Of a stretch of DNA of 64,000 nucleotides, positions 1 to 64,000 are shown piece by piece. Source of the DNA: Octopus sinensis (Eukaryota); assembly GCF_006345805.1 (NCBI RefSeq), contig NC_043008.1, positions 13,144,001 through 13,208,000 of the forward strand, written 5' to 3'. The position numbers were made by a program, and so were the translations under genes. Below the pieces are notes generated by a model, which had not been told where the DNA came from, ran no database searches, and saw nothing but the letters and a program-made list of their open reading frames with translations. Positions within the stretch are counted from its first letter, which is position 1. Every line of letters starts with the position of its first letter.

Positions 1-251
1 TTGCGGGAAACTCCCCGCGAAATTATAATTGCTGTTCTTGAAGGTATTAAATGTGGAATCGATGATATGAGCCTGCAATAAACGTCATGATATCCTATTG
101 AGTGTAGGCATGGGGGGCATGGAAGCTATAAGATTAAATTCTGATTTCGAATTATTAGAAATCTACCGATGTATCTACGACTTATCCTACGTTACAAATC
201 ATAGAGACATGTCCGGAATAACGGCACAAAACGTGTGCCTTTATTATATAT

Positions 252-640
<389 letters not shown>

Positions 641-641
641 A

Positions 642-860
642 AAGGTGGTGATCTGGCTGAATGGTTAGCACGCCGGCATCGTTTTCAGTGGTATTTTCTC
701 CGTGTTTACGTTCTGATTTCAAATTCGACCGAGGTCGACCCGGTTTTGATTTTTTTTTCCGGCTGGATGAAATAAATAGCATTTAAAAATTAGGGTCGAT
801 ATAATCCACTTGCCAACCACCTACTCCCGCCTCCTACCAAATTGTTGGATTTATGTCTTA
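642..860 (+). mobile_element. SINE family A, degenerate copy
   Basis: aaggtggtgatctggctgaatggttagcacgccgg...gttctgatttcaaattcgaccgaggtcgac matches the head of the copies at 1570, 27815 and 37103. Confidence 0.7.
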
Positions 861-928
861 AATGGAAACTATTATCAGAGAGACAGACAAACAAACAGAT
901 AGACAGACAGACATACAGACAGACAGAC

Positions 929-988
<60 letters not shown>

Positions 989-1015
989 GATAGATAGATA
1001 GATAGATAGATTAGT

Positions 1016-1335
1016 TTCTTTATTGGCCACACAGGGCTGCACACAGATGGGACAAGTTACAAGGTAGAGCTTTTCTTTTGGGGGATGAAAAAAAGAGGGT
1101 GGCGTAGGTTTTCGATCAAGAGGGATCGTAAAAGGGAAGAAAAGAACAAAAAAGAAAATAAAAATAAAAAAAATAGAATAAAAAATAAAAAGAATAAAAG
1201 AAAAAAAAGAAAAGAAAGGGAAAGGAACAAAAGAAAAGAGAAATGAAAAAAGAAGAAAAAGGGGAAAAAAAAGGGAAGAGGAAAAAAAAAAAGAACGATC
1301 AATAGGGATCGTGTATCACAGTGTTATGATATATG
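1016..1335 (-). mobile_element. 3' end of a non-LTR retroelement (family D) with (TATC)n tail
   Basis: ttctttattggccacacagggctgcacacagatgggacaagttacaaggtagagcttttcttttggggg recurs nearly identically at 52063-52140. The minus strand ends in AATAAAGAA followed by a microsatellite. Confidence 0.7.
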
Positions 1336-1339
1336 TTAT

Positions 1340-1374
<35 letters not shown>

Positions 1375-1375
1375 C

Positions 1376-1415
<40 letters not shown>

Positions 1416-1569
1416 TCAGACGGATAAAGGAATAAATAAAGAAATAAAAATAGTGAGCTTGCTGAACCGTTAACATACCTAGATAAATGCTTAGCCACGT
1501 TCTAACCATCTTTACGTCCTGAAACCAAATTCGACCATGGTCGATCTGCCTGTCATAATGTGATCAATG

Positions 1570-1798
1570 AAGGCGGCGAGCTGGCGGAAACGTTAGCACG
1601 CTGGGCGAAATGCGTAGCAGTATTTCGACTGTCTTTACGTTCTGAGTTCAAATTCTGCCGAGGTCGACTTTGCCTTTTATCCTTTCGGGGTCGATCAAAT
1701 AAGTACCAGTTAATCACTGGGGTTGATGTAATCGACTTAACCCCCTTTGCTCGTCCTCTCTATGTTTTGCCCCTTGTGGGCAATAAAGAAAGAAATAT
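1570..1798 (+). mobile_element. SINE family A (tRNA-like head), near full length; older head fragment at about 1452-1558
   Basis: aggcggcgagctggcggaaacgttagc...gagttcaaattc (B-box-like)...ggggtcgat...gccccttgtgggcaataaagaa; multiple copies in the window. Confidence 0.85.
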
Positions 1799-2988
1799 AT
1801 TTTGAACCGGTCACCTAAATTTGTAGTCTCTATAATTTTAGCTAATGATAAGTTTATAATAATATATTTGTACATATACTTTCCCAGCGTAAGTTCAAAA
1901 CTTTGTTCACAAAGGAATCTAATAGCAGGTATTTAGATTCTCTCGTAGCACCCACATACATCGTCATATATAAGCATATGTTTAACCTACAATGATATGC
2001 ATTAACATATGTTCACAATTGTTATGAAGACTGGTCGGTTTTGTTTTCTTTCCTATTAACCAGCATTGGCATATCGGCTATATTTTGGTATGTTGCTAAA
2101 ACTTGTTAAAGGCAGTCATTTCAAGATATAAATTCCAGAAAAATCATTTGGTAAACAAACAGTTAATACAAAATGTTGTTTTTCCTTGTAAATGTGATTC
2201 TTGATTTCTTATCCTATTTATATTTGTGGACATGGAATGATTGAAAAAAAGTTAAAATCATTGGTGGTGGGTGATAGATCCAACGATGCAATTTCGAAGC
2301 AATATCCATTAAAATAACAAAACAAGAACATACTTTTGAGATCAATAAGTCGAAATTGGGAGAAAGAAAATGAAATATAGTACATTCATTACTACGATTT
2401 CACATTCTTTTACTAACTGTTATTCTTTGAGTTTCGAAATACGACAAATAACAAAGACGTGTTATACAACATTGTTTAATTTCTCAATGTATGTAGGATG
2501 CTATGTAACTCGATTCCCACTGTTGCTAACTACCTGGAAGAGAATTAGACAAATACTGACGTGCAGCACGGCGGTGGACTGGCAGTTCTAGCGACATATT
2601 TTCTGTTTCCTGGTTTTTCTGCGCTCAAATATCATCGGGGCCTCAAATCTCACTCTTCGTCTTTCCTTCCTTTCGGATTGATCAAGTAATGTTACGGTTG
2701 AGTGCTGTAATGTGAGGGGGTCGATGTAGTCGATTTGTTCCGTCCCTATAAATCGCCGACTTTGAACCCCGAAAAAGATTAAGGTCCAGATTAGGAAAAT
2801 ATTTTGAGCTCAACGGGTAAACTGTGAGGTGAAAAAAAAAATTATAAGTAAATAAGTAATTCATAAATAAATAAATAAATAAAAGACCTGCAGGGTGTTG
2901 TGTTGTGAAGATGCTTTGTTTTGAAAATTACTACTATTAAATCTCACAACGTGAGATATTCAGCAACAGTAATTTGTAGTAATGATTA

Positions 2989-3234
2989 TTTGCCAACATA
3001 GCATTCCAGTCATGGTTTAGGAGTAATATTGCTCTAATTTAGCCCCAGGAGACATTATCTCCAGCTGGCTATACGGCACGATCTGTGTCCTTACATTTTC
3101 AAACAAGGGAATCTAGCACCCGCACTCAGCTCAAAACTGTATCTGTTAATCGCGATTACTTACACGCACACAGACGCAAATACACACACAAGCATATATA
3201 CATACATACATACATACATACATACATACATACA

Positions 3235-3266
<32 letters not shown>

Positions 3267-3369
3267 AGAACACAAATCGTGTCAGATAGCTAGCTGGGGA
3301 CGATGACTCCAGGGGCTAAATTACAGCAACATTCGTCCTAAACCAAGACTGCTATGTTATGTTGGCAAA
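2989..3369. mobile_element. MITE-like element with about 95 bp imperfect terminal inverted repeats around a (TACA)n core
   Basis: 2989-3083 (tttgccaacata...ttagccccaggagacattatctccagctggcta...cacga) is the reverse complement of 3276-3369. A related single arm lies at about 34018-34125. Confidence 0.7.
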
Positions 3370-3389
3370 CAATCTTTACTATGCTTTAT

Positions 3390-3600
3390 TTTTTCTTTCA
3401 CTTGTTTCAGTTATTAGAACGAGGCCATGCGGGAACACCACGTCGAAGAAGTTACAATAAAATGTATCGATATCAGTACTATAATTTAAAGCCAGGTACT
3501 TATTCCATCGGTTACTTTTACTAAACCCCTAGGGCAAGGGGACATAAACACATCAAAGTCGCGTGCCAAGCGGTGGTAAATGACAAACACAATCAAACGT
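3390..3600 (-). mobile_element. SINE family B, degenerate 3' half
   Basis: ttcacttgtttcagttattagaacgaggccatgcgggaacacc...ggtacttattccatcggt...gggacataaacacatc is the reverse complement of the family B 3' module. Confidence 0.65.
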
Positions 3601-4061
3601 GCATACAAATGAACGCACATACTCATACTCACACATATAAATACATATTTCTATATACTACTCTGTAATTTTCTTGTGTAACCATATGTAGAATGCGTCG
3701 TGGTATTCGTGTTGACCCTTCTCAGTTTAATGTCGAATCCATTTTTGCACCTATTTTCGTGATCGATAACAAAGTGAAAGCAGAAGGCAACTGACTAGCA
3801 GAATCGAGAGAATGTCAAGTAAGACGCGTTATGGACGTATGTGGACTCACTGTGTTCTGATCGCAGTCTGCGATGGCAATGTCATTTTAGCGTGTCGGCT
3901 TTGGTCGCGTCTGCTTCATAGGAGATTAGAAAGACATTTTGAAACGCCTCGGTACCTACTCGTCTTCAGCAGATAAATCTGGATGAAATTAACACATTCA
4001 ATTACAGTTATTTTCCCAATTATTACTGATGGATTCTTAGAAGATGCGTGTGAGCTTAAAC

Positions 4062-4093
4062 GCACACACACACACAACATATTTAAATATATA

Positions 4094-4131
<38 letters not shown>

Positions 4132-4305
4132 TATATATATATGTATGTATATATATATCTATATATATGTATATATGTATGTATATATATATCTATATAT
4201 ATATATATATATATCTATATATATATATATGTATATATATGTATGTATATATATATATATGTATGTATATATGTATGTATATATGTATATATATATACGT
4301 ATGTA

Positions 4306-4348
<43 letters not shown>

Positions 4349-4474
4349 TATATATATATATATACATACATACACACATATATATATATATACATACATA
4401 TATATACATATATATATATATATATAATATATATATATAGATATATATATATATAATATAATATATATATATAT
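4062..4474. repeat. (TA)n / (TATG)n microsatellite
   Basis: Direct; source of several YI-repeat ORFs. Confidence 0.95.
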
Positions 4475-5288
4475 AGGAAGTTCACGTGAGATCAATTAAA
4501 TGTCTTGTATAAAATATACTTGCAACGAGTCGCATTGCAATAGCATAAGAGGGTTCATGTTAATTGGAAATCAAACCAAATCATACAGCTTTTACACCCT
4601 CTCGTGTAACATTCCACAAGGTAAGTGGACATTTATTGCAGTTTGATGTCATTAGATTTACACCTAATGATTTCACGAACAGTAATTTTAATTTCTTGGG
4701 GATTTTCAAGTAAAATTCTATCATCGCTGCGTTGATCATTAATTTAAATTCAGGATGACAATATTGGTAATTTAAATGAAATACTGATCAATGTTCTCAT
4801 TTTGATGCTCAGTTGAGAAAATATATGACATACCACTCGTTCTTACGGTTTCATTTCTTTAATTATTAGACTGTAAAAAACAAAATCGTTATTTAAATAT
4901 ATTTATGAATTTCAACCAGAAACTTGGTACGCGTGTAATAACCCTTTAAATCCTGGGTAAGATATTTTGTAAGTAACATTCATATATTTTGTAGTGGTCG
5001 TGTGCCTAGAAAATAATCCAGTGGATCTGTTTCGCAAAATGCGTTGCTCCTCGTCTGCTGAAAACCATACAAAAAATTATACAAGGGGAATATCTTCCCA
5101 AAGTGTCGGTAATTTTGAAACGGCATAAATTTAGTACCTTAATATATTAAATCACTTTATATATTACGGTTGTTTTGTAATTGTACGAGTTTATCGCATT
5201 AAATTATTAAGCATATGTATGTGTATGTTTGTATGCATGTATATATATATGTGTATACATACATACGTATATATATTTACAGATATAT

Positions 5289-5353
<65 letters not shown>

Positions 5354-5357
5354 TAAT

Positions 5358-5635
5358 ATATGATACTTATTCGGTAGCCATGAAAAAACTCAGAGTTTTG
5401 GATGTCGGGGCAGAAATCCACGTCATAATTTCTTAAGTTATCGGGCCATCGAAAAAGAACCTATGAAAATGACCGTTAAACAAAGGGAAATTACTGTCTG
5501 ATTCCCCTTTTTTATCGCTCATTTTCAGAACATTATTTTAGATGACCCGATAACTGAAGAAATTATGGCGTGGGTTTTTGCCACGACATCCAAAACTCTG
5601 AGTTTTATCATGGCTACCGAATAATTATCATATAT
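5358..5635. mobile_element. Fold-back element (about 115 bp inverted arms) in a (TA)n tract, arms with degenerate hammerhead motifs
   Basis: 5358-5475 is the reverse complement of about 5518-5635. The right arm reads GATAA-CTGAAGA-stemII-(A)AAAC-TCTGA-GTT-TTATC (5549-5609). Confidence 0.75.
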
Positions 5636-5658
5636 TATATTTACATATATATATATAT

Positions 5659-5693
<35 letters not shown>

Positions 5694-6094
5694 GTATGTA
5701 TGGGTGTGTGTGTGTGGGTGTTTGTGTGTGTGTGTGTGTGTGCGTGTGTTTTATCATGTTTACCGAATATTTGTCACATATATTTACAGATAAATTCCTC
5801 TATTTACATAATATCGAGGTCTCTTTCATTATTTTGTTGTTTTGCCATTTTTATCAATAAGTTACTTCCCGTACACCGCCATTTTTCTGTAAGGGCTACT
5901 ACAGCTTATTTTGGAAAACCGCCAGAAATCGGTTGAGGACTCTGCCTCGCAGAATAATTTAATATGGACGCCTACTACATCGATTATTCTATGAAAAATA
6001 CACCTATACTATCAAGGATACTATACTCTAAGAAACTTTTTGAGAAAATTACAGACCTTATTGAGCGTATATATATATATATATACGCAATGGG

Positions 6095-6230
6095 TTCATA
6101 ATTTGGGAATATGGAAGTTATTTAGTGTTATAGTTTATATCATTAGAACATGTTTAGTAGTTTTCGTCCTGAAGTAATTTTCCTTTTGTCATATCTTTAA
6201 ATTCTTGGATTAGTTACTAGTATTGTTCTT
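6095..6230 (-). mobile_element. Decayed Penelope-like ORF fragment
   Basis: 6100-6177 is an inverted paralog of 15718-15795. It translates IQEFKDMTKGKLLQDENY*, resembling the PLE pre-RT motif LL.D..TY. Confidence 0.45.
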
Positions 6231-7610
6231 ATGCAACGAATTGGCCCTCACTTCGAATGCTTCACGGATACTGCATATCATAGCTTATTCTTCGATCCTG
6301 TAATACGTGTTAAAGAGGTCATGCCATTATGCACTTAATTATACCTTCACACTTAATCAACTATTTTGGAAGGTGACAAAGAGCAGGTACCTTGTAACGT
6401 ATGCCAACCAATTAAGGGGATGGTACAGGTTGCATAACTCGCCAGTAAACCTATTGTTAAGTCATACAACATCAATATGAACGACATCATCCCCCGTATA
6501 TTAACCCAAGATATTGTAAAGAAGGAAGGAGTGAAACGATTCAAGGGTGTGCGTATGTTATTGATAACATCTGCATCCACAGAAAATATGGTTTTGTCGA
6601 CTGCTCCCTGCTCTTCCAGTTTTGTACAAGTTCAAGTTTTTTTAAAAGAGAAAAACTAAAAAGACATCTATTTTCCAGGCTTTATACTCCGAAGAAAAAT
6701 TATGTGGTTTTCAGACTTTTCATCCAAGTAATACAATGTAGAGATATATCTTCCAAGTTACATATCATCACGTATTTTTTCAAGCTTGCTATCTCCACTG
6801 CTACAGTTTCATGGAACTCGGAATTCCATAATATTTGACAAACTTTATATTAGTGTTAAATTAGTTCATGTGGGGCAATGCAAGTGAGGAATTTGTCCAG
6901 CACGTCCCTTAGAAAGGTACATTAACTATTTCCACTAATACCTCTGACGCCTTATTTATAAATGCGAAAAATGTTAGCGAGTAACTAGATTTGAAGAATT
7001 ATAGGGTTCCCCCGGGTACTAAGAAACTCTGGGGAGATCTAAACAGAAGATCTTTCAGAGAAGCCCCCTCTTAATATACTCTAAGGTAGTGGGACCGCAT
7101 CTATTCTATGACTACTGGATATCTGTCTGCTGCGACACTCTGTGCTACTGTCTGCTCTGCAACCCTCCTGGATTATTAAAATAAGGTATCTTGTGTGTTG
7201 CAACCAGTTCAGTGTAAGATACCTGTTCATTGTAAGGTTACTTATGCATTTTCAATTTCACTTCTATTCTTCCTTAATAAGATTCAGATGGAACTCTTCT
7301 CAGCTGCTTCTGCCATCCCCGAAGAAGTTACGATGTATAATTTATTGATTTCGAAAACGCAAACTTCATCTTGATAGAATATGAAATAAGAAAGCTTAAA
7401 ATAGCATAAACAGTGTATTTCATTGCCTGATATTATTATCAGACTCGGTTCTTAAATTTGATTGAATTATGGATTTTTCAACATTGGCAAAGATTCAAAC
7501 GTTTGGCGACAGTGTATTGATGTTTAGTATTTCCTCAATGCTAGAGTGAAGAAAATACTTATACGAACGACGCAGAATCTGAACGAAATATAAACGCGAT
7601 GATAGTCTCT

Positions 7611-8050
7611 CTCTACCCGCTCAGTCGAAGTTGACTCTCGGTCACTCGTTGGATCAGTGTCCTCCAGTCAGTTCTATCCTGGGCTATTTCTTTCAGATTG
7701 GCTATGTCCATTCCGGTATCACTCTTGATGGTGTCAAGCCAGCGGGCTCTTGGTCGGCCTCTTTCTCTCTTGCCACTGACCATTTCGAGCATGATGTCCT
7801 TCTCCATGGATTTTCTCCACATAATATGACCGAAATATACCAATCTATGCTTGGTGATCCTAGCTTCTAGCGACATTTTCGGCCTTATCTGCTTACGAAC
7901 TTCTCCATTGGTGAGCCTCGCTGTCCATGGAATCCGTAAAAGTCTTCTCCAACACCAAAGCTCGAATACATTAATTCTCTTCTGGTCAGCTTTCTTTATG
8001 TCCAGGTCTCGCATCCATATGTTGCTATTGGGAAGACAATTGCATTCATC
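7611..8050 (-). mobile_element. 5'-truncated RTE-clade LINE (RT C-terminus and 3' end)
   Basis: ORF 7613..8098: KRINVFELWCWRRLLRIPWTARLTN...RLVYFGHIMWR..MEKDIML..VSGKRERGRPRARWLDTIK, the hallmark RTE/BovB-type C-terminus. Confidence 0.92.
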
Positions 8051-8213
8051 AATCTGCGATGATAGTATATAATGTAAAACCTTTTCTTTGCTGCTCAACC
8101 GTTTTTACTGATAGAAATACTCTTCTTATTGAAGTTTACCTTGTATCGAAACCACAACGCAATGTTTCCGTTTAAAGCTTTTCCCTCGGCCTCTATGGTT
8201 CTGTTTAAACTCA

Positions 8214-8288
8214 TAGTTTTCTGTCCACTATTAACGCCAAGAGCAGCAACATTAATACCACGACAGTTAAAGCAAAAATCTCCCATTT
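8214..8288 (-). pseudogene. Putative transmembrane pseudo-exon of IgSF receptor pseudogene
   Basis: Minus frame KWEIFALTVVVLMLLLLALIVDRKL*: about 18 hydrophobic residues followed by basic RK, downstream of the FN3-like exon. The acceptor AG appears lost. Confidence 0.35.
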
Positions 8289-9174
8289 TTAAAATAGAAT
8301 AAATTTCGCACGTATGGAATCAGAATAGAAAGATATCGATGAGGTGTATTTTTAACGTCGAAATTTGAAAATGGTTGCCAGAAACTTGTTCCGTCTGGTA
8401 ATTAATGTCACTCATAATACCGAAAATATCCGGACACACTGGAAGCGTTTGATCATTTTGCAGTTTTAGATTATATAATCCTATCTGGTTCAGAATGTGT
8501 AACAAATCTTATCACTATAGTCATTGATTTATTTCTAATGTTATTTGAAGTCTTGTGGCATATATATTTTCCTGCTGCCACCTCACGTCTATATTAGTGC
8601 GAAAATGAAGCAAATCAAATACACTGCTGAAAGGAAAAAAGAAAAAAGATTCTAATCTGTCTAATTTTTTTTAATAATATTTCTATTTCTATAGAAATAA
8701 CTGCAGTCGAGTTTATGGATGAAGGAAATTATCATTTTCATGTTATTGTATGATGTCATCTTGCTTTCTTGTACAATATCTGATATATTTAGAGAACAAT
8801 GTGAGAATATCGCCAAATCTGAAATAGCAAAGAATAATGAGCAGCATTCAACACACACACACACGCATACACACACACACACATACACACACACACACAG
8901 ACACATAATCTCCTCTCTCTCTCTCTCTCTAACAAACACACACACACACATGCACATACGCACGTACACACATGCTTGTTTCAGGCATTGGACAGTTGCC
9001 ATACTGGGGCACCTTGAAGGGTTGACTCGAATAAATCACCATCAGGTACTTACTTTTTTAGGTCGTCTATCAATCTACATTGACGAACCGCTAAGTAACG
9101 GCAACGTAAACAAACCAACACTAGTTGTGAAATGGTAGCTTTAACACACGCACACACACACATACACACACATA

Positions 9175-9226
<52 letters not shown>

Positions 9227-9273
9227 CACCTATATGTACATGTATGTCTGTATATATATATATATATATATAT

Positions 9274-9455
9274 GTAGGTCCCGGGTTGATTCGGGGTTAA
9301 CCACAGTAAATAAGGTACTCAATACATAGCAGAGTAAAATTAATTTATTATATAGAAGGTGATTCTACAGGACTAGAACTGTTTCATTCAAGAGAAATCT
9401 TGAAGATTTCTCTTGAATGAAACAGTTCTAGTCCTGTAGAAGCTCCTTCTATATA

Positions 9456-9460
<5 letters not shown>
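9274..9460. mobile_element. Fold-back hammerhead-bearing element (same family as 23672-23914)
   Basis: Near-perfect palindrome 9344-9460 centred on G9402. The right arm reads TGAAGA-tttctcttgaat-GAAA-CAG-ttctagtc-CTG-TA-GAAGC. Flanked by (TA)n. Confidence 0.8.
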
Positions 9461-9497
<37 letters not shown>

Positions 9498-9502
<5 letters not shown>

Positions 9503-9622
9503 TAATCCAAACACGAAAACACAAAAAGCACAACAACGCGAGGACGTGGAACAAATATAGTATAATTGGACGCTCAGGAAATAAGGGAACAAGGAGGGTC
9601 AACGTTTCGAGCGGAGCTCTTC
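9498..9622 (-). mobile_element. PLE-type terminal repeat fragment starting at a truncated hammerhead core
   Basis: The minus strand starts GAAGAGCtccGCTCGAAACGTT; related to 11974-12090 and 31596-31656; flanked by (TA)n. Confidence 0.6.
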
Positions 9623-10861
9623 TATATATATATACGTCGGGCTTCCACACGCTCTAATCTACCAGTTGTATTGAAAGGGCTTTGGGTGGCCCCGGACTAT
9701 AGTAGAGTGTACTTGCAAAAGTATCACGTAGCGGTTCACAAAGTAAGATTTCTATTCGGTGATACATGTTAAATCATGTAGAACATCTGCAAAATATGCG
9801 GATAGCCCGGGGCTATAGTTGAAGATTCTCGCCTAAGGTGCCACGCAGTGGGACTGAACCCAGAACTATGTGGTTGTTAAGCGAGCTACTTACCACACAG
9901 CCTATAGTTGGTAAAAGAGAGTAACAATGAAGTTACTAGGGCTGATTTAATTAGCTAACTACTCTCGCCTCCAAATGAGTCCTCGTGTCTGTACTGAAAG
10001 CGATTATTATGAAGAGAGTTAGTTGACTGACGGACTTGTAACAGCAATGGACAAAACGTTTTGCGATATTTCCTCTTGTATTTTAACCCTCTGAGTTCAA
10101 ATTATCCCGGAATCAACTTCCTCTTTCATCTCTCAAAGATCGATAAATCATATCAATTTCATTTGTGTCAATTTCATCGACGACCCCTTCCTCCAAATTT
10201 CTGGCTTTTTTCCTGTTAGTACCGTTCGAACTTTAAGGGATCAAACAAGCAAATTTTATATGCTGTAATTCAAACATAGAACGGATAGAGATATTACAAA
10301 ATTCAAGCCTCCATCTTTTTTCACCCTAACGATTCTCAAGCCACTCTCTATAGTAATCATAAGAAATTATGCCGGAGGCACAAAGCCACGTAATCTACGA
10401 AGTGATCTAAATGGTTCATTTATATCGATGGTAGCTCGTAAATAGAAACATTGTATATTGACAACGGGAATTTGTAAATCAACTTGTGATTATATAATTT
10501 CAGAGCATAAAAGAGCTTCATAAAAATAACAGGACATTTTATCTACCAATTTACCTATTCTGACACCAATTCGATAATTAATCTCTCTTATGTTGGAAAG
10601 AAGATAAAGTTCTGAGTAGAGGTGTATTTGATTTTAGCCATAACGGTTCTAACCTTTCGCTACGTGTACAGCGAGTTGTAAACTTAGGCATAAATATACG
10701 TATCTAATATTGCAATGCATTTTCTTCTGCGTAAAATGTAACTCTAAAAATTACAAGAATAAAAGGATGAATGATAGCAAACTTTAATACAATATTACAA
10801 ATTAGGGGCTTGGTTGGCAAAAAATAACTATATTTCAGTAATGGATGTTATGTTCCGTCAC

Positions 10862-11089
10862 CTATTGAACCGAACGACAAATTTGGGCGGAGCGGTTTAT
10901 TGCATCATGGGAGAAGGAAATCAAATAGTATCTCCTTGTAGTTTCTAACATTCTAACATTTCTAACATTGTCACAAGAACATTGTAAAACTCGATACCAA
11001 ATAATTTCATCATCCACTCCATCAACTCTGACACAGTACCACTTAATTGACAACGATAAAATAATATCACTTTCTATATCTGTACATTG
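10862..11089 (-). pseudogene. Fibronectin type III-like pseudo-exon
   Basis: SLSIKWYCVRVDGVDDEIIWYRVLQC...VRMLETTRRYYLISFSHDAINRSA fits the FN3 pattern S.SI.W....DG...I..Y.V...L....Y. Acceptor ctctctcctaatttgaag precedes it; in-frame stop at 10862. Confidence 0.5.
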
Positions 11090-11973
11090 CTTCAAATTAG
11101 GAGAGAGAATGCATGTGATTCATAGACTTTTGCACCTGATAAATGTTTGCTTTACTTTATGACCAAAATTTATGTATATTCCGCTGGGTATGGAACGCAC
11201 GAGATAATGATGTATATCTAAATACCGCGAGATGAAAATTCTCGCTTTTTTTTTCTGTAATTCACCGTCCTAATAATTTTGTCAGTGATAATACACTTTC
11301 TAAACTATTAACAGAAAACAATAAATGCATTAAATAACATCACTTTCCTTTAATGGAATCGATGATAATGGCAGTAGAGATATTTCTCTAAATTACGAAT
11401 CGAAAAAAAACTTAGAAAAAAAAAAGCAAATGACGAAAGATAAGGAGAAATAATTTTGTACTGAAATAATTTGTACAAACATAAAAATAAATATGTGAAC
11501 ATTAAGTACTCTAGAGAAATGCATTCTGACATGCATGATATATGGTTGTTTCATTACTAAATCAATACAAATTATTTCCTAAAATATATGTCTATATATA
11601 TGCGTGTATATGTATATAGACATAGCTATATGTGTGTATATATATATATGTCTATTTATATAGAAACTAGAGAGAATATATATATATATATATACAAAGA
11701 CACAGAGATAGACAGATAGATAAAAAAACGTTTAACTTATCCCACAGAGATATATGTGCCTGTATAAATTCGTGTGCATATGTGTACATGTTACTGTGTG
11801 TGTGTGTGTGTGTGTATGTGTGTGTGAGTGTGTGTGTGTGTGTGCAGTGGAGTAAAGTTTGTATGTATAGTATCCACTCACAAGTGTTGATCACAGTTAA
11901 AACTTATGTATGGTATTTAGTAACACGTAACAAAATATACCAGCACCTTTGGAAACCCTACCAAATCCCCGCA

Positions 11974-12090
11974 GAAGAGCGTTGGCTCGAAACGTAAAAG
12001 ACTCTCTCACTTCCCGAGGGTTAAACTAATACATCTGTTTGCTGTTTAAACACCCGTCTTCGGTTTTTGATTTTTTGGAAATTTTAACTA
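11974..12090 (+). mobile_element. PLE-type terminal repeat fragment starting at a truncated hammerhead core
   Basis: GAAGAGCgttgGCTCGAAACGTAaaagac..., ends at a (TA)n tract; homologous to 31596-31656. Confidence 0.6.
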
Positions 12091-12334
12091 CATATATATA
12101 TATATATATAATATATATATATATATATTTAAGTAGGTGAATGAATTATCCTATGTTTATCGTCAGCATGGAAAATTCGTTTAACCGAAACCTGGGTAGC
12201 AAATTCACGTCAGAAACACGGTTGAAGCGACCTGTCAAGGGTAGAAACTCCGGGTTCATGTGCAGAAATTTGTGTGTTGTATATGAATAAATGAAAGAAT
12301 GGAGTCGAACGAAGATATTAACAAAATTCTTTTA

Positions 12335-12416
12335 CTCTCGACACATGTTTCGAAGACAGCATGATTTCATGCCAAAGGAATAAAGGGTGCATTATGCAAT
12401 CTTCTCATCAGGAAAG
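12335..12416 (-). ncRNA. Type I hammerhead ribozyme (minus-strand copy)
   Basis: Reverse complement reads CTTTC-CTGATGA-GAAGATTGCAT...ATGCTGTCTTC-GAAA-CATGT-GTC-GAGAG. Confidence 0.8.
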
Positions 12417-12813
12417 AAAAGGAGCCTCTCTCGATACCAAGACAAAAATTCCGATGATTACCTTCATGGTAAACAAAGCGATAATGAGTGTTTTTTTTAA
12501 AAAGCCCTTAAAAGAATTGACGTCAAAAATAGATAGTAGGAAGAGAAGGGATAAAGTAATAATAAGTAGGGAAGGGAACAGTATGTTTGCTGTATGCATG
12601 GAAATGTGCGGGTGTGCGCTTGTGTTAATGAGTGCGTGTGTTTGTGTGTGTGAATAACTTGTTCCCTACCTATTATTCATTTATCCCTTCTCTTCCTACT
12701 ATCTAACTTTGACGTCTGTCTCTCTCTCATACACAAAATCACACACACAGACACAAATGCAGTTGTAGGTAATCATCGACATTTTTGTCTTGTTGTCGAG
12801 AGAGGCTCCCTTT

Positions 12814-12895
12814 CTTTCCTGATGAGAAGATTGCATAATGCACCCTGTATTCCTTTGGAATGAAAACATGCTGTCTTCGAAACATGTGTCGAGAG
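12814..12895 (+). ncRNA. Type I hammerhead ribozyme
   Basis: Stem I CTTTC/GAGAG (one G-U); core CTGATGA 12819-12825; stem II GAAGATTGCAT/ATGCTGTCTTC closed by G-C; GAAA 12879-12882; short stem III containing palindrome ACATGT; GUC triplet 12888-12890. Confidence 0.82.
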
Positions 12896-12959
12896 TAAAG
12901 GAATTTTGTTAACATCTTCGTTCGACTCCATTCTTTCATTTATTCATATATATATATAT

Positions 12960-13037
<78 letters not shown>

Positions 13038-13056
13038 GTTATATATATATATATAC

Positions 13057-13102
<46 letters not shown>

Positions 13103-13239
13103 GTATATATATATAAGTACATATATATATATATACATATATATATAAATATGTTCAAATACATATACATACATATACATATATATATAGATACATAAAT
13201 ATACATATATATATATATATATATACATATATATACGTT

Positions 13240-13271
<32 letters not shown>

Positions 13272-13296
13272 GTGTGTGTGTACATATATATATATA

Positions 13297-13342
<46 letters not shown>

Positions 13343-13900
13343 CGCGTGCACACATATATATACTAATACACTCACACATATGTATAAACGTATGTACATT
13401 TATGCTTGTTAGTTCGTGTACATCAGTGTTCATGTCTTTGGAGCGGTGGGGATGTCAGTGTAAATATATATCGTCTCTGCTTCCTGATAAACGGCTAAAA
13501 ACTAGTTTTTTGTCTAGATTTTCAATAATAATTTTAATTTGTAGACATGTTAGTAAATTACGTCAATAAATAAAAGATATGACTTTTTTCACGTGATTAA
13601 ACTTGTCACTCAAAACCCATTAACTTGTATTTTAATTGGAAAACATGAATAAAATTAGTTTTTGCGTAAATCACACATCAATTAATTAATGTATGGAATA
13701 ATAAAATGCTTACTGAGTTCAACATATATGTGTTTGTGTATGTGTGGGCGTATAAGTATATAGAAGATATTTTGAGAAATATTTAATGCTACTTTAAATT
13801 TCTATATTGATATCTAGATTATTATCAGAGTCAAAAAGTATATTCACCATATGTATATATATAAGTAAAAGTATTAATATTTATAGTTTTATGTATATTC

Positions 13901-13994
<94 letters not shown>

Positions 13995-14173
13995 GATATC
14001 AGCCGACATTGCAAAGATAATATGGAACTCGACTGAGGAAAGAAAACTGAGAATGATCTGTCCTTGATTGTTTTGTATCATCTATCTGGATGTTTTGCGT
14101 CCTTCTCCCATTTTGTATATATATATATATCGGCGTATGTACACTTTGGTCTCTGATATATGTGTATGTATAT

Positions 14174-14209
<36 letters not shown>

Positions 14210-14273
14210 CACACGCGCACATGCAAACATATGCACATGCGTGCAGAAGAACGTTTTTAAAATTAGTACTTAC

Positions 14274-14524
14274 GTAACTGACGTAAGCATGGTATGAAAT
14301 GATTTTAGTCTGTGCTTCAGGTATAACACACCTTACAACTTGAATTTTTATTCCCCTCTTTAGTATCTTTAGTTGTTTTACGATGAGTTCTGTGGTCACA
14401 GTCACCCTATCGAAATTCCTTTCATCTTCAGTATGTGAAGTAGTTTGTAAGTTACAATGTTAACCGATACTAGCGGAACCAGTAAATAGTTCACAGTATT
14501 AATGGTAACGCTATTGGGTTATTT
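14274..14524 (-). pseudogene. Ig-like (C-set type) pseudo-exon
   Basis: Bounded by tttcag acceptor and GTAAGT donor. Reads NP...TIYWFR* then, frameshifted, TEDERNFDRVTVTTELIVK...VVRCVIP; contains stops. Confidence 0.45.
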
Positions 14525-14659
14525 CTGAAAACTTTACCCAAAAACACCTGGAAACTGAGCCTGTGTTGTTTCTGTATGTAAAAATAGTCGCTCGTCTGCT
14601 ATCTCATTGAAAAGTGAAATATATTGTAATTAATTAATGACCCAAAGCCACCGTTTGTC

Positions 14660-15230
14660 ATGCTGAGCTACATCCATACTTCAAGAACCACACGGACGTG
14701 AAACTCAACCATTAGTTCACGTATATGATTCGGTAGTTTGTCTTTTTACGGCTGTATTAAAGTTATACCGGAGTAGTTTCATCTGATGATAACGTTGAAA
14801 TATGTCCATTTTAAAACTTATTATAGTCATTGTATATTTTAATAACTGAAATGTTTCTGTTGATGCAACTTCTACTGCAGTATAATGTAGATAAATTGTG
14901 AAGTTTTTCCCAGCCTTTTTACTCTGATATCCCTGTGGAGGCACATGGCCAAGTGGTTAGAGCAGCGGACTTTCGGTCGAGAGATCGCTTGTTCGAATCT
15001 CAGACCGGGGGATGTGCGTGTTTATGAGCGAAACACCTTAGCTCCACGCCACTCCGGCAGAAAGTAATGACGAACGTCTGCTGACTCTTTCGCCACAACT
15101 TTCTCTCGCTCTTTCCTCCTGCATCTTGCAGCTCACCTGTGACGGACCGGCGTCCCGTCCAGGTGGAGAACCTTATGACCCAGGCATGGTTCGAGAAGGA
15201 ACAAACAAAAAGTCTGATATCTCTAGGGTT
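14660..15230 (-). pseudogene. Ig-like pseudo-exon interrupted by a SINE
   Basis: AGKNFTIYL...TAVKRQTTESYT*TNG then TSVVLEV (frameshift); TGA lies at the expected D.G.Y.C cysteine. SINE 14935-15212 is inserted inside. Confidence 0.4.
14935..15212 (+). mobile_element. tRNA-derived SINE (family C head, different 3' module) with TSD
   Basis: A-box tggccaagtgg and B-box gttcgaatc; TSD tctgatatc(c/t)ct at 14923-14934 and 15213-15224. Confidence 0.85.
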
Positions 15231-15715
15231 CTAAAGTTCTTCATGATAAGTTTCAATTTAAACATATATTCTAGCATATTAAAACGTCTCCTTAAAACCA
15301 TATTATTCTAACTAGTAATAGGGATGTCCTTGGATTGCCACACATTCTTCGAAATGCACTCCCTTGCTTCTCAACACCGGCGAAGCAAATACGTTGCAAA
15401 TAGAAAGTATCAGTTATCAAAATAGTGCTTGGAGAAGCATATTAATGTCACTACAAAACCCATGAAAACTTCATCTGCAAAAAACGAAATCAATAAAAGT
15501 TTGCTTTTAATTAATAGGTGTTAACCATACCACATCATATTGTAAACTGTTCGTAATCACAAGTAGAATTATCTAAACGCTTCTAATTGGTAAAGCCCAA
15601 CTTAGGAATCGAGAAGAAAATGTTGAAGAAAGCGAAGTATCTTTCCTTGAATATCATACAAATAAATCTGAATAATTTCCCATTAGACCTGCATACCTTT
15701 ATATGCATTTATCGT

Positions 15716-16500
15716 GTTACTTCAGGACGAAAACTACTAAAAATTTTCTAATGATATAAAATATAACACTAAATAACTTTCATATTCCCAAATTAGAATC
15801 CAGAGCTAAAATGAAATTACATGGACCATCTAAAAATCCTCAATCCCATTCTACCCCAAGTGTCGCATAATCCCTACCTTTAAAATAGAAGCTGGTAATC
15901 GTATGAACATGCAATACACTATTAACGTTAATTTTAAATTTAGAACTTATAAAACTGGATCAAAGAAGCTGCAGTTCCCTCCTTAAATCAAATGTAGTAT
16001 TTAATATTTGTAGTCCCGGATGCTCACACAATAATTCATGTCTGTTTGACTAAACCCAAATATTTCTCTCTCTTTACATTGATTCACATGGACGCCATGA
16101 GAATCTTGAAACAATAACTTTTGCAATACCAATATTTGTACTGGTTGAAAAATGAATGTTACATTCTGTTGAGCAATGTCAGGTGAATCTATGACATAGA
16201 GTACAAGTCTGTTCATTCAACACACCGTTCGAAATTGCACAGCAATTCATAACATTCGTCTTTGGTTACGTAACTATCCCATACAAGTTAGATGACTGCG
16301 CTATACATGCACATATACGTATACATACATACATACATACATACATACCTACATACATACATATATATATATATATGACTGACTGGAATATTGATAGAAT
16401 TCGAGCATAATATATCATATCAACTTACAGATGATTAATTCCTAGATGTTATGGTAAATTTAAAGTCCAAACAATATCAAACACACCCACGAACTTTATC
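15716..16500 (+). mobile_element. Decayed Penelope-like element RT fragments
   Basis: LLQDENY* (15718), KLHGPSKNPQS (about 15815, like YGLPKIHK) and GILIEFEHN...FLDVMVNLKSKQYQ (16385-16480, like PLE FLDV.LNL motif), in the expected order. Confidence 0.5.
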
Positions 16501-16696
16501 TGCAAATCCAAGGACTATGCTGAGGAATATCTATACTAATAACATGTTGCATTACACTAAAACCACTCCATAGTTAATGTTACCTCCGAAATTTGGATTA
16601 CAACAAAGTGAAATTTTCAATATATTAGTCCAAATAACGATATCGCTTTACTGAGGATTAGAAACATTTCCTAGTCTGGTGATTCTATAGACTTAC

Positions 16697-16971
16697 AAAC
16701 TGTGTGTACACCTCCAACTGGTTCATATAAACTGCCTATCGATCCAGTAGGTTTCACAATGGAACCGCATGTTCAAAATCACGGGGAAGACACGGGTTTT
16801 ATCCTTTACACCAAAGAGTCCATTTCGAAAGAACGATATTCCTGAACCATCACGTAATCTCCCATTTAGCTAGGTTTAACTAGTGAGAATTGTCTTTGAT
16901 TGTTCGCTGCAGAAGCATCATTTCACTCACTTATATGCAATATGAACGAGGACGTGTAGCACTACACTTTT
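16697..16971 (-). pseudogene. Ig-like (C-set type) pseudo-exon
   Basis: gtttcag acceptor, GTAAGT donor. Reads CFCSEQSKTILTS*T*LNGR...RNGLFGVKDKTRVFPVILNMRFHCET; TAG near the expected conserved Trp; several stops. Confidence 0.5.
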
Positions 16972-18238
16972 CTGAAACTTAGAATAGTAATTAAGCAGAT
17001 AATTATGTACTTCTGAATATATTACATATGAATTTAGGAAAGTGGATCGACTTTTTGATAAAATATAACGATGTGTCATATCCATATATCGAAAGTATTG
17101 CAAATGGAAACCTATTTCGGGTTACATTCCACTTCTAGCGTTTTTCTATTCACGCAATATATGAATTTATTTATTCTTAATCTATATTAATATCAAACAC
17201 AATTTAATCCTCCCGAAATTACGAATCTGGAAACATTTCCAGTAATAAAGATTTTATCTCGCTTTATTGATAACATGTTTGCGAAATTTTGCGTTAATTA
17301 AAGTGTGTGAAATAAAAAACAAAAAACACCAAGAAATATTCATTAATGCCGATCAATAACAATAAACCACATTTGATATATGATATATTCACGTGGTTGT
17401 AAGATGATAGAGTCCGTAGAATGAAGGAGAAAACATCGTGTGGTTTGTGGACATGTCCTTTTAAATGCTGAATTCCTATCTTCCCGCTTAGATTTTGCCT
17501 TTCATCTACGCTTGATCAATAAAATAAGTAACAGTCGATAAAATAATATCGATTTGCAGTCCGTAGATAGAAGACTAGAGCGATAAATGTTTATCAGGTT
17601 TTACCTCTCCATTGTCTCACGAGATGAAAATGAAATATTTGATGCTGCCGTACTAAAACATGAAACAGATACAATGCATTTTGATATCCTTTCAGGAATC
17701 GTGTAAGCAATCCGTGAAATATCATTTATTAAATACATCTGATATATAGAATTATTGCCGGAAGATCTGCTTTTTCATTAACAACATTACAAACCACTAA
17801 AATAATTATTTAGAGTTCTCTTTTGCATGCCGCAAATGTTATTATATTACAACTACACAAACCATAATGGATATTCGACTTACGAGAAACAGTATTTAAA
17901 TCGCATTCAAATAATCATCAATGTGTCTTAAAAGGAAAAGGATGCATTATAACGAGCAGCCATAGACGTATTGTGCCTGCAAAAGGTAGGCTGATTTAAG
18001 GCTGAAACTTACTTGATCACAATGTTTTTTCTTGCTGACTCGTGTTAAAGCAACTTAAAAGTTTGAAAACAACTGAAGGGAAGAGCTTCTAGGTTGCTGC
18101 ATATAATACTAAAGAACAACACACCAAAAGCATGAACCTAAAATCCATATTTCTGTATGAGAAAAGAGGGTTGTTACTTCAGTATCTTTTGAACAGAGGA
18201 TCGCTGGAATTAAACTAGATTTGGGTGAAGCATAAAAA

Positions 18239-18383
18239 ACTGCGTGGCACCTTGGGCACGTGTCTTCTACTATAGCCTCGGCCCGACCAATTTCTTGTCC
18301 TTGGATTTGGTAGACGGAAACTGAAGAAGCCCGTCGTATTATGTATGTATGTATATATATATATTATATATATATATATATAT

Positions 18384-18428
<45 letters not shown>

Positions 18429-18947
18429 AAAGCAATAAGATTCAAGTGAGTTCTGTGAATTCACATGAATGAGGTACTTAATTTAAATGCACCAGAAATC
18501 TATATGGTATTAACCATAAGATAATGTGTGGTGATTACAAACAAAGAAAAAGCAACAAAAATGGATCAATATTTCGGTACAATTGTTTCGTACGAAGACC
18601 ACCTTTGCAGCCTTAATAAAGGTGGGCTTCGTACGAAACAATTGTACCGAAATATTGATCCTTTTTGTTGCTTTTTTCTTGTTTATATATGTTATATATA
18701 TATATATGTATATATATATGTATGTATGTATGCATGTAGTATGTATGTATGTGTGTATATGCTTGTGTGTCTGGCTTTGTCCCCCCAACATCGTGTGTTT
18801 ATGTCCACGTAACTTATCGGTTCAGCAAAAGAGACAGATAGAATAAGTACTAGGATTGCAAAGAATAAGTCCTGGGGTCGATTTGCTCGACTAAAGTTGG
18901 TGCTCCAGCGTGGCCACAGTCAAAAGACTGAAACAAGTAAAAGAGTA
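18239..18947 (+). mobile_element. SINE family B (5'-clipped) with nested insert in its internal microsatellite
   Basis: actgcgtggcaccttgggcacgtgtcttc...ggatttggtagacggaaactgaag; 3' module 18770-18947 ending gaaacaagtaaaagag. Confidence 0.85.
18426..18684. mobile_element. Fold-back element with hammerhead 3' halves
   Basis: Arms 18538-18606 and 18618-18684; each reads GAAA-CAATT-GTA (palindromic ACAATTGT) but lacks a clean CUGANGA. The extension is homologous to 41052-41195. Confidence 0.7.
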
Positions 18948-19252
18948 AGTCACATTATTTTGTATATGATTTACACTGAAACCCTGCGGCGCTACCATAG
19001 ACTAGTTAATGCAGATTATTGGATGAGAGAGAAATAATTCGGAAGAATATGTTTATAGCATTAAAATGTCTAAACGGAACCCGATTTATCACAGTTAACA
19101 AGATTATCGAGACGAGACGAGACGAAGTTTTCTGATGGAATTTTTGCAGCGGATGTTATTGTAGTCTAAAGCATATGAACACAATTGTGACTTAAGACCA
19201 AACCATAAATCACTGTCTCTTTTTACAACATTTGAATAATTTAAAAAGTGAT

Positions 19253-19520
19253 GGTGCATGGCGTGGTGGTTAGGGTATTGGACGCTTGATCGTAATGTCT
19301 TCAGTTCGATTCCTGACGGTGCATTTTGTCTTTAAGCAAAACATTTATTTCACGTTGCTCCATTTCACACAGGTGCCTAAAATGATTTGTGCCGATAATT
19401 CAAAGGGCTAGGCCTGTCACATCGTGCATCAGCTGAATCCATTTAAGAGCTAAATTAAGAGCACGTGTCTGTGGTATGCTCAGCCACTCCCATGTAAATT
19501 TCATAAGCAAGTTCTTCTTC
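19253..19520 (+). mobile_element. SINE family C2, degenerate
   Basis: tggcgtggtggttaggg...gttcgattcc head; ttatttcacgttgctcca middle; cacgtgtctgtggtatgctcagccact 3' module. Confidence 0.75.
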
Positions 19521-19935
19521 AAGCAAGATGTTATCACTAACATCTTTTCTACTCCATTATCTACAGAACATTATGATACTAGCTTCATCACAATTCTAAC
19601 TCAACCTCCTCTCTGCAGGTTACACTTTTATTAAATTTTTTCATTAATTATGAATACAAACCAACAAAGTTAGACTAGAAATATTATTGAATATAGTCCG
19701 TGGATAAGTGCATAAATCAGGTTTCACTGTTCTTAGGCGGCATTTAATTTTCAGATAGCACTGAAATTGTATTTGTCAATATGTACGAAACTATTTACGT
19801 TGGGCTCTGGAATGTTTAGGTTTTCAATATTAAAATCGAGTCTGAAAAATTGGATACCTGATCGAAATTTAAAGGTCGATTTCAATTATATATAAAGAAT
19901 ACAGTGGTTATTAGGTTGTGATATATAAACATATA

Positions 19936-20364
19936 GGCGCAGGAGTAGCTGTGTGGTAAGTAGCTTGTTTACCAACCACATGGTTCTGGGTTCAGTCCCA
20001 CTGCGTGGCACCTTGGGCAAGCGTCTTCTACTATAGCCTTGGGCCGACCAAAGCCTTGTGAGTGGATTTGGTAGACGGAAACTGAAAGAAGCCTGTCGTA
20101 TATATATATATTATATTTATATATATATATAATGCGTGTGTGTGTTGTGTCTCTGTGTTGTCCCCCTAGCATTGCTTGACAACCGATGCTGGTGTGTTTA
20201 TGTCCCCGTTACTTAGCGGTTCGGTTCGGCAAAAGAGACCGATAGATAGATTAAGTACTGGGCTTACAAAAGAATAAGTCCGGTGTCGAGTTGCTCGATT
20301 AAAGGCGGTGCTCCAGCATGGCCGCAGTCAAATGACTGAAACAAGTAAAAGATAGTAAAAGAGA
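19936..20364 (+). mobile_element. SINE family B, full length
   Basis: ggcgcaggagtagctgtgtggtaag...gggttcagtcccactgcgtggcaccttgggcaag, internal microsatellite, 3' tail gaaacaagtaaaagatagtaaaagag. Confidence 0.92.
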
Positions 20365-20384
20365 GTATACAGACACACACACAC

Positions 20385-20440
<56 letters not shown>

Positions 20441-20508
20441 ATATATATCTGTTGATGTTATAAAATTCAATTTTCCTTTGATACAAAGGTTGCGTTTTCA
20501 GGACTTAG

Positions 20509-20836
20509 CTATACTGATCCACGCGCCTCTCATTACCATCCAAGCCATACTGGAAAATGTGCTGCGTGTCTTTTCTTATTGTCTCTAAACGAATCCAAGA
20601 TCCAGGAATTTTTTTTCCTTGGGAATAAAGTCAACCAATCCGACGACGTAAGTCATTATTGTGCTAACCTTGTACACCATGTTTTCCAACCCAATATTGT
20701 TCGGGATCAGTTATCGAATGATCTAGCAGTACAAGACATGTGTGGGCTGTGCCTAACTTCATTATCTATATTTAGATTGAAAATGAATAGATCCTATTTT
20801 GAGGAGTTAATTCCAGCTGATTTAAACTGTATTTCT
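20509..20836 (-). pseudogene. Ig-like pseudo-exon
   Basis: Acceptor tctctattaaacag. Reads MSCTARSFDN*SRTILGW ... KKFLDLGFV*...KTRSTFSSMA; the donor appears mutated (CTAAGT). Confidence 0.38.
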
Positions 20837-20959
20837 CTGTTTAATAGAGACGAGCGAAATACAAATTTCTGCCTTTACAACATTGTTGAAAAGGGAGAAA
20901 GTATTATATTTCGCGTGTAAACCATCCTAGACGTGGTGATAATGAATACACACACATTC

Positions 20960-21165
20960 ATTGTAGGTCGATATGTAGACAGTGCAAATAACGATTTTTT
21001 TTTATCAGTTGGCAGATATGAGCACTGATTAGCAAAATATTTATTCAGTGAATGTATAATCAAAGCCGATGGTGGTCCAGAATGCCATTCGCTTCTGAGA
21101 ACACACTTTAACCATAAAAGGGAAATTTCTTGTCGAGAGCTAAACACTGCAGCGCCTAACCTATC
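20960..21165 (-). pseudogene. Ig-like pseudo-exon
   Basis: ORF 20875..21240: AVFSSRQEISLLWLK...SALIIHSLNKYFANQCSY matches the Ig pattern W.K ... S.L.I..L....(Y.C); cysteines lost or frameshifted. Confidence 0.42.
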
Positions 21166-21386
21166 TTGCATATAAATCAGCGTAGACGTGTTGCGAATAA
21201 GCGTGCAAATATGCCTATATCCATATATATATATGTTCATATATATTCATATATATATTCATATATGTATATACATATATATTCATATTCATATATTTAT
21301 ATATATCTATATACATATTCAGATTCATATATATATGTATATATATATTATATTCATATTCATATATATATGTATATACATATTAA

Positions 21387-21431
<45 letters not shown>

Positions 21432-21614
21432 TATAATATATATTATTATATTCATATATAAATATATATATATAACCTCACTTGTTAATACAAATTCGGT
21501 GTGTGTCGCCTTCCATTACTTAATGAATATGAAAATAATGTAAATGTATGGTAGATAACAAAAGGACATACCGCATACTGAATGCAAAACGAACGGGTGA
21601 CAAACAGAAGGTCC

Positions 21615-21694
21615 GTAATTCTTCATCAGTTATCGACCAATTGGTAATATTCAGCTTCGCACCTTTAACGATAAGACTGAGTGTTTGCCAACTC
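21615..21694 (-). ncRNA. Degenerate hammerhead-like motif in type II topology
   Basis: Minus strand (C)AAAC-actca-GTC-TTATCG...CGATAA-CTGATGA; perfect 6 bp stem I; G12 and stem II not intact. Confidence 0.45.
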
Positions 21695-23048
21695 AAATAT
21701 GTCCCCTTACATCTGTGCAACAACAACAACAACAACAGCAACATTTTGGATATTAGCTTTTTCCAAGTATACCTTTGCTATTACTCCCTGCTGTAACAGT
21801 AATGTAAAAAGAAACAAAACACAGTTTTGTATGAGTTCTTTGAAAATACACCCTTGAATGCAGATAAATAATTCTACTCTTCGTCATATCGAACTAAATT
21901 AAAGCACATGTTGGTATTATGATGCTGATGCTATAAAGATGTGTTAAGATATGTACGTGACTATATTGTTTATGAATTCGAAATCAATATTGGTGTATGT
22001 ATTACGCTTAATAAGTGACTGTGCATATTGGTATGGTATCTTTGTTCATGTAAGTCAGTGTCCATTGTTCCTGATTTATTTATCATTGTTACGAAAATAA
22101 TTTCGCGGTGTCTTTATTGCTTGAGATAATGTTTTAAGAGAGATATATGTTTGTTATGGCTTTCACGGATTATCTTTGAATTTTACCATCAAAGGAAATC
22201 TAGAACATATATTTAGCCCACAACAGATAAGAACTATTTTATGAAAAGATATATACAAACCACGAAATAAATATCCGTAATTTTCGTTCGTAGAATACAC
22301 ACGTTTAAGTAATACCAATTTTTGGTGACGATACAAAATAATAATTTGCACTTTATATATGCACACTCTAAAAAAATCTGAAAAAGAAATTAAATAACAC
22401 CGTTTTAAATATAGGGACCTTTTGCAACGAAAATAGGAACCTAAGTAGAAATTTACCCAGTCGCTATATCTCCTGCTAGATTTATGAAGAAGGGTTGTAA
22501 CTTTATGTGTGATTAATTCAACAACAATTCGGTTACATGTTATCTTCCTATATACAGTTGCGAATACAATAACTAAAATACTGTAATGCTTCATATTTAC
22601 ATATTAGTTGTGTTAAGCCTGAACAATATAAAGAACTAAAGACACATACTGAAATCTGTTTAGTAGCCCATAAAATTTCATGTAGATAACATTGTTATAA
22701 ATTACATAGAAGACTCTCTTTTATCTACTCAATAAATTGACAATTTTGAGATAAAGCGACAAACAGCGAACGGTATTCAGAGAGAATAACAGTGTAGAAA
22801 ATACGATATATAAACGCAAATTATCTACATTCATGCAAATATATACTTTCATTTATACTTATTACCACTTTTCTGCTCGCTTTCATTCGAAATATTTTCA
22901 GGATGATTCCTTCATAAAACATTCATAAAAAAACGTAACTACTAGTTAACCCATATTGGAAACATAAATACACACACACACACACACACATACACACACA
23001 CATACATACACACGCACACACAACACAGGTGCACACAGATACACTCAC

Positions 23049-23105
23049 ATACTTCTCTCCTTATACATATATATATGATAGAGAAGAGCGACAGACACGA
23101 TATAT
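23049..23105 (-). pseudogene. 57 bp phase 1-1 candidate exon, hydrophobic (signal-peptide-like)
   Basis: gtttcag acceptor, GTGAGT donor; ISCLSLFSIIYICIRREV; lies upstream of the Ig-like exons. Confidence 0.33.
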
Positions 23106-23398
23106 CTGAAACTGAACAGACATTCGTGTTTAAAATCTAGGGGATGCATGCATGAAACTACTCCAGGCGCCAATATCATGCCAGAAGCTGAAGTATTATT
23201 TGAATATGAATTGTCTGTGTTTCTGAAGAACATTGCAAAACATAAACAAGTTCTCCCTGCTGGCTACTTATATTGATCAGAATTTTTTTATAAATTCAAA
23301 ATAAGAATGATTCTACAGCACTATAGAAAAAGGTTATACATTTGATACCAGTGAAGAAGCTATCAATTACATCAGTAAATATTTGCAAAAAATATTCA

Positions 23399-23422
23399 GT
23401 GCCGTATCTCGAGATACGGCAC
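23399..23422. repeat. Perfect 24 bp palindrome
   Basis: gtgccgtatctc|gagatacggcac. Confidence 0.95.
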
Positions 23423-23622
23423 CGTTGCCAACAACTATTACAATGTTGGCTGTAGAATGGATTTACCTCAGTCATTCAAAATCCGAATGTAATTTCAAAA
23501 TTGAAACGAATAAACACTGAGCGAGTCAGGCCACGGAAAGTAGTAATGGGGTGCAAATATGACATAAGAGGGGAAAATAACCTATGGACTGATGTAGATG
23601 CCAAAAGGCTTTTATATAATGT

Positions 23623-23664
<42 letters not shown>

Positions 23665-23671
23665 TATAATA

Positions 23672-23914
23672 TTTATTTTATAGGAGCTTCTACTGGACTA
23701 GAACTGTTTCATTCAAATGAAATCATCAGGAAGCTAGGTGACAAGAGTAGTTTTGGCATTTATACATTTAGGCAGGCTTCCTGATGATTTCTTTTGAATG
23801 AAACAGTTCTAGTCCTGTAGAAGCTCCTTCTATAAAATAAATTAATTTACTCTGCCATGTATTGAGTACCTTATTTACTGTGGTTAACCCCGACTCCCAC
23901 TCAACCGGACCTAC
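23672..23914. mobile_element. Fold-back hammerhead-bearing element in (TA)n
   Basis: Arms about 23672-23734 and 23776-23840, 41 bp spacer; extension 23840-23914 is the reverse complement of 9274-9345. Confidence 0.85.
23776..23824 (+). ncRNA. Minimal type I hammerhead ribozyme (inverted copy at 23686-23734)
   Basis: GCTTC-CTGATGA-tTTCttttGAAt-GAAA-CAG-ttctagtc-CTG-TA-GAAGC: perfect stem I, 4 bp stem III, GUA triplet 23817-23819. Stem II is closed by a non-canonical U.U pair. Confidence 0.72.
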
Positions 23915-23977
<63 letters not shown>

Positions 23978-25086
23978 ACATTCGAAAGTTGCCGTTCGAC
24001 CGACTACAAATGATATCATATATTTCCTTTGTAATGAAACGTGGTATCTTAAAGGGAGAAAGACGGCACATTAGTCCTATTTTGCCTTAAAATATAGGTG
24101 GGCTACAGCTGGTAACACAGCTGCAATATGTTTACCCGATCAACTTCGAAGGTCAACAACCGTACGAATCAGATGTATAAAGCAGTGTTTTTGTTTTCTT
24201 TTTTTCATAGGAGTCTTGCTTTCATTATTCTTTTACACCATGATCCCTTATATAAATGTGATGTTAACCGACGTTATAAATCAAATGTACATATGACCAT
24301 TTGTTTCTTTTTTTTTTCTTAATGCTGAAGTTCACAACCTAGGAAGCCATAAGCTCGTAACAACATACTCAACGACACCATTACCAAGCCGCAAACCTAC
24401 ACAACTCTGGGATCGCACATCTTGCTAGAAATTATAAACCAAATGGTTGGAAGCATCTAACAGTCTTTTTTAAAAATGTGTGCACGTATTTGATATCCCT
24501 TGATGGGATATTTACGACTGTCGACTTACTCATTAAAGGCCTCCTGGATAAAAAATTAAATTGAATTTATTCTATACGTCAATCGGTTTGTTGATTCTTC
24601 GAGAATAATAACTAAGCTTTCTTTAATTCACTACGTAGCATCACAGCAGGTTCATGAGACACTTGTCATGGCTTGAAGGCCATAATATTATCATTTGCTA
24701 CGATAATAGTGCAAGCATATTCTCTGTGAGTTCGTTTAGAACATATATCATGAAAAATATCGTTCGAAAATCAGTTTTTTATGTTCTTTTCGCTGATGTA
24801 CATCATGGATGCTGGCATGATATTCATCATGCTAAGGGGAAAGGAAATGCTTCGATAATTATGAAATGCAGACTTCGGCCAAACAGCGCGGAACCTCGGA
24901 AAAGTAGTGATCGTTGCCTTGTTAGCATCATTTGTAAAACGAATTCTTGCATAACCGTTGCAGGAATCGAACTCGTAATTCAGGGGACCAGATTTTCTGA
25001 TTATTAGATATTTTAACTTCACTTAAGATTTACTTTCAGGGAAAATATTTGGCAAAAATTTTTAATGATAAATCGGTTCATATATC

Positions 25087-25318
25087 TTTTTCTTTATTAC
25101 CCACAATGGGCTAAACATAGAGAGGACAAACAAGGACAGACATAGGTATTAAGTCGATTATATCGACCCCAGTGCGTAACTGGTACTTAATTTACTGACC
25201 CCTAAAGGATGAAAGGCAAAGTCGATCTCGGCGGAATTTGAACTCACAACGTAATGGCAGACGAAACACGGCTACGCATTTCGCCCGGCGTGCTAAAGTT
25301 TCTGCCAGCTCGCCGCCT
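25087..25318 (-). mobile_element. SINE family A, full length with 15 bp TSD
   Basis: TSD atcggttcatatatc at 25072-25086 and 25319-25333. Confidence 0.93.
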
Positions 25319-25977
25319 ATCGGTTCATATATCGAAAATGTAATTTCAGCCGATGAGAATCCTAATTCCCCTCAAAAGTTTTATTCGCTTTTCCGTAAAT
25401 CATCAGAAAATGGTTAAGTACAAACGTAGTATTATGCTTTTACCTATTAAAACATAACATCAAATTAACAATTATGATTTATTATAACCTTTTCAAGACG
25501 AAACAGCACCGACTCCTTGTCATGTTACAAAATTTAGCTGTCAAGATACTTACGCTAGAATTGATCGAAGCTGCACATTTGAGATGTTGTGCCAGCTCAT
25601 TCCATTGCAAACATGTTACGACTTCTATCAAATAATGGCATTACAATCCAAGTGCTACAAACAGTTCTAAATCTATTAAAAGATTTCTTCGAAAATACCA
25701 GAATATTATTGGAGTTCAAGTGAAAGAAGGATGCTCTTCTCATAGAACGTTTTCTGTTGGATACTAACGCAATGTGGCAGCATCTTGATACTAGAACAAA
25801 AAACGAAGAACGTGGTATGTGATGTCCAAGTATATGGATGGAAATCATATGTCTGTTAGAATTACACCTGTTTTATATATTTCATTTCAATTTTAAATTG
25901 AAATATTATAACAACTAAAACACAAATAAAGTATTTTTGGTATTTAAAAAAAACTATGAGGAATACTACACAAAATA

Positions 25978-26402
25978 GGCGCAGGAGTTAGCTTGCTAAC
26001 CAGCCACATGGTTCTGGGTTCAGTCCCACTGCGTGGTATCAGTCCCACTGCGTGGTATCTTGGGCAGGTGTCTTCTGCTATAGCCCCGGGCCAACAAATG
26101 CCTTGTGAGTGGATTTGGTAGACGGAAACTGAAAGAAGCCTGTCGTATATATGCATATATATATGTGTGTGTATGTGTGTGTGTGTTTGTGTATCTGTGT
26201 TTGTCCCCCTAGCATTGCTTGACAACCGATGCTGGTGTGTCTACGTCCCCGTCACATAGCGGTTCGGCAAAAAGAGACCGATAGAATAAGTACTGGGCTT
26301 ACAAAGAATAAGTCCCGGCGTCGATTTGCTCGACTAAAGGCGGTGCTCCAGCATGGCCGCAGTCAAATGACTGAAACAAGTAAAAGAGTAAAGAGTAAAG
26401 AG
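25978..26402 (+). mobile_element. SINE family B with internal 19 bp tandem duplication
   Basis: Matches the 19936 copy; agtcccactgcgtggtatc occurs twice at 26022-26059. Confidence 0.92.
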
Positions 26403-26630
26403 AAAATCTTTAGAGCTTCACTCATTATAGAAGTCAAATAAAATCCACTTTAGATATTCATCTGTAGTGGAAAGAAAAACATACGTAGACATAATTACAT
26501 GTTAAAATAACTATAGGAGAACTTGCTATAAGTTATGTAATTTAGTTTAATAAAAACGTGTGTATGTTTATCTATGTGTATGTGCAGGAGTGTATGTATC
26601 TGTATGCATATATGGAACTACGCATGTTTC

Positions 26631-26632
<2 letters not shown>

Positions 26633-26719
<87 letters not shown>

Positions 26720-26806
26720 AGTTTATATTATACATATATATGTATGTTTATATATATATATATTATATATATATATATAAGTTTATATATATACATATAT
26801 ATGTAT

Positions 26807-26848
<42 letters not shown>

Positions 26849-26884
26849 TATATATAAGTTTATATATATACATATATATGTATG

Positions 26885-26926
<42 letters not shown>

Positions 26927-27153
26927 TTATATATATATATAATATATATATATAAGTAATATAATATATATATATATATATATATAAATTACATATATAT
27001 ATATATACATACACATGCATATATATATATACACAAAAAAAAAAATATATATATATACATACATATATATATTACATATATATGTATATATATATATGCA
27101 TTATATATAATATAAATGCATATTATATATATGCATATATATATATATAAATA

Positions 27154-27195
<42 letters not shown>

Positions 27196-27365
27196 TATAT
27201 ATATATATATACTTATCTATATATATATACTTATCTATATATATATATATATATATATATACATACATATTTGTGTATACATGTACATATACATACATTC
27301 AGTAATATGCAGGCATGTTGGTATGCATAAGTGCGTGTATGTGTGTGTATGTGTGTGTGTGTGCA
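26633..27365. repeat. (CA)n/(TA)n/(TG)n microsatellite block
   Basis: Direct. Confidence 0.95.
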
Positions 27366-27813
27366 GGATTGCATGCATACATAGCAATATATAAGTTAAT
27401 CAATATCCAACGAGCTCAAATTTTTAAAATCTATTTCTTTTTAAATTTTTTGACTTTTACCATTTTCTTTTACTATTCCATACCTTACGTTCATGATTCG
27501 CCAGGTGAATGTATATTTAACAACGCTTAGGTAAATATTTAACCGTCTAGGTAAATATTTACAGAAAGACTATATTTAACTGAATATTTCACTGAATATG
27601 TTTCTGCAGCACCAACGGCTATAACTAAAATTACAGCAAATTTCAACATTATTACGTCAGTACAATGTTTTAAGTGGGTATTATTTCTAAACCAGACGTA
27701 ATTGAAATTCAAATTAATGAGACTGTCCACTGGAATTTGATTTAAACTTCGCAATGAACTCATTTCTTTCACTCTGATTTATTATTCCATTTGAATCATA
27801 ATATTTATTATAA

Positions 27814-28752
27814 AGGGGCGATGAGCTGGCAGAAACGTTAGTACGCCGGGCGAAATGCGTAGCTGTATTTCTTTGCCGTTACGTTCTGAGCTCAAATTCC
27901 GCCGAGGATTAAATAAGTACCAGTTACGCACTGGGGGCCGATATAATCGACTTAATCCGTTTGTCTGTCCTTGTTTGCCCTCTCTGTGTTTAACCCCTGG
28001 TAGGTAGTAAAGAAATAGGTATTTCGTCTGCCGCAACGTTCTGAGTTCAAATTCCGCCGATGTCGACTTTGCCATTCATCGTTTCAGGGTCGATTAAATA
28101 TGTACCAGTTACGCACTGGGGTCGATATAATCGACTTAATCCGTTTGTCTGTCCTTGTTTGTCCCCTCTGTGTTTAAACTCTTGTGGATAGTAAAGAAAT
28201 AGGTATTTCGTCTGTGTCGTTACGTTCTGGGTTTAAATTCCGCCCAGGTCGACTTTGCCATTCGTCGTTTCGGGGTCGATTAAATAAGTAACAGAAACGC
28301 ACTGGGGTCGATATAATTAACTTAATCTCTTTGTCTGTCCTTGTTTGTCCCCTCTATGTTCAGCCGCGCGCCCTGTGGGCAATAAAGAAAGAAATATTTA
28401 TTATAAGGGAGCGAGAGCTTTATAATAAGGAAGGTGAGGTGGCAGAGACGTTAGCACGCCGGGTGAAATGCTTAGTGGTATTTCGTTTATCGTTACTTTG
28501 TGAGTTCAAATTCCGCCGAGGTCGACTTTTTCTTTCATCATTTCGGGGGTCGATAAATTAAATACCAGTTATGCACTGGGATCGATGTAATCGACTTAAT
28601 ACCTATGCCTGTCCTTGTTTGTCCCCTCTATGTTTAGCCCCTTGTGGATAATAAAGAAACAGGTATTTCGGTTGTCTTTACGGTGTGAGTTCAAATTCCG
28701 GCGAGATCTAGTCAGCCTTTCATTTTTTTGGCACGATAAATTAAGTACCAGT
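27814..28752 (+). mobile_element. Tandem array of five SINE family A units (trimer plus dimer)
   Basis: Units start at about 27815, 28017, 28201, 28430 and 28661. Units 2, 3 and 5 lack the head and begin at aggtatttcg. Confidence 0.9.
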
Positions 28753-28968
28753 ATTTATTACAAGAAACTATTAACATTATTATTTTTCATTGCACCATGT
28801 TCCCAAATGAAGACTTATTGGGCTCTGACTAAGTAATGGGTCCTGTTGCATTCTCCGTCTTCTTACAGATATTTAGAATATTATATAATCTTCTAGCACT
28901 GCTTTTAGCAACCCAAAGAAAGTATAAATGCTACAATGAGTACACAGTTACGATAAAGTAACATAAAA

Positions 28969-29292
28969 AGGAGCAATCCGTCGGTTACGACGACGAGGGT
29001 CCCAGCTGATACGATCAACAGAACTGCCTGCTCGTGAAATAAACGTGCAAATGGCTGAGCACTCCACAGATACGTCTGCCCTTAACGTAGTCCTCAGGGA
29101 GATTCAGCGTGACACAGAGTGGAAGAAGGCTGGCCCTTTGAAATACAGGTACTACTCATTTTCGCCACCTGAGTGGACTGAAGCAACATGAAATAATGTG
29201 TCTTTCTCAAGGACACAATGCGTCGCCGAGAATTGAACTTACGACCTTACGATCATGAGCCGAATGCCCTAACAACTCAGTCACGCGCTTTC
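28969..29292 (-). mobile_element. SINE family C2
   Basis: ccgtcggttacgacgacgagggtcccagctgat...tttctcaaggacacaatgcgtcgccgagaattgaac; homologous to 39451-39773. Confidence 0.88.
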
Positions 29293-29302
29293 ACTTAAAT
29301 AT

Positions 29303-29689
29303 GGATGGAAGCACTCCGTCGGTTACGACGACGAGGGTTCCGGTTGATCCGATAAACGGAACAGCCTGCTCGTGAAATTAACGTGTAAGTGGCTGAGCAC
29401 TCCACAGACACGTGTACCCTTAACGTAGTTCTCGGGGATATATGCAGCGTGACACAGAGAGTGACAAGGCCGGCCCTTTGAAATACAGGTACAACAGAAA
29501 CAGGAAGTAAGAGTGAGAGAAAGTTGTGGTGAAAGAGTACAGCAGGGATCACCACCATCCCCTGCTGGAGCCTCGTTGAGCTTTAGGTGTTTTCGCTCAA
29601 TAAGCACTCACAACGCCCGTTCTGAGAATCGAAACCGCGATCCTACGACCGCTAGTCCGCTGCCCTAACCACTGGGCCATTGCGCCTCC
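29303..29689 (-). mobile_element. SINE family C, full length with 10 bp TSD
   Basis: tRNA-like head ggaggcgcaatggcccagtggttagggcagcgg...gtttcgattc; TSD acttaaatat at 29293-29302 and 29691-29700. Confidence 0.93.
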
Positions 29690-29799
29690 TACTTAAATAT
29701 AACACCTCCATCACAACTCATTACGAAGATCCAGGTAAAGTTGTATCGTTGTAAATGATGTAAATATCAAAACTACTTTCTATAGTATTCACGTGGTTG

Positions 29800-30914
29800 C
29801 TACACTTAAAATAACCTGCAGTGAAATAACTGAGAAAGAATTCGAAGTACAAGATTTTGAACAATTAAAGAGTCTAAATTGCATAGAAAACACAAGAGAA
29901 AGAGGAAGAGAGTGCAATTCGAAACCCGGAACCGGAGCCGACAACAAGTAGAAGTAAAACAGAAAGTTATGAGACGTGGAAGGGGAAGATAAATCAAAAG
30001 ATAACACACTTATGGAATAGAATGAAACCGACAGGACAGAATATAAGAAAAATGGTAATTTATAAGAAGAATTTAAAGATTGAAAAATAAATTGCAAAAG
30101 AAAAATATTTAACAAGAATAAAATTGGATGAAGATTTATTTCACAGCGATGAGAAAGCAGTATTATTAGAGAGAGAGAAACATCATTAAATCTGCGGAAA
30201 AACTGTTTGGTGCAGAAATGAAACATGATTGTGTTTCCAGTATGATTCATTACCGAACGTGTTATTGTTCGACGACTTGGTTATGTAGGATTGTATTAAA
30301 AGACAGAAGAAATTATGATTAATTAGAACAGTAAAACGGCAGGATCATGAATTCCTTCCCAGAGGACTCCTATAAATATATACCTGTGTGGTCCGGCCTG
30401 GAACCGGGTGCATGCTTCAATGAAGCAAGGATACTGGTCGGCCGGGGAACCTGAACGAGTCTAGAAAATGTGAAACATGTGACTTTTTGTGTGTTTTAAA
30501 AAAGAAAAAAAGAATCCTGAACATTGTGTTGTTTAATTAAGAGGTTTATTGCCTCATTGTGTTTTGGGGGAAAAGGGAAAAAAGAACATTGTTTTAGAGA
30601 AGCGAAAGTCGGCGGGCGCTTTTCGTCTTCTCCCATCATCATCATTTTTGCATCACCATCATTCATACCATTAATGTCCATGTCCAGCCCACAAAGCCTC
30701 CATCTGTGTGATGCCCTTGTGGCAAATTATATGAAATATAGAACAGTAAAATGGAACATCTTGCTTCGGGGAACAGGTAAGCCATTATTGCATTTTTCAT
30801 TCTTTTATTTATATTCATATTTCATACGATACGTTCAATGTACCCCATATTTTGTGTTGTCTGTCCTTGTGGCGTCCTATCTATTTTTTCAGGCTTTATG
30901 CCTATAATAAAGAA
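29800..30914 (+). mobile_element. Decayed retroelement-like segment ending in family A/D-type tails
   Basis: Purine-skewed, stop-riddled stretch followed by ccatctgtgtgatgcccttgtggcaaat (about 30700) and tgtccttgt...aataaagaaa (about 30860-30914). Confidence 0.35.
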
Positions 30915-31136
30915 ATTGCTTGGTTCGGTTGCTCTACATTCATAAGGGGCAAATACCCTGAAACTAGTCTGTAGATGCCAGACCAGCGAGGGGAAGCGGC
31001 TGACCTCTCCTGTTCGAAGTTTATAATGGACACAGGTTCGTGTGTCATATATCGAGCTAGAGGTGGTGGCCTCTTGGAGCTAATCAATGACAGTATTCGT
31101 CCTATTTTTTGGGACTACCATGTTAGATAACTATTA

Positions 31137-31178
<42 letters not shown>

Positions 31179-31196
31179 ATACATACACACACACAG

Positions 31197-31235
<39 letters not shown>

Positions 31236-31314
31236 CGTGTATGTATACATACACACACAGATATATATATGTGTGTGTGTGTGTGTGTATGTATATATAC
31301 ATACACACACACAC

Positions 31315-31345
<31 letters not shown>

Positions 31346-31595
31346 ACCATTGGAATCACCCAAGTACTTTGGTATGATGAGTTGCAATGGATCTTCAAAG
31401 AACACTTTTATTGCCGACTGTTACAGAGACGTAATATCTGGTGTTCATCCTAAATTTCCAATGCATATTACCTGTATATCATACCTTGTAGCAACGCTGA
31501 GTACATTGGTTGGTTAATGACCATATTGGTAGCGGAATGGACAATGATAATTTAACTGAAGTAGTTGTTCATCTGACTGCTCTCACGCGATATTG

Positions 31596-31656
31596 GAAGA
31601 GCGTATATTCGAAACGTTAAAGACTTCTACCGTTTTTATTGAGCATTAAATTAATA
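31596..31656 (+). mobile_element. PLE-type terminal repeat fragment (GAAGAGC...GAAACG), interrupted by a MITE
   Basis: gaagagcgtatattcgaaacgttaaagacttc...gagcattaaattaata aligns with 11974-12030. Confidence 0.55.
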
Positions 31657-31883
31657 TAGTAATCCCTTGCCATATCGCGGTTCACTTATCGCGGTTTATT
31701 ATTTAAGCCTACGTCGATTCCTCCGTGGTGCTGTTTTGCATTTATGATTTTAAAAATATATACAAATTATAAAATTTTTTTTTTAATATATACGGTACAG
31801 AACTGTTTCTACTTCGCAAAGTTTCACTTATCGCGGTTGGGGGGGGGTTGGAATGTAACACTGGCCATAGTCGAGAGATACTG
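31657..31883. mobile_element. pogo/Tigger-type (Tc1/mariner superfamily) MITE
   Basis: TA flanks (31655-56, 31884-85); ends tagtaatcccttgccatatcgc and ggccatagtcgagagatactg are imperfect TIRs of CAGTA type. Confidence 0.7.
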
Positions 31884-32618
31884 TAGACTCTGATTGATAT
31901 TATTTTGACCCCGCTTTGCGTATTCTTTATTGCATTAACTGACCATCATTAAAACATATATAAGAACACTGGTACATAAATACATAAATGTGTGAGTGTT
32001 TGTAGTTATATGTTTATATGACGAGAACAATTATTTTAATAGTTTTTATTTTTCTTAGCGCTATTTCAGATCTAATTATTATACTCTTACAGTATGCAAG
32101 AATAGCGTTCCTAAATTAATGTACTTCGAGGTTTTCAAAGTTGGTCTTTGCTTCTGTACTGAGTGAGATTTACGCAAAATTTGCCTCATATTGTACCACG
32201 CAATTATATGTGCATAAGTATACGAAGCTGGCGAATACGCACATACCTACACAACACTATAGGTAAAATCACTTGACTTTGATTAGTTTTTATAAACACT
32301 TCGACAAATTAAAAACTAGGTGATGAATTTCACAGGATAAAACAAATATTAATTAATAACGTATATTCCAAGACAATACTACACCAATCTACTGATGAAT
32401 ATACAAGAAGAACAGTGAAACAAATCATCAGACATTATATCTATTAAACATAAGCCTATTAGATAGAAAATCTATTATATAAATTACATGAATATAAAAT
32501 ACAGAATAGTTAAACAAAATAAAACGGACCGCAACATGAGTCACGCTGGCACTGATAACATTATATAACAATGCAATCAACCAATCCTTATCACACACAA
32601 ACATATATACACACATGT

Positions 32619-32983
32619 GGAGGCGCAATGGCCCGGTGGTTAGGGCAGCGGACTCGCGGTCATAGGATCACAGTTTCGATTCCCAGACCGGGCGTTGTGA
32701 GTGTTTATTGAGCGAAAACACCTAAAGCTCCACGAGGCTCCGGCAGGGGATGGTGGTGATCCCTGCTGTACTCTTTCACCACAACTTTCTCTCACTCTTT
32801 CTTCCTGTTTCTGTTGTACCTGTATTTCAAAGGGGTGTCACGCTGAATATCCCCGAGAACTGCGTTAAGGGTACACGTGTCTGTGGAGTGCTCAGCCACT
32901 TACACGTTAATTTCACGAGCAGGCTGTTCCGTTGATTCGGATCAACCGGAACCCTCATCGTCGTAACCGAAGGAGTGCTTCCC
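32619..32983 (+). mobile_element. SINE family C, full length
   Basis: A-box tggcccggtgg, B-box gtttcgattcc; near identical to 29303-29689. Confidence 0.93.
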
Positions 32984-32999
32984 AATACACACATACATA

Positions 33000-33200
33000 T
33001 CTATTATATAAAATCCTTTCAGTCTGTGTGTGTGTCGTCTAGGATCTCGGGCATCCTCCATCCGATTGCGCTCAAATTTGATATGTAGATACCGACGGTG
33101 TAAGGGCGTGTATAAGTCTTGCAAAAAATTACAAAACTCGTTTCCGGGCGAGAATGGGATGGATAAAGCTGTGGGAACGTGCACGTTTTTTCCAGCCAAG
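33000..33200 (+). mobile_element. Helitron-type 5' end
   Basis: a|TCTATTATATAAAA...tctgtgtgtgtgt...ccgattgcgctcaaatttg is a typical non-autonomous Helitron start. No 3' hairpin-CTAG was located. Confidence 0.6.
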
Positions 33201-34554
33201 CTTACTGTTTAAGCCATGTATATGTTCTCCCAGTCAACAGCCTTATCATTATTGGTACTTTAAACTCTTCGGTTGCATATTTGTGTGAATAAAATCGTTT
33301 TTTCTTTGGAATAGAAAAATAATTCTAACTTTAGTTCTTCTTTTGCTGGTGTCTCAAATTTAGGTTAAATCAGTGTTTCTCAAAGGGGAGGCCTATGGGA
33401 CGGTCGGACAAGTTGTTTTGAGAAAATTTGATTTAAATATTTGACAACTCAGCACCGTCCAATGGGGGCGTTTTGCTCGTGTATATATACGTATGTATAT
33501 ATTTAACAGAATTTTATTGAAGGATATCATTCTTTCAGTGTTCTGTACAGATGCCGCGGGAACAGTTAAAATAACAGAGGAATTGAACATAGATATAATT
33601 TTGTTTTTGAGGAAGCTCTCGCTTTGTAACGATCAAATGTTGCTCTTTCGGTAACGTTATTTAGTATTTAGTACACATCATCTTTTTTTTTTCTTTTTGA
33701 AGTTGTTTTCCCAGTCAGACCCCTGTTACTACGGAAGATAAAACTCTTATAGTGACATGGGCATCTACAGTTTGCTAAAGGTTAAACGGATGACATTTGC
33801 ACATTTGAGAATGAAGTGAAACTTTGCTTTGCATTTAATAATTACTTTTTGTACCACAACGAAACATCTATTGTAGTTGAATAACAATTCGTTGAATAAC
33901 AAAACGAATGTCTTAAAACTTAGGCCACATTCACTTTAATAAAGTATTCTACCAACGTTTCTGAAATAATAGTAAATCTAGGTATAAACAGTAGCTGCAC
34001 GACAATGTGAAGTATATTTGCCACTTAAATGTGGCTAACCGCTAAGGGTGGATGCTACTGTAGCTTGTAGCCCCAGGAGAACATCTTCTCCAGCTGGCTA
34101 TTGACACATGTTCTGTGCCCTATTTGCAAAGGGAAGCCATTCTTCCCACCGTGGATGGATGGATACATACGGACGTTGTGTTTGTAAACGTATTTATCTT
34201 AATTGTACAGCATGAAGCTAATTTATATAGGAGAAACTAACACTAGATAATTTAATTAGTTCTGTTGTTTTCACCGCTATCTCTGAACAGATTTCATTAC
34301 ATCAATATATTTTCAATTGAAAGGAAGTGACTTTTAAAAATGATTGTCTGTCTATTCTTAAATAACACTTTCTATCGTACATCTATATGAAAACAATTTA
34401 TTAAAAAATTCATATATACGTGCCTGGGAAAATTGTTTTGTCTTTTTATTTCTCTTTATCTATCTATCTGTCTGTCTGTCTGTCTGTTTATCTATCTATG
34501 TATGTATCTATCTATCCACCCATCTATCTCTCTATATATATCTATCTATTTATT

Positions 34555-34590
<36 letters not shown>

Positions 34591-35603
34591 TCTAAATATA
34601 TATCTATATATTTCTCCAGCTGTCTATCTGCCTGTCTCTCTATGTTTTTATCTCTACTCTTTTCTCTCTGCCATTTCCGCTCTCCATCACTATCTCACTC
34701 TTTCTCTTTATCTGTATATACGCACATGCATACGTTCATACATTCACAGACGCAGACACACCAAGATATGCACGCACATAATATATACATACATACGCAC
34801 ACACACACACACTCATATACATCTATTCGCTCACAGGCATGCATTCGCATATTGCTGATATTCAGATGCCCATTAGGGTTCGTGTTTGTAAACTACAAAG
34901 ATTCCAAATATATCTGATATATTTTCACAAAGCTCTTTAAATTATTCCATATTTTCAACTGATTCATGTTTTATGTAAATCCTTAGCTATTTCGTTATCA
35001 ACAAAACGTAACTAAACGCAAGCCTAATTTAAAACATCACTGCATCTTTTGATATAAATATATTTATTCATTTTCCTACATCGCCAGAATCTTTTTCAAA
35101 GCAGAAGCTATTGAGAAATCAAATGGAAATATCGTAAAAAGCAAAAATAAATTAAAATGTTGTTTATAAACGTGAAACCGAAACAGACCTTCAAAGGAAA
35201 GAGATGTGATAGAGCTACTGAGCTATATTTACTCTCATCATAGTTATGTACAATTAAAATAGGCACATAACAATGGCAACATCAATGATGAGAATTGCTA
35301 TTGTTATTAATAAGCGGGATGTCTAAATTTGGCACAATGTCAAATAATATATTTTATTTCTTGCAAGAAGGTTGGTCGTTTAAATCGATCCTAATATGTT
35401 GCTGTTGGTTTATTTTTGAAGATACAGAACGTGTGAGTAGGATGATAGAAGTAAACCCAAACATGTAGGATGTCAAGTAAACTCTAGATGCATAGAGATC
35501 TTTGATCTAGTAATTTAGAAAAGCAAGAAGTAAAATAGGAACAATTACAATGTATTGAATAACAGTCAGAATATACATTCCGATAGCAATATTTATAATA
35601 ATA

Positions 35604-35741
35604 ATGATGATGATAATGATTTCATCGATACTAATGCCGTTAAGACTTTTGCTCGACGCCTTAATAATAATATGATGATGATAATGATTTCATCGATACT
35701 AATGCCGTTAAGACTTTTGCTCGACGCCTTAATAATAATAA
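35604..35741. repeat. About 69 bp direct tandem duplication
   Basis: gatgatgataatgatttcatcgatactaatgccgttaagacttttgctcgacgccttaataataat occurs twice. Confidence 0.92.
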
Positions 35742-35850
35742 TGATAATAATAATAACAACCAAAATAATAACAATAATAACGTGGATGTAAGCAACAAAA
35801 TGAAAATGAAACCATTGATCATGTTGTGTCCATGTACAGTCCTCTTGCGT

Positions 35851-36045
35851 CTACAGGGTATCACAACAGGCAAGATAGAGCAGTACAGTACATTTCCGCT
35901 CTAATAGTCATTTACTACAACACTTGTCTGTGTTCGAACTGCCTTTGCACAGGGGCTATCTGGATTCCCGACTTCACCGTGAACCAGAATTAATCTCCCC
36001 TCTTTGCCCCTTTGAACCACATGTGCTATCTTCCCTATTCTCTTT
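35851..36045 (+). mobile_element. Penelope-like element GIY-YIG endonuclease C-terminal fragment
   Basis: From 35888: VHFRSNSHLLQHLSVFELPLHRGYLDSRLHREPELISPLCPFEPHVL, like the PLE pattern HF...HS..H.SV....R..REQ.LIF.L....P.GLN; pyrimidine-rich 3' flank. Confidence 0.65.
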
Positions 36046-37101
36046 ATGTGACTCCTCTCCTCTCTTCATCTGACACTTACTTACTCTCTTCATTTCCATC
36101 CACCTCTTCTCTCCCCTTCCTCTGACACCTACTTCCTCTCTTCACTCCTAACCACCTCCAATCCTTTTCCAGTAACATTCTGAATTCACTAAAACAAAAT
36201 ACCTTATTTAAAACGTGTTTTGTTGTTGTTCCTGTTTTCAGTAATGCTGCTTCTGTTGCTGTTGTGGTTATTGGTGTGGTTAAATTTGAACGCTTGAAAG
36301 TGAATATTTCATATACTTAGGATCAGAACTAGATTAGAATTATCTCGTGATTGATAATTGAAGTAAATCGCCAAAGATTATAACCCAATACAATAAATAA
36401 ATAGCTTATCTCATAAACTTCGATAACAATCCATATCAGCCATTTGGCACATCGAAGCTCCACATAAGCACAAACACCATACGCCTTTCGGAAAATCTTG
36501 ATTAGGACCTAGAACATTTTTATTACAAGGGTACAAACACTTCCTTGCAAAATATTAATAGATGAGCTATTTAAACAAACACCCATGAGATTTACCAGTT
36601 TTTGTAGGATGAAAGTTTCGGCTCCATTTCTATTTATTTCTAATCGTAAAACAATCAAAATGAATTCTCCAAGGAATTTTCCCCAACATTTCAAAAATTC
36701 TGCGACTCAACACCTCAGATAACCCAATTAAATGATTATCAAGCATAAAATAAATAAAAGTCTCTATTACTTTCGGTCCTATATCATAGTTAAGACACAT
36801 TTATGTAGATTGAATATTCCCCGTTTACAGATATTTTAGAACAATAACTATTAAAGAAAGATTTATGATGTATAATTAATTTAAAAACACAGAAAACTTG
36901 ATTTAAATACCTTTCTATGACAGAATATGTTTGGCTGGAGATTCGCCCATTCTAATGCGCTTCTTATAACACTCTTCTCATTACATATTCAGTAACTCGC
37001 GGAAATTTTAACGTCGACCATATCTAATAGTCAAATTGACAGAAATTCCATATAGATTTACACTCACCTGTTCACATATATACACACACATACGCACACA
37101 C

Positions 37102-37335
37102 AAGGCGGTGAGCTGACAGAACCGTTAGCACGCCGGGCGAAATGCTAAGCGGTATTTCGTCTGCCGTTACGTTGTGAGTTCAAATACCGCTGAGGTCGAC
37201 TTTGCCTTTCATTCTGTCAGGGTCGATAAATTAAGTACCAGTTACGCACTGGCGTCGATGTAATCGATTTAATCATTTTGTCTGTTCTTGTTTGTTCCCT
37301 CTATGTTTAGCCCCTTGTCTGTAATAAATAAATAA
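37102..37335 (+). mobile_element. SINE family A, full length
   Basis: aaggcggtgagctgacagaaccgttagcacgccgggcgaaatgc...tttagccccttgt. Confidence 0.92.
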
Positions 37336-37339
37336 ATAA

Positions 37340-37372
<33 letters not shown>

Positions 37373-37964
37373 ATATATACACATAAACACATACTTTCAG
37401 TGAGCGGTTATACACATACGCACGCACATAGACGTATGTACACGTGCATATGTCTAGAGCTTGCTCACCACTTTTGTTAATAAAAGAGAGGAATAATACT
37501 GAATATTTACAGCGAATGTATTTTGATTGAAACCTAATATTTTCAAATCTTGACACCTTCATGAAGAAAATTCATTTACTGTCGACTTCAAGGTGATAAA
37601 TATACAAATGCGAAATACTTAAATTTATACTGGAAGTCAGAAATGGATTTCTGAGGTAGCAGTCAACAGTGTAGAAAGTCTGCGATTGACGAATTACCTT
37701 TCCTGGATCGAGGCGGCGCTTACAAGGATTGCAATTATATATGTGAAGTGAATTAAATTCAATATTTTAATGGATGTAATCGGCAATAATTTATTAATTG
37801 CAATATCAAGTAGGTAATTGTGAGAAATCTAGAAAAATGAAGAATGCAAAGATTAAGGACATATTGACATATTCTTTATCACAGAAAAAACAAAAAACAA
37901 AAACAATTCAAGGCGTTGCCTTACCTTGCGTATTTTCTCATTTCTCTCCATCAGTTACATAGGT

Positions 37965-38075
37965 TTTACTCAAACTCTTAGCAAATAAAATAATTTGCTA
38001 GGCGGAGTTCTCATCAGTGGCTACGCCAAAACATTAACATATAATTTAGTGATAGAATAAAAGGTGTCTCATCAT
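37965..38075 (-). mobile_element. Partial copy of the 41281 hammerhead-bearing family
   Basis: Minus strand ttggcgtagcca-CTGATGA-gaactccgcctagcaaattattttatttgctaagagttt aligns with 41324-41384. Confidence 0.7.
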
Positions 38076-38819
38076 TATATGTTATAATTTCTTAGCGAGC
38101 TCTCCTACACCAACTACAGTTCTCCTCTACAAGTTTCCTTATTTTCCAGCTAATTAATTAACGATTATAGTATCTATCCCTTTTGGTCTTTGTTAGTAAA
38201 GAATGTAAATTTCAATAACAGGCTTTATATCATGTGTAAATTTAAATCATTCCAAATATAGCAAGCTGGATTAACTCATAGATTATACAGTTGGAGCAAT
38301 TGAGACGTCAATCTTACAACAGTCCTCCCATAATAAAACTGACTGAGAAAACGCTTAGCTAAATGACGTTAACAGCCACGCAGTCTTCAATTTTACGCCT
38401 CAGTCAATTTGAATAATAAATTCAATGGACGCTTATTTTTATACGATAGATTACCATAAATAAAATGTAACATTTTAAAGTAAAAAAAAGGAAATAATAC
38501 ATTTTAAAGATGAACTTACTGTTTGCGTCCACATCCATATTAATATGATCTTAATTTATGCAAAATAAAGCTCTCGGAAAAGATAACAACTCTTATTATA
38601 TCTGCGATCGAGTTTCCTATATTGCCTCCAAGTTGATTAATGAATTTAAATACGAGAACAAATACTTGAGTACAATGACTACGCAGATTTAAAACCACCA
38701 TTCATTCGCAATTAAAGATTTTAACTAATTTCACCTGAATAGAAATTACTTTGTTTTAATTCAATATCAAAGTTAACATAATATATATATATATTATTGG
38801 TTTTCTTTCTCTTCTCCTT

Positions 38820-38859
<40 letters not shown>

Positions 38860-39103
38860 CATAAATATAAGGATAAAATCTATATAAAATTTTTCAAGTA
38901 GCCATTGTGTAAAATCAATTACGGTAAACAATTAATACTCAGTACGTAATTTTTAAAAAATACATCATTACATTAAGGCATGTTACTTAAGTAAAGCCAC
39001 GTGCTAGAAAGGAACGCTAAAGTCAAACTACTTTATCAAAATATACATGCAGCGCTGAAGCCGAGAAGATAGACAAAGAAAAAAATTCTTTTAAAAAGTT
39101 TCA

Positions 39104-39164
39104 GTTAAATATCTAAATGATTTCATGGCCAGCACTGTAATAACGCTCCACTCGTCAGTGCAAA
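39104..39164 (-). ncRNA. Degenerate type I hammerhead-like motif
   Basis: Minus strand tttgca-CTGACGA-GTGGagc...gctggCCAT-GAAA-TC-attta-GA-TA-tttaac; stems II and III form, stem I has a mismatch. Confidence 0.5.
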
Positions 39165-39450
39165 CATAAACAGAAATACATAAAAACTAGCAATCCCCTG
39201 GTGTAAGTTCGAGATAGTCTAAAATAGTGCAATTCCGCTTCTGTCTATAGTTAAAATTGAGGATTATTTGACGTAGTCGAGACGTTAATTCAAAAATAAA
39301 CTGGTATTCAAAAATGAACATGTTTTATTTGCAAATATCGAGCATTAAAATGTAAAAATATCCAAAATTATATTTCGGAATGATGTTTAATTTACTGGAT
39401 CGCTGGAGAATCCGTACAAACAGCATGCACAACATTTCTATGGACAAGAC

Positions 39451-39773
39451 GGTGCTCTCAATCCGTCCTTTACGACGATGAGGATCCCAGCTGATACGAT
39501 CAATGGAACAGATGCTCTTGAAATTTACGTGCAAGTGACTGAGCAATCCACAGAGACGCGTACCCCTAACGTAGTTCTCAGGGAGATTCAGCGTGACACA
39601 GAGTGTGACAATGCCGGTCCTTTGAAGTACAGGTATAACTCATTTTTGCCAGCTGAGTGGACTGGAGCAATGTGAAATAAAGTGTCTTACTCAAGGACAT
39701 AACGCGTCGCCGGGAATGGAGCTCACGACCTTACAATCGTGAACCGAATACACTAACCACTAAGCCACGCACC
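39451..39773 (-). mobile_element. SINE family C2
   Basis: Homologous to 28969-29292 over its full length. Confidence 0.88.
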
Positions 39774-40559
39774 TGGACATGAAGGCAATCTGTAAGAAAC
39801 ATGTTTAATTGCAATTCGAAATTATCAGAGGCATCTGGGAAGTTGTAAACTGATGCGAAAATATGCTTGACATTAACAACGGGCATTTGTTGGAATATTA
39901 ACATAACTTACCGTGAGGTGCAAATTGCTTGCCTCGTTTACAAGTCGGTGCCGAAACTCTGAATTCCCTGCTGCATGGAGACCATCCAGATTCTAAACAT
40001 TTTCTTCGGAATATAAGAGCCTACAATTCCGCTTTCCAAGTCAAAGAATAAACAATGGGCATGTACGTGTCAAATCAAGTGAGTCACGCAAAAGCCGAAG
40101 ATCACCGCCCGTCTTTCGTTTTATATAAGAAACTGTTAGCTAAGCTTTTACATGTTTGTCAACCAAATTTCAACGTTCAATTACCAATCAATTTGCGTTT
40201 TCTACTGTCAATTGAATTTTGTTGTAAGAAAATGTTCTCATACTTGATTGATCCCCAATTAGTGCCATTTATTCGTAAGTCAATATTTTATTTCATTGTT
40301 ACTTATTTAAAATAATTGCCTTTTTTCTCACTCTTTTCTGTCAGCTTATTCATTAAACGAAAAATGACATGCCTGGATGCATGTGTTCGAGTACATTTCA
40401 TTCTAGAATGATATAGATTTTTACTGCAATCGAGTATGTTCTTTTATGAAATTGCTTAGAAAGCTTAATGCGATTAATGCTCCGATGCTGACTGGACGAA
40501 CAAAGCGGCTGTCCGTACGTGATTTTCGGAATGATAGCCAATAAGCGCCATTGAAATCT

Positions 40560-40741
40560 GATTTTCCATCAAGATTTTGATTAAAAATGGGAAAATCTCG
40601 CTTAAAAATAAACGATTATGTTAGGAAATTTAACTGATGCACCCAGTGTGTAAAATTTAAGCGCGATCAGTTGAAAAATGCGACTGTTATAGTCTTTTAA
40701 ACACATACACACACAGATAGAACAGGATAATATATTATAGA
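40560..40741 (-). mobile_element. Helitron-type 5' end
   Basis: Minus strand a|TCTATAATATATTA...tctgtgtgtgtatgtg...ctgatcgcgcttaaatttt; same layout as 33000. Confidence 0.55.
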
Positions 40742-41051
40742 TATAAACACATATGCATAACATACGAACACAACGTATCCACAGAGCATATTAAATGTAC
40801 CCACTTATACATCCATAAAATGATTTCTATCTTGTTCCTCTCAGTCTCGTGTTTATAACCAAAATTGTATAAACATGTATATATGTGTGTATGAATGCAT
40901 ATACACATGTATATACGTACGTATATATACATACATACATACATACATATATATATATATTATTATATATATATATATATATAATATATATATATATTAT
41001 ATATATGTATGTATGTATGTTATGTATGTATGTAGTATATATATATATATA

Positions 41052-41191
41052 CAAAAGGCAATAAAGATTCAAGTTAATTTAAATGAATTTACTTGAATAT
41101 GGTACCTAACTTAGATGCACCAAAAAAACTATACGGTTTTAACAATACAGTAATGTGGGGTGATTATAAGCGAGAAAGAAGCAACAAGAAT

Positions 41192-41195
<4 letters not shown>
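41052..41195. mobile_element. Partial copy of the 18426 family in (TA)n
   Basis: aaaggcaataaagattcaagtt...gcaacaagaatggat aligns with 18428-18567. Confidence 0.75.
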
Positions 41196-41242
<47 letters not shown>

Positions 41243-41280
41243 ATATTATATATATTCATATATGCATATATAGGTAATAT

Positions 41281-41545
41281 ATGGGGCACGTGTTATTCTG
41301 TCTCTAAATTATATGTTAATGTTTTGGTGTAGACACTGATGAAAAATCCGCCTAGCAGATTATTTTATTTGCTAATTAGAGTTTGAAACATATGTAAGGT
41401 AAAAGATTTTATTCTTCATTCCCTTCGAAATTGCTCTTAAATGTGGTTTTGGTCGTTTTGACTGCTCCTTCTAGCGTGTAACGCTGCCAGTTGAGGGTCG
41501 CCTTTTTGTGTTTAAATGTACACTTATTTTATATGGGGTATAGGC
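41281..41545 (+). mobile_element. (TA)n-inserted element with degenerate hammerhead (41331-41400)
   Basis: CTGATGA 41336-41342; inner hairpin tagca...tgcta; GAAA-CATAT-GTA 41385-41396 (palindromic ACATATGT); stem I poorly paired. Confidence 0.6.
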
Positions 41546-41623
41546 ATATATATATACATATGTATGTATATATGTGTATGTATTTATACATATGTATATA
41601 TATATATATATATTATTTATATG

Positions 41624-41678
<55 letters not shown>

Positions 41679-41844
41679 TATATGTATGTATGTATATATA
41701 TATAAGCAATAATCACACACAGTCTATGTGCGGCCGCCCCAAGAATGTTTACGTGTGCGCGTGCATGTGTGTGTGTGTCATTGTGTGCAATATTGACGTC
41801 ATAAGATTTTTATGAATATTAGGGAGAACGTGAAATAGGTTCTA

Positions 41845-42960
41845 TAATAATAATAATAATAATTGTGTACAGTGCTCAGGTGCACTACAACTCATCTAAA
41901 GTGTATATATAATCAGGTGTAGTTTCGGCGGATTTCGGAAAGCATGAGGGCCTTAAAAGATGCAGTGTCATGGCAGTCAACAACTGACGCAGGCAGTTTA
42001 TTCCATGCTTCAGCAACTCTGAGCGTGAAAAAATGTTTCCGAAAGTCATGGGGGCTGTATTGTTTTCTGACTTGTAGGCATGTCCACGTGTGTTAGACAC
42101 ATGGAGATCAAAAAGGTGTTCAGTGTTGTTGTTGGTGAGGTGGTTGATAACTTTGTGGGTGTTTACCAAGTCCGTCGCCAAACGCCGGAGCTTCAGTGAA
42201 TCCATGCCAGGGAAACAAGGCGCTCAGAATATGGTAGGTGTCTGATGGAGGGTATGCGTTTGGTTGCACGTCTCTGGACAGATTCCAGGAGGTCAATGTT
42301 CTGTGCAAGATAGGGGTTCCAAACTGATGATGCGAATTCCAAGTGTGGTCGTACCATAGCTGTATACAGTTTTAAATAGATGGCTGGAGAGCGGCTAACA
42401 AAAGACCTGCTGAGTGATGCCAAGACACCCTCGGCCTTCCTGACAATCTTAGAGATATGCTTTGACCAACGCAAATCACTGCTGACAGTGATGCCTAGGT
42501 CACGCTCGCAAGAGGATTTCTTGATATCAGTGTTGTGGAGGGAGTATGTGAACGCAGGGTTTTTTCTCCCAAAATGCATGGTGGTACACTTGTCCACAGC
42601 CAGTTTCAGTTGCCAGTCTGTGATCCATTGCTGCATTGTGTCTAGGTCTGATTGCAGGAAGAGTTGTAGACATCAGGATCTGTCCTCTTGATTTCAAGGT
42701 ACAGCTTGATGTCGTCTGCATATTTCAATACTGTGGCATTCTTTAAATTGGCATCTATGTCGTTAATGTATGCCACAAACAAGAGGGGACCAAGGACAGA
42801 TCCCTGTGGTACACCCGATGACATCTCATATGGTGTAGAGTGCTGTCCTAGAACTGTGACTACCTCCTTTCGGCTGAGGATGAAGGATTTCAACCAGTTA
42901 AAAAGGTCATCCCCCACACCCATTGCAGAGAGGTTCACCATAAGCCTTTTGTGTGGCACA
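41845..42960 (-). mobile_element. 5'-truncated CR1-clade LINE (RT domain, frameshifted) with (TTA)n tail
   Basis: ORFs 42642..42980 (SGVPQGSVLGPLLFVAYINDI, YADDIK), 42193..42636 (LYTAMVRPHLEFASSVWNPY) and 41885..42205 (NTRGH). Confidence 0.95.
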
Positions 42961-43310
42961 GTAGTTCCCGAAACACACACATTGCTTTATTAGTAATGGC
43001 ATCTAAGTAATGTGTTGAAAAACCTTCTGGATAGCAAATTACGAAGACTCGTGGGAGTCGAACCCATATTTACTGGAGACATGAAAGGTCTTCTATCTTG
43101 GTGACAATTTATAGATTTCTGCGTTACTACACTTGCAAAAACAATTATGCATACATTTGCATGTATGTGTGTGTGTATGTATGTATGTATATATGTGTCT
43201 GTACATACGCATCTATATGTATATGTGTGTACGTGCGTTTGTGAGTGCATAATTTAGTACGTAACAACAGTATAGTTCATAAAGTTTGCGGTATAAAAAA
43301 TTTGATATTT

Positions 43311-43516
43311 ATAGATAGATAGATAAAGAGAGAGCTAGCTAGCTAGATAGATAAAGAGAGAGCTAGCTAGCTAGATAGATAGATAAAGAGAGAGCTAGAT
43401 CGATAGATAGATACATAAACAGAGAGCTAGATATAGATAGATAGATAGATAGATAGATAGAGAGCTAGATAGATAGAGAGTTAGATAGAGAGACAGACGG
43501 ATAGATAGAGATAGAT

Positions 43517-43547
<31 letters not shown>

Positions 43548-43606
43548 TAGATGGATAGATAGAGAGCTAGATAGAGAGCAAGATAGAGAGACAGACGGAT
43601 AGATAG

Positions 43607-43647
<41 letters not shown>

Positions 43648-43661
43648 TATAGATAGATAGA
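43311..43661. repeat. (TAGA)n microsatellite with higher-order agataaagagagagctag units
   Basis: Direct. Confidence 0.92.
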
Positions 43662-44834
43662 AGGGCATGTACATAAATCTGCATGTATGAACAGATATGA
43701 CCTATAAACCATCGCCATGTACTTTCGTTACTGTTTTCTTAAAGTAAACACTCCTTGTTTACAATGCGAACTTTTTAGAATATAAAAGTGTGGTGAGGAA
43801 AATAGAGATGAAGTTAATGATGAAGATAGTGACACGTAAGTCGATTAGTTAAATCAAGACGCAAACTACAAAGGGGGTATTTGGTGAACTACAAAGATAA
43901 TCTCATAGACATAAAAAAGAGAGGATATTGGTAAATTGGAAAGATTTATGTTTACAAAAAGACGATTGTAGAGAAGCAGGTGTGTACAGGTGAGTGTTTT
44001 GCGATGTTTTAAAGAAGATAATGTACAGAGAAAAGAACGATGGCAACAATTGTGTCACAATTAGATAAAATACCACCGAGAAAAAAATATGCACAAAAGC
44101 CGCAATAATATTACTAAAAAAAGTTGGTGAGTAAATATCCGAGTTAAAACATGTTTATGTCTAGAACACTATTGAAATGCATCTGTGTTTCTTTTTCTTT
44201 TGGATTTGCATTGCCTTGATATATCAAAGGATGGGGAAATACACAGAAATATACATACATGACCATCGTATTCACTAAAAGAATTACTCTTACACATATT
44301 GACACACACTGAAGAAACGAGATGGTTTAAGACGCAACGAATATATGCATGGCCATGGAGCCACTTTTTCCCGTCTTCTACAGTAATGGAGACAAACAGA
44401 CATACACATGGACTGAGTGAGAAAAATAAAGAGCTAGAGTGAGAGAAAGGGGAAAGAAAGAAACACACATTATGATGCAGGGTCGCATGTTTTTACAGCC
44501 AGTAGTTCAAATGGAACAGGTACACACACACAAACACACACACACACACACACACAACACGCACATACTTAAAATCCTCAGCTCATCAACAAATTAAATC
44601 ATCGGATAAAAAATCGTGTACAAATTCAAAGAGTCTCTGCAATACAGCCTTGCGAAGGTGAAGTAAACATAATCAAATTGGCCATATATTTTACCTCTAT
44701 ATTAATGGGATACTTTGAACATTCTCAGGTGTCCTAGTGATATAAAGCATAGGTTTCGTTATTACAAGTATATTATTGGTTCATAAAATGTTTCTTTTTT
44801 TCTGTTTTAAATTGTTAAATGACAAGAAAATTAT

Positions 44835-45090
44835 CGTCGTGTATATGTATACATATATGGTGTGTGTGTGTTTGTGGGTCTGTGTTTGTCTCCCCAGCAT
44901 GGCTTGACAACCGATGCTGGTGTGTTTACGTCCCCGTAACTTACCGGTTCGCCAAAAGAGCCCGATATAATAAGTACTAGGCTTACAAAGAATAAGTCCT
45001 GGGTGTCGATTTGCTCGACTAAAGATGGTACTCCAGCATGGCCGCAGTCAAATGACTGAAACAAAAAAGGCAGTAAAAGAGAGAAAGAGT
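44835..45090 (+). mobile_element. SINE family B, 3' half
   Basis: tgtttgtctccccagcatggcttgacaaccgatgctgg...ccagcatggccgcagtcaaatgactgaaac. Confidence 0.88.
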
Positions 45091-45793
45091 ATAAAAGCAA
45101 ACCTTAATCTATCTATCTATCTACCTATCTATCTATCCATTATTCTAGCTACCTATCTATCTACTTACCTATCTATCTATCTATCTATGCATAAATCCCT
45201 TTCTAATGTCGATCTAGTTAAAGATGTTATATTCGATCTCCTATACTATCGACATATATGAAAAAGCTGAGAATGAGTCTAGAGCCATGCCTATAAGAGT
45301 GTCGGCTACATTTTACGTGTCAGAATATATCAGGATACATGGCAGTGTTGTTGAATATTGAGATTTCACAATATGTAAGAAAATGTATAAAATCGTCACA
45401 TAAATAAAGTGGAACTATAAAATGGGATGCATTTTAAGAATGAACATGCTGACAGTTTATAGGATTATAATTATATAGGGATTGCAGCCGATAGTGAATG
45501 GCCTTCCTACTGGAGTTGTTGATATCTATCTATCTATTTATCTATCTACTCTACTCACTTTCTATCTATTTTTCTATCGCTATAGATATACATGCATATA
45601 TATACATGCTTATATATATATATATTATATATATATATATATATTATATATATATATATAATATATATATATATATATAATATATATATATAATATATAT
45701 ATTATATGTATATATATATATATATAAATATATATACTTATATGTATATATATATTACTTATATGTATATATATATATATACTTATATGTATA

Positions 45794-45826
<33 letters not shown>

Positions 45827-46394
45827 ATACTTATATGTATATATATATATACATATATGTATATATATATACTTATATGTATATATAATATACTTATATG
45901 TATTATATATATACTTATATGTATATATATATACTTATATGTATGTATATGTGTATATACATATGTGTGTATATGTATGTGTGCGTATCTTTTTCTGTAT
46001 GTATGCATTATTTGTATATCGATATGATTTGCCCACAGGCAATGAGAAGTGTCGCTGAATGGAGTGGAAATATTCTCCAAAATCTGAAAATAGCAAAATC
46101 GAAGCTTAGAATATGGACACAAGAATTGCAATCATTGTTATTGCTCCCTGTAATTATAGGGGAGTTAGGAGCGTGAATCATCTGACAGAGCAGGGAATCC
46201 AAGAAATGTCATAGAATAACTTTCCAAATGTGAAAATTTGAAGAAAGAGTTTGTAGAAAATGATATAATATTCTGTGAGAAACGTCAATAAAAGGAAAAT
46301 TGGAAATGCTAATAACAGGAAAATCTCCTCTACATTAGAGTTATACTATCGAAAACTTTGGGCAGGATTATATGACATAGGTCAATATGAAGGA

Positions 46395-46409
46395 AATAAT
46401 AATAACAAC

Positions 46410-46443
<34 letters not shown>

Positions 46444-46483
46444 TAATAATAATAATAAATAATAATAATAAATAATAATAATA

Positions 46484-46566
<83 letters not shown>

Positions 46567-46742
46567 GCCCTGATGCACTACCAGGCAGTGGCTCACATGG
46601 CTTCTGATCTTAACTGATTGGAAGTGTTATCATGTACATTGTTTTGTCTTGGTATAAAATATGGGCTACAGCAAGTATTCTGCTCAAATCCACAGATTTG
46701 CTTGTCGGTTGTTTGACCATAACCAGTTGAGCATGTCCCTGC
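46395..46742 (-). mobile_element. Probable LINE 3' end with long (TTA)n tail
   Basis: About 170 bp (AAT)n tract abutting a unique, higher-GC segment 46567-46742; same tail type as the CR1 at 41845. No ORF support. Confidence 0.45.
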
Positions 46743-49700
46743 GTTGATCCTCATCGTATTCTTCATTGTGACATTGTCAAGATTTGTATCCTTCTCTAAA
46801 TTCCAGACTTCTTAGATTGGCCATCCAGTGGCGCTTTCTGTTACATTTGTTACAAGAAATTTAACATATTTTACTTGTTTGGACTATTGTTCCTTTGCAT
46901 ATACGATGAGGTACAAGCAAATGTTAGTTCCATTACACTTCAGAAACGTCAGAAACCAACATGTTTATTCAGACTCAGCTTGTACACAAGACGTGTGTAG
47001 ATAATTTAAACGTACAAAAGCGTATGTTGTGCAAACATTGCATTGGTGAAGGCATTAGTCTTCTTTGTGATATGGTTTGAGTCACTAGCAGTTGAGAAGA
47101 GGCTTGAAGCAACAATTCGGCACTTGGAAAAGACCGAACCTCTGATCTCCTCAAACGCATTAATGGGTATCACAATACTTTACATGTTGTCAAGTGCTTA
47201 CTTTAAATGTTTCCCTAGACATTTTGCACTCAGCAGAATTATATCACTCTTCCCTTTGCTTTTCCTTCAGTTATAAAATCAAGAAAAGAGACAGAACTGT
47301 GTAATATATATTTCGCACATTCATGTTTTTCCCTCAGAGCTGACCAATGTCCGGAAATATTTCAGTTTCTGAATTTTATAATTAGGAAAATATTTACTTT
47401 ATATGTTATAAAATTTATTGCTGTTTCTGTGTGGAAATTTTTATCTATGTAGTGAAAAATGTTTTGCTTAGTTGTTATATTAATCTTATTTATCTCTCAC
47501 AAGTAAGCAAATGTGTAAAAAACTTATAAATTGTTACAAAATATAATTTTAAAAATCAAAAATATAACACGTTATAAATATAAACACATGTTTTAATTTT
47601 TCAAGTCGTAACATGAAATTACTTTGACAAAGATGGTTTCCGTGCAGGGAAACATTTTTGGTCATATGGTTGCCGGGCAGATTGCGAGTCGTGACTAAAC
47701 AATTAAATATAAGGGAATAATGGATCTGAATATTACCTTTAAATTTCCAAGACTTCCAATCGGAATTGCATTCCATTCCTGAATCACTCTGCTTCACAGC
47801 AAATCCAACCTCTTTAAGTTTGAATGAAAGAAAAGATTTAGATTAATATCACACATTTTATGAATATGTTTCTCAATGTGTTGTTACTGTTACGCCGAGA
47901 AAGCCACTCTGTGGACAATATTTTACAATTCCTGAATATACTGTCATCTTTTGTATATCATGGAATACTTTAGCTAAAGTACTGTAGTTTTCTTTTATTA
48001 AACAATAGTGTCACTTGGTGGATATTTAACTACTACTTCTGGGCAATCGATCGACAACGTAAAGGTTCTGTGTTTTACTCTTAAAAGCAAATATGTATCT
48101 CCAATCTGTAGCAGCTGCTGTTACCAATTGCTATAGAAATAACACTTAAAAGGGGGATAAAATATAAAGCGCTGTCACAAATATATCCATTAGAGATTGG
48201 AAAAGATATATAAAAAAGCAGATGGTATATAAGGGAAAAGAGTCAAGTCAGAATATTTAGGATTGAAAAACTCTCATCTTGAAACAAAATGTAATGGACA
48301 AAAAAATAACTGTTAACAACGTCAAAGAGATGATGGATTCATATAAGCGGATAGTACTGAAATTATTACATTAGATTTACTTTATAGGAAAATATCGTGG
48401 ATTTTATTTTCCTATTTTATGTTTTCATATCACAGCAATTTATGTCATTGTATTTTGTATTTGACCGCTTCTGTTTGTATTGCTCCCAATATACTTGTTA
48501 TTCTGATATCATGGAATCAATCCCTAGTTTTGTAAAAATCACAGAACGGATTTTATACACTTGTGATAAGGTTTGACATTCGATTCATAAATCTTGTGTT
48601 TTGTAACGATTTGTTTCCGTGTATAATAATATGGCTGCTTCCTTAGTGTTAGGAGTGAGTTGTGACAGGATCAAAATGGTTGCAATGTACACACCTCTAT
48701 GATTGTTGAAGGCATATTCGAAAATGTTTAAAACAAGAGCTTGTATCTCTAAAAAAATAAATGCCGATTATATATTTATTTTTATACGTGTTTATTTTAG
48801 TACTTTGCATTTCTATATGTAGTGTTTCTGTTATTCAAATCAAAGCTCTTCTCAATCAGAAATCCAAATATTGTGAATAAGTGGAAATATCTATAAAATA
48901 ATAACCGTGGATATAATTTTCGACGGAGATGGAACACAAGCATTAAGTACTCGAGCCCTTATACTATACATTTGATCGTGGAAAATACGTAACTTAATAA
49001 AACCAGATCTTCATACATAATTATGACAATATCACACTGGCTCACCATTTACATTCAAGCAACAAGGGGTAAATACCATAACAATAATAGACATAACGAG
49101 AGAAATCTTTACAGAAAATCATCAATGGACCCATTCACTGTATTGTCCCATAAAAGCACAATAATCATTGATCATAGAGGTAACGCTCAAAATGCAACAC
49201 AATGCGACAAGGAATTCATAGACGCTATACACGGGTCACAGACAACAATATATACTTGTCAGATATATCCAAAGCACACCAGTATTGTCAGTAATAATAA
49301 AGTGGGTTATCTCTACTGAAATTTTGTAGCAACATGTGATCACACCATTCTTAAGCTGATAATGTAATATGAAGTTCTATACACATCGATGATCGACTTA
49401 ATCGCTTTACGTAGCCCAAATGAAAAATGGTTCTCGAAGAAAGTAGCCGTACAAAATCTTGATGTGTTTCCTGTGTAGCATCATTGAAAGAAAGGCTGTT
49501 TCTCAGGTTTTCTTAAATGCTAATACAACGTATCTGCATATATATCACTTGAAAATAGCAACGCTAAACGCATGCATAGTTCACTTTACTTTCGAATATT
49601 AAAATTTGGTAATTTTCTGGCGTTCACTTAATAATATAGCTATATTAAAAGTAACTTAGAGCGATATTCAAGTACCAAGATGTATGGATACACACACACA

Positions 49701-49918
49701 TATACACACAAAAACACTCTCATATATATAGTATATATATATATATATAATATATATATATTATATATATATATTATATATAATATTATATATATATATA
49801 TATATGAAGTTAAAAGGTATGATCGATTATAGTGACCATTGGCTTCGCTCCTATAAAGCAATTAGCAGTATAGTCGACTCAAGGGCTGAAAATATATGTA
49901 TGTATATATGTATGTATG

Positions 49919-49974
<56 letters not shown>

Positions 49975-50911
49975 TATGTATATATATGTATGAATGTATA
50001 TGTATGTACGTATATGCCTATACATATATATAGATAGACATATATACATACATATATGCATGCAAACATACGTTATATATCAATGCAAGGAATGAAGGAG
50101 AAAGGAAGAAAGAGCAGGGAGAAATATCCATAATTTGAAATATGTCAGCACCTACACGACCCAAATACTGCATCATTCAAGTTCAGGCTCAATACACTGT
50201 GGTATGTATGAAATTAGAAAATTTCAGATAATTATAGAATTTATTTCAGCTTGTTAAACCGTGACCCTGGAAATTAGTTTGTTTTATGGCAAACGCGACA
50301 TCGTAAGGCAACATAAAATTTGAGATTATACACTCTTTGTTTATTTTAACATAAAGCACTCTTATTTACTAGATTCTAAAACAGCGCCATTAACACTCTT
50401 ATTTACTAGATTCTAAACAATTTTACTTTACAACACGCTGAAATTGTTTTGTTATCAAACTAGTTTTATTTTATACTTTTACCAATATTTCTGTTGCATT
50501 TGTCTCATGCTTTATTTAACAGAATAACCAAATAATGTTTTATGAACGAAGACATGACAGTATTCATGTTAATGGAAGCTGTATATCAGTTTTGATACAA
50601 CTATTACCTGAACACTTTATTGCTTTCATACTTTCACACTTCTATCCATCTTGTGATCATTTTCACTGAGAGTCGTCCATAATTGATGACTATGTTTCAT
50701 TTTGGAATACTAACCGTGGTTGCTCATGTATATATTCCAGCTAGATATTCACTGCTGAGTGGTTATAATGGACGACAGATGTTTAAAAAATGGCAGCTTA
50801 TTTTAAGGGGTCAAACTTTCTCAGTTGAACAATTTGAATTATTCTCTAGTTTATTCTGAAGAGACCAATAATTGTGCAGAATTCGGCTTAACGATTCTAT
50901 AACTAATGCAT

Positions 50912-50941
50912 GAATATTTAGTTCAGATGAACTAAATATTC
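50912..50941. repeat. Perfect inverted repeat, 14 bp arms, 2 nt spacer
   Basis: gaatatttagttca-ga-tgaactaaatattc. Confidence 0.93.
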
Positions 50942-51982
50942 TGTGAGGGATTTCAAAGATCTTACTTTGAATGCATTTAACTGCAGGTGAAATTAGATTA
51001 GTTGCTAATGGGTGGGGTGAAAAGGAGATGTTAATTCGATTGATATATGTGTAGAAGCTGTGATAGTGCTAAGGTTGCTGCATGTATAGACAATTGCTTG
51101 GCTGTTGAGGACTTTTAGAAGTTTGCACTTTGGGACTTATAATTTGGAATATTAGTGTCTGTTATAGTGTCAGGGTGTCGGAGCCAAAATGTGGCAGTGA
51201 TGACTAAAAGAAAGGAATCGGAGAAGTGTTACATTTGGAAGTATTCGGTACACAGCCTGTGTTTTACAAGTAGTAGTAGCTTCTATAGTTTACGTAGATA
51301 ATTCGATATTCAGAGTGCTATTCGGATATCTATAAATTGTCAGTGGGTTACTATGTGATATTCAGCTCAACGGAGTTCTTTTCATATGAGTAGATTTTTT
51401 TTCATATTTATCATTTAGTTGATTGTCGCTGTATAAGGATAATGACGTATTGGTCAAACTAAAACATTAGAATTGCCATCATGTTGTCCATATTGGTGAG
51501 TATAAACAGACGTATTAACAGAATGCGCACTTCTCAGTATTACTCTCTTTACGATAGGTGCTCCAATATGGCCGCAGTCAAATGACTGAAACAAATAAAT
51601 GAACAAAAAAAAGATAATAACGTTGTTACGGAGAGAGATTTTGATATTCACTGTGAAACATAATGAAGAGAAGAGGCAATAATTATATTAACGTATGAGA
51701 TAATGATACGATGAAATTTTTGCATGTAAGTAATCCAGAATGCAACTCATTAAGCATGCATCGACATAAGTATACTTATCGCATAATTTGTAGTATCAAA
51801 ATTATCAACATAATTGAGTGAATACGATGAGATTATTGCGATATTTTATGGCTGAAAGTTATATATGAAACTGCTTACTTTTGTTTACGAAAATAACACT
51901 AAAGCTTACAAAACAAAATATATGGCTTATTTATTATAAATCAATTCTGAACGTAAGGTAATCCATATTTTATTAAACATGA

Positions 51983-52062
<80 letters not shown>

Positions 52063-52063
<1 letters not shown>

Positions 52064-52150
52064 TTCTTTATTAGCCACACAGGGCTGCACACGGACGGGA
52101 CAATTTGCAAGGTAGAGCTTTTCTTTTTGGGGATCAAAAAAGGGGGGGTG
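52063..52150 (-). mobile_element. Family D retroelement 3' end
   Basis: Near identical to 1016-1095; adjacent to (GA)n. Confidence 0.75.
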
Positions 52151-52263
52151 GTGGATAGGTACGTAGATAGATAGATAGGTATGTATGTATGTTTATTATT
52201 TCGGCACTTGGTTACGACGGCTAGGGTTTCTGCCAGCTCGCAACCTTCCCAACAACTAATATT

Positions 52264-52335
52264 GAAGGGCAAAAGCTCTCTCGATCGTGAGAATACGAAT
52301 ACAGACCGCGAAAGCGTGGCCCATCGATCCTTAGG
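52264..52335 (+). pseudogene. 28S (LSU) rRNA-derived fragment
   Basis: gaagggcaaaagctctctcgatc...tacgaatacagaccgcgaaagcgtggcccatcgatcctt matches the conserved eukaryotic 28S segment GAAGGGCAAAAGCTCGCTTGATC...TACGAATACAGACCGTGAAAGCG...CGATCCTT; the flanks are not rRNA. Confidence 0.8.
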
Positions 52336-52549
52336 ATTTTAGGCAATGCTGCATGACTTCTTAGACTCGCTAAGAATAATGACTTTCGGTATTTTCTGTT
52401 TAGTTTCTAAGTTGAAAATTCGATGACTTCAAATTTGTCATTTCTCCCTCTACAGTTGGTAAAATATAACACTAGTAGAGAAGCATAGACCGTAGTAACT
52501 ACTAACTCTTGACAATCCATAATGTAGTTGTAGTGCCGAAATAACAAAC

Positions 52550-53075
52550 ATTATTATTATTGTTGCTGTTGTGGTCGTTGGGCGGCAGTGGCAGTGGTGG
52601 TGGTGGTGGTGGTGGTGGTGGTGGTGGTGGTGGTTGTAGTTTTGATTCGTGTCTATCTTTTTTCGTTGTAATTTGGCTGCACAGCTTGTTATTGTGATGA
52701 TAATGATAGTGATGTTGATTTATGATAATGATTTCAAAGTTCGACACGAGGCCAGCTCAGTGTTTACGATAACGACAATAATGACGTTGATAATAATAAT
52801 AATTATGACGATAAGGAGTATAATAAGCATGGTTTATTATGACGTCGATTATTATTGTTGAGAAAACTGAAGCCGTTGGTGATGCTACCGTTACATCTAC
52901 AACAGCTACTACAACTGATGTTGCTGATGACCATGATGTTGACAATGATAGAAGTGGTGATAATGAAAAACCCAGTGGCAGAAACGATGTTAAGGATGGC
53001 AAAAATATTTGTGATGATGATGCTGATACTGTTGACTATGATGATGATGATCGTGATGATGAGATGCTGATGAAG
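52550..53075. repeat. Degenerate trinucleotide low-complexity block (GGT)n/(GAT)n/(AAT)n
   Basis: Direct; explains the poly-P and poly-D ORFs. Confidence 0.85.
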
Positions 53076-53366
53076 TTGATGTTAGAATTTTTTATTTTTA
53101 GTTTCAGCTCAGAGCTGCGTCCATGCTAATACACTGCCGTTATTAATGAATTTTTTAAAAAATGGAAATAGTTAAACGATGTGTTACATGGATACAGCCC
53201 ACTGGATCAACAAAGCTGTAATAGATATTTGTTTTGATATTATTGACTTCCGATAGCTGCTTCCTCTAGCTGTAATATGTCATATATTTGATCTCACACG
53301 CACATGAAGATACAATTATGACCATGCGGACAACTGCATACATACGCGTATATATATATATGTATG

Positions 53367-53412
<46 letters not shown>

Positions 53413-53831
53413 ATGTATGTATATGTATATATATATGTATGTATATGTATATATATATGTATATGTATATATATGTATGTATATGTATATATATGTATGT
53501 ATATGTATATATATGTATATATATATATATATGTATATGTATATATATATATACATATATATGTTCACACACATACACTTATGTATATACATATACTTAT
53601 GTTTATATATATATATATTTATATATATTCGCATACATTCATATATGTATATATGTTCACACACACACCCTCATATATATATATATACATACATACATAC
53701 ATTCATATATATATTTGTTTATTTATTTCGGTATTGTATTTGGTTTGCAAGAATCTTTATGTGAAATCGTGTGTTAAAACATATTTTATTGTGTCTAGGG
53801 ACAGTCGTTCTCTTTTAGTGTCATATTAATT

Positions 53832-53874
<43 letters not shown>

Positions 53875-53941
53875 GATCCGGGATTGAAAGGTAGAAAACA
53901 AAAGTAAGCAACTCAGAATCACACAAAGACCGTTTACTTAC

Positions 53942-54272
53942 CTTAAACATTTGTTTGTAATATGGCGTTAAAATTTCTGTAGTTGAAACCTCGACCATTC
54001 TGCATATCAAAACGCTTGCCAAGTAAGAACATCAGCTTTATACAGACTATACTTAAATTAGGAATAGCTCGGCTCAAAACTCTTATCATGAAAACTTGTG
54101 AATCAAATTTTTGAAAATGTCCTGCTGCAAGTAAAATATTTAGGAATCTTATGACAGTGTTTGGCAGGAGACCAGGAAATGCGTTAGAAAGAAACGAAAC
54201 AATAGAAGATCTCTGATGAGTTTCGATAGGAAGTTGCATGGTGGGCGTTTTTTAAAGAAATTTAAGGACTAC
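53942..54272 (-). other. Candidate 331 bp exon of an unidentified transcript
   Basis: Strong acceptor (T11)attccag and consensus donor AAG|GTAAGT; contains gcccaccATG; no recognisable protein. Confidence 0.35.
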
Positions 54273-54699
54273 CTGGAATAAAAAAAAAAACAAGCGTCGA
54301 TTTGAGAACGTACTACATGATAACCCATATTTCTCTTGATCAGACAGATCTCTTATCATAAACACTTCGACTTCAACCACGCTCTCTTGCATTGTATTCA
54401 CTGTTTTTTTAGGAATTACATTATGCAACTGAGGTCCTAATATTGCGCCATTATAATGTATTTTGAGTGAATATGGCTGCTACATTTTATAGCTTTGCTT
54501 CGGCAACTAGGTAAAAGATATTTATTCATATTGTAAAGAGAGTGCTTTTTAACCCTAGACAGACCTCGTTGTATGTTATTAGTACAAAAAAAATTTCGTG
54601 CCTTAAATATCCGATCATGTTTTCATAACTGACTTATATAGGTTACATGTTTCATTGGAGGATGTGCTTTTTAAGAGACGTGGGTAGTAGTTTTAGCGC

Positions 54700-54975
54700 G
54701 TCAAATACTCCAATAAATATTGCCTTCTTAAATTCGAGCGTGAAAAAGGCCTTAACGTTAGCAGAGACACGACGAGGTTATCAAAGATAGGGAAAAGGAT
54801 GGTGAAGAGAATAATAGGTGCCGATAATTTAGAATTACATCTTTTCCATTGCTTCTATTCCGATCCAGTGGGGTTCAGCTTTGTGTGGTCTAAGAAAAAC
54901 GGAATTGAAGAAAAATTGATGTTTTCTTTGTAGAACAAGAATTAAAAGATCTGGGTATAAGAGCAGGCTATATGT
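54700..54975 (+). mobile_element. Internally deleted, decayed mariner transposase remnant
   Basis: YCLLKFEREKGLN (mariner N-terminal-like) joined to LHLFHCF...IEEK..FFVEQ (DYHLF..FF C-terminal-like). Confidence 0.35.
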
Positions 54976-56530
54976 AACAAAACTACGTGTATCCTAGTTT
55001 AAATGTATACAGAAATACAGAGTATAATAGAAAAAAGACATAGAGGGGCAAAGAAAATTCAAAGACCGAAAAGATAGTGTCATGTGAAGAATTTCCACGA
55101 ATCAGGATAAACAAGCATGTGGAGCAAAACACCATTAAGTAAAACAAAGATTCTGGAATTAGAATCGGAAGCAATTTTTAGAATACAGATGCAGGACTCG
55201 GAGTTGACAAAATTAATCCAAATTCCGCACTGAATAATAAATAAATATTTCTAGAGCATTGCATTGAAATTTACGTTCGACAGATACTAAATTTTATTTG
55301 CATTTTCTTCTCTTTTTTTTTTTTTGATTTGCTATCAATTTATTGCTGTTTAAACCTAATTCGTGAATTCCCTATAAAAAAATAAGAAAACGAAAAGTTT
55401 TCAGAAAACTATTTTTGAATAATCAAGGAACATTAACCATAATATCTGGAATATAAAGCTAAAAGTTTATATGATACCAATATCACCAGATTTACTGCTT
55501 GAACAAATGCACACGGAAAGAAAAAAATCAAAATTAGCAAAAGGCTCTTGTGTTATGTTCCGAGTATGCTAGAATTTGGCCTAGGGAGAAATAGCAAAAA
55601 ACAATAAACCATCGACTATGGAAGTAAGAAGTCGACCAGGAATTACTGAAGGGAAAATATTCGTTAAATTGTGATAAATGCATCACGTCCCATATGAAAG
55701 AGAACGTAAAATTTAGATGTTTCAGTATCAACATGTAATAAGTGTAGAAGAAAGAGGAGGACATTTATGCTACTTATAGATATAGAATATATTACAAGAC
55801 TAACAAAAGAAAGGGCTTGAGAGAAAATTCGCTGAATATCTGAAATTTAGAACTCGCAGTGATCAAATTGTGTTTTTGCGTATTTCCTTTTTATCGATTC
55901 TTCAAGTTGGCATGAAAATGAAACGATAAAACATAGATGTATTAAGAAGCAATAGCGACTAAAAGAATAGAGAATGACTGTACGAGCGAGAGATTTGATT
56001 CTGTTCCTAAAGGTTCATTACGTAGCGCTACGAACATACTATGAAAATATGCACTTGGATAAGTTTACTTATAATATAATAGTGAGAAGTGGGAATGGAA
56101 GAATGTGTTGCAAAATAACATTTTATGTACACATAATATATACATACATATATATGTACATATATACATATACATACATATACATGCATATATATATATA
56201 CACACATATATATATATACATACAAATATATATACAGACACAGACACACACATATACGCATATATACGTAAATGCCGAACGTTGGAAATGAGTGTTCAAC
56301 ACAGCATTGGTGGATAGAATATCTTTATTTCTAGATTAAAGCTACCATTGGTTTCATGTGAAGAAAAGTAGTAATATATCCTAGTATCTTAACAAATTTT
56401 CAAGCCGATCACAGGGAGAAAGATGTTCGCCACACATACACTCACTCACACACACACACACACACGCACATATATATATATATTATATATATAATATATA
56501 TATATATATAATATATATATATATAATTAT

Positions 56531-56840
56531 TATTTGAGGGAATATTATTTCTAACTTACAGGGAAAAATTCAATTTAGAAATACTAAATCAAGTTCACAA
56601 AATATAACATTTATTTAAAAATTAGAAAAAAACACCTTTTATCAATTCAAAATGTACAATTAAATTACACCATCTAGAAAAATTACATATAATAGAAATA
56701 TTAAAATTAAAGTAACAATAATATACCGATGATTAAGTAAATTGCAACGTAATAATAAAAACGTATATATTTGGTAGAATTATTATTGTTATTTTAATTC
56801 TATTATATGTAATTTTCTAGATGGCGTAATTTAATTGTTC

Positions 56841-56843
<3 letters not shown>
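56531..56843. mobile_element. AT-rich fold-back element in (TA)n
   Basis: 56651-56727 is the imperfect reverse complement of 56773-56843; one-sided extension; the spacer has a decayed core tacCGATGA...AAAACgtatatattTggta. Confidence 0.65.
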
Positions 56844-56880
<37 letters not shown>

Positions 56881-57841
56881 TACAATAACTCCAAAATGGT
56901 TGTACGATATAATTGAAACTATGACAGATTCCAGTACAATTGCATGCTTGTAGCGTGTGATCTAAACGTTATACATATTATAGTAAACAATCTCAAAATT
57001 GTATTTACGACTGTAATAGGTTTATGATTATTACACATTCAAATATACACACTTATGTATTTCCATCTATAATATTTTTTGTATATAATTTAGCAACATG
57101 AATTTAGTGGCTGAAATATTCTTTGTATATAATTTAGTATCACAAACTTGGTGGCATTTGGTTTTTACCGGATATAATAGCATATGAAAATTTCTTTAAG
57201 TATGCTTATTTCAAAATGGCAAGGCCTCAAGAACCATTTACATAAGAAACCGCAATAAAAAAAGGCAGTATTTTTAGCTGAATAAATCTCTCCTAATAAC
57301 TGTCTTCGGGCTTCAATGATGTATTTCCCGAACCTACATAGAAAACTCCAGGAAATTAATTTCTAGATTCGGAACATAGCTTTAGTACATTAAGGTGATT
57401 TCGGCAAATTTTCAGTTGAATTAAAAAAATCTAGTTCATAAATATAGAGGATATTTGATGAATAATGCTATGCTATATTAAGCTAGGCTGATATTCAAAG
57501 AAATGGATGTTGTTTTCCTAGATATGTTTTGCTGACTTTAAACCTGTTGCTTAATCAGCCGTGAATGTAAACAGGTGTGTAGAATATCCTATTAAATTTA
57601 AATTGACAATATTTTATGAAAATGTCATATTTTATGTCTAAAAACTGTGTTTTATTTTGTTTTTTTTTCTTTCGGAATTTCAACAGCAATACGATATTTA
57701 TTTTAAAGAAAGAAAGTAATTAATAGGGAATAAAAGTCAGTGTGCGTTTCCTTCTCCTACATCGAATCTCGTGATCAACCACATACAAAGAACGTGTATT
57801 TTTATGCTTAGCCAGAAACATAGCCAGAAGTATGTATGTAC

Positions 57842-57872
<31 letters not shown>

Positions 57873-57938
57873 TGTATCTATGTATCTATATATCTATATA
57901 TATATATGGTATATAGGATATTCCTAACTTTCGATATA

Positions 57939-57969
<31 letters not shown>

Positions 57970-58069
57970 CTGCTTGGAAAAGCAATAATGCTCATATATC
58001 AAAAGTACATATTTCATTTCTTTGTGGCAGATCAATTTTAAATATTGTTTCATACATTTCCTGATATAT

Positions 58070-58187
58070 AGGCGCAGGCATGGCTATGTGTTAGGTAGTT
58101 TCCTTCCTAACAATATGGTTACGGGTTCAGTCACCTACAACCTAGGGTTAACCAAATCCTTGTTACACGGAAACTGAAAAGCATTGC

Positions 58188-58237
<50 letters not shown>

Positions 58238-58490
58238 TATACGTGTGTGTGTGTGAGAGAGAGAGAGAGTTTGTGCGTGTATTTGTGTAAGTGTATGTGT
58301 GGGTATATATCCTAGTTAATAACTGGTGTTGGTGTGATAACCGAATTAGCAGTTCGGTTAAAGAAACCCATATAATGGGTACCAAGCTTTACAAAAAAAT
58401 GTACTGAGGTCGATTCGTTAGATTAAAATTCTTTATTCTTCAAAGCGATGCCCCAGCATGGCTGCATCCTAATGACAGAAGCAAAGAAAG
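58070..58490 (+). mobile_element. SINE family B, degenerate
   Basis: ggcgcaggcatggctatgtg...gggttcagtc...acggaaactgaaa...ccagcatggctgca. Confidence 0.8.
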
Positions 58491-59773
58491 GTTAAATTGT
58501 ACAAGATATATAACAATCTACACTTCATTATCTACGTATTTATCCACAAATGTATCAAATTTCCCATGTAATTATATCAACATGTTCTCTCTCATTGCTA
58601 AATCCACAATTTTTTTTATTCTCTCTCTTTCTGTTTATTTTCTCTTATTCCTTTCTGTTGCAGAGTGTAATCTCAAAACCTAAAAGAATTTCTCACTTGC
58701 CCGAGCCTCAAAAAAAAAATACACCTGCTTCTTGTTCATACACCTGTCTTCGTCTTATGTCTTTCTGTAAATCTCAACTATATACATTTTCAACTACATA
58801 CATTCATACACAAATATATATATAGTATGCTAGATGTTTGGAGACAGTTTCTGCAAAAGGAAGTCACTGCTTTCGAGAGCTATGAATATCCTATATACAT
58901 TATTTATTTGTTGCATGCTATTGTGTGTTGCGTATCGGGACAGAGATTTCTAATGTAGCTAAGACTAAGCTCGGACATTGCATTGCAGTAGTTTTCAGTC
59001 CTCTTTGTCTGCAATATAAGACTGTTTGAGAAAAACCTAGTTAATAGAGAATGTTTGCTTGAAACTGCCGGCAATTCAGCAATGATATTCTTGAATGAAA
59101 TAAACTGTGGAAAATGAGAAATAGACGAAAAATAATTTGCATACATATTGTATCTACTTTAACGAAATACTCACACTTATTGTTGCGAGTGTTGTTTGGG
59201 GGTCTTATGATATCTAAATATAATGGCATCCAGAAAAAAATTGATATTTGATATATCCAAAATTGCATATGTTTCGATTGTATGAGAAAATGTAGATGTT
59301 GCGTGGGACAGTGCCCAAATACACTGAAGAATCTTGCGGTAAGGCATGTTCATGAATGAAATATTTTCAATTGGATTACATAAACTCGACTTGATCTTTT
59401 GAGATACAATGAAATTTTCTGTTATAGAATTTAAATAGCTAGGGTGGGTTTTGTGTTTAGCTAAATCTGTGTACCTTCTACAATAAAGAGACTGTTCCAC
59501 TCTCGTATGATATTAATCTGTCAGTGTTATTTCCCGTTAGTTCCAAATGTTATATATTAACGTTAGTTGGCTAAATATTTATATTGAAGTACAACTTGTA
59601 CTATAAGTTTCAATTTTAAAGAGAAATTTGACGGATTCCGAAGATACGAGGAACTTAATCTTCGTCACGCGTTATGTTTCTCCTGGCGTAAAACTGAGAT
59701 TAATTGTTCTCAAAGAAGATACCATTAGTGCATATATATAGAGAAGAAGAGATAGATAGATAGATATATAAAG

Positions 59774-59882
<109 letters not shown>

Positions 59883-60960
59883 TGTATGTATGTATGTGTG
59901 TGTGTATTCGAAGTGAAATAACAGTAGTAGGTAGGTCAGGACAACCAATACTACTTAAGTGTAGTACAGCAAAAATTTAAATGTTAATGTCAAACCTAAA
60001 CGCAGCCACAGCATTCTTAAATTTATTATCTAGACATCTTTCCTGGAAGCACAAGTAATATAGAATATTTAACAGGAGAACCTTCTATTTTAACTATTCA
60101 TGGTGAAGGAACTTTGTTAATCAGTATAATGTGTGTGGACACAATAAATTTGATCAATTAAATGGCGACTCTGAATCCAATTTTAAAGAGTCTAGAAATT
60201 CTGACATTAATGGCAACTGAAGAATGACGTTGTATACGAGTATAGCCGTAAGTTCAATGTCAATGATATATCTACGTGTAAAGTTGTTTTTTTCCGGAGT
60301 ACAGGGAACGCTTCCGTGATAAGGTTTTACCTACTCAACATTTCCTCGTCCTGTGTCCCCAAACATGACTGTAATTGGAAGAAGCTGATTTTGCTGAACT
60401 TCAAACCTTGCTCCCCGTCTTGTCAAAGGCATACTATTACTGCCATCGATTCCTTCACTATTTTGTAGATTGCCTGTTATGTTTAAGCAATATATATTCT
60501 ATTGCATTTCGTGACAAATCGAATATATGAATTATTAATCATTGTGAAGACATTATTCGAGGTTTTTGGTATCGAAATTTTGTCACCGACGGATTATGAT
60601 AAATAACCATCATTCATTATCGCAAATACTTAATGGAGTTTTGCTTTATTACATCGAATATGTTGGTTGTATTGTTTGTTAAACTTGGATTGTTTCTGTC
60701 CGACCGTTGCTTTCGATCTATCTACGAATGCTCGCTTTAAGCTGTTTTACTTTTTTATATATTGCTCTTAGTATTGCGTTTCATTAGTCAAGTTATTGGC
60801 TATACACATTTTTGCAATATTAATAGTTTCTATTCCATGATGATGTTACTGGTTTTGAAATTTATCACCCCTATTTAATTCTGATTTTAAATGATTTTTA
60901 ACGACTCCCGGAAAACTTTCCATGAAGTTACTTATTTCAAAATTGCATTTCATCCGGTTT

Positions 60961-61144
60961 CTCTCTTTACTCTCTTTTGCTTGCTTCAGTCATTTGACTG
61001 TGGCCAGGACTTATTCTGTGTAAGCCTAGTACTTATTCTATCGGTCTCTTTTGTGAACCGCTAAGTTACGGGGACGTAAACACACCGGCATCGGTTATCA
61101 ACCGATGTTGGGGGACAGACAGACACACACACACATACACACAT

Positions 61145-61185
<41 letters not shown>

Positions 61186-61397
61186 CATATACAACGGGCT
61201 TCTTTCATATATGCACACACACATGTATATATATACACACACATACGACGGGCTTCTTTCAGGTTCCGTCTACCAAATCCACTCACAACGTTTAGGACGC
61301 CGCGAGGCTATAGCAGAAATACTTGCCCAAGGTGCCACGCAGTGGGACTGAACCCGGAACCATGTGCTTTATAAACAAGCTACTTGCCACACAACCG
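60961..61397 (-). mobile_element. SINE family B, full length
   Basis: Reverse complement of the 19936 copy, with a duplicated cgggcttctttc in the middle. Confidence 0.9.
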
Positions 61398-63229
61398 CGT
61401 TTATTTATTTTTTATTTTCTTTGTTCAGACTACGTTCACCAAACATTTATTCTTACTAGTAGGTAATGGTTTCTGCTTCCGGACAAAGAAACATAAATGC
61501 ATTTACGTGAATGTTGTTTAATATCGCTTGCATCGCCAACATATTGTTTGAAAAAATCTCCTTTGTTTATTGCTAATATACGTGTTAAACACTGCCAGTC
61601 TTGTTGGCGTGAAAATTCAATTAATGGAGATTACTTCATTTTAGTATGCAGTACACTCAACCATCAAGAGTCGCAATACAATGAGACCAAGAGGGGGGCT
61701 GAAAACGATTGATATCAATGCAAAATCCTAATGGGATTCTATAGACAATTGAATGAGATGGAGAAATATTAATTTGTATCTGAATGCTAAGAATGTGAAG
61801 CTGATGGTCATTGCAACAGAGAATGGGACACGCAGAGTGGATTCAATCATTACCAACATGCTAATGACCATTCAAGTGGTCACTTACACAACATACGATG
61901 TCATGTCACACATATATTTGAACATTCACATAAATGTGTGTATGAGTTGCACTGGTATACGAATGAGTGTAAGAAGTGAACTCTGTGCCCTCAAATGTGC
62001 TCTCATAATAAAATATGATCATATTAAGGAATCGTTAAGAGAATATTTGGAAATTACCGAGTGGAATGCAACTTGGCGAACATTTTACTCTTGACATACC
62101 TGAGTAAAACGAAAACTAAAAGTTTGAAATGAGTTGCATAAAAACAAGAGACATAAGAGATTACTTATGGAGCTAAAGAATTTGAAGATTCTTTGAATGA
62201 TAATTATTTACATGGCTATGAAACATCAATCTGATAAATAACTTATGAAGTTTTAGAGTATTGTTGAACTGTACGATATACTGTATATCAGCTGCTTTAT
62301 TTTCTTTGAATTTTTCCATTTCTTTTTATTTTTGGTTTTTTGGTAGGTACTTTATGTATTTCAGAGATAATATGGTGTTTTTACACCTTTTACCATGGGA
62401 GAGATTTTTTTCACAACAGCAACTTCAGTGAATTTGCCGTTAGAAGTTAAAATATGTAACAAACATATTTTAACTTACTTAATTCTTCATCACTGCTTGA
62501 CGCTGATGTTGCTATTTTTATTCCGACCAGACTGACCACGAGAGCAACCCAATTACTGATGCTGATATTTTTTAGATAAATCTCAGGCTCTGAATGTACC
62601 CAGGGTTATTTCTCTTCCGTATTTGTCGTGGAATACTAAAGTGCTAGTAACACCCACCTGGAAATCCACTAGACTAAAGCACTAGTGAGATATGTTGATT
62701 TTTTTTCCTTTAACCTTTCACGAAAATTCTATTCTCATAAGAGATTTATATATGAGAACACATTGGCATTTGCATGTGCGTTTTACGTTTCTCCATTGGT
62801 TATTACCATCTTTAGCACTTCATTTACTTTTGTTTTGAACGTTTTCTTTTGAATAAACAGCTTAGACTGATTATTATATAAAATCGAAATAAATCGTAAA
62901 TCTAGTCTAGCGTAATATGAAGGAAGTTCATATAAAAATATGAATGACTTTTTCAATTATATTTTTTCCGATCTTACTCCCTAGCCTTTTCCGTTCGTCT
63001 CTTTTTACTATTCTTCTCAATATGAAGAGAAAGCTATTGTCTCATTAGGTATATTGTATTTGGTCTACCATGTATAGGATTTGTTGCACAATTGATATGA
63101 CAGATATTCTCTGGAGTGCTCCAATTGTATTCAAAACACGATGATTCACAACGAAATTATTGATCAAATTATTCTGCTGACTTACCTTTCTTTACGACGT
63201 ATTTTATGTTCAGCGTATTAAATATATAA

Positions 63230-63307
63230 TACACACACACACGTAAACATATATAAAATGTAAGCATATACATATATATATACATATATATATACATATA
63301 TATATAC

Positions 63308-63338
<31 letters not shown>

Positions 63339-63363
63339 CATATATACATATATATATACATAC

Positions 63364-63416
<53 letters not shown>

Positions 63417-63431
63417 CATATATATATATAC

Positions 63432-63480
<49 letters not shown>

Positions 63481-63483
63481 ATA

Positions 63484-63530
<47 letters not shown>

Positions 63531-63890
63531 TCATATATGTAATCATATATGTATATATATATATTATATATATACATATATACATATATGTATATACATA
63601 TATGTATATACATACATATATATATACATATATATACATATATATATATATACATATATATACATATATATATACATATATATATACACTAATATAATAC
63701 ACATATATATATATAATACATATATATATATATATATATACATATATATATAATATATATACATATATATATATATATATACATACATATATATATACAC
63801 ATATATATATAATATATATATACAATATATATATATATATTATACATTATATATACACATATATATATACACATATATATATACACACAT

Positions 63891-63924
<34 letters not shown>

Positions 63925-63995
63925 CATACATATATACATATATATATATTATACATATATACATATATATATAATGCACACATACATATAAATAT
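63230..63995. repeat. Long (TA)n/(TACA)n microsatellite
   Basis: Direct. Confidence 0.95.
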
Positions 63996-64000
63996 ATCGC

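What the first reader, a model, noticed from the sequence alone, without database searches (positions are those of the whole stretch)
12131..12949. Best candidate: two intact, opposed type I hammerheads with an extended stem II
Seen: both arms keep the full core, a G-C closing pair, an 11-position stem II with a 31 nt loop that can hold an inner hairpin (attcc-ttt-ggaat in the plus copy), GUC triplets and stem I. Arm differences within the motif fall in the loop. Stem III is only 3 bp with a 2 nt loop but is palindromic (ACATGT). Inference: cleavage probably needs dimerisation; the long stem II departs from the minimal PLE hammerhead.
Basis: partly seen in the sequence, partly recalled or inferred. 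Interest (0 to 1): 0.75.

Follow-up and report, generated by a model that had tools for sequence, protein, structure and literature searches.

The report
Long-armed hammerheads in Penelope-like retrotransposon ends
These are the two clipped, back-to-back ends of a common jumping gene, each carrying a hammerhead self-cutting RNA motif with an unusually long arm that the element's subfamilies have kept, and which likely cuts only when two RNA copies pair up; cutting itself is untested.

Summary
Both hammerhead motifs are real (cleavage sites C12890 on +, C12340 on -). They are the 3' ends of two 5'-truncated copies of a repeated Penelope-like retrotransposon (1,448 first-look candidates), joined head-to-head in a (TA)n site. 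Opposed pairs are the family's commonest neighbour arrangement (26 of 40) and an integration footprint, not a working pair: a read-through RNA buries both in a long hairpin. Both being intact is what young neutral copies give. The long stem II (52-59 nt) is family-wide and covaries across subfamilies down to about 68% protein identity, so it is a selected feature. It exceeds the published minimal descriptor (at most 24 nt), but a spikemoss element has a similar span. The protein is Hydra-like but lacks that clade's linker zinc motif. This scan has noted long-stem-II and twin-armed hammerheads before on other DNA. Verdict: new variant of a known kind; cleavage untested.

The parts
12089..12128 (.). 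Left (TA)n microsatellite, insertion target
   Evidence: sequence
12129..12659 (-). Long arm: 5'-truncated 3' end of the Penelope-like element (3' UTR, hammerhead, tail)
   Evidence: collinear with ORF-bearing copies at about 91%
12129..12280 (-). About 155-nt tail, present on this arm only; in tandem copies it lies between the hammerhead and the ORF start
   Evidence: no significant fold on its own (z +1.4)
12330..12420 (-). Type I hammerhead, minus copy (core from 12411, C17 12340); inner hairpin damaged by private changes
12657..12767 (+). Proximal piece of the short arm; the sequence immediately upstream of where the long arm stops (7-nt overlap), inverted
12764..12945 (+). Distal piece of the short arm, after a jump of about 170 nt; ends at the family's short terminus about 54 nt after C17
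12809..12901 (+). Type I hammerhead, plus copy (stem I 12809-12818 with 12891-12901)
12826..12878 (+). Extended stem II, 53 nt: 11-position basal helix, internal loop, apical hairpin
   Evidence: covariation; fold z -2.2
12882..12889 (+). Stem III 8-mer, self-complementary in the dimer register with a central U.G/G.U; predicted cleavage after 12890
12946..13330 (.). Right (TA)n microsatellite, insertion target
   Evidence: sequence

Best explanation
The locus is one insertion of a Penelope-like retrotransposon, made of two 5'-truncated 3' ends joined head-to-head in a (TA)n repeat, and each end carries the family's long-stem-II hammerhead, which is predicted to cut after C17 mainly as a two-RNA double hammerhead. 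Shown: the parent element (single ORF, RT motifs, C-terminal GIY-YIG region), the two fixed 3' termini, the family-wide stem II length, covariation in stems I and II, and the self-complementary stem III. Inferred: the element's protein nicks both target strands, each nick primes reverse transcription at one of two RNA start sites (about 54 and 211 nt after C17), and the two cDNAs are joined at their truncated ends. Inferred: in the parent RNA two hammerheads (tandem pLTRs or two molecules) pair through the stem III 8-mer to complete the core, probably slowly and with protein help. Inferred: the copies here are passive relics, silenced as ribozymes in any RNA that reads through both arms. Rough odds: identity and architecture 0.95; ribozyme can cleave in some form 0.8; dimer needed for efficient cleavage 0.65.
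For: Repeat family: 45 matches, 40 scored of 1,448 candidates. ORF upstream in longer copies, with DKT, YRDD, YIG and CxxC..E..N..CxH; 113 homologues at 29-43% identity. 28 of 34 close copies run into (TA)n at one of two distances from C17. Neighbour pairs: 26 divergent, 13 tandem, 1 convergent of 40; 60 of 94 clusters single. Termini: 10 of 22 divergent clusters resolved, all 10 one long plus one short; second subfamily 4 of 6 (rows). Stem II span 52-59 nt in all 115 of 122 copies that parsed. On 34 hand-picked copies of the 122: 90% of cells paired, 71 double-sided changes against 28 shuffled, 5 of 11 basal stem II pairs with double changes, slid controls 37-49% paired; RNAalifold independently returns only stem II pairs. 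Stem III: 106 of 113 parsed copies are ACAUAUGU (50), ACAUGUGU (44) or ACACGUGU (12); the central pair can form only between two molecules. Active dimer of the plus copy is 6.8 kcal/mol below two free monomers. Read-through RNA: hammerhead fold costs about 125 kcal/mol. Literature: inverted 5'-truncated copy and one-sided tail are typical of PLEs; PLE protein cleaves and extends both strands from two RNA start sites.
Against: No cleavage data; only contigs, no raw RNA reads, were available. Published Hydra-type hammerheads have similarly short stems III that are not all self-complementary, so monomer activity at high Mg2+ is possible. In the energy model the plus copy's best dimer is the out-of-register, inactive one (2.2 kcal/mol below the active dimer), and in 7 of 30 copies evaluated the active dimer is not favoured over two monomers. 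Covariation counts sequences, not independent events, and the copies are related (caveat); RNAalifold did not recover stems I and III. One locus (L098) appears to have two long ends, and L016 looks like a fold-back. Pfam gave no RT match and only a sub-threshold GIY-YIG match (E 0.03). Copies were chosen by similarity, so variation rates are biased low.
Confidence: 0.8

Rival explanations
1. The hammerhead cleaves well as a monomer: the long stem II and bulged stem I supply a tertiary contact that makes up for the weak stem III.
For: Monomer active fold is only 2.0 kcal/mol above the MFE for the plus copy; stem I always has a bulge or internal loop after 5-6 bp; loop-to-stem I contacts activate other hammerheads (PMC3088659, passages).
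Against: P(A15.1-U16.1) in the monomer is 0.01-0.02; the centre of stem III stays self-complementary, which a monomer would not need; a stem I loop-apex pseudoknot that I tested was no better than slid controls (52.9% paired against 64.7% at +2).
Confidence: 0.2
2. The motif is kept mainly as a structural element (protein-binding rod and RNA dimerisation signal for two-template reverse transcription); cleavage is slow or secondary.
For: Every full-length genomic copy was reverse-transcribed across the scissile bond; only 1 of 32 listed 5' ends in the close family falls at C17. In an anole PLE the hammerhead was dispensable for insertion and cut only with protein (PMC11167929). In 2 of 4 loci where I saw an internal jump (window, L071), the second arm resumes within 7 nt of where the first stopped.
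Against: The catalytic core is kept across all subfamilies (100 of 122 copies intact). One template with strand displacement, or two pLTRs on one RNA, explains the jumps as well. The jump pattern is post hoc (rough chance 0.07 and 0.008).
Confidence: 0.2
3. The opposed pair is a functional unit at this locus (for example a host-used sense/antisense or hairpin-RNA switch).
For: Both cores intact; a hairpin of about 290 bp would be a dsRNA source if transcribed.
Against: Same arrangement at 26 of 40 neighbour pairs; core varies as much as flanks; 31 of 36 close copies have intact cores; the minus copy has private damage.
Confidence: 0.04
4. The inverted repeat arose by snap-back copying of one cDNA or by later DNA rearrangement, not by two primings.
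For: L016 and L012 have arms that stop at the same base.
Against: In the window the plus arm holds 12657-12767, which the minus arm's range lacks as a collinear piece, and the minus arm holds the tail that the plus arm lacks; in L002, L038 and L041 neither arm contains the other.
Confidence: 0.05

Closest known systems
Hydra clade of C-terminal EN+ Penelope-like elements (Craig et al. 2021, PMC8557442; passages and supplement part 2 plus passages read)
   Same: DKT motif, RW motif, CxxC and CxH around E and N in the endonuclease, (TA)n targeting, 3' type I hammerhead with 3-4 bp stem III and 1-3 nt loop; Penelope-13_HM has an inverted 5'-truncated copy with an opposed hammerhead.
   Different: Stem II 52-59 nt against at most 24 nt in the 26 Hydra rows of File S2 (found with a bounded descriptor); RWL for RWK; no CxCx5C linker (0 of 4 ORFs, 88 of 113 homologues have it), replaced by a long Asn/Ser-rich linker; repeat unit 3.2-3.7 kb; a different family from Hydra-1_Obim by eye.
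Minimal and palindromic-helix-III PLE hammerheads (Cervera and de la Pena 2014, PMC4209133; parts 1-2 of 4 and supplement passages read)
   Same: Type I, G10.1-C11.1, palindromic stem III, proposed dimer activity; dual motifs 100-700 bp apart on opposite strands already reported.
   Different: No extra base after A9; stem III of 8 nt; stem II span twice the descriptor limit.
PLE-X1_sMoe hammerhead of spikemoss (Craig 2021 File S2)
   Same: Long stem II (9 bp plus 35-nt loop), flagged there as deviating from the canonical form.
   Different: Plant, endonuclease-free, rDNA-targeting lineage; no covariation or test seen in what I read.
Poseidon element of the green anole (Frangieh et al. 2024, PMC11167929; parts 1-2 of 4 read)
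   Same: Two RT start sites define a tail; both target strands cut and extended; AT-rich target.
   Different: Tail here about 155 nt against 30-40 nt; hammerhead lies 3' of the ORF, not over the start codon.
Animal non-LTR retrozymes (PMC7229834 passages; bioRxiv 10.64898/2026.07.22.740005 part 1 of 5)
   Same: Type I hammerhead in a mobile repeat, dimer cleavage for weak stem III.
   Different: This family has a protein-coding parent and no short non-coding tandem unit in the loci examined.

Membership tests
Type I hammerhead ribozyme | Core CUGANGA ... GAAA ... UH with A15.1-U16.1 and G10.1-C11.1 | tested here: met
Type I hammerhead ribozyme | Three helices, stem I open, supported by covariation | tested here: met
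   (stems I and II covary; three stem III pairs never vary)
Type I hammerhead ribozyme | Self-cleavage after H17 | not testable with these tools
   only contigs available
Type I hammerhead ribozyme | Match to an Rfam hammerhead model | tested here: not met
   a model limit for a 53-nt stem II is the likely reason (inference)
Minimal PLE hammerhead (Cervera 2014 descriptor) | Stem II 3-7 bp, loop 3-10 nt, GAAANNUH | tested here: not met
EN+ Penelope-like element | Single ORF with RT and C-terminal GIY-YIG | tested here: met
   ORFs to about 900 aa in relatives, YRDD and YIG motifs; Pfam GIY-YIG only sub-threshold, no RT hit
EN+ Penelope-like element | Partial tandems (pLTR), inverted 5'-truncated copy, tail on one end | tested here: met
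EN+ Penelope-like element | Hammerhead in the pLTR | tested here: met
EN+ Penelope-like element | RT groups with telomerase-like PLE RTs in a tree | not tested
   no reference PLE proteins were available as tool sequences
Hydra clade | DKT motif | tested here: met
   4 of 4 ORFs
Hydra clade | N-terminal RWK motif | tested here: inconclusive
   RWL in 3 of 3 ORFs that reach that far
Hydra clade | CxxC and CxH beside E and N, no CCHH in the endonuclease | tested here: met
   CCHH absence judged by eye on the alignment
Hydra clade | CxCx5C linker | tested here: not met
   0 of 4 ORFs against 88 of 113 homologues; so filed as Hydra-like, not as a member
Hydra clade | (TA)n insertion | tested here: met
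   28 of 34 ends
Non-LTR retrozyme | Short non-coding tandem units, no ORF | tested here: not met
   parent has an ORF; most tandem spacings 3.2-4.2 kb

The most novel reading that the evidence does not exclude
In this lineage the hammerhead doubles as an RNA pairing device: the self-complementary stem III joins two element RNAs, and the roughly 24-bp stem II rod is a conserved protein handle, so that a dimeric RT-endonuclease primes both target strands on two tethered templates. The head-to-head arms, one long and one short end, and the second cDNA resuming exactly where the first stopped are its genomic footprint, a Penelope counterpart of retroviral RNA dimer initiation.
Probability: 0.15. 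Interest if true: 0.7.

Novelty: new variant of a known kind. Interest (0 to 1): 0.35.

Why it matters
Hammerheads in Penelope-like elements, their dimer cleavage and the inverted insertion shape are known. The particular locus is an ordinary decaying copy.

Tried and rejected
Rfam: no hammerhead match; the miRNA-family matches are below threshold and reflect the inner inverted repeat. A subfamily sharing the minus arm's two stem I changes: not found, best other copy 94%; the changes are private or nearly so, so the apparent compensation may be chance. Pseudoknot between the stem I loop and the stem II apex: not above slid controls. Structure in the tail: none significant. 5' ends clustering at the cleavage site: 1 of 32. 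Expression: no RNA holder on record; runs guessed to be RNA hold the motif as contigs, which shows neither level nor cleavage. Intron reading of the 170-nt jump: ends are not GT-AG on either strand (read). The long/short tally printed used thresholds that were too narrow; I counted from its rows. Lunse et al. 2017 was not held; I saw only its title in a reference list, and it or its supplements may describe long-stem-II variants. Literature searches found no paper on this family or its stem II, but subscription journals, Repbase and Dfam were not searchable, and one supplement file of PMC4209133 could not be searched.

Full report
Observation. The window holds two hammerhead motifs on opposite strands, as described: plus core at 12819 with C17 at 12890, minus core at 12411 with C17 at 12340. 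Each has the full core, G10.1-C11.1, a 53-nt stem II, a 3-bp stem III with a 2-nt loop and a bulged 10-bp stem I. The arms differ at 11 of 182 positions; three differences lie in the 31-nt loop and two form a C-G/U-A swap in distal stem I. The minus copy is more damaged (P of the closing pair 0.40 against 0.95). Rfam does not detect either.

What it is. The arm is a dispersed repeat: 1,448 first-look candidates, 40 scored, 45 matches at 92-100%. Longer copies continue upstream into an ORF with DKT, YRDD, a YIG motif and CxxC..E..N..CxH. Related subfamilies down to about 68% identity have open frames of about 900 aa. 113 database homologues were found. These motifs match the Hydra clade of Penelope-like elements as described in PMC8557442 (passages), and the N-terminus resembles Hydra-1_Obim by eye without being the same family. 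The CxCx5C linker is absent from 4 of 4 ORFs but present in 88 of 113 homologues, so I call the family Hydra-like and do not file it as a member. The host is a 2.7-Gb, microsatellite-rich animal genome; I did not establish the species. Contigs from runs labelled as three other organisms also carry the motif.

Why two opposed copies. The minus arm (12659 to 12129) and plus arm (12657 to 12945) are 5'-truncated 3' ends joined at their 5' ends, each running into (TA)n. Among 134 distinct hammerhead hits in 94 clusters, 60 are single, and of 40 neighbour pairs 26 are divergent as here, 13 tandem and 1 convergent (many loci were only 3 kb wide). 28 of 34 close copies end about 54 or about 211 nt after C17. 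All 10 of 22 divergent clusters whose two ends could be resolved have one long and one short end; a second subfamily gives 4 of 6, with one apparent long-long case and one unresolved (rows). An inverted truncated copy and a one-sided tail are the published PLE pattern, opposed minimal hammerheads 100-700 bp apart were already reported, and Penelope-13_HM has the same arrangement. In vitro, a PLE protein cuts and extends both target strands from two RNA start sites that delimit the tail. An RNA reading through both arms folds into a hairpin in which forming the hammerhead costs about 125 kcal/mol, so the two motifs cannot act as partners. In 36 close copies, core positions differ from the majority at 1.8% and flanks at 2.0%, and 31 of 36 cores are intact: both being intact here needs no selection.

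The long stem II is a selected family feature. Its span is 52-59 nt in all 115 of 122 full-length copies that parsed, and 59 nt in most copies of an older subfamily. On 34 of the 122 copies, picked by hand to cover subfamilies, 90% of cells pair, double-sided changes number 71 against 28 in shuffles, and 5 of 11 basal pairs change on both sides; slid controls pair at 37-49%. RNAalifold finds 9 pairs, all in stem II, 3 with double changes. These counts are not independent events. In intact relatives the 'loop' continues as an irregular helix to an apical hairpin. The published minimal descriptor allows at most 24 nt, and the 26 Hydra rows of Craig's File S2 reach 24 nt, but PLE-X1_sMoe has 9 bp plus a 35-nt loop, so the length has a precedent. 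A tertiary pseudoknot to stem I was tested and not supported. What the rod does is not shown; a protein-binding handle is my best guess.

Dimer. Stem III is ACAUAUGU (50), ACAUGUGU (44) or ACACGUGU (12) in 106 of 113 parsed copies; 9 of 122 did not parse and 2 of the 113 were misparsed deletion copies. The central two bases are adjacent, so they can pair only between two molecules, and they move among U-A, U.G and C-G. This is comparative support for the double-hammerhead form known for weak stems III. Against: in 7 of 30 copies evaluated the active dimer is not below two monomers, and no cleavage data exist. Published PLE hammerheads cut weakly even as dimers, and one needs its protein.

A mechanistic footprint. 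In parent coordinates the minus arm stops at 1307, while the plus arm runs 1674 to 1484, jumps, and resumes at 1313. L071 shows the same: arm 1 stops at 2133 and arm 2 resumes at 2126. Two other jumps (L037, L065) do not. This suggests that the second cDNA finished on the RNA used by the first, either because two templates were held together or by displacement on one template. It is 2 of 4 cases and post hoc.

Verdict. A real, structurally unusual but precedented hammerhead variant in an ordinary copy of a Hydra-like Penelope element. Earlier notes of this scan report long-stem-II and twin-armed hammerheads in this and other genomes; none matched this sequence. They are unchecked notes and were not counted as support. 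New variant of a known kind; interest 0.35.

Noticed in passing
window 41323-41409 (+): A third, degenerate hammerhead of another repeat family (42-nt stem II with an 8-bp inner hairpin, the same self-complementary ACAUAUGU stem III, stem I decayed) between (TA)n tracts; weak match to my model (E 0.008); 1,352 first-look candidates, best relatives 79-86%.
   Followed up: partly
L112, L115, L121, L122 ORFs: The family lacks the CxCx5C linker motif (a 174-193 aa Asn/Ser-rich linker region against about 65 aa in most homologues) yet inserts into (TA)n, which argues against that motif being needed for microsatellite targeting.
   Followed up: partly
L075:694 (+): A different, short-stem-II type I hammerhead (6-bp stem I) about 500 nt upstream of a family copy, probably another PLE or retrozyme.
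   Followed up: no
L068:6399: One tandem copy begins within 1-2 nt of the cleavage site, as expected of a template cut by the ribozyme; a single case among 32 listed 5' ends.
   Followed up: partly
window 12519-12573 and 12657-12715: The inner inverted repeat comes from a duplicated 3' UTR segment present in one sub-lineage of the element (L026, L034, L035, L036); it explains the sub-threshold miRNA-family matches.
   Followed up: yes
window 41888-42986 (-) and 7616-8104 (-): Fragments that look like LINE reverse-transcriptase ORFs of other retrotransposons (recalled motif resemblance).
   Followed up: no
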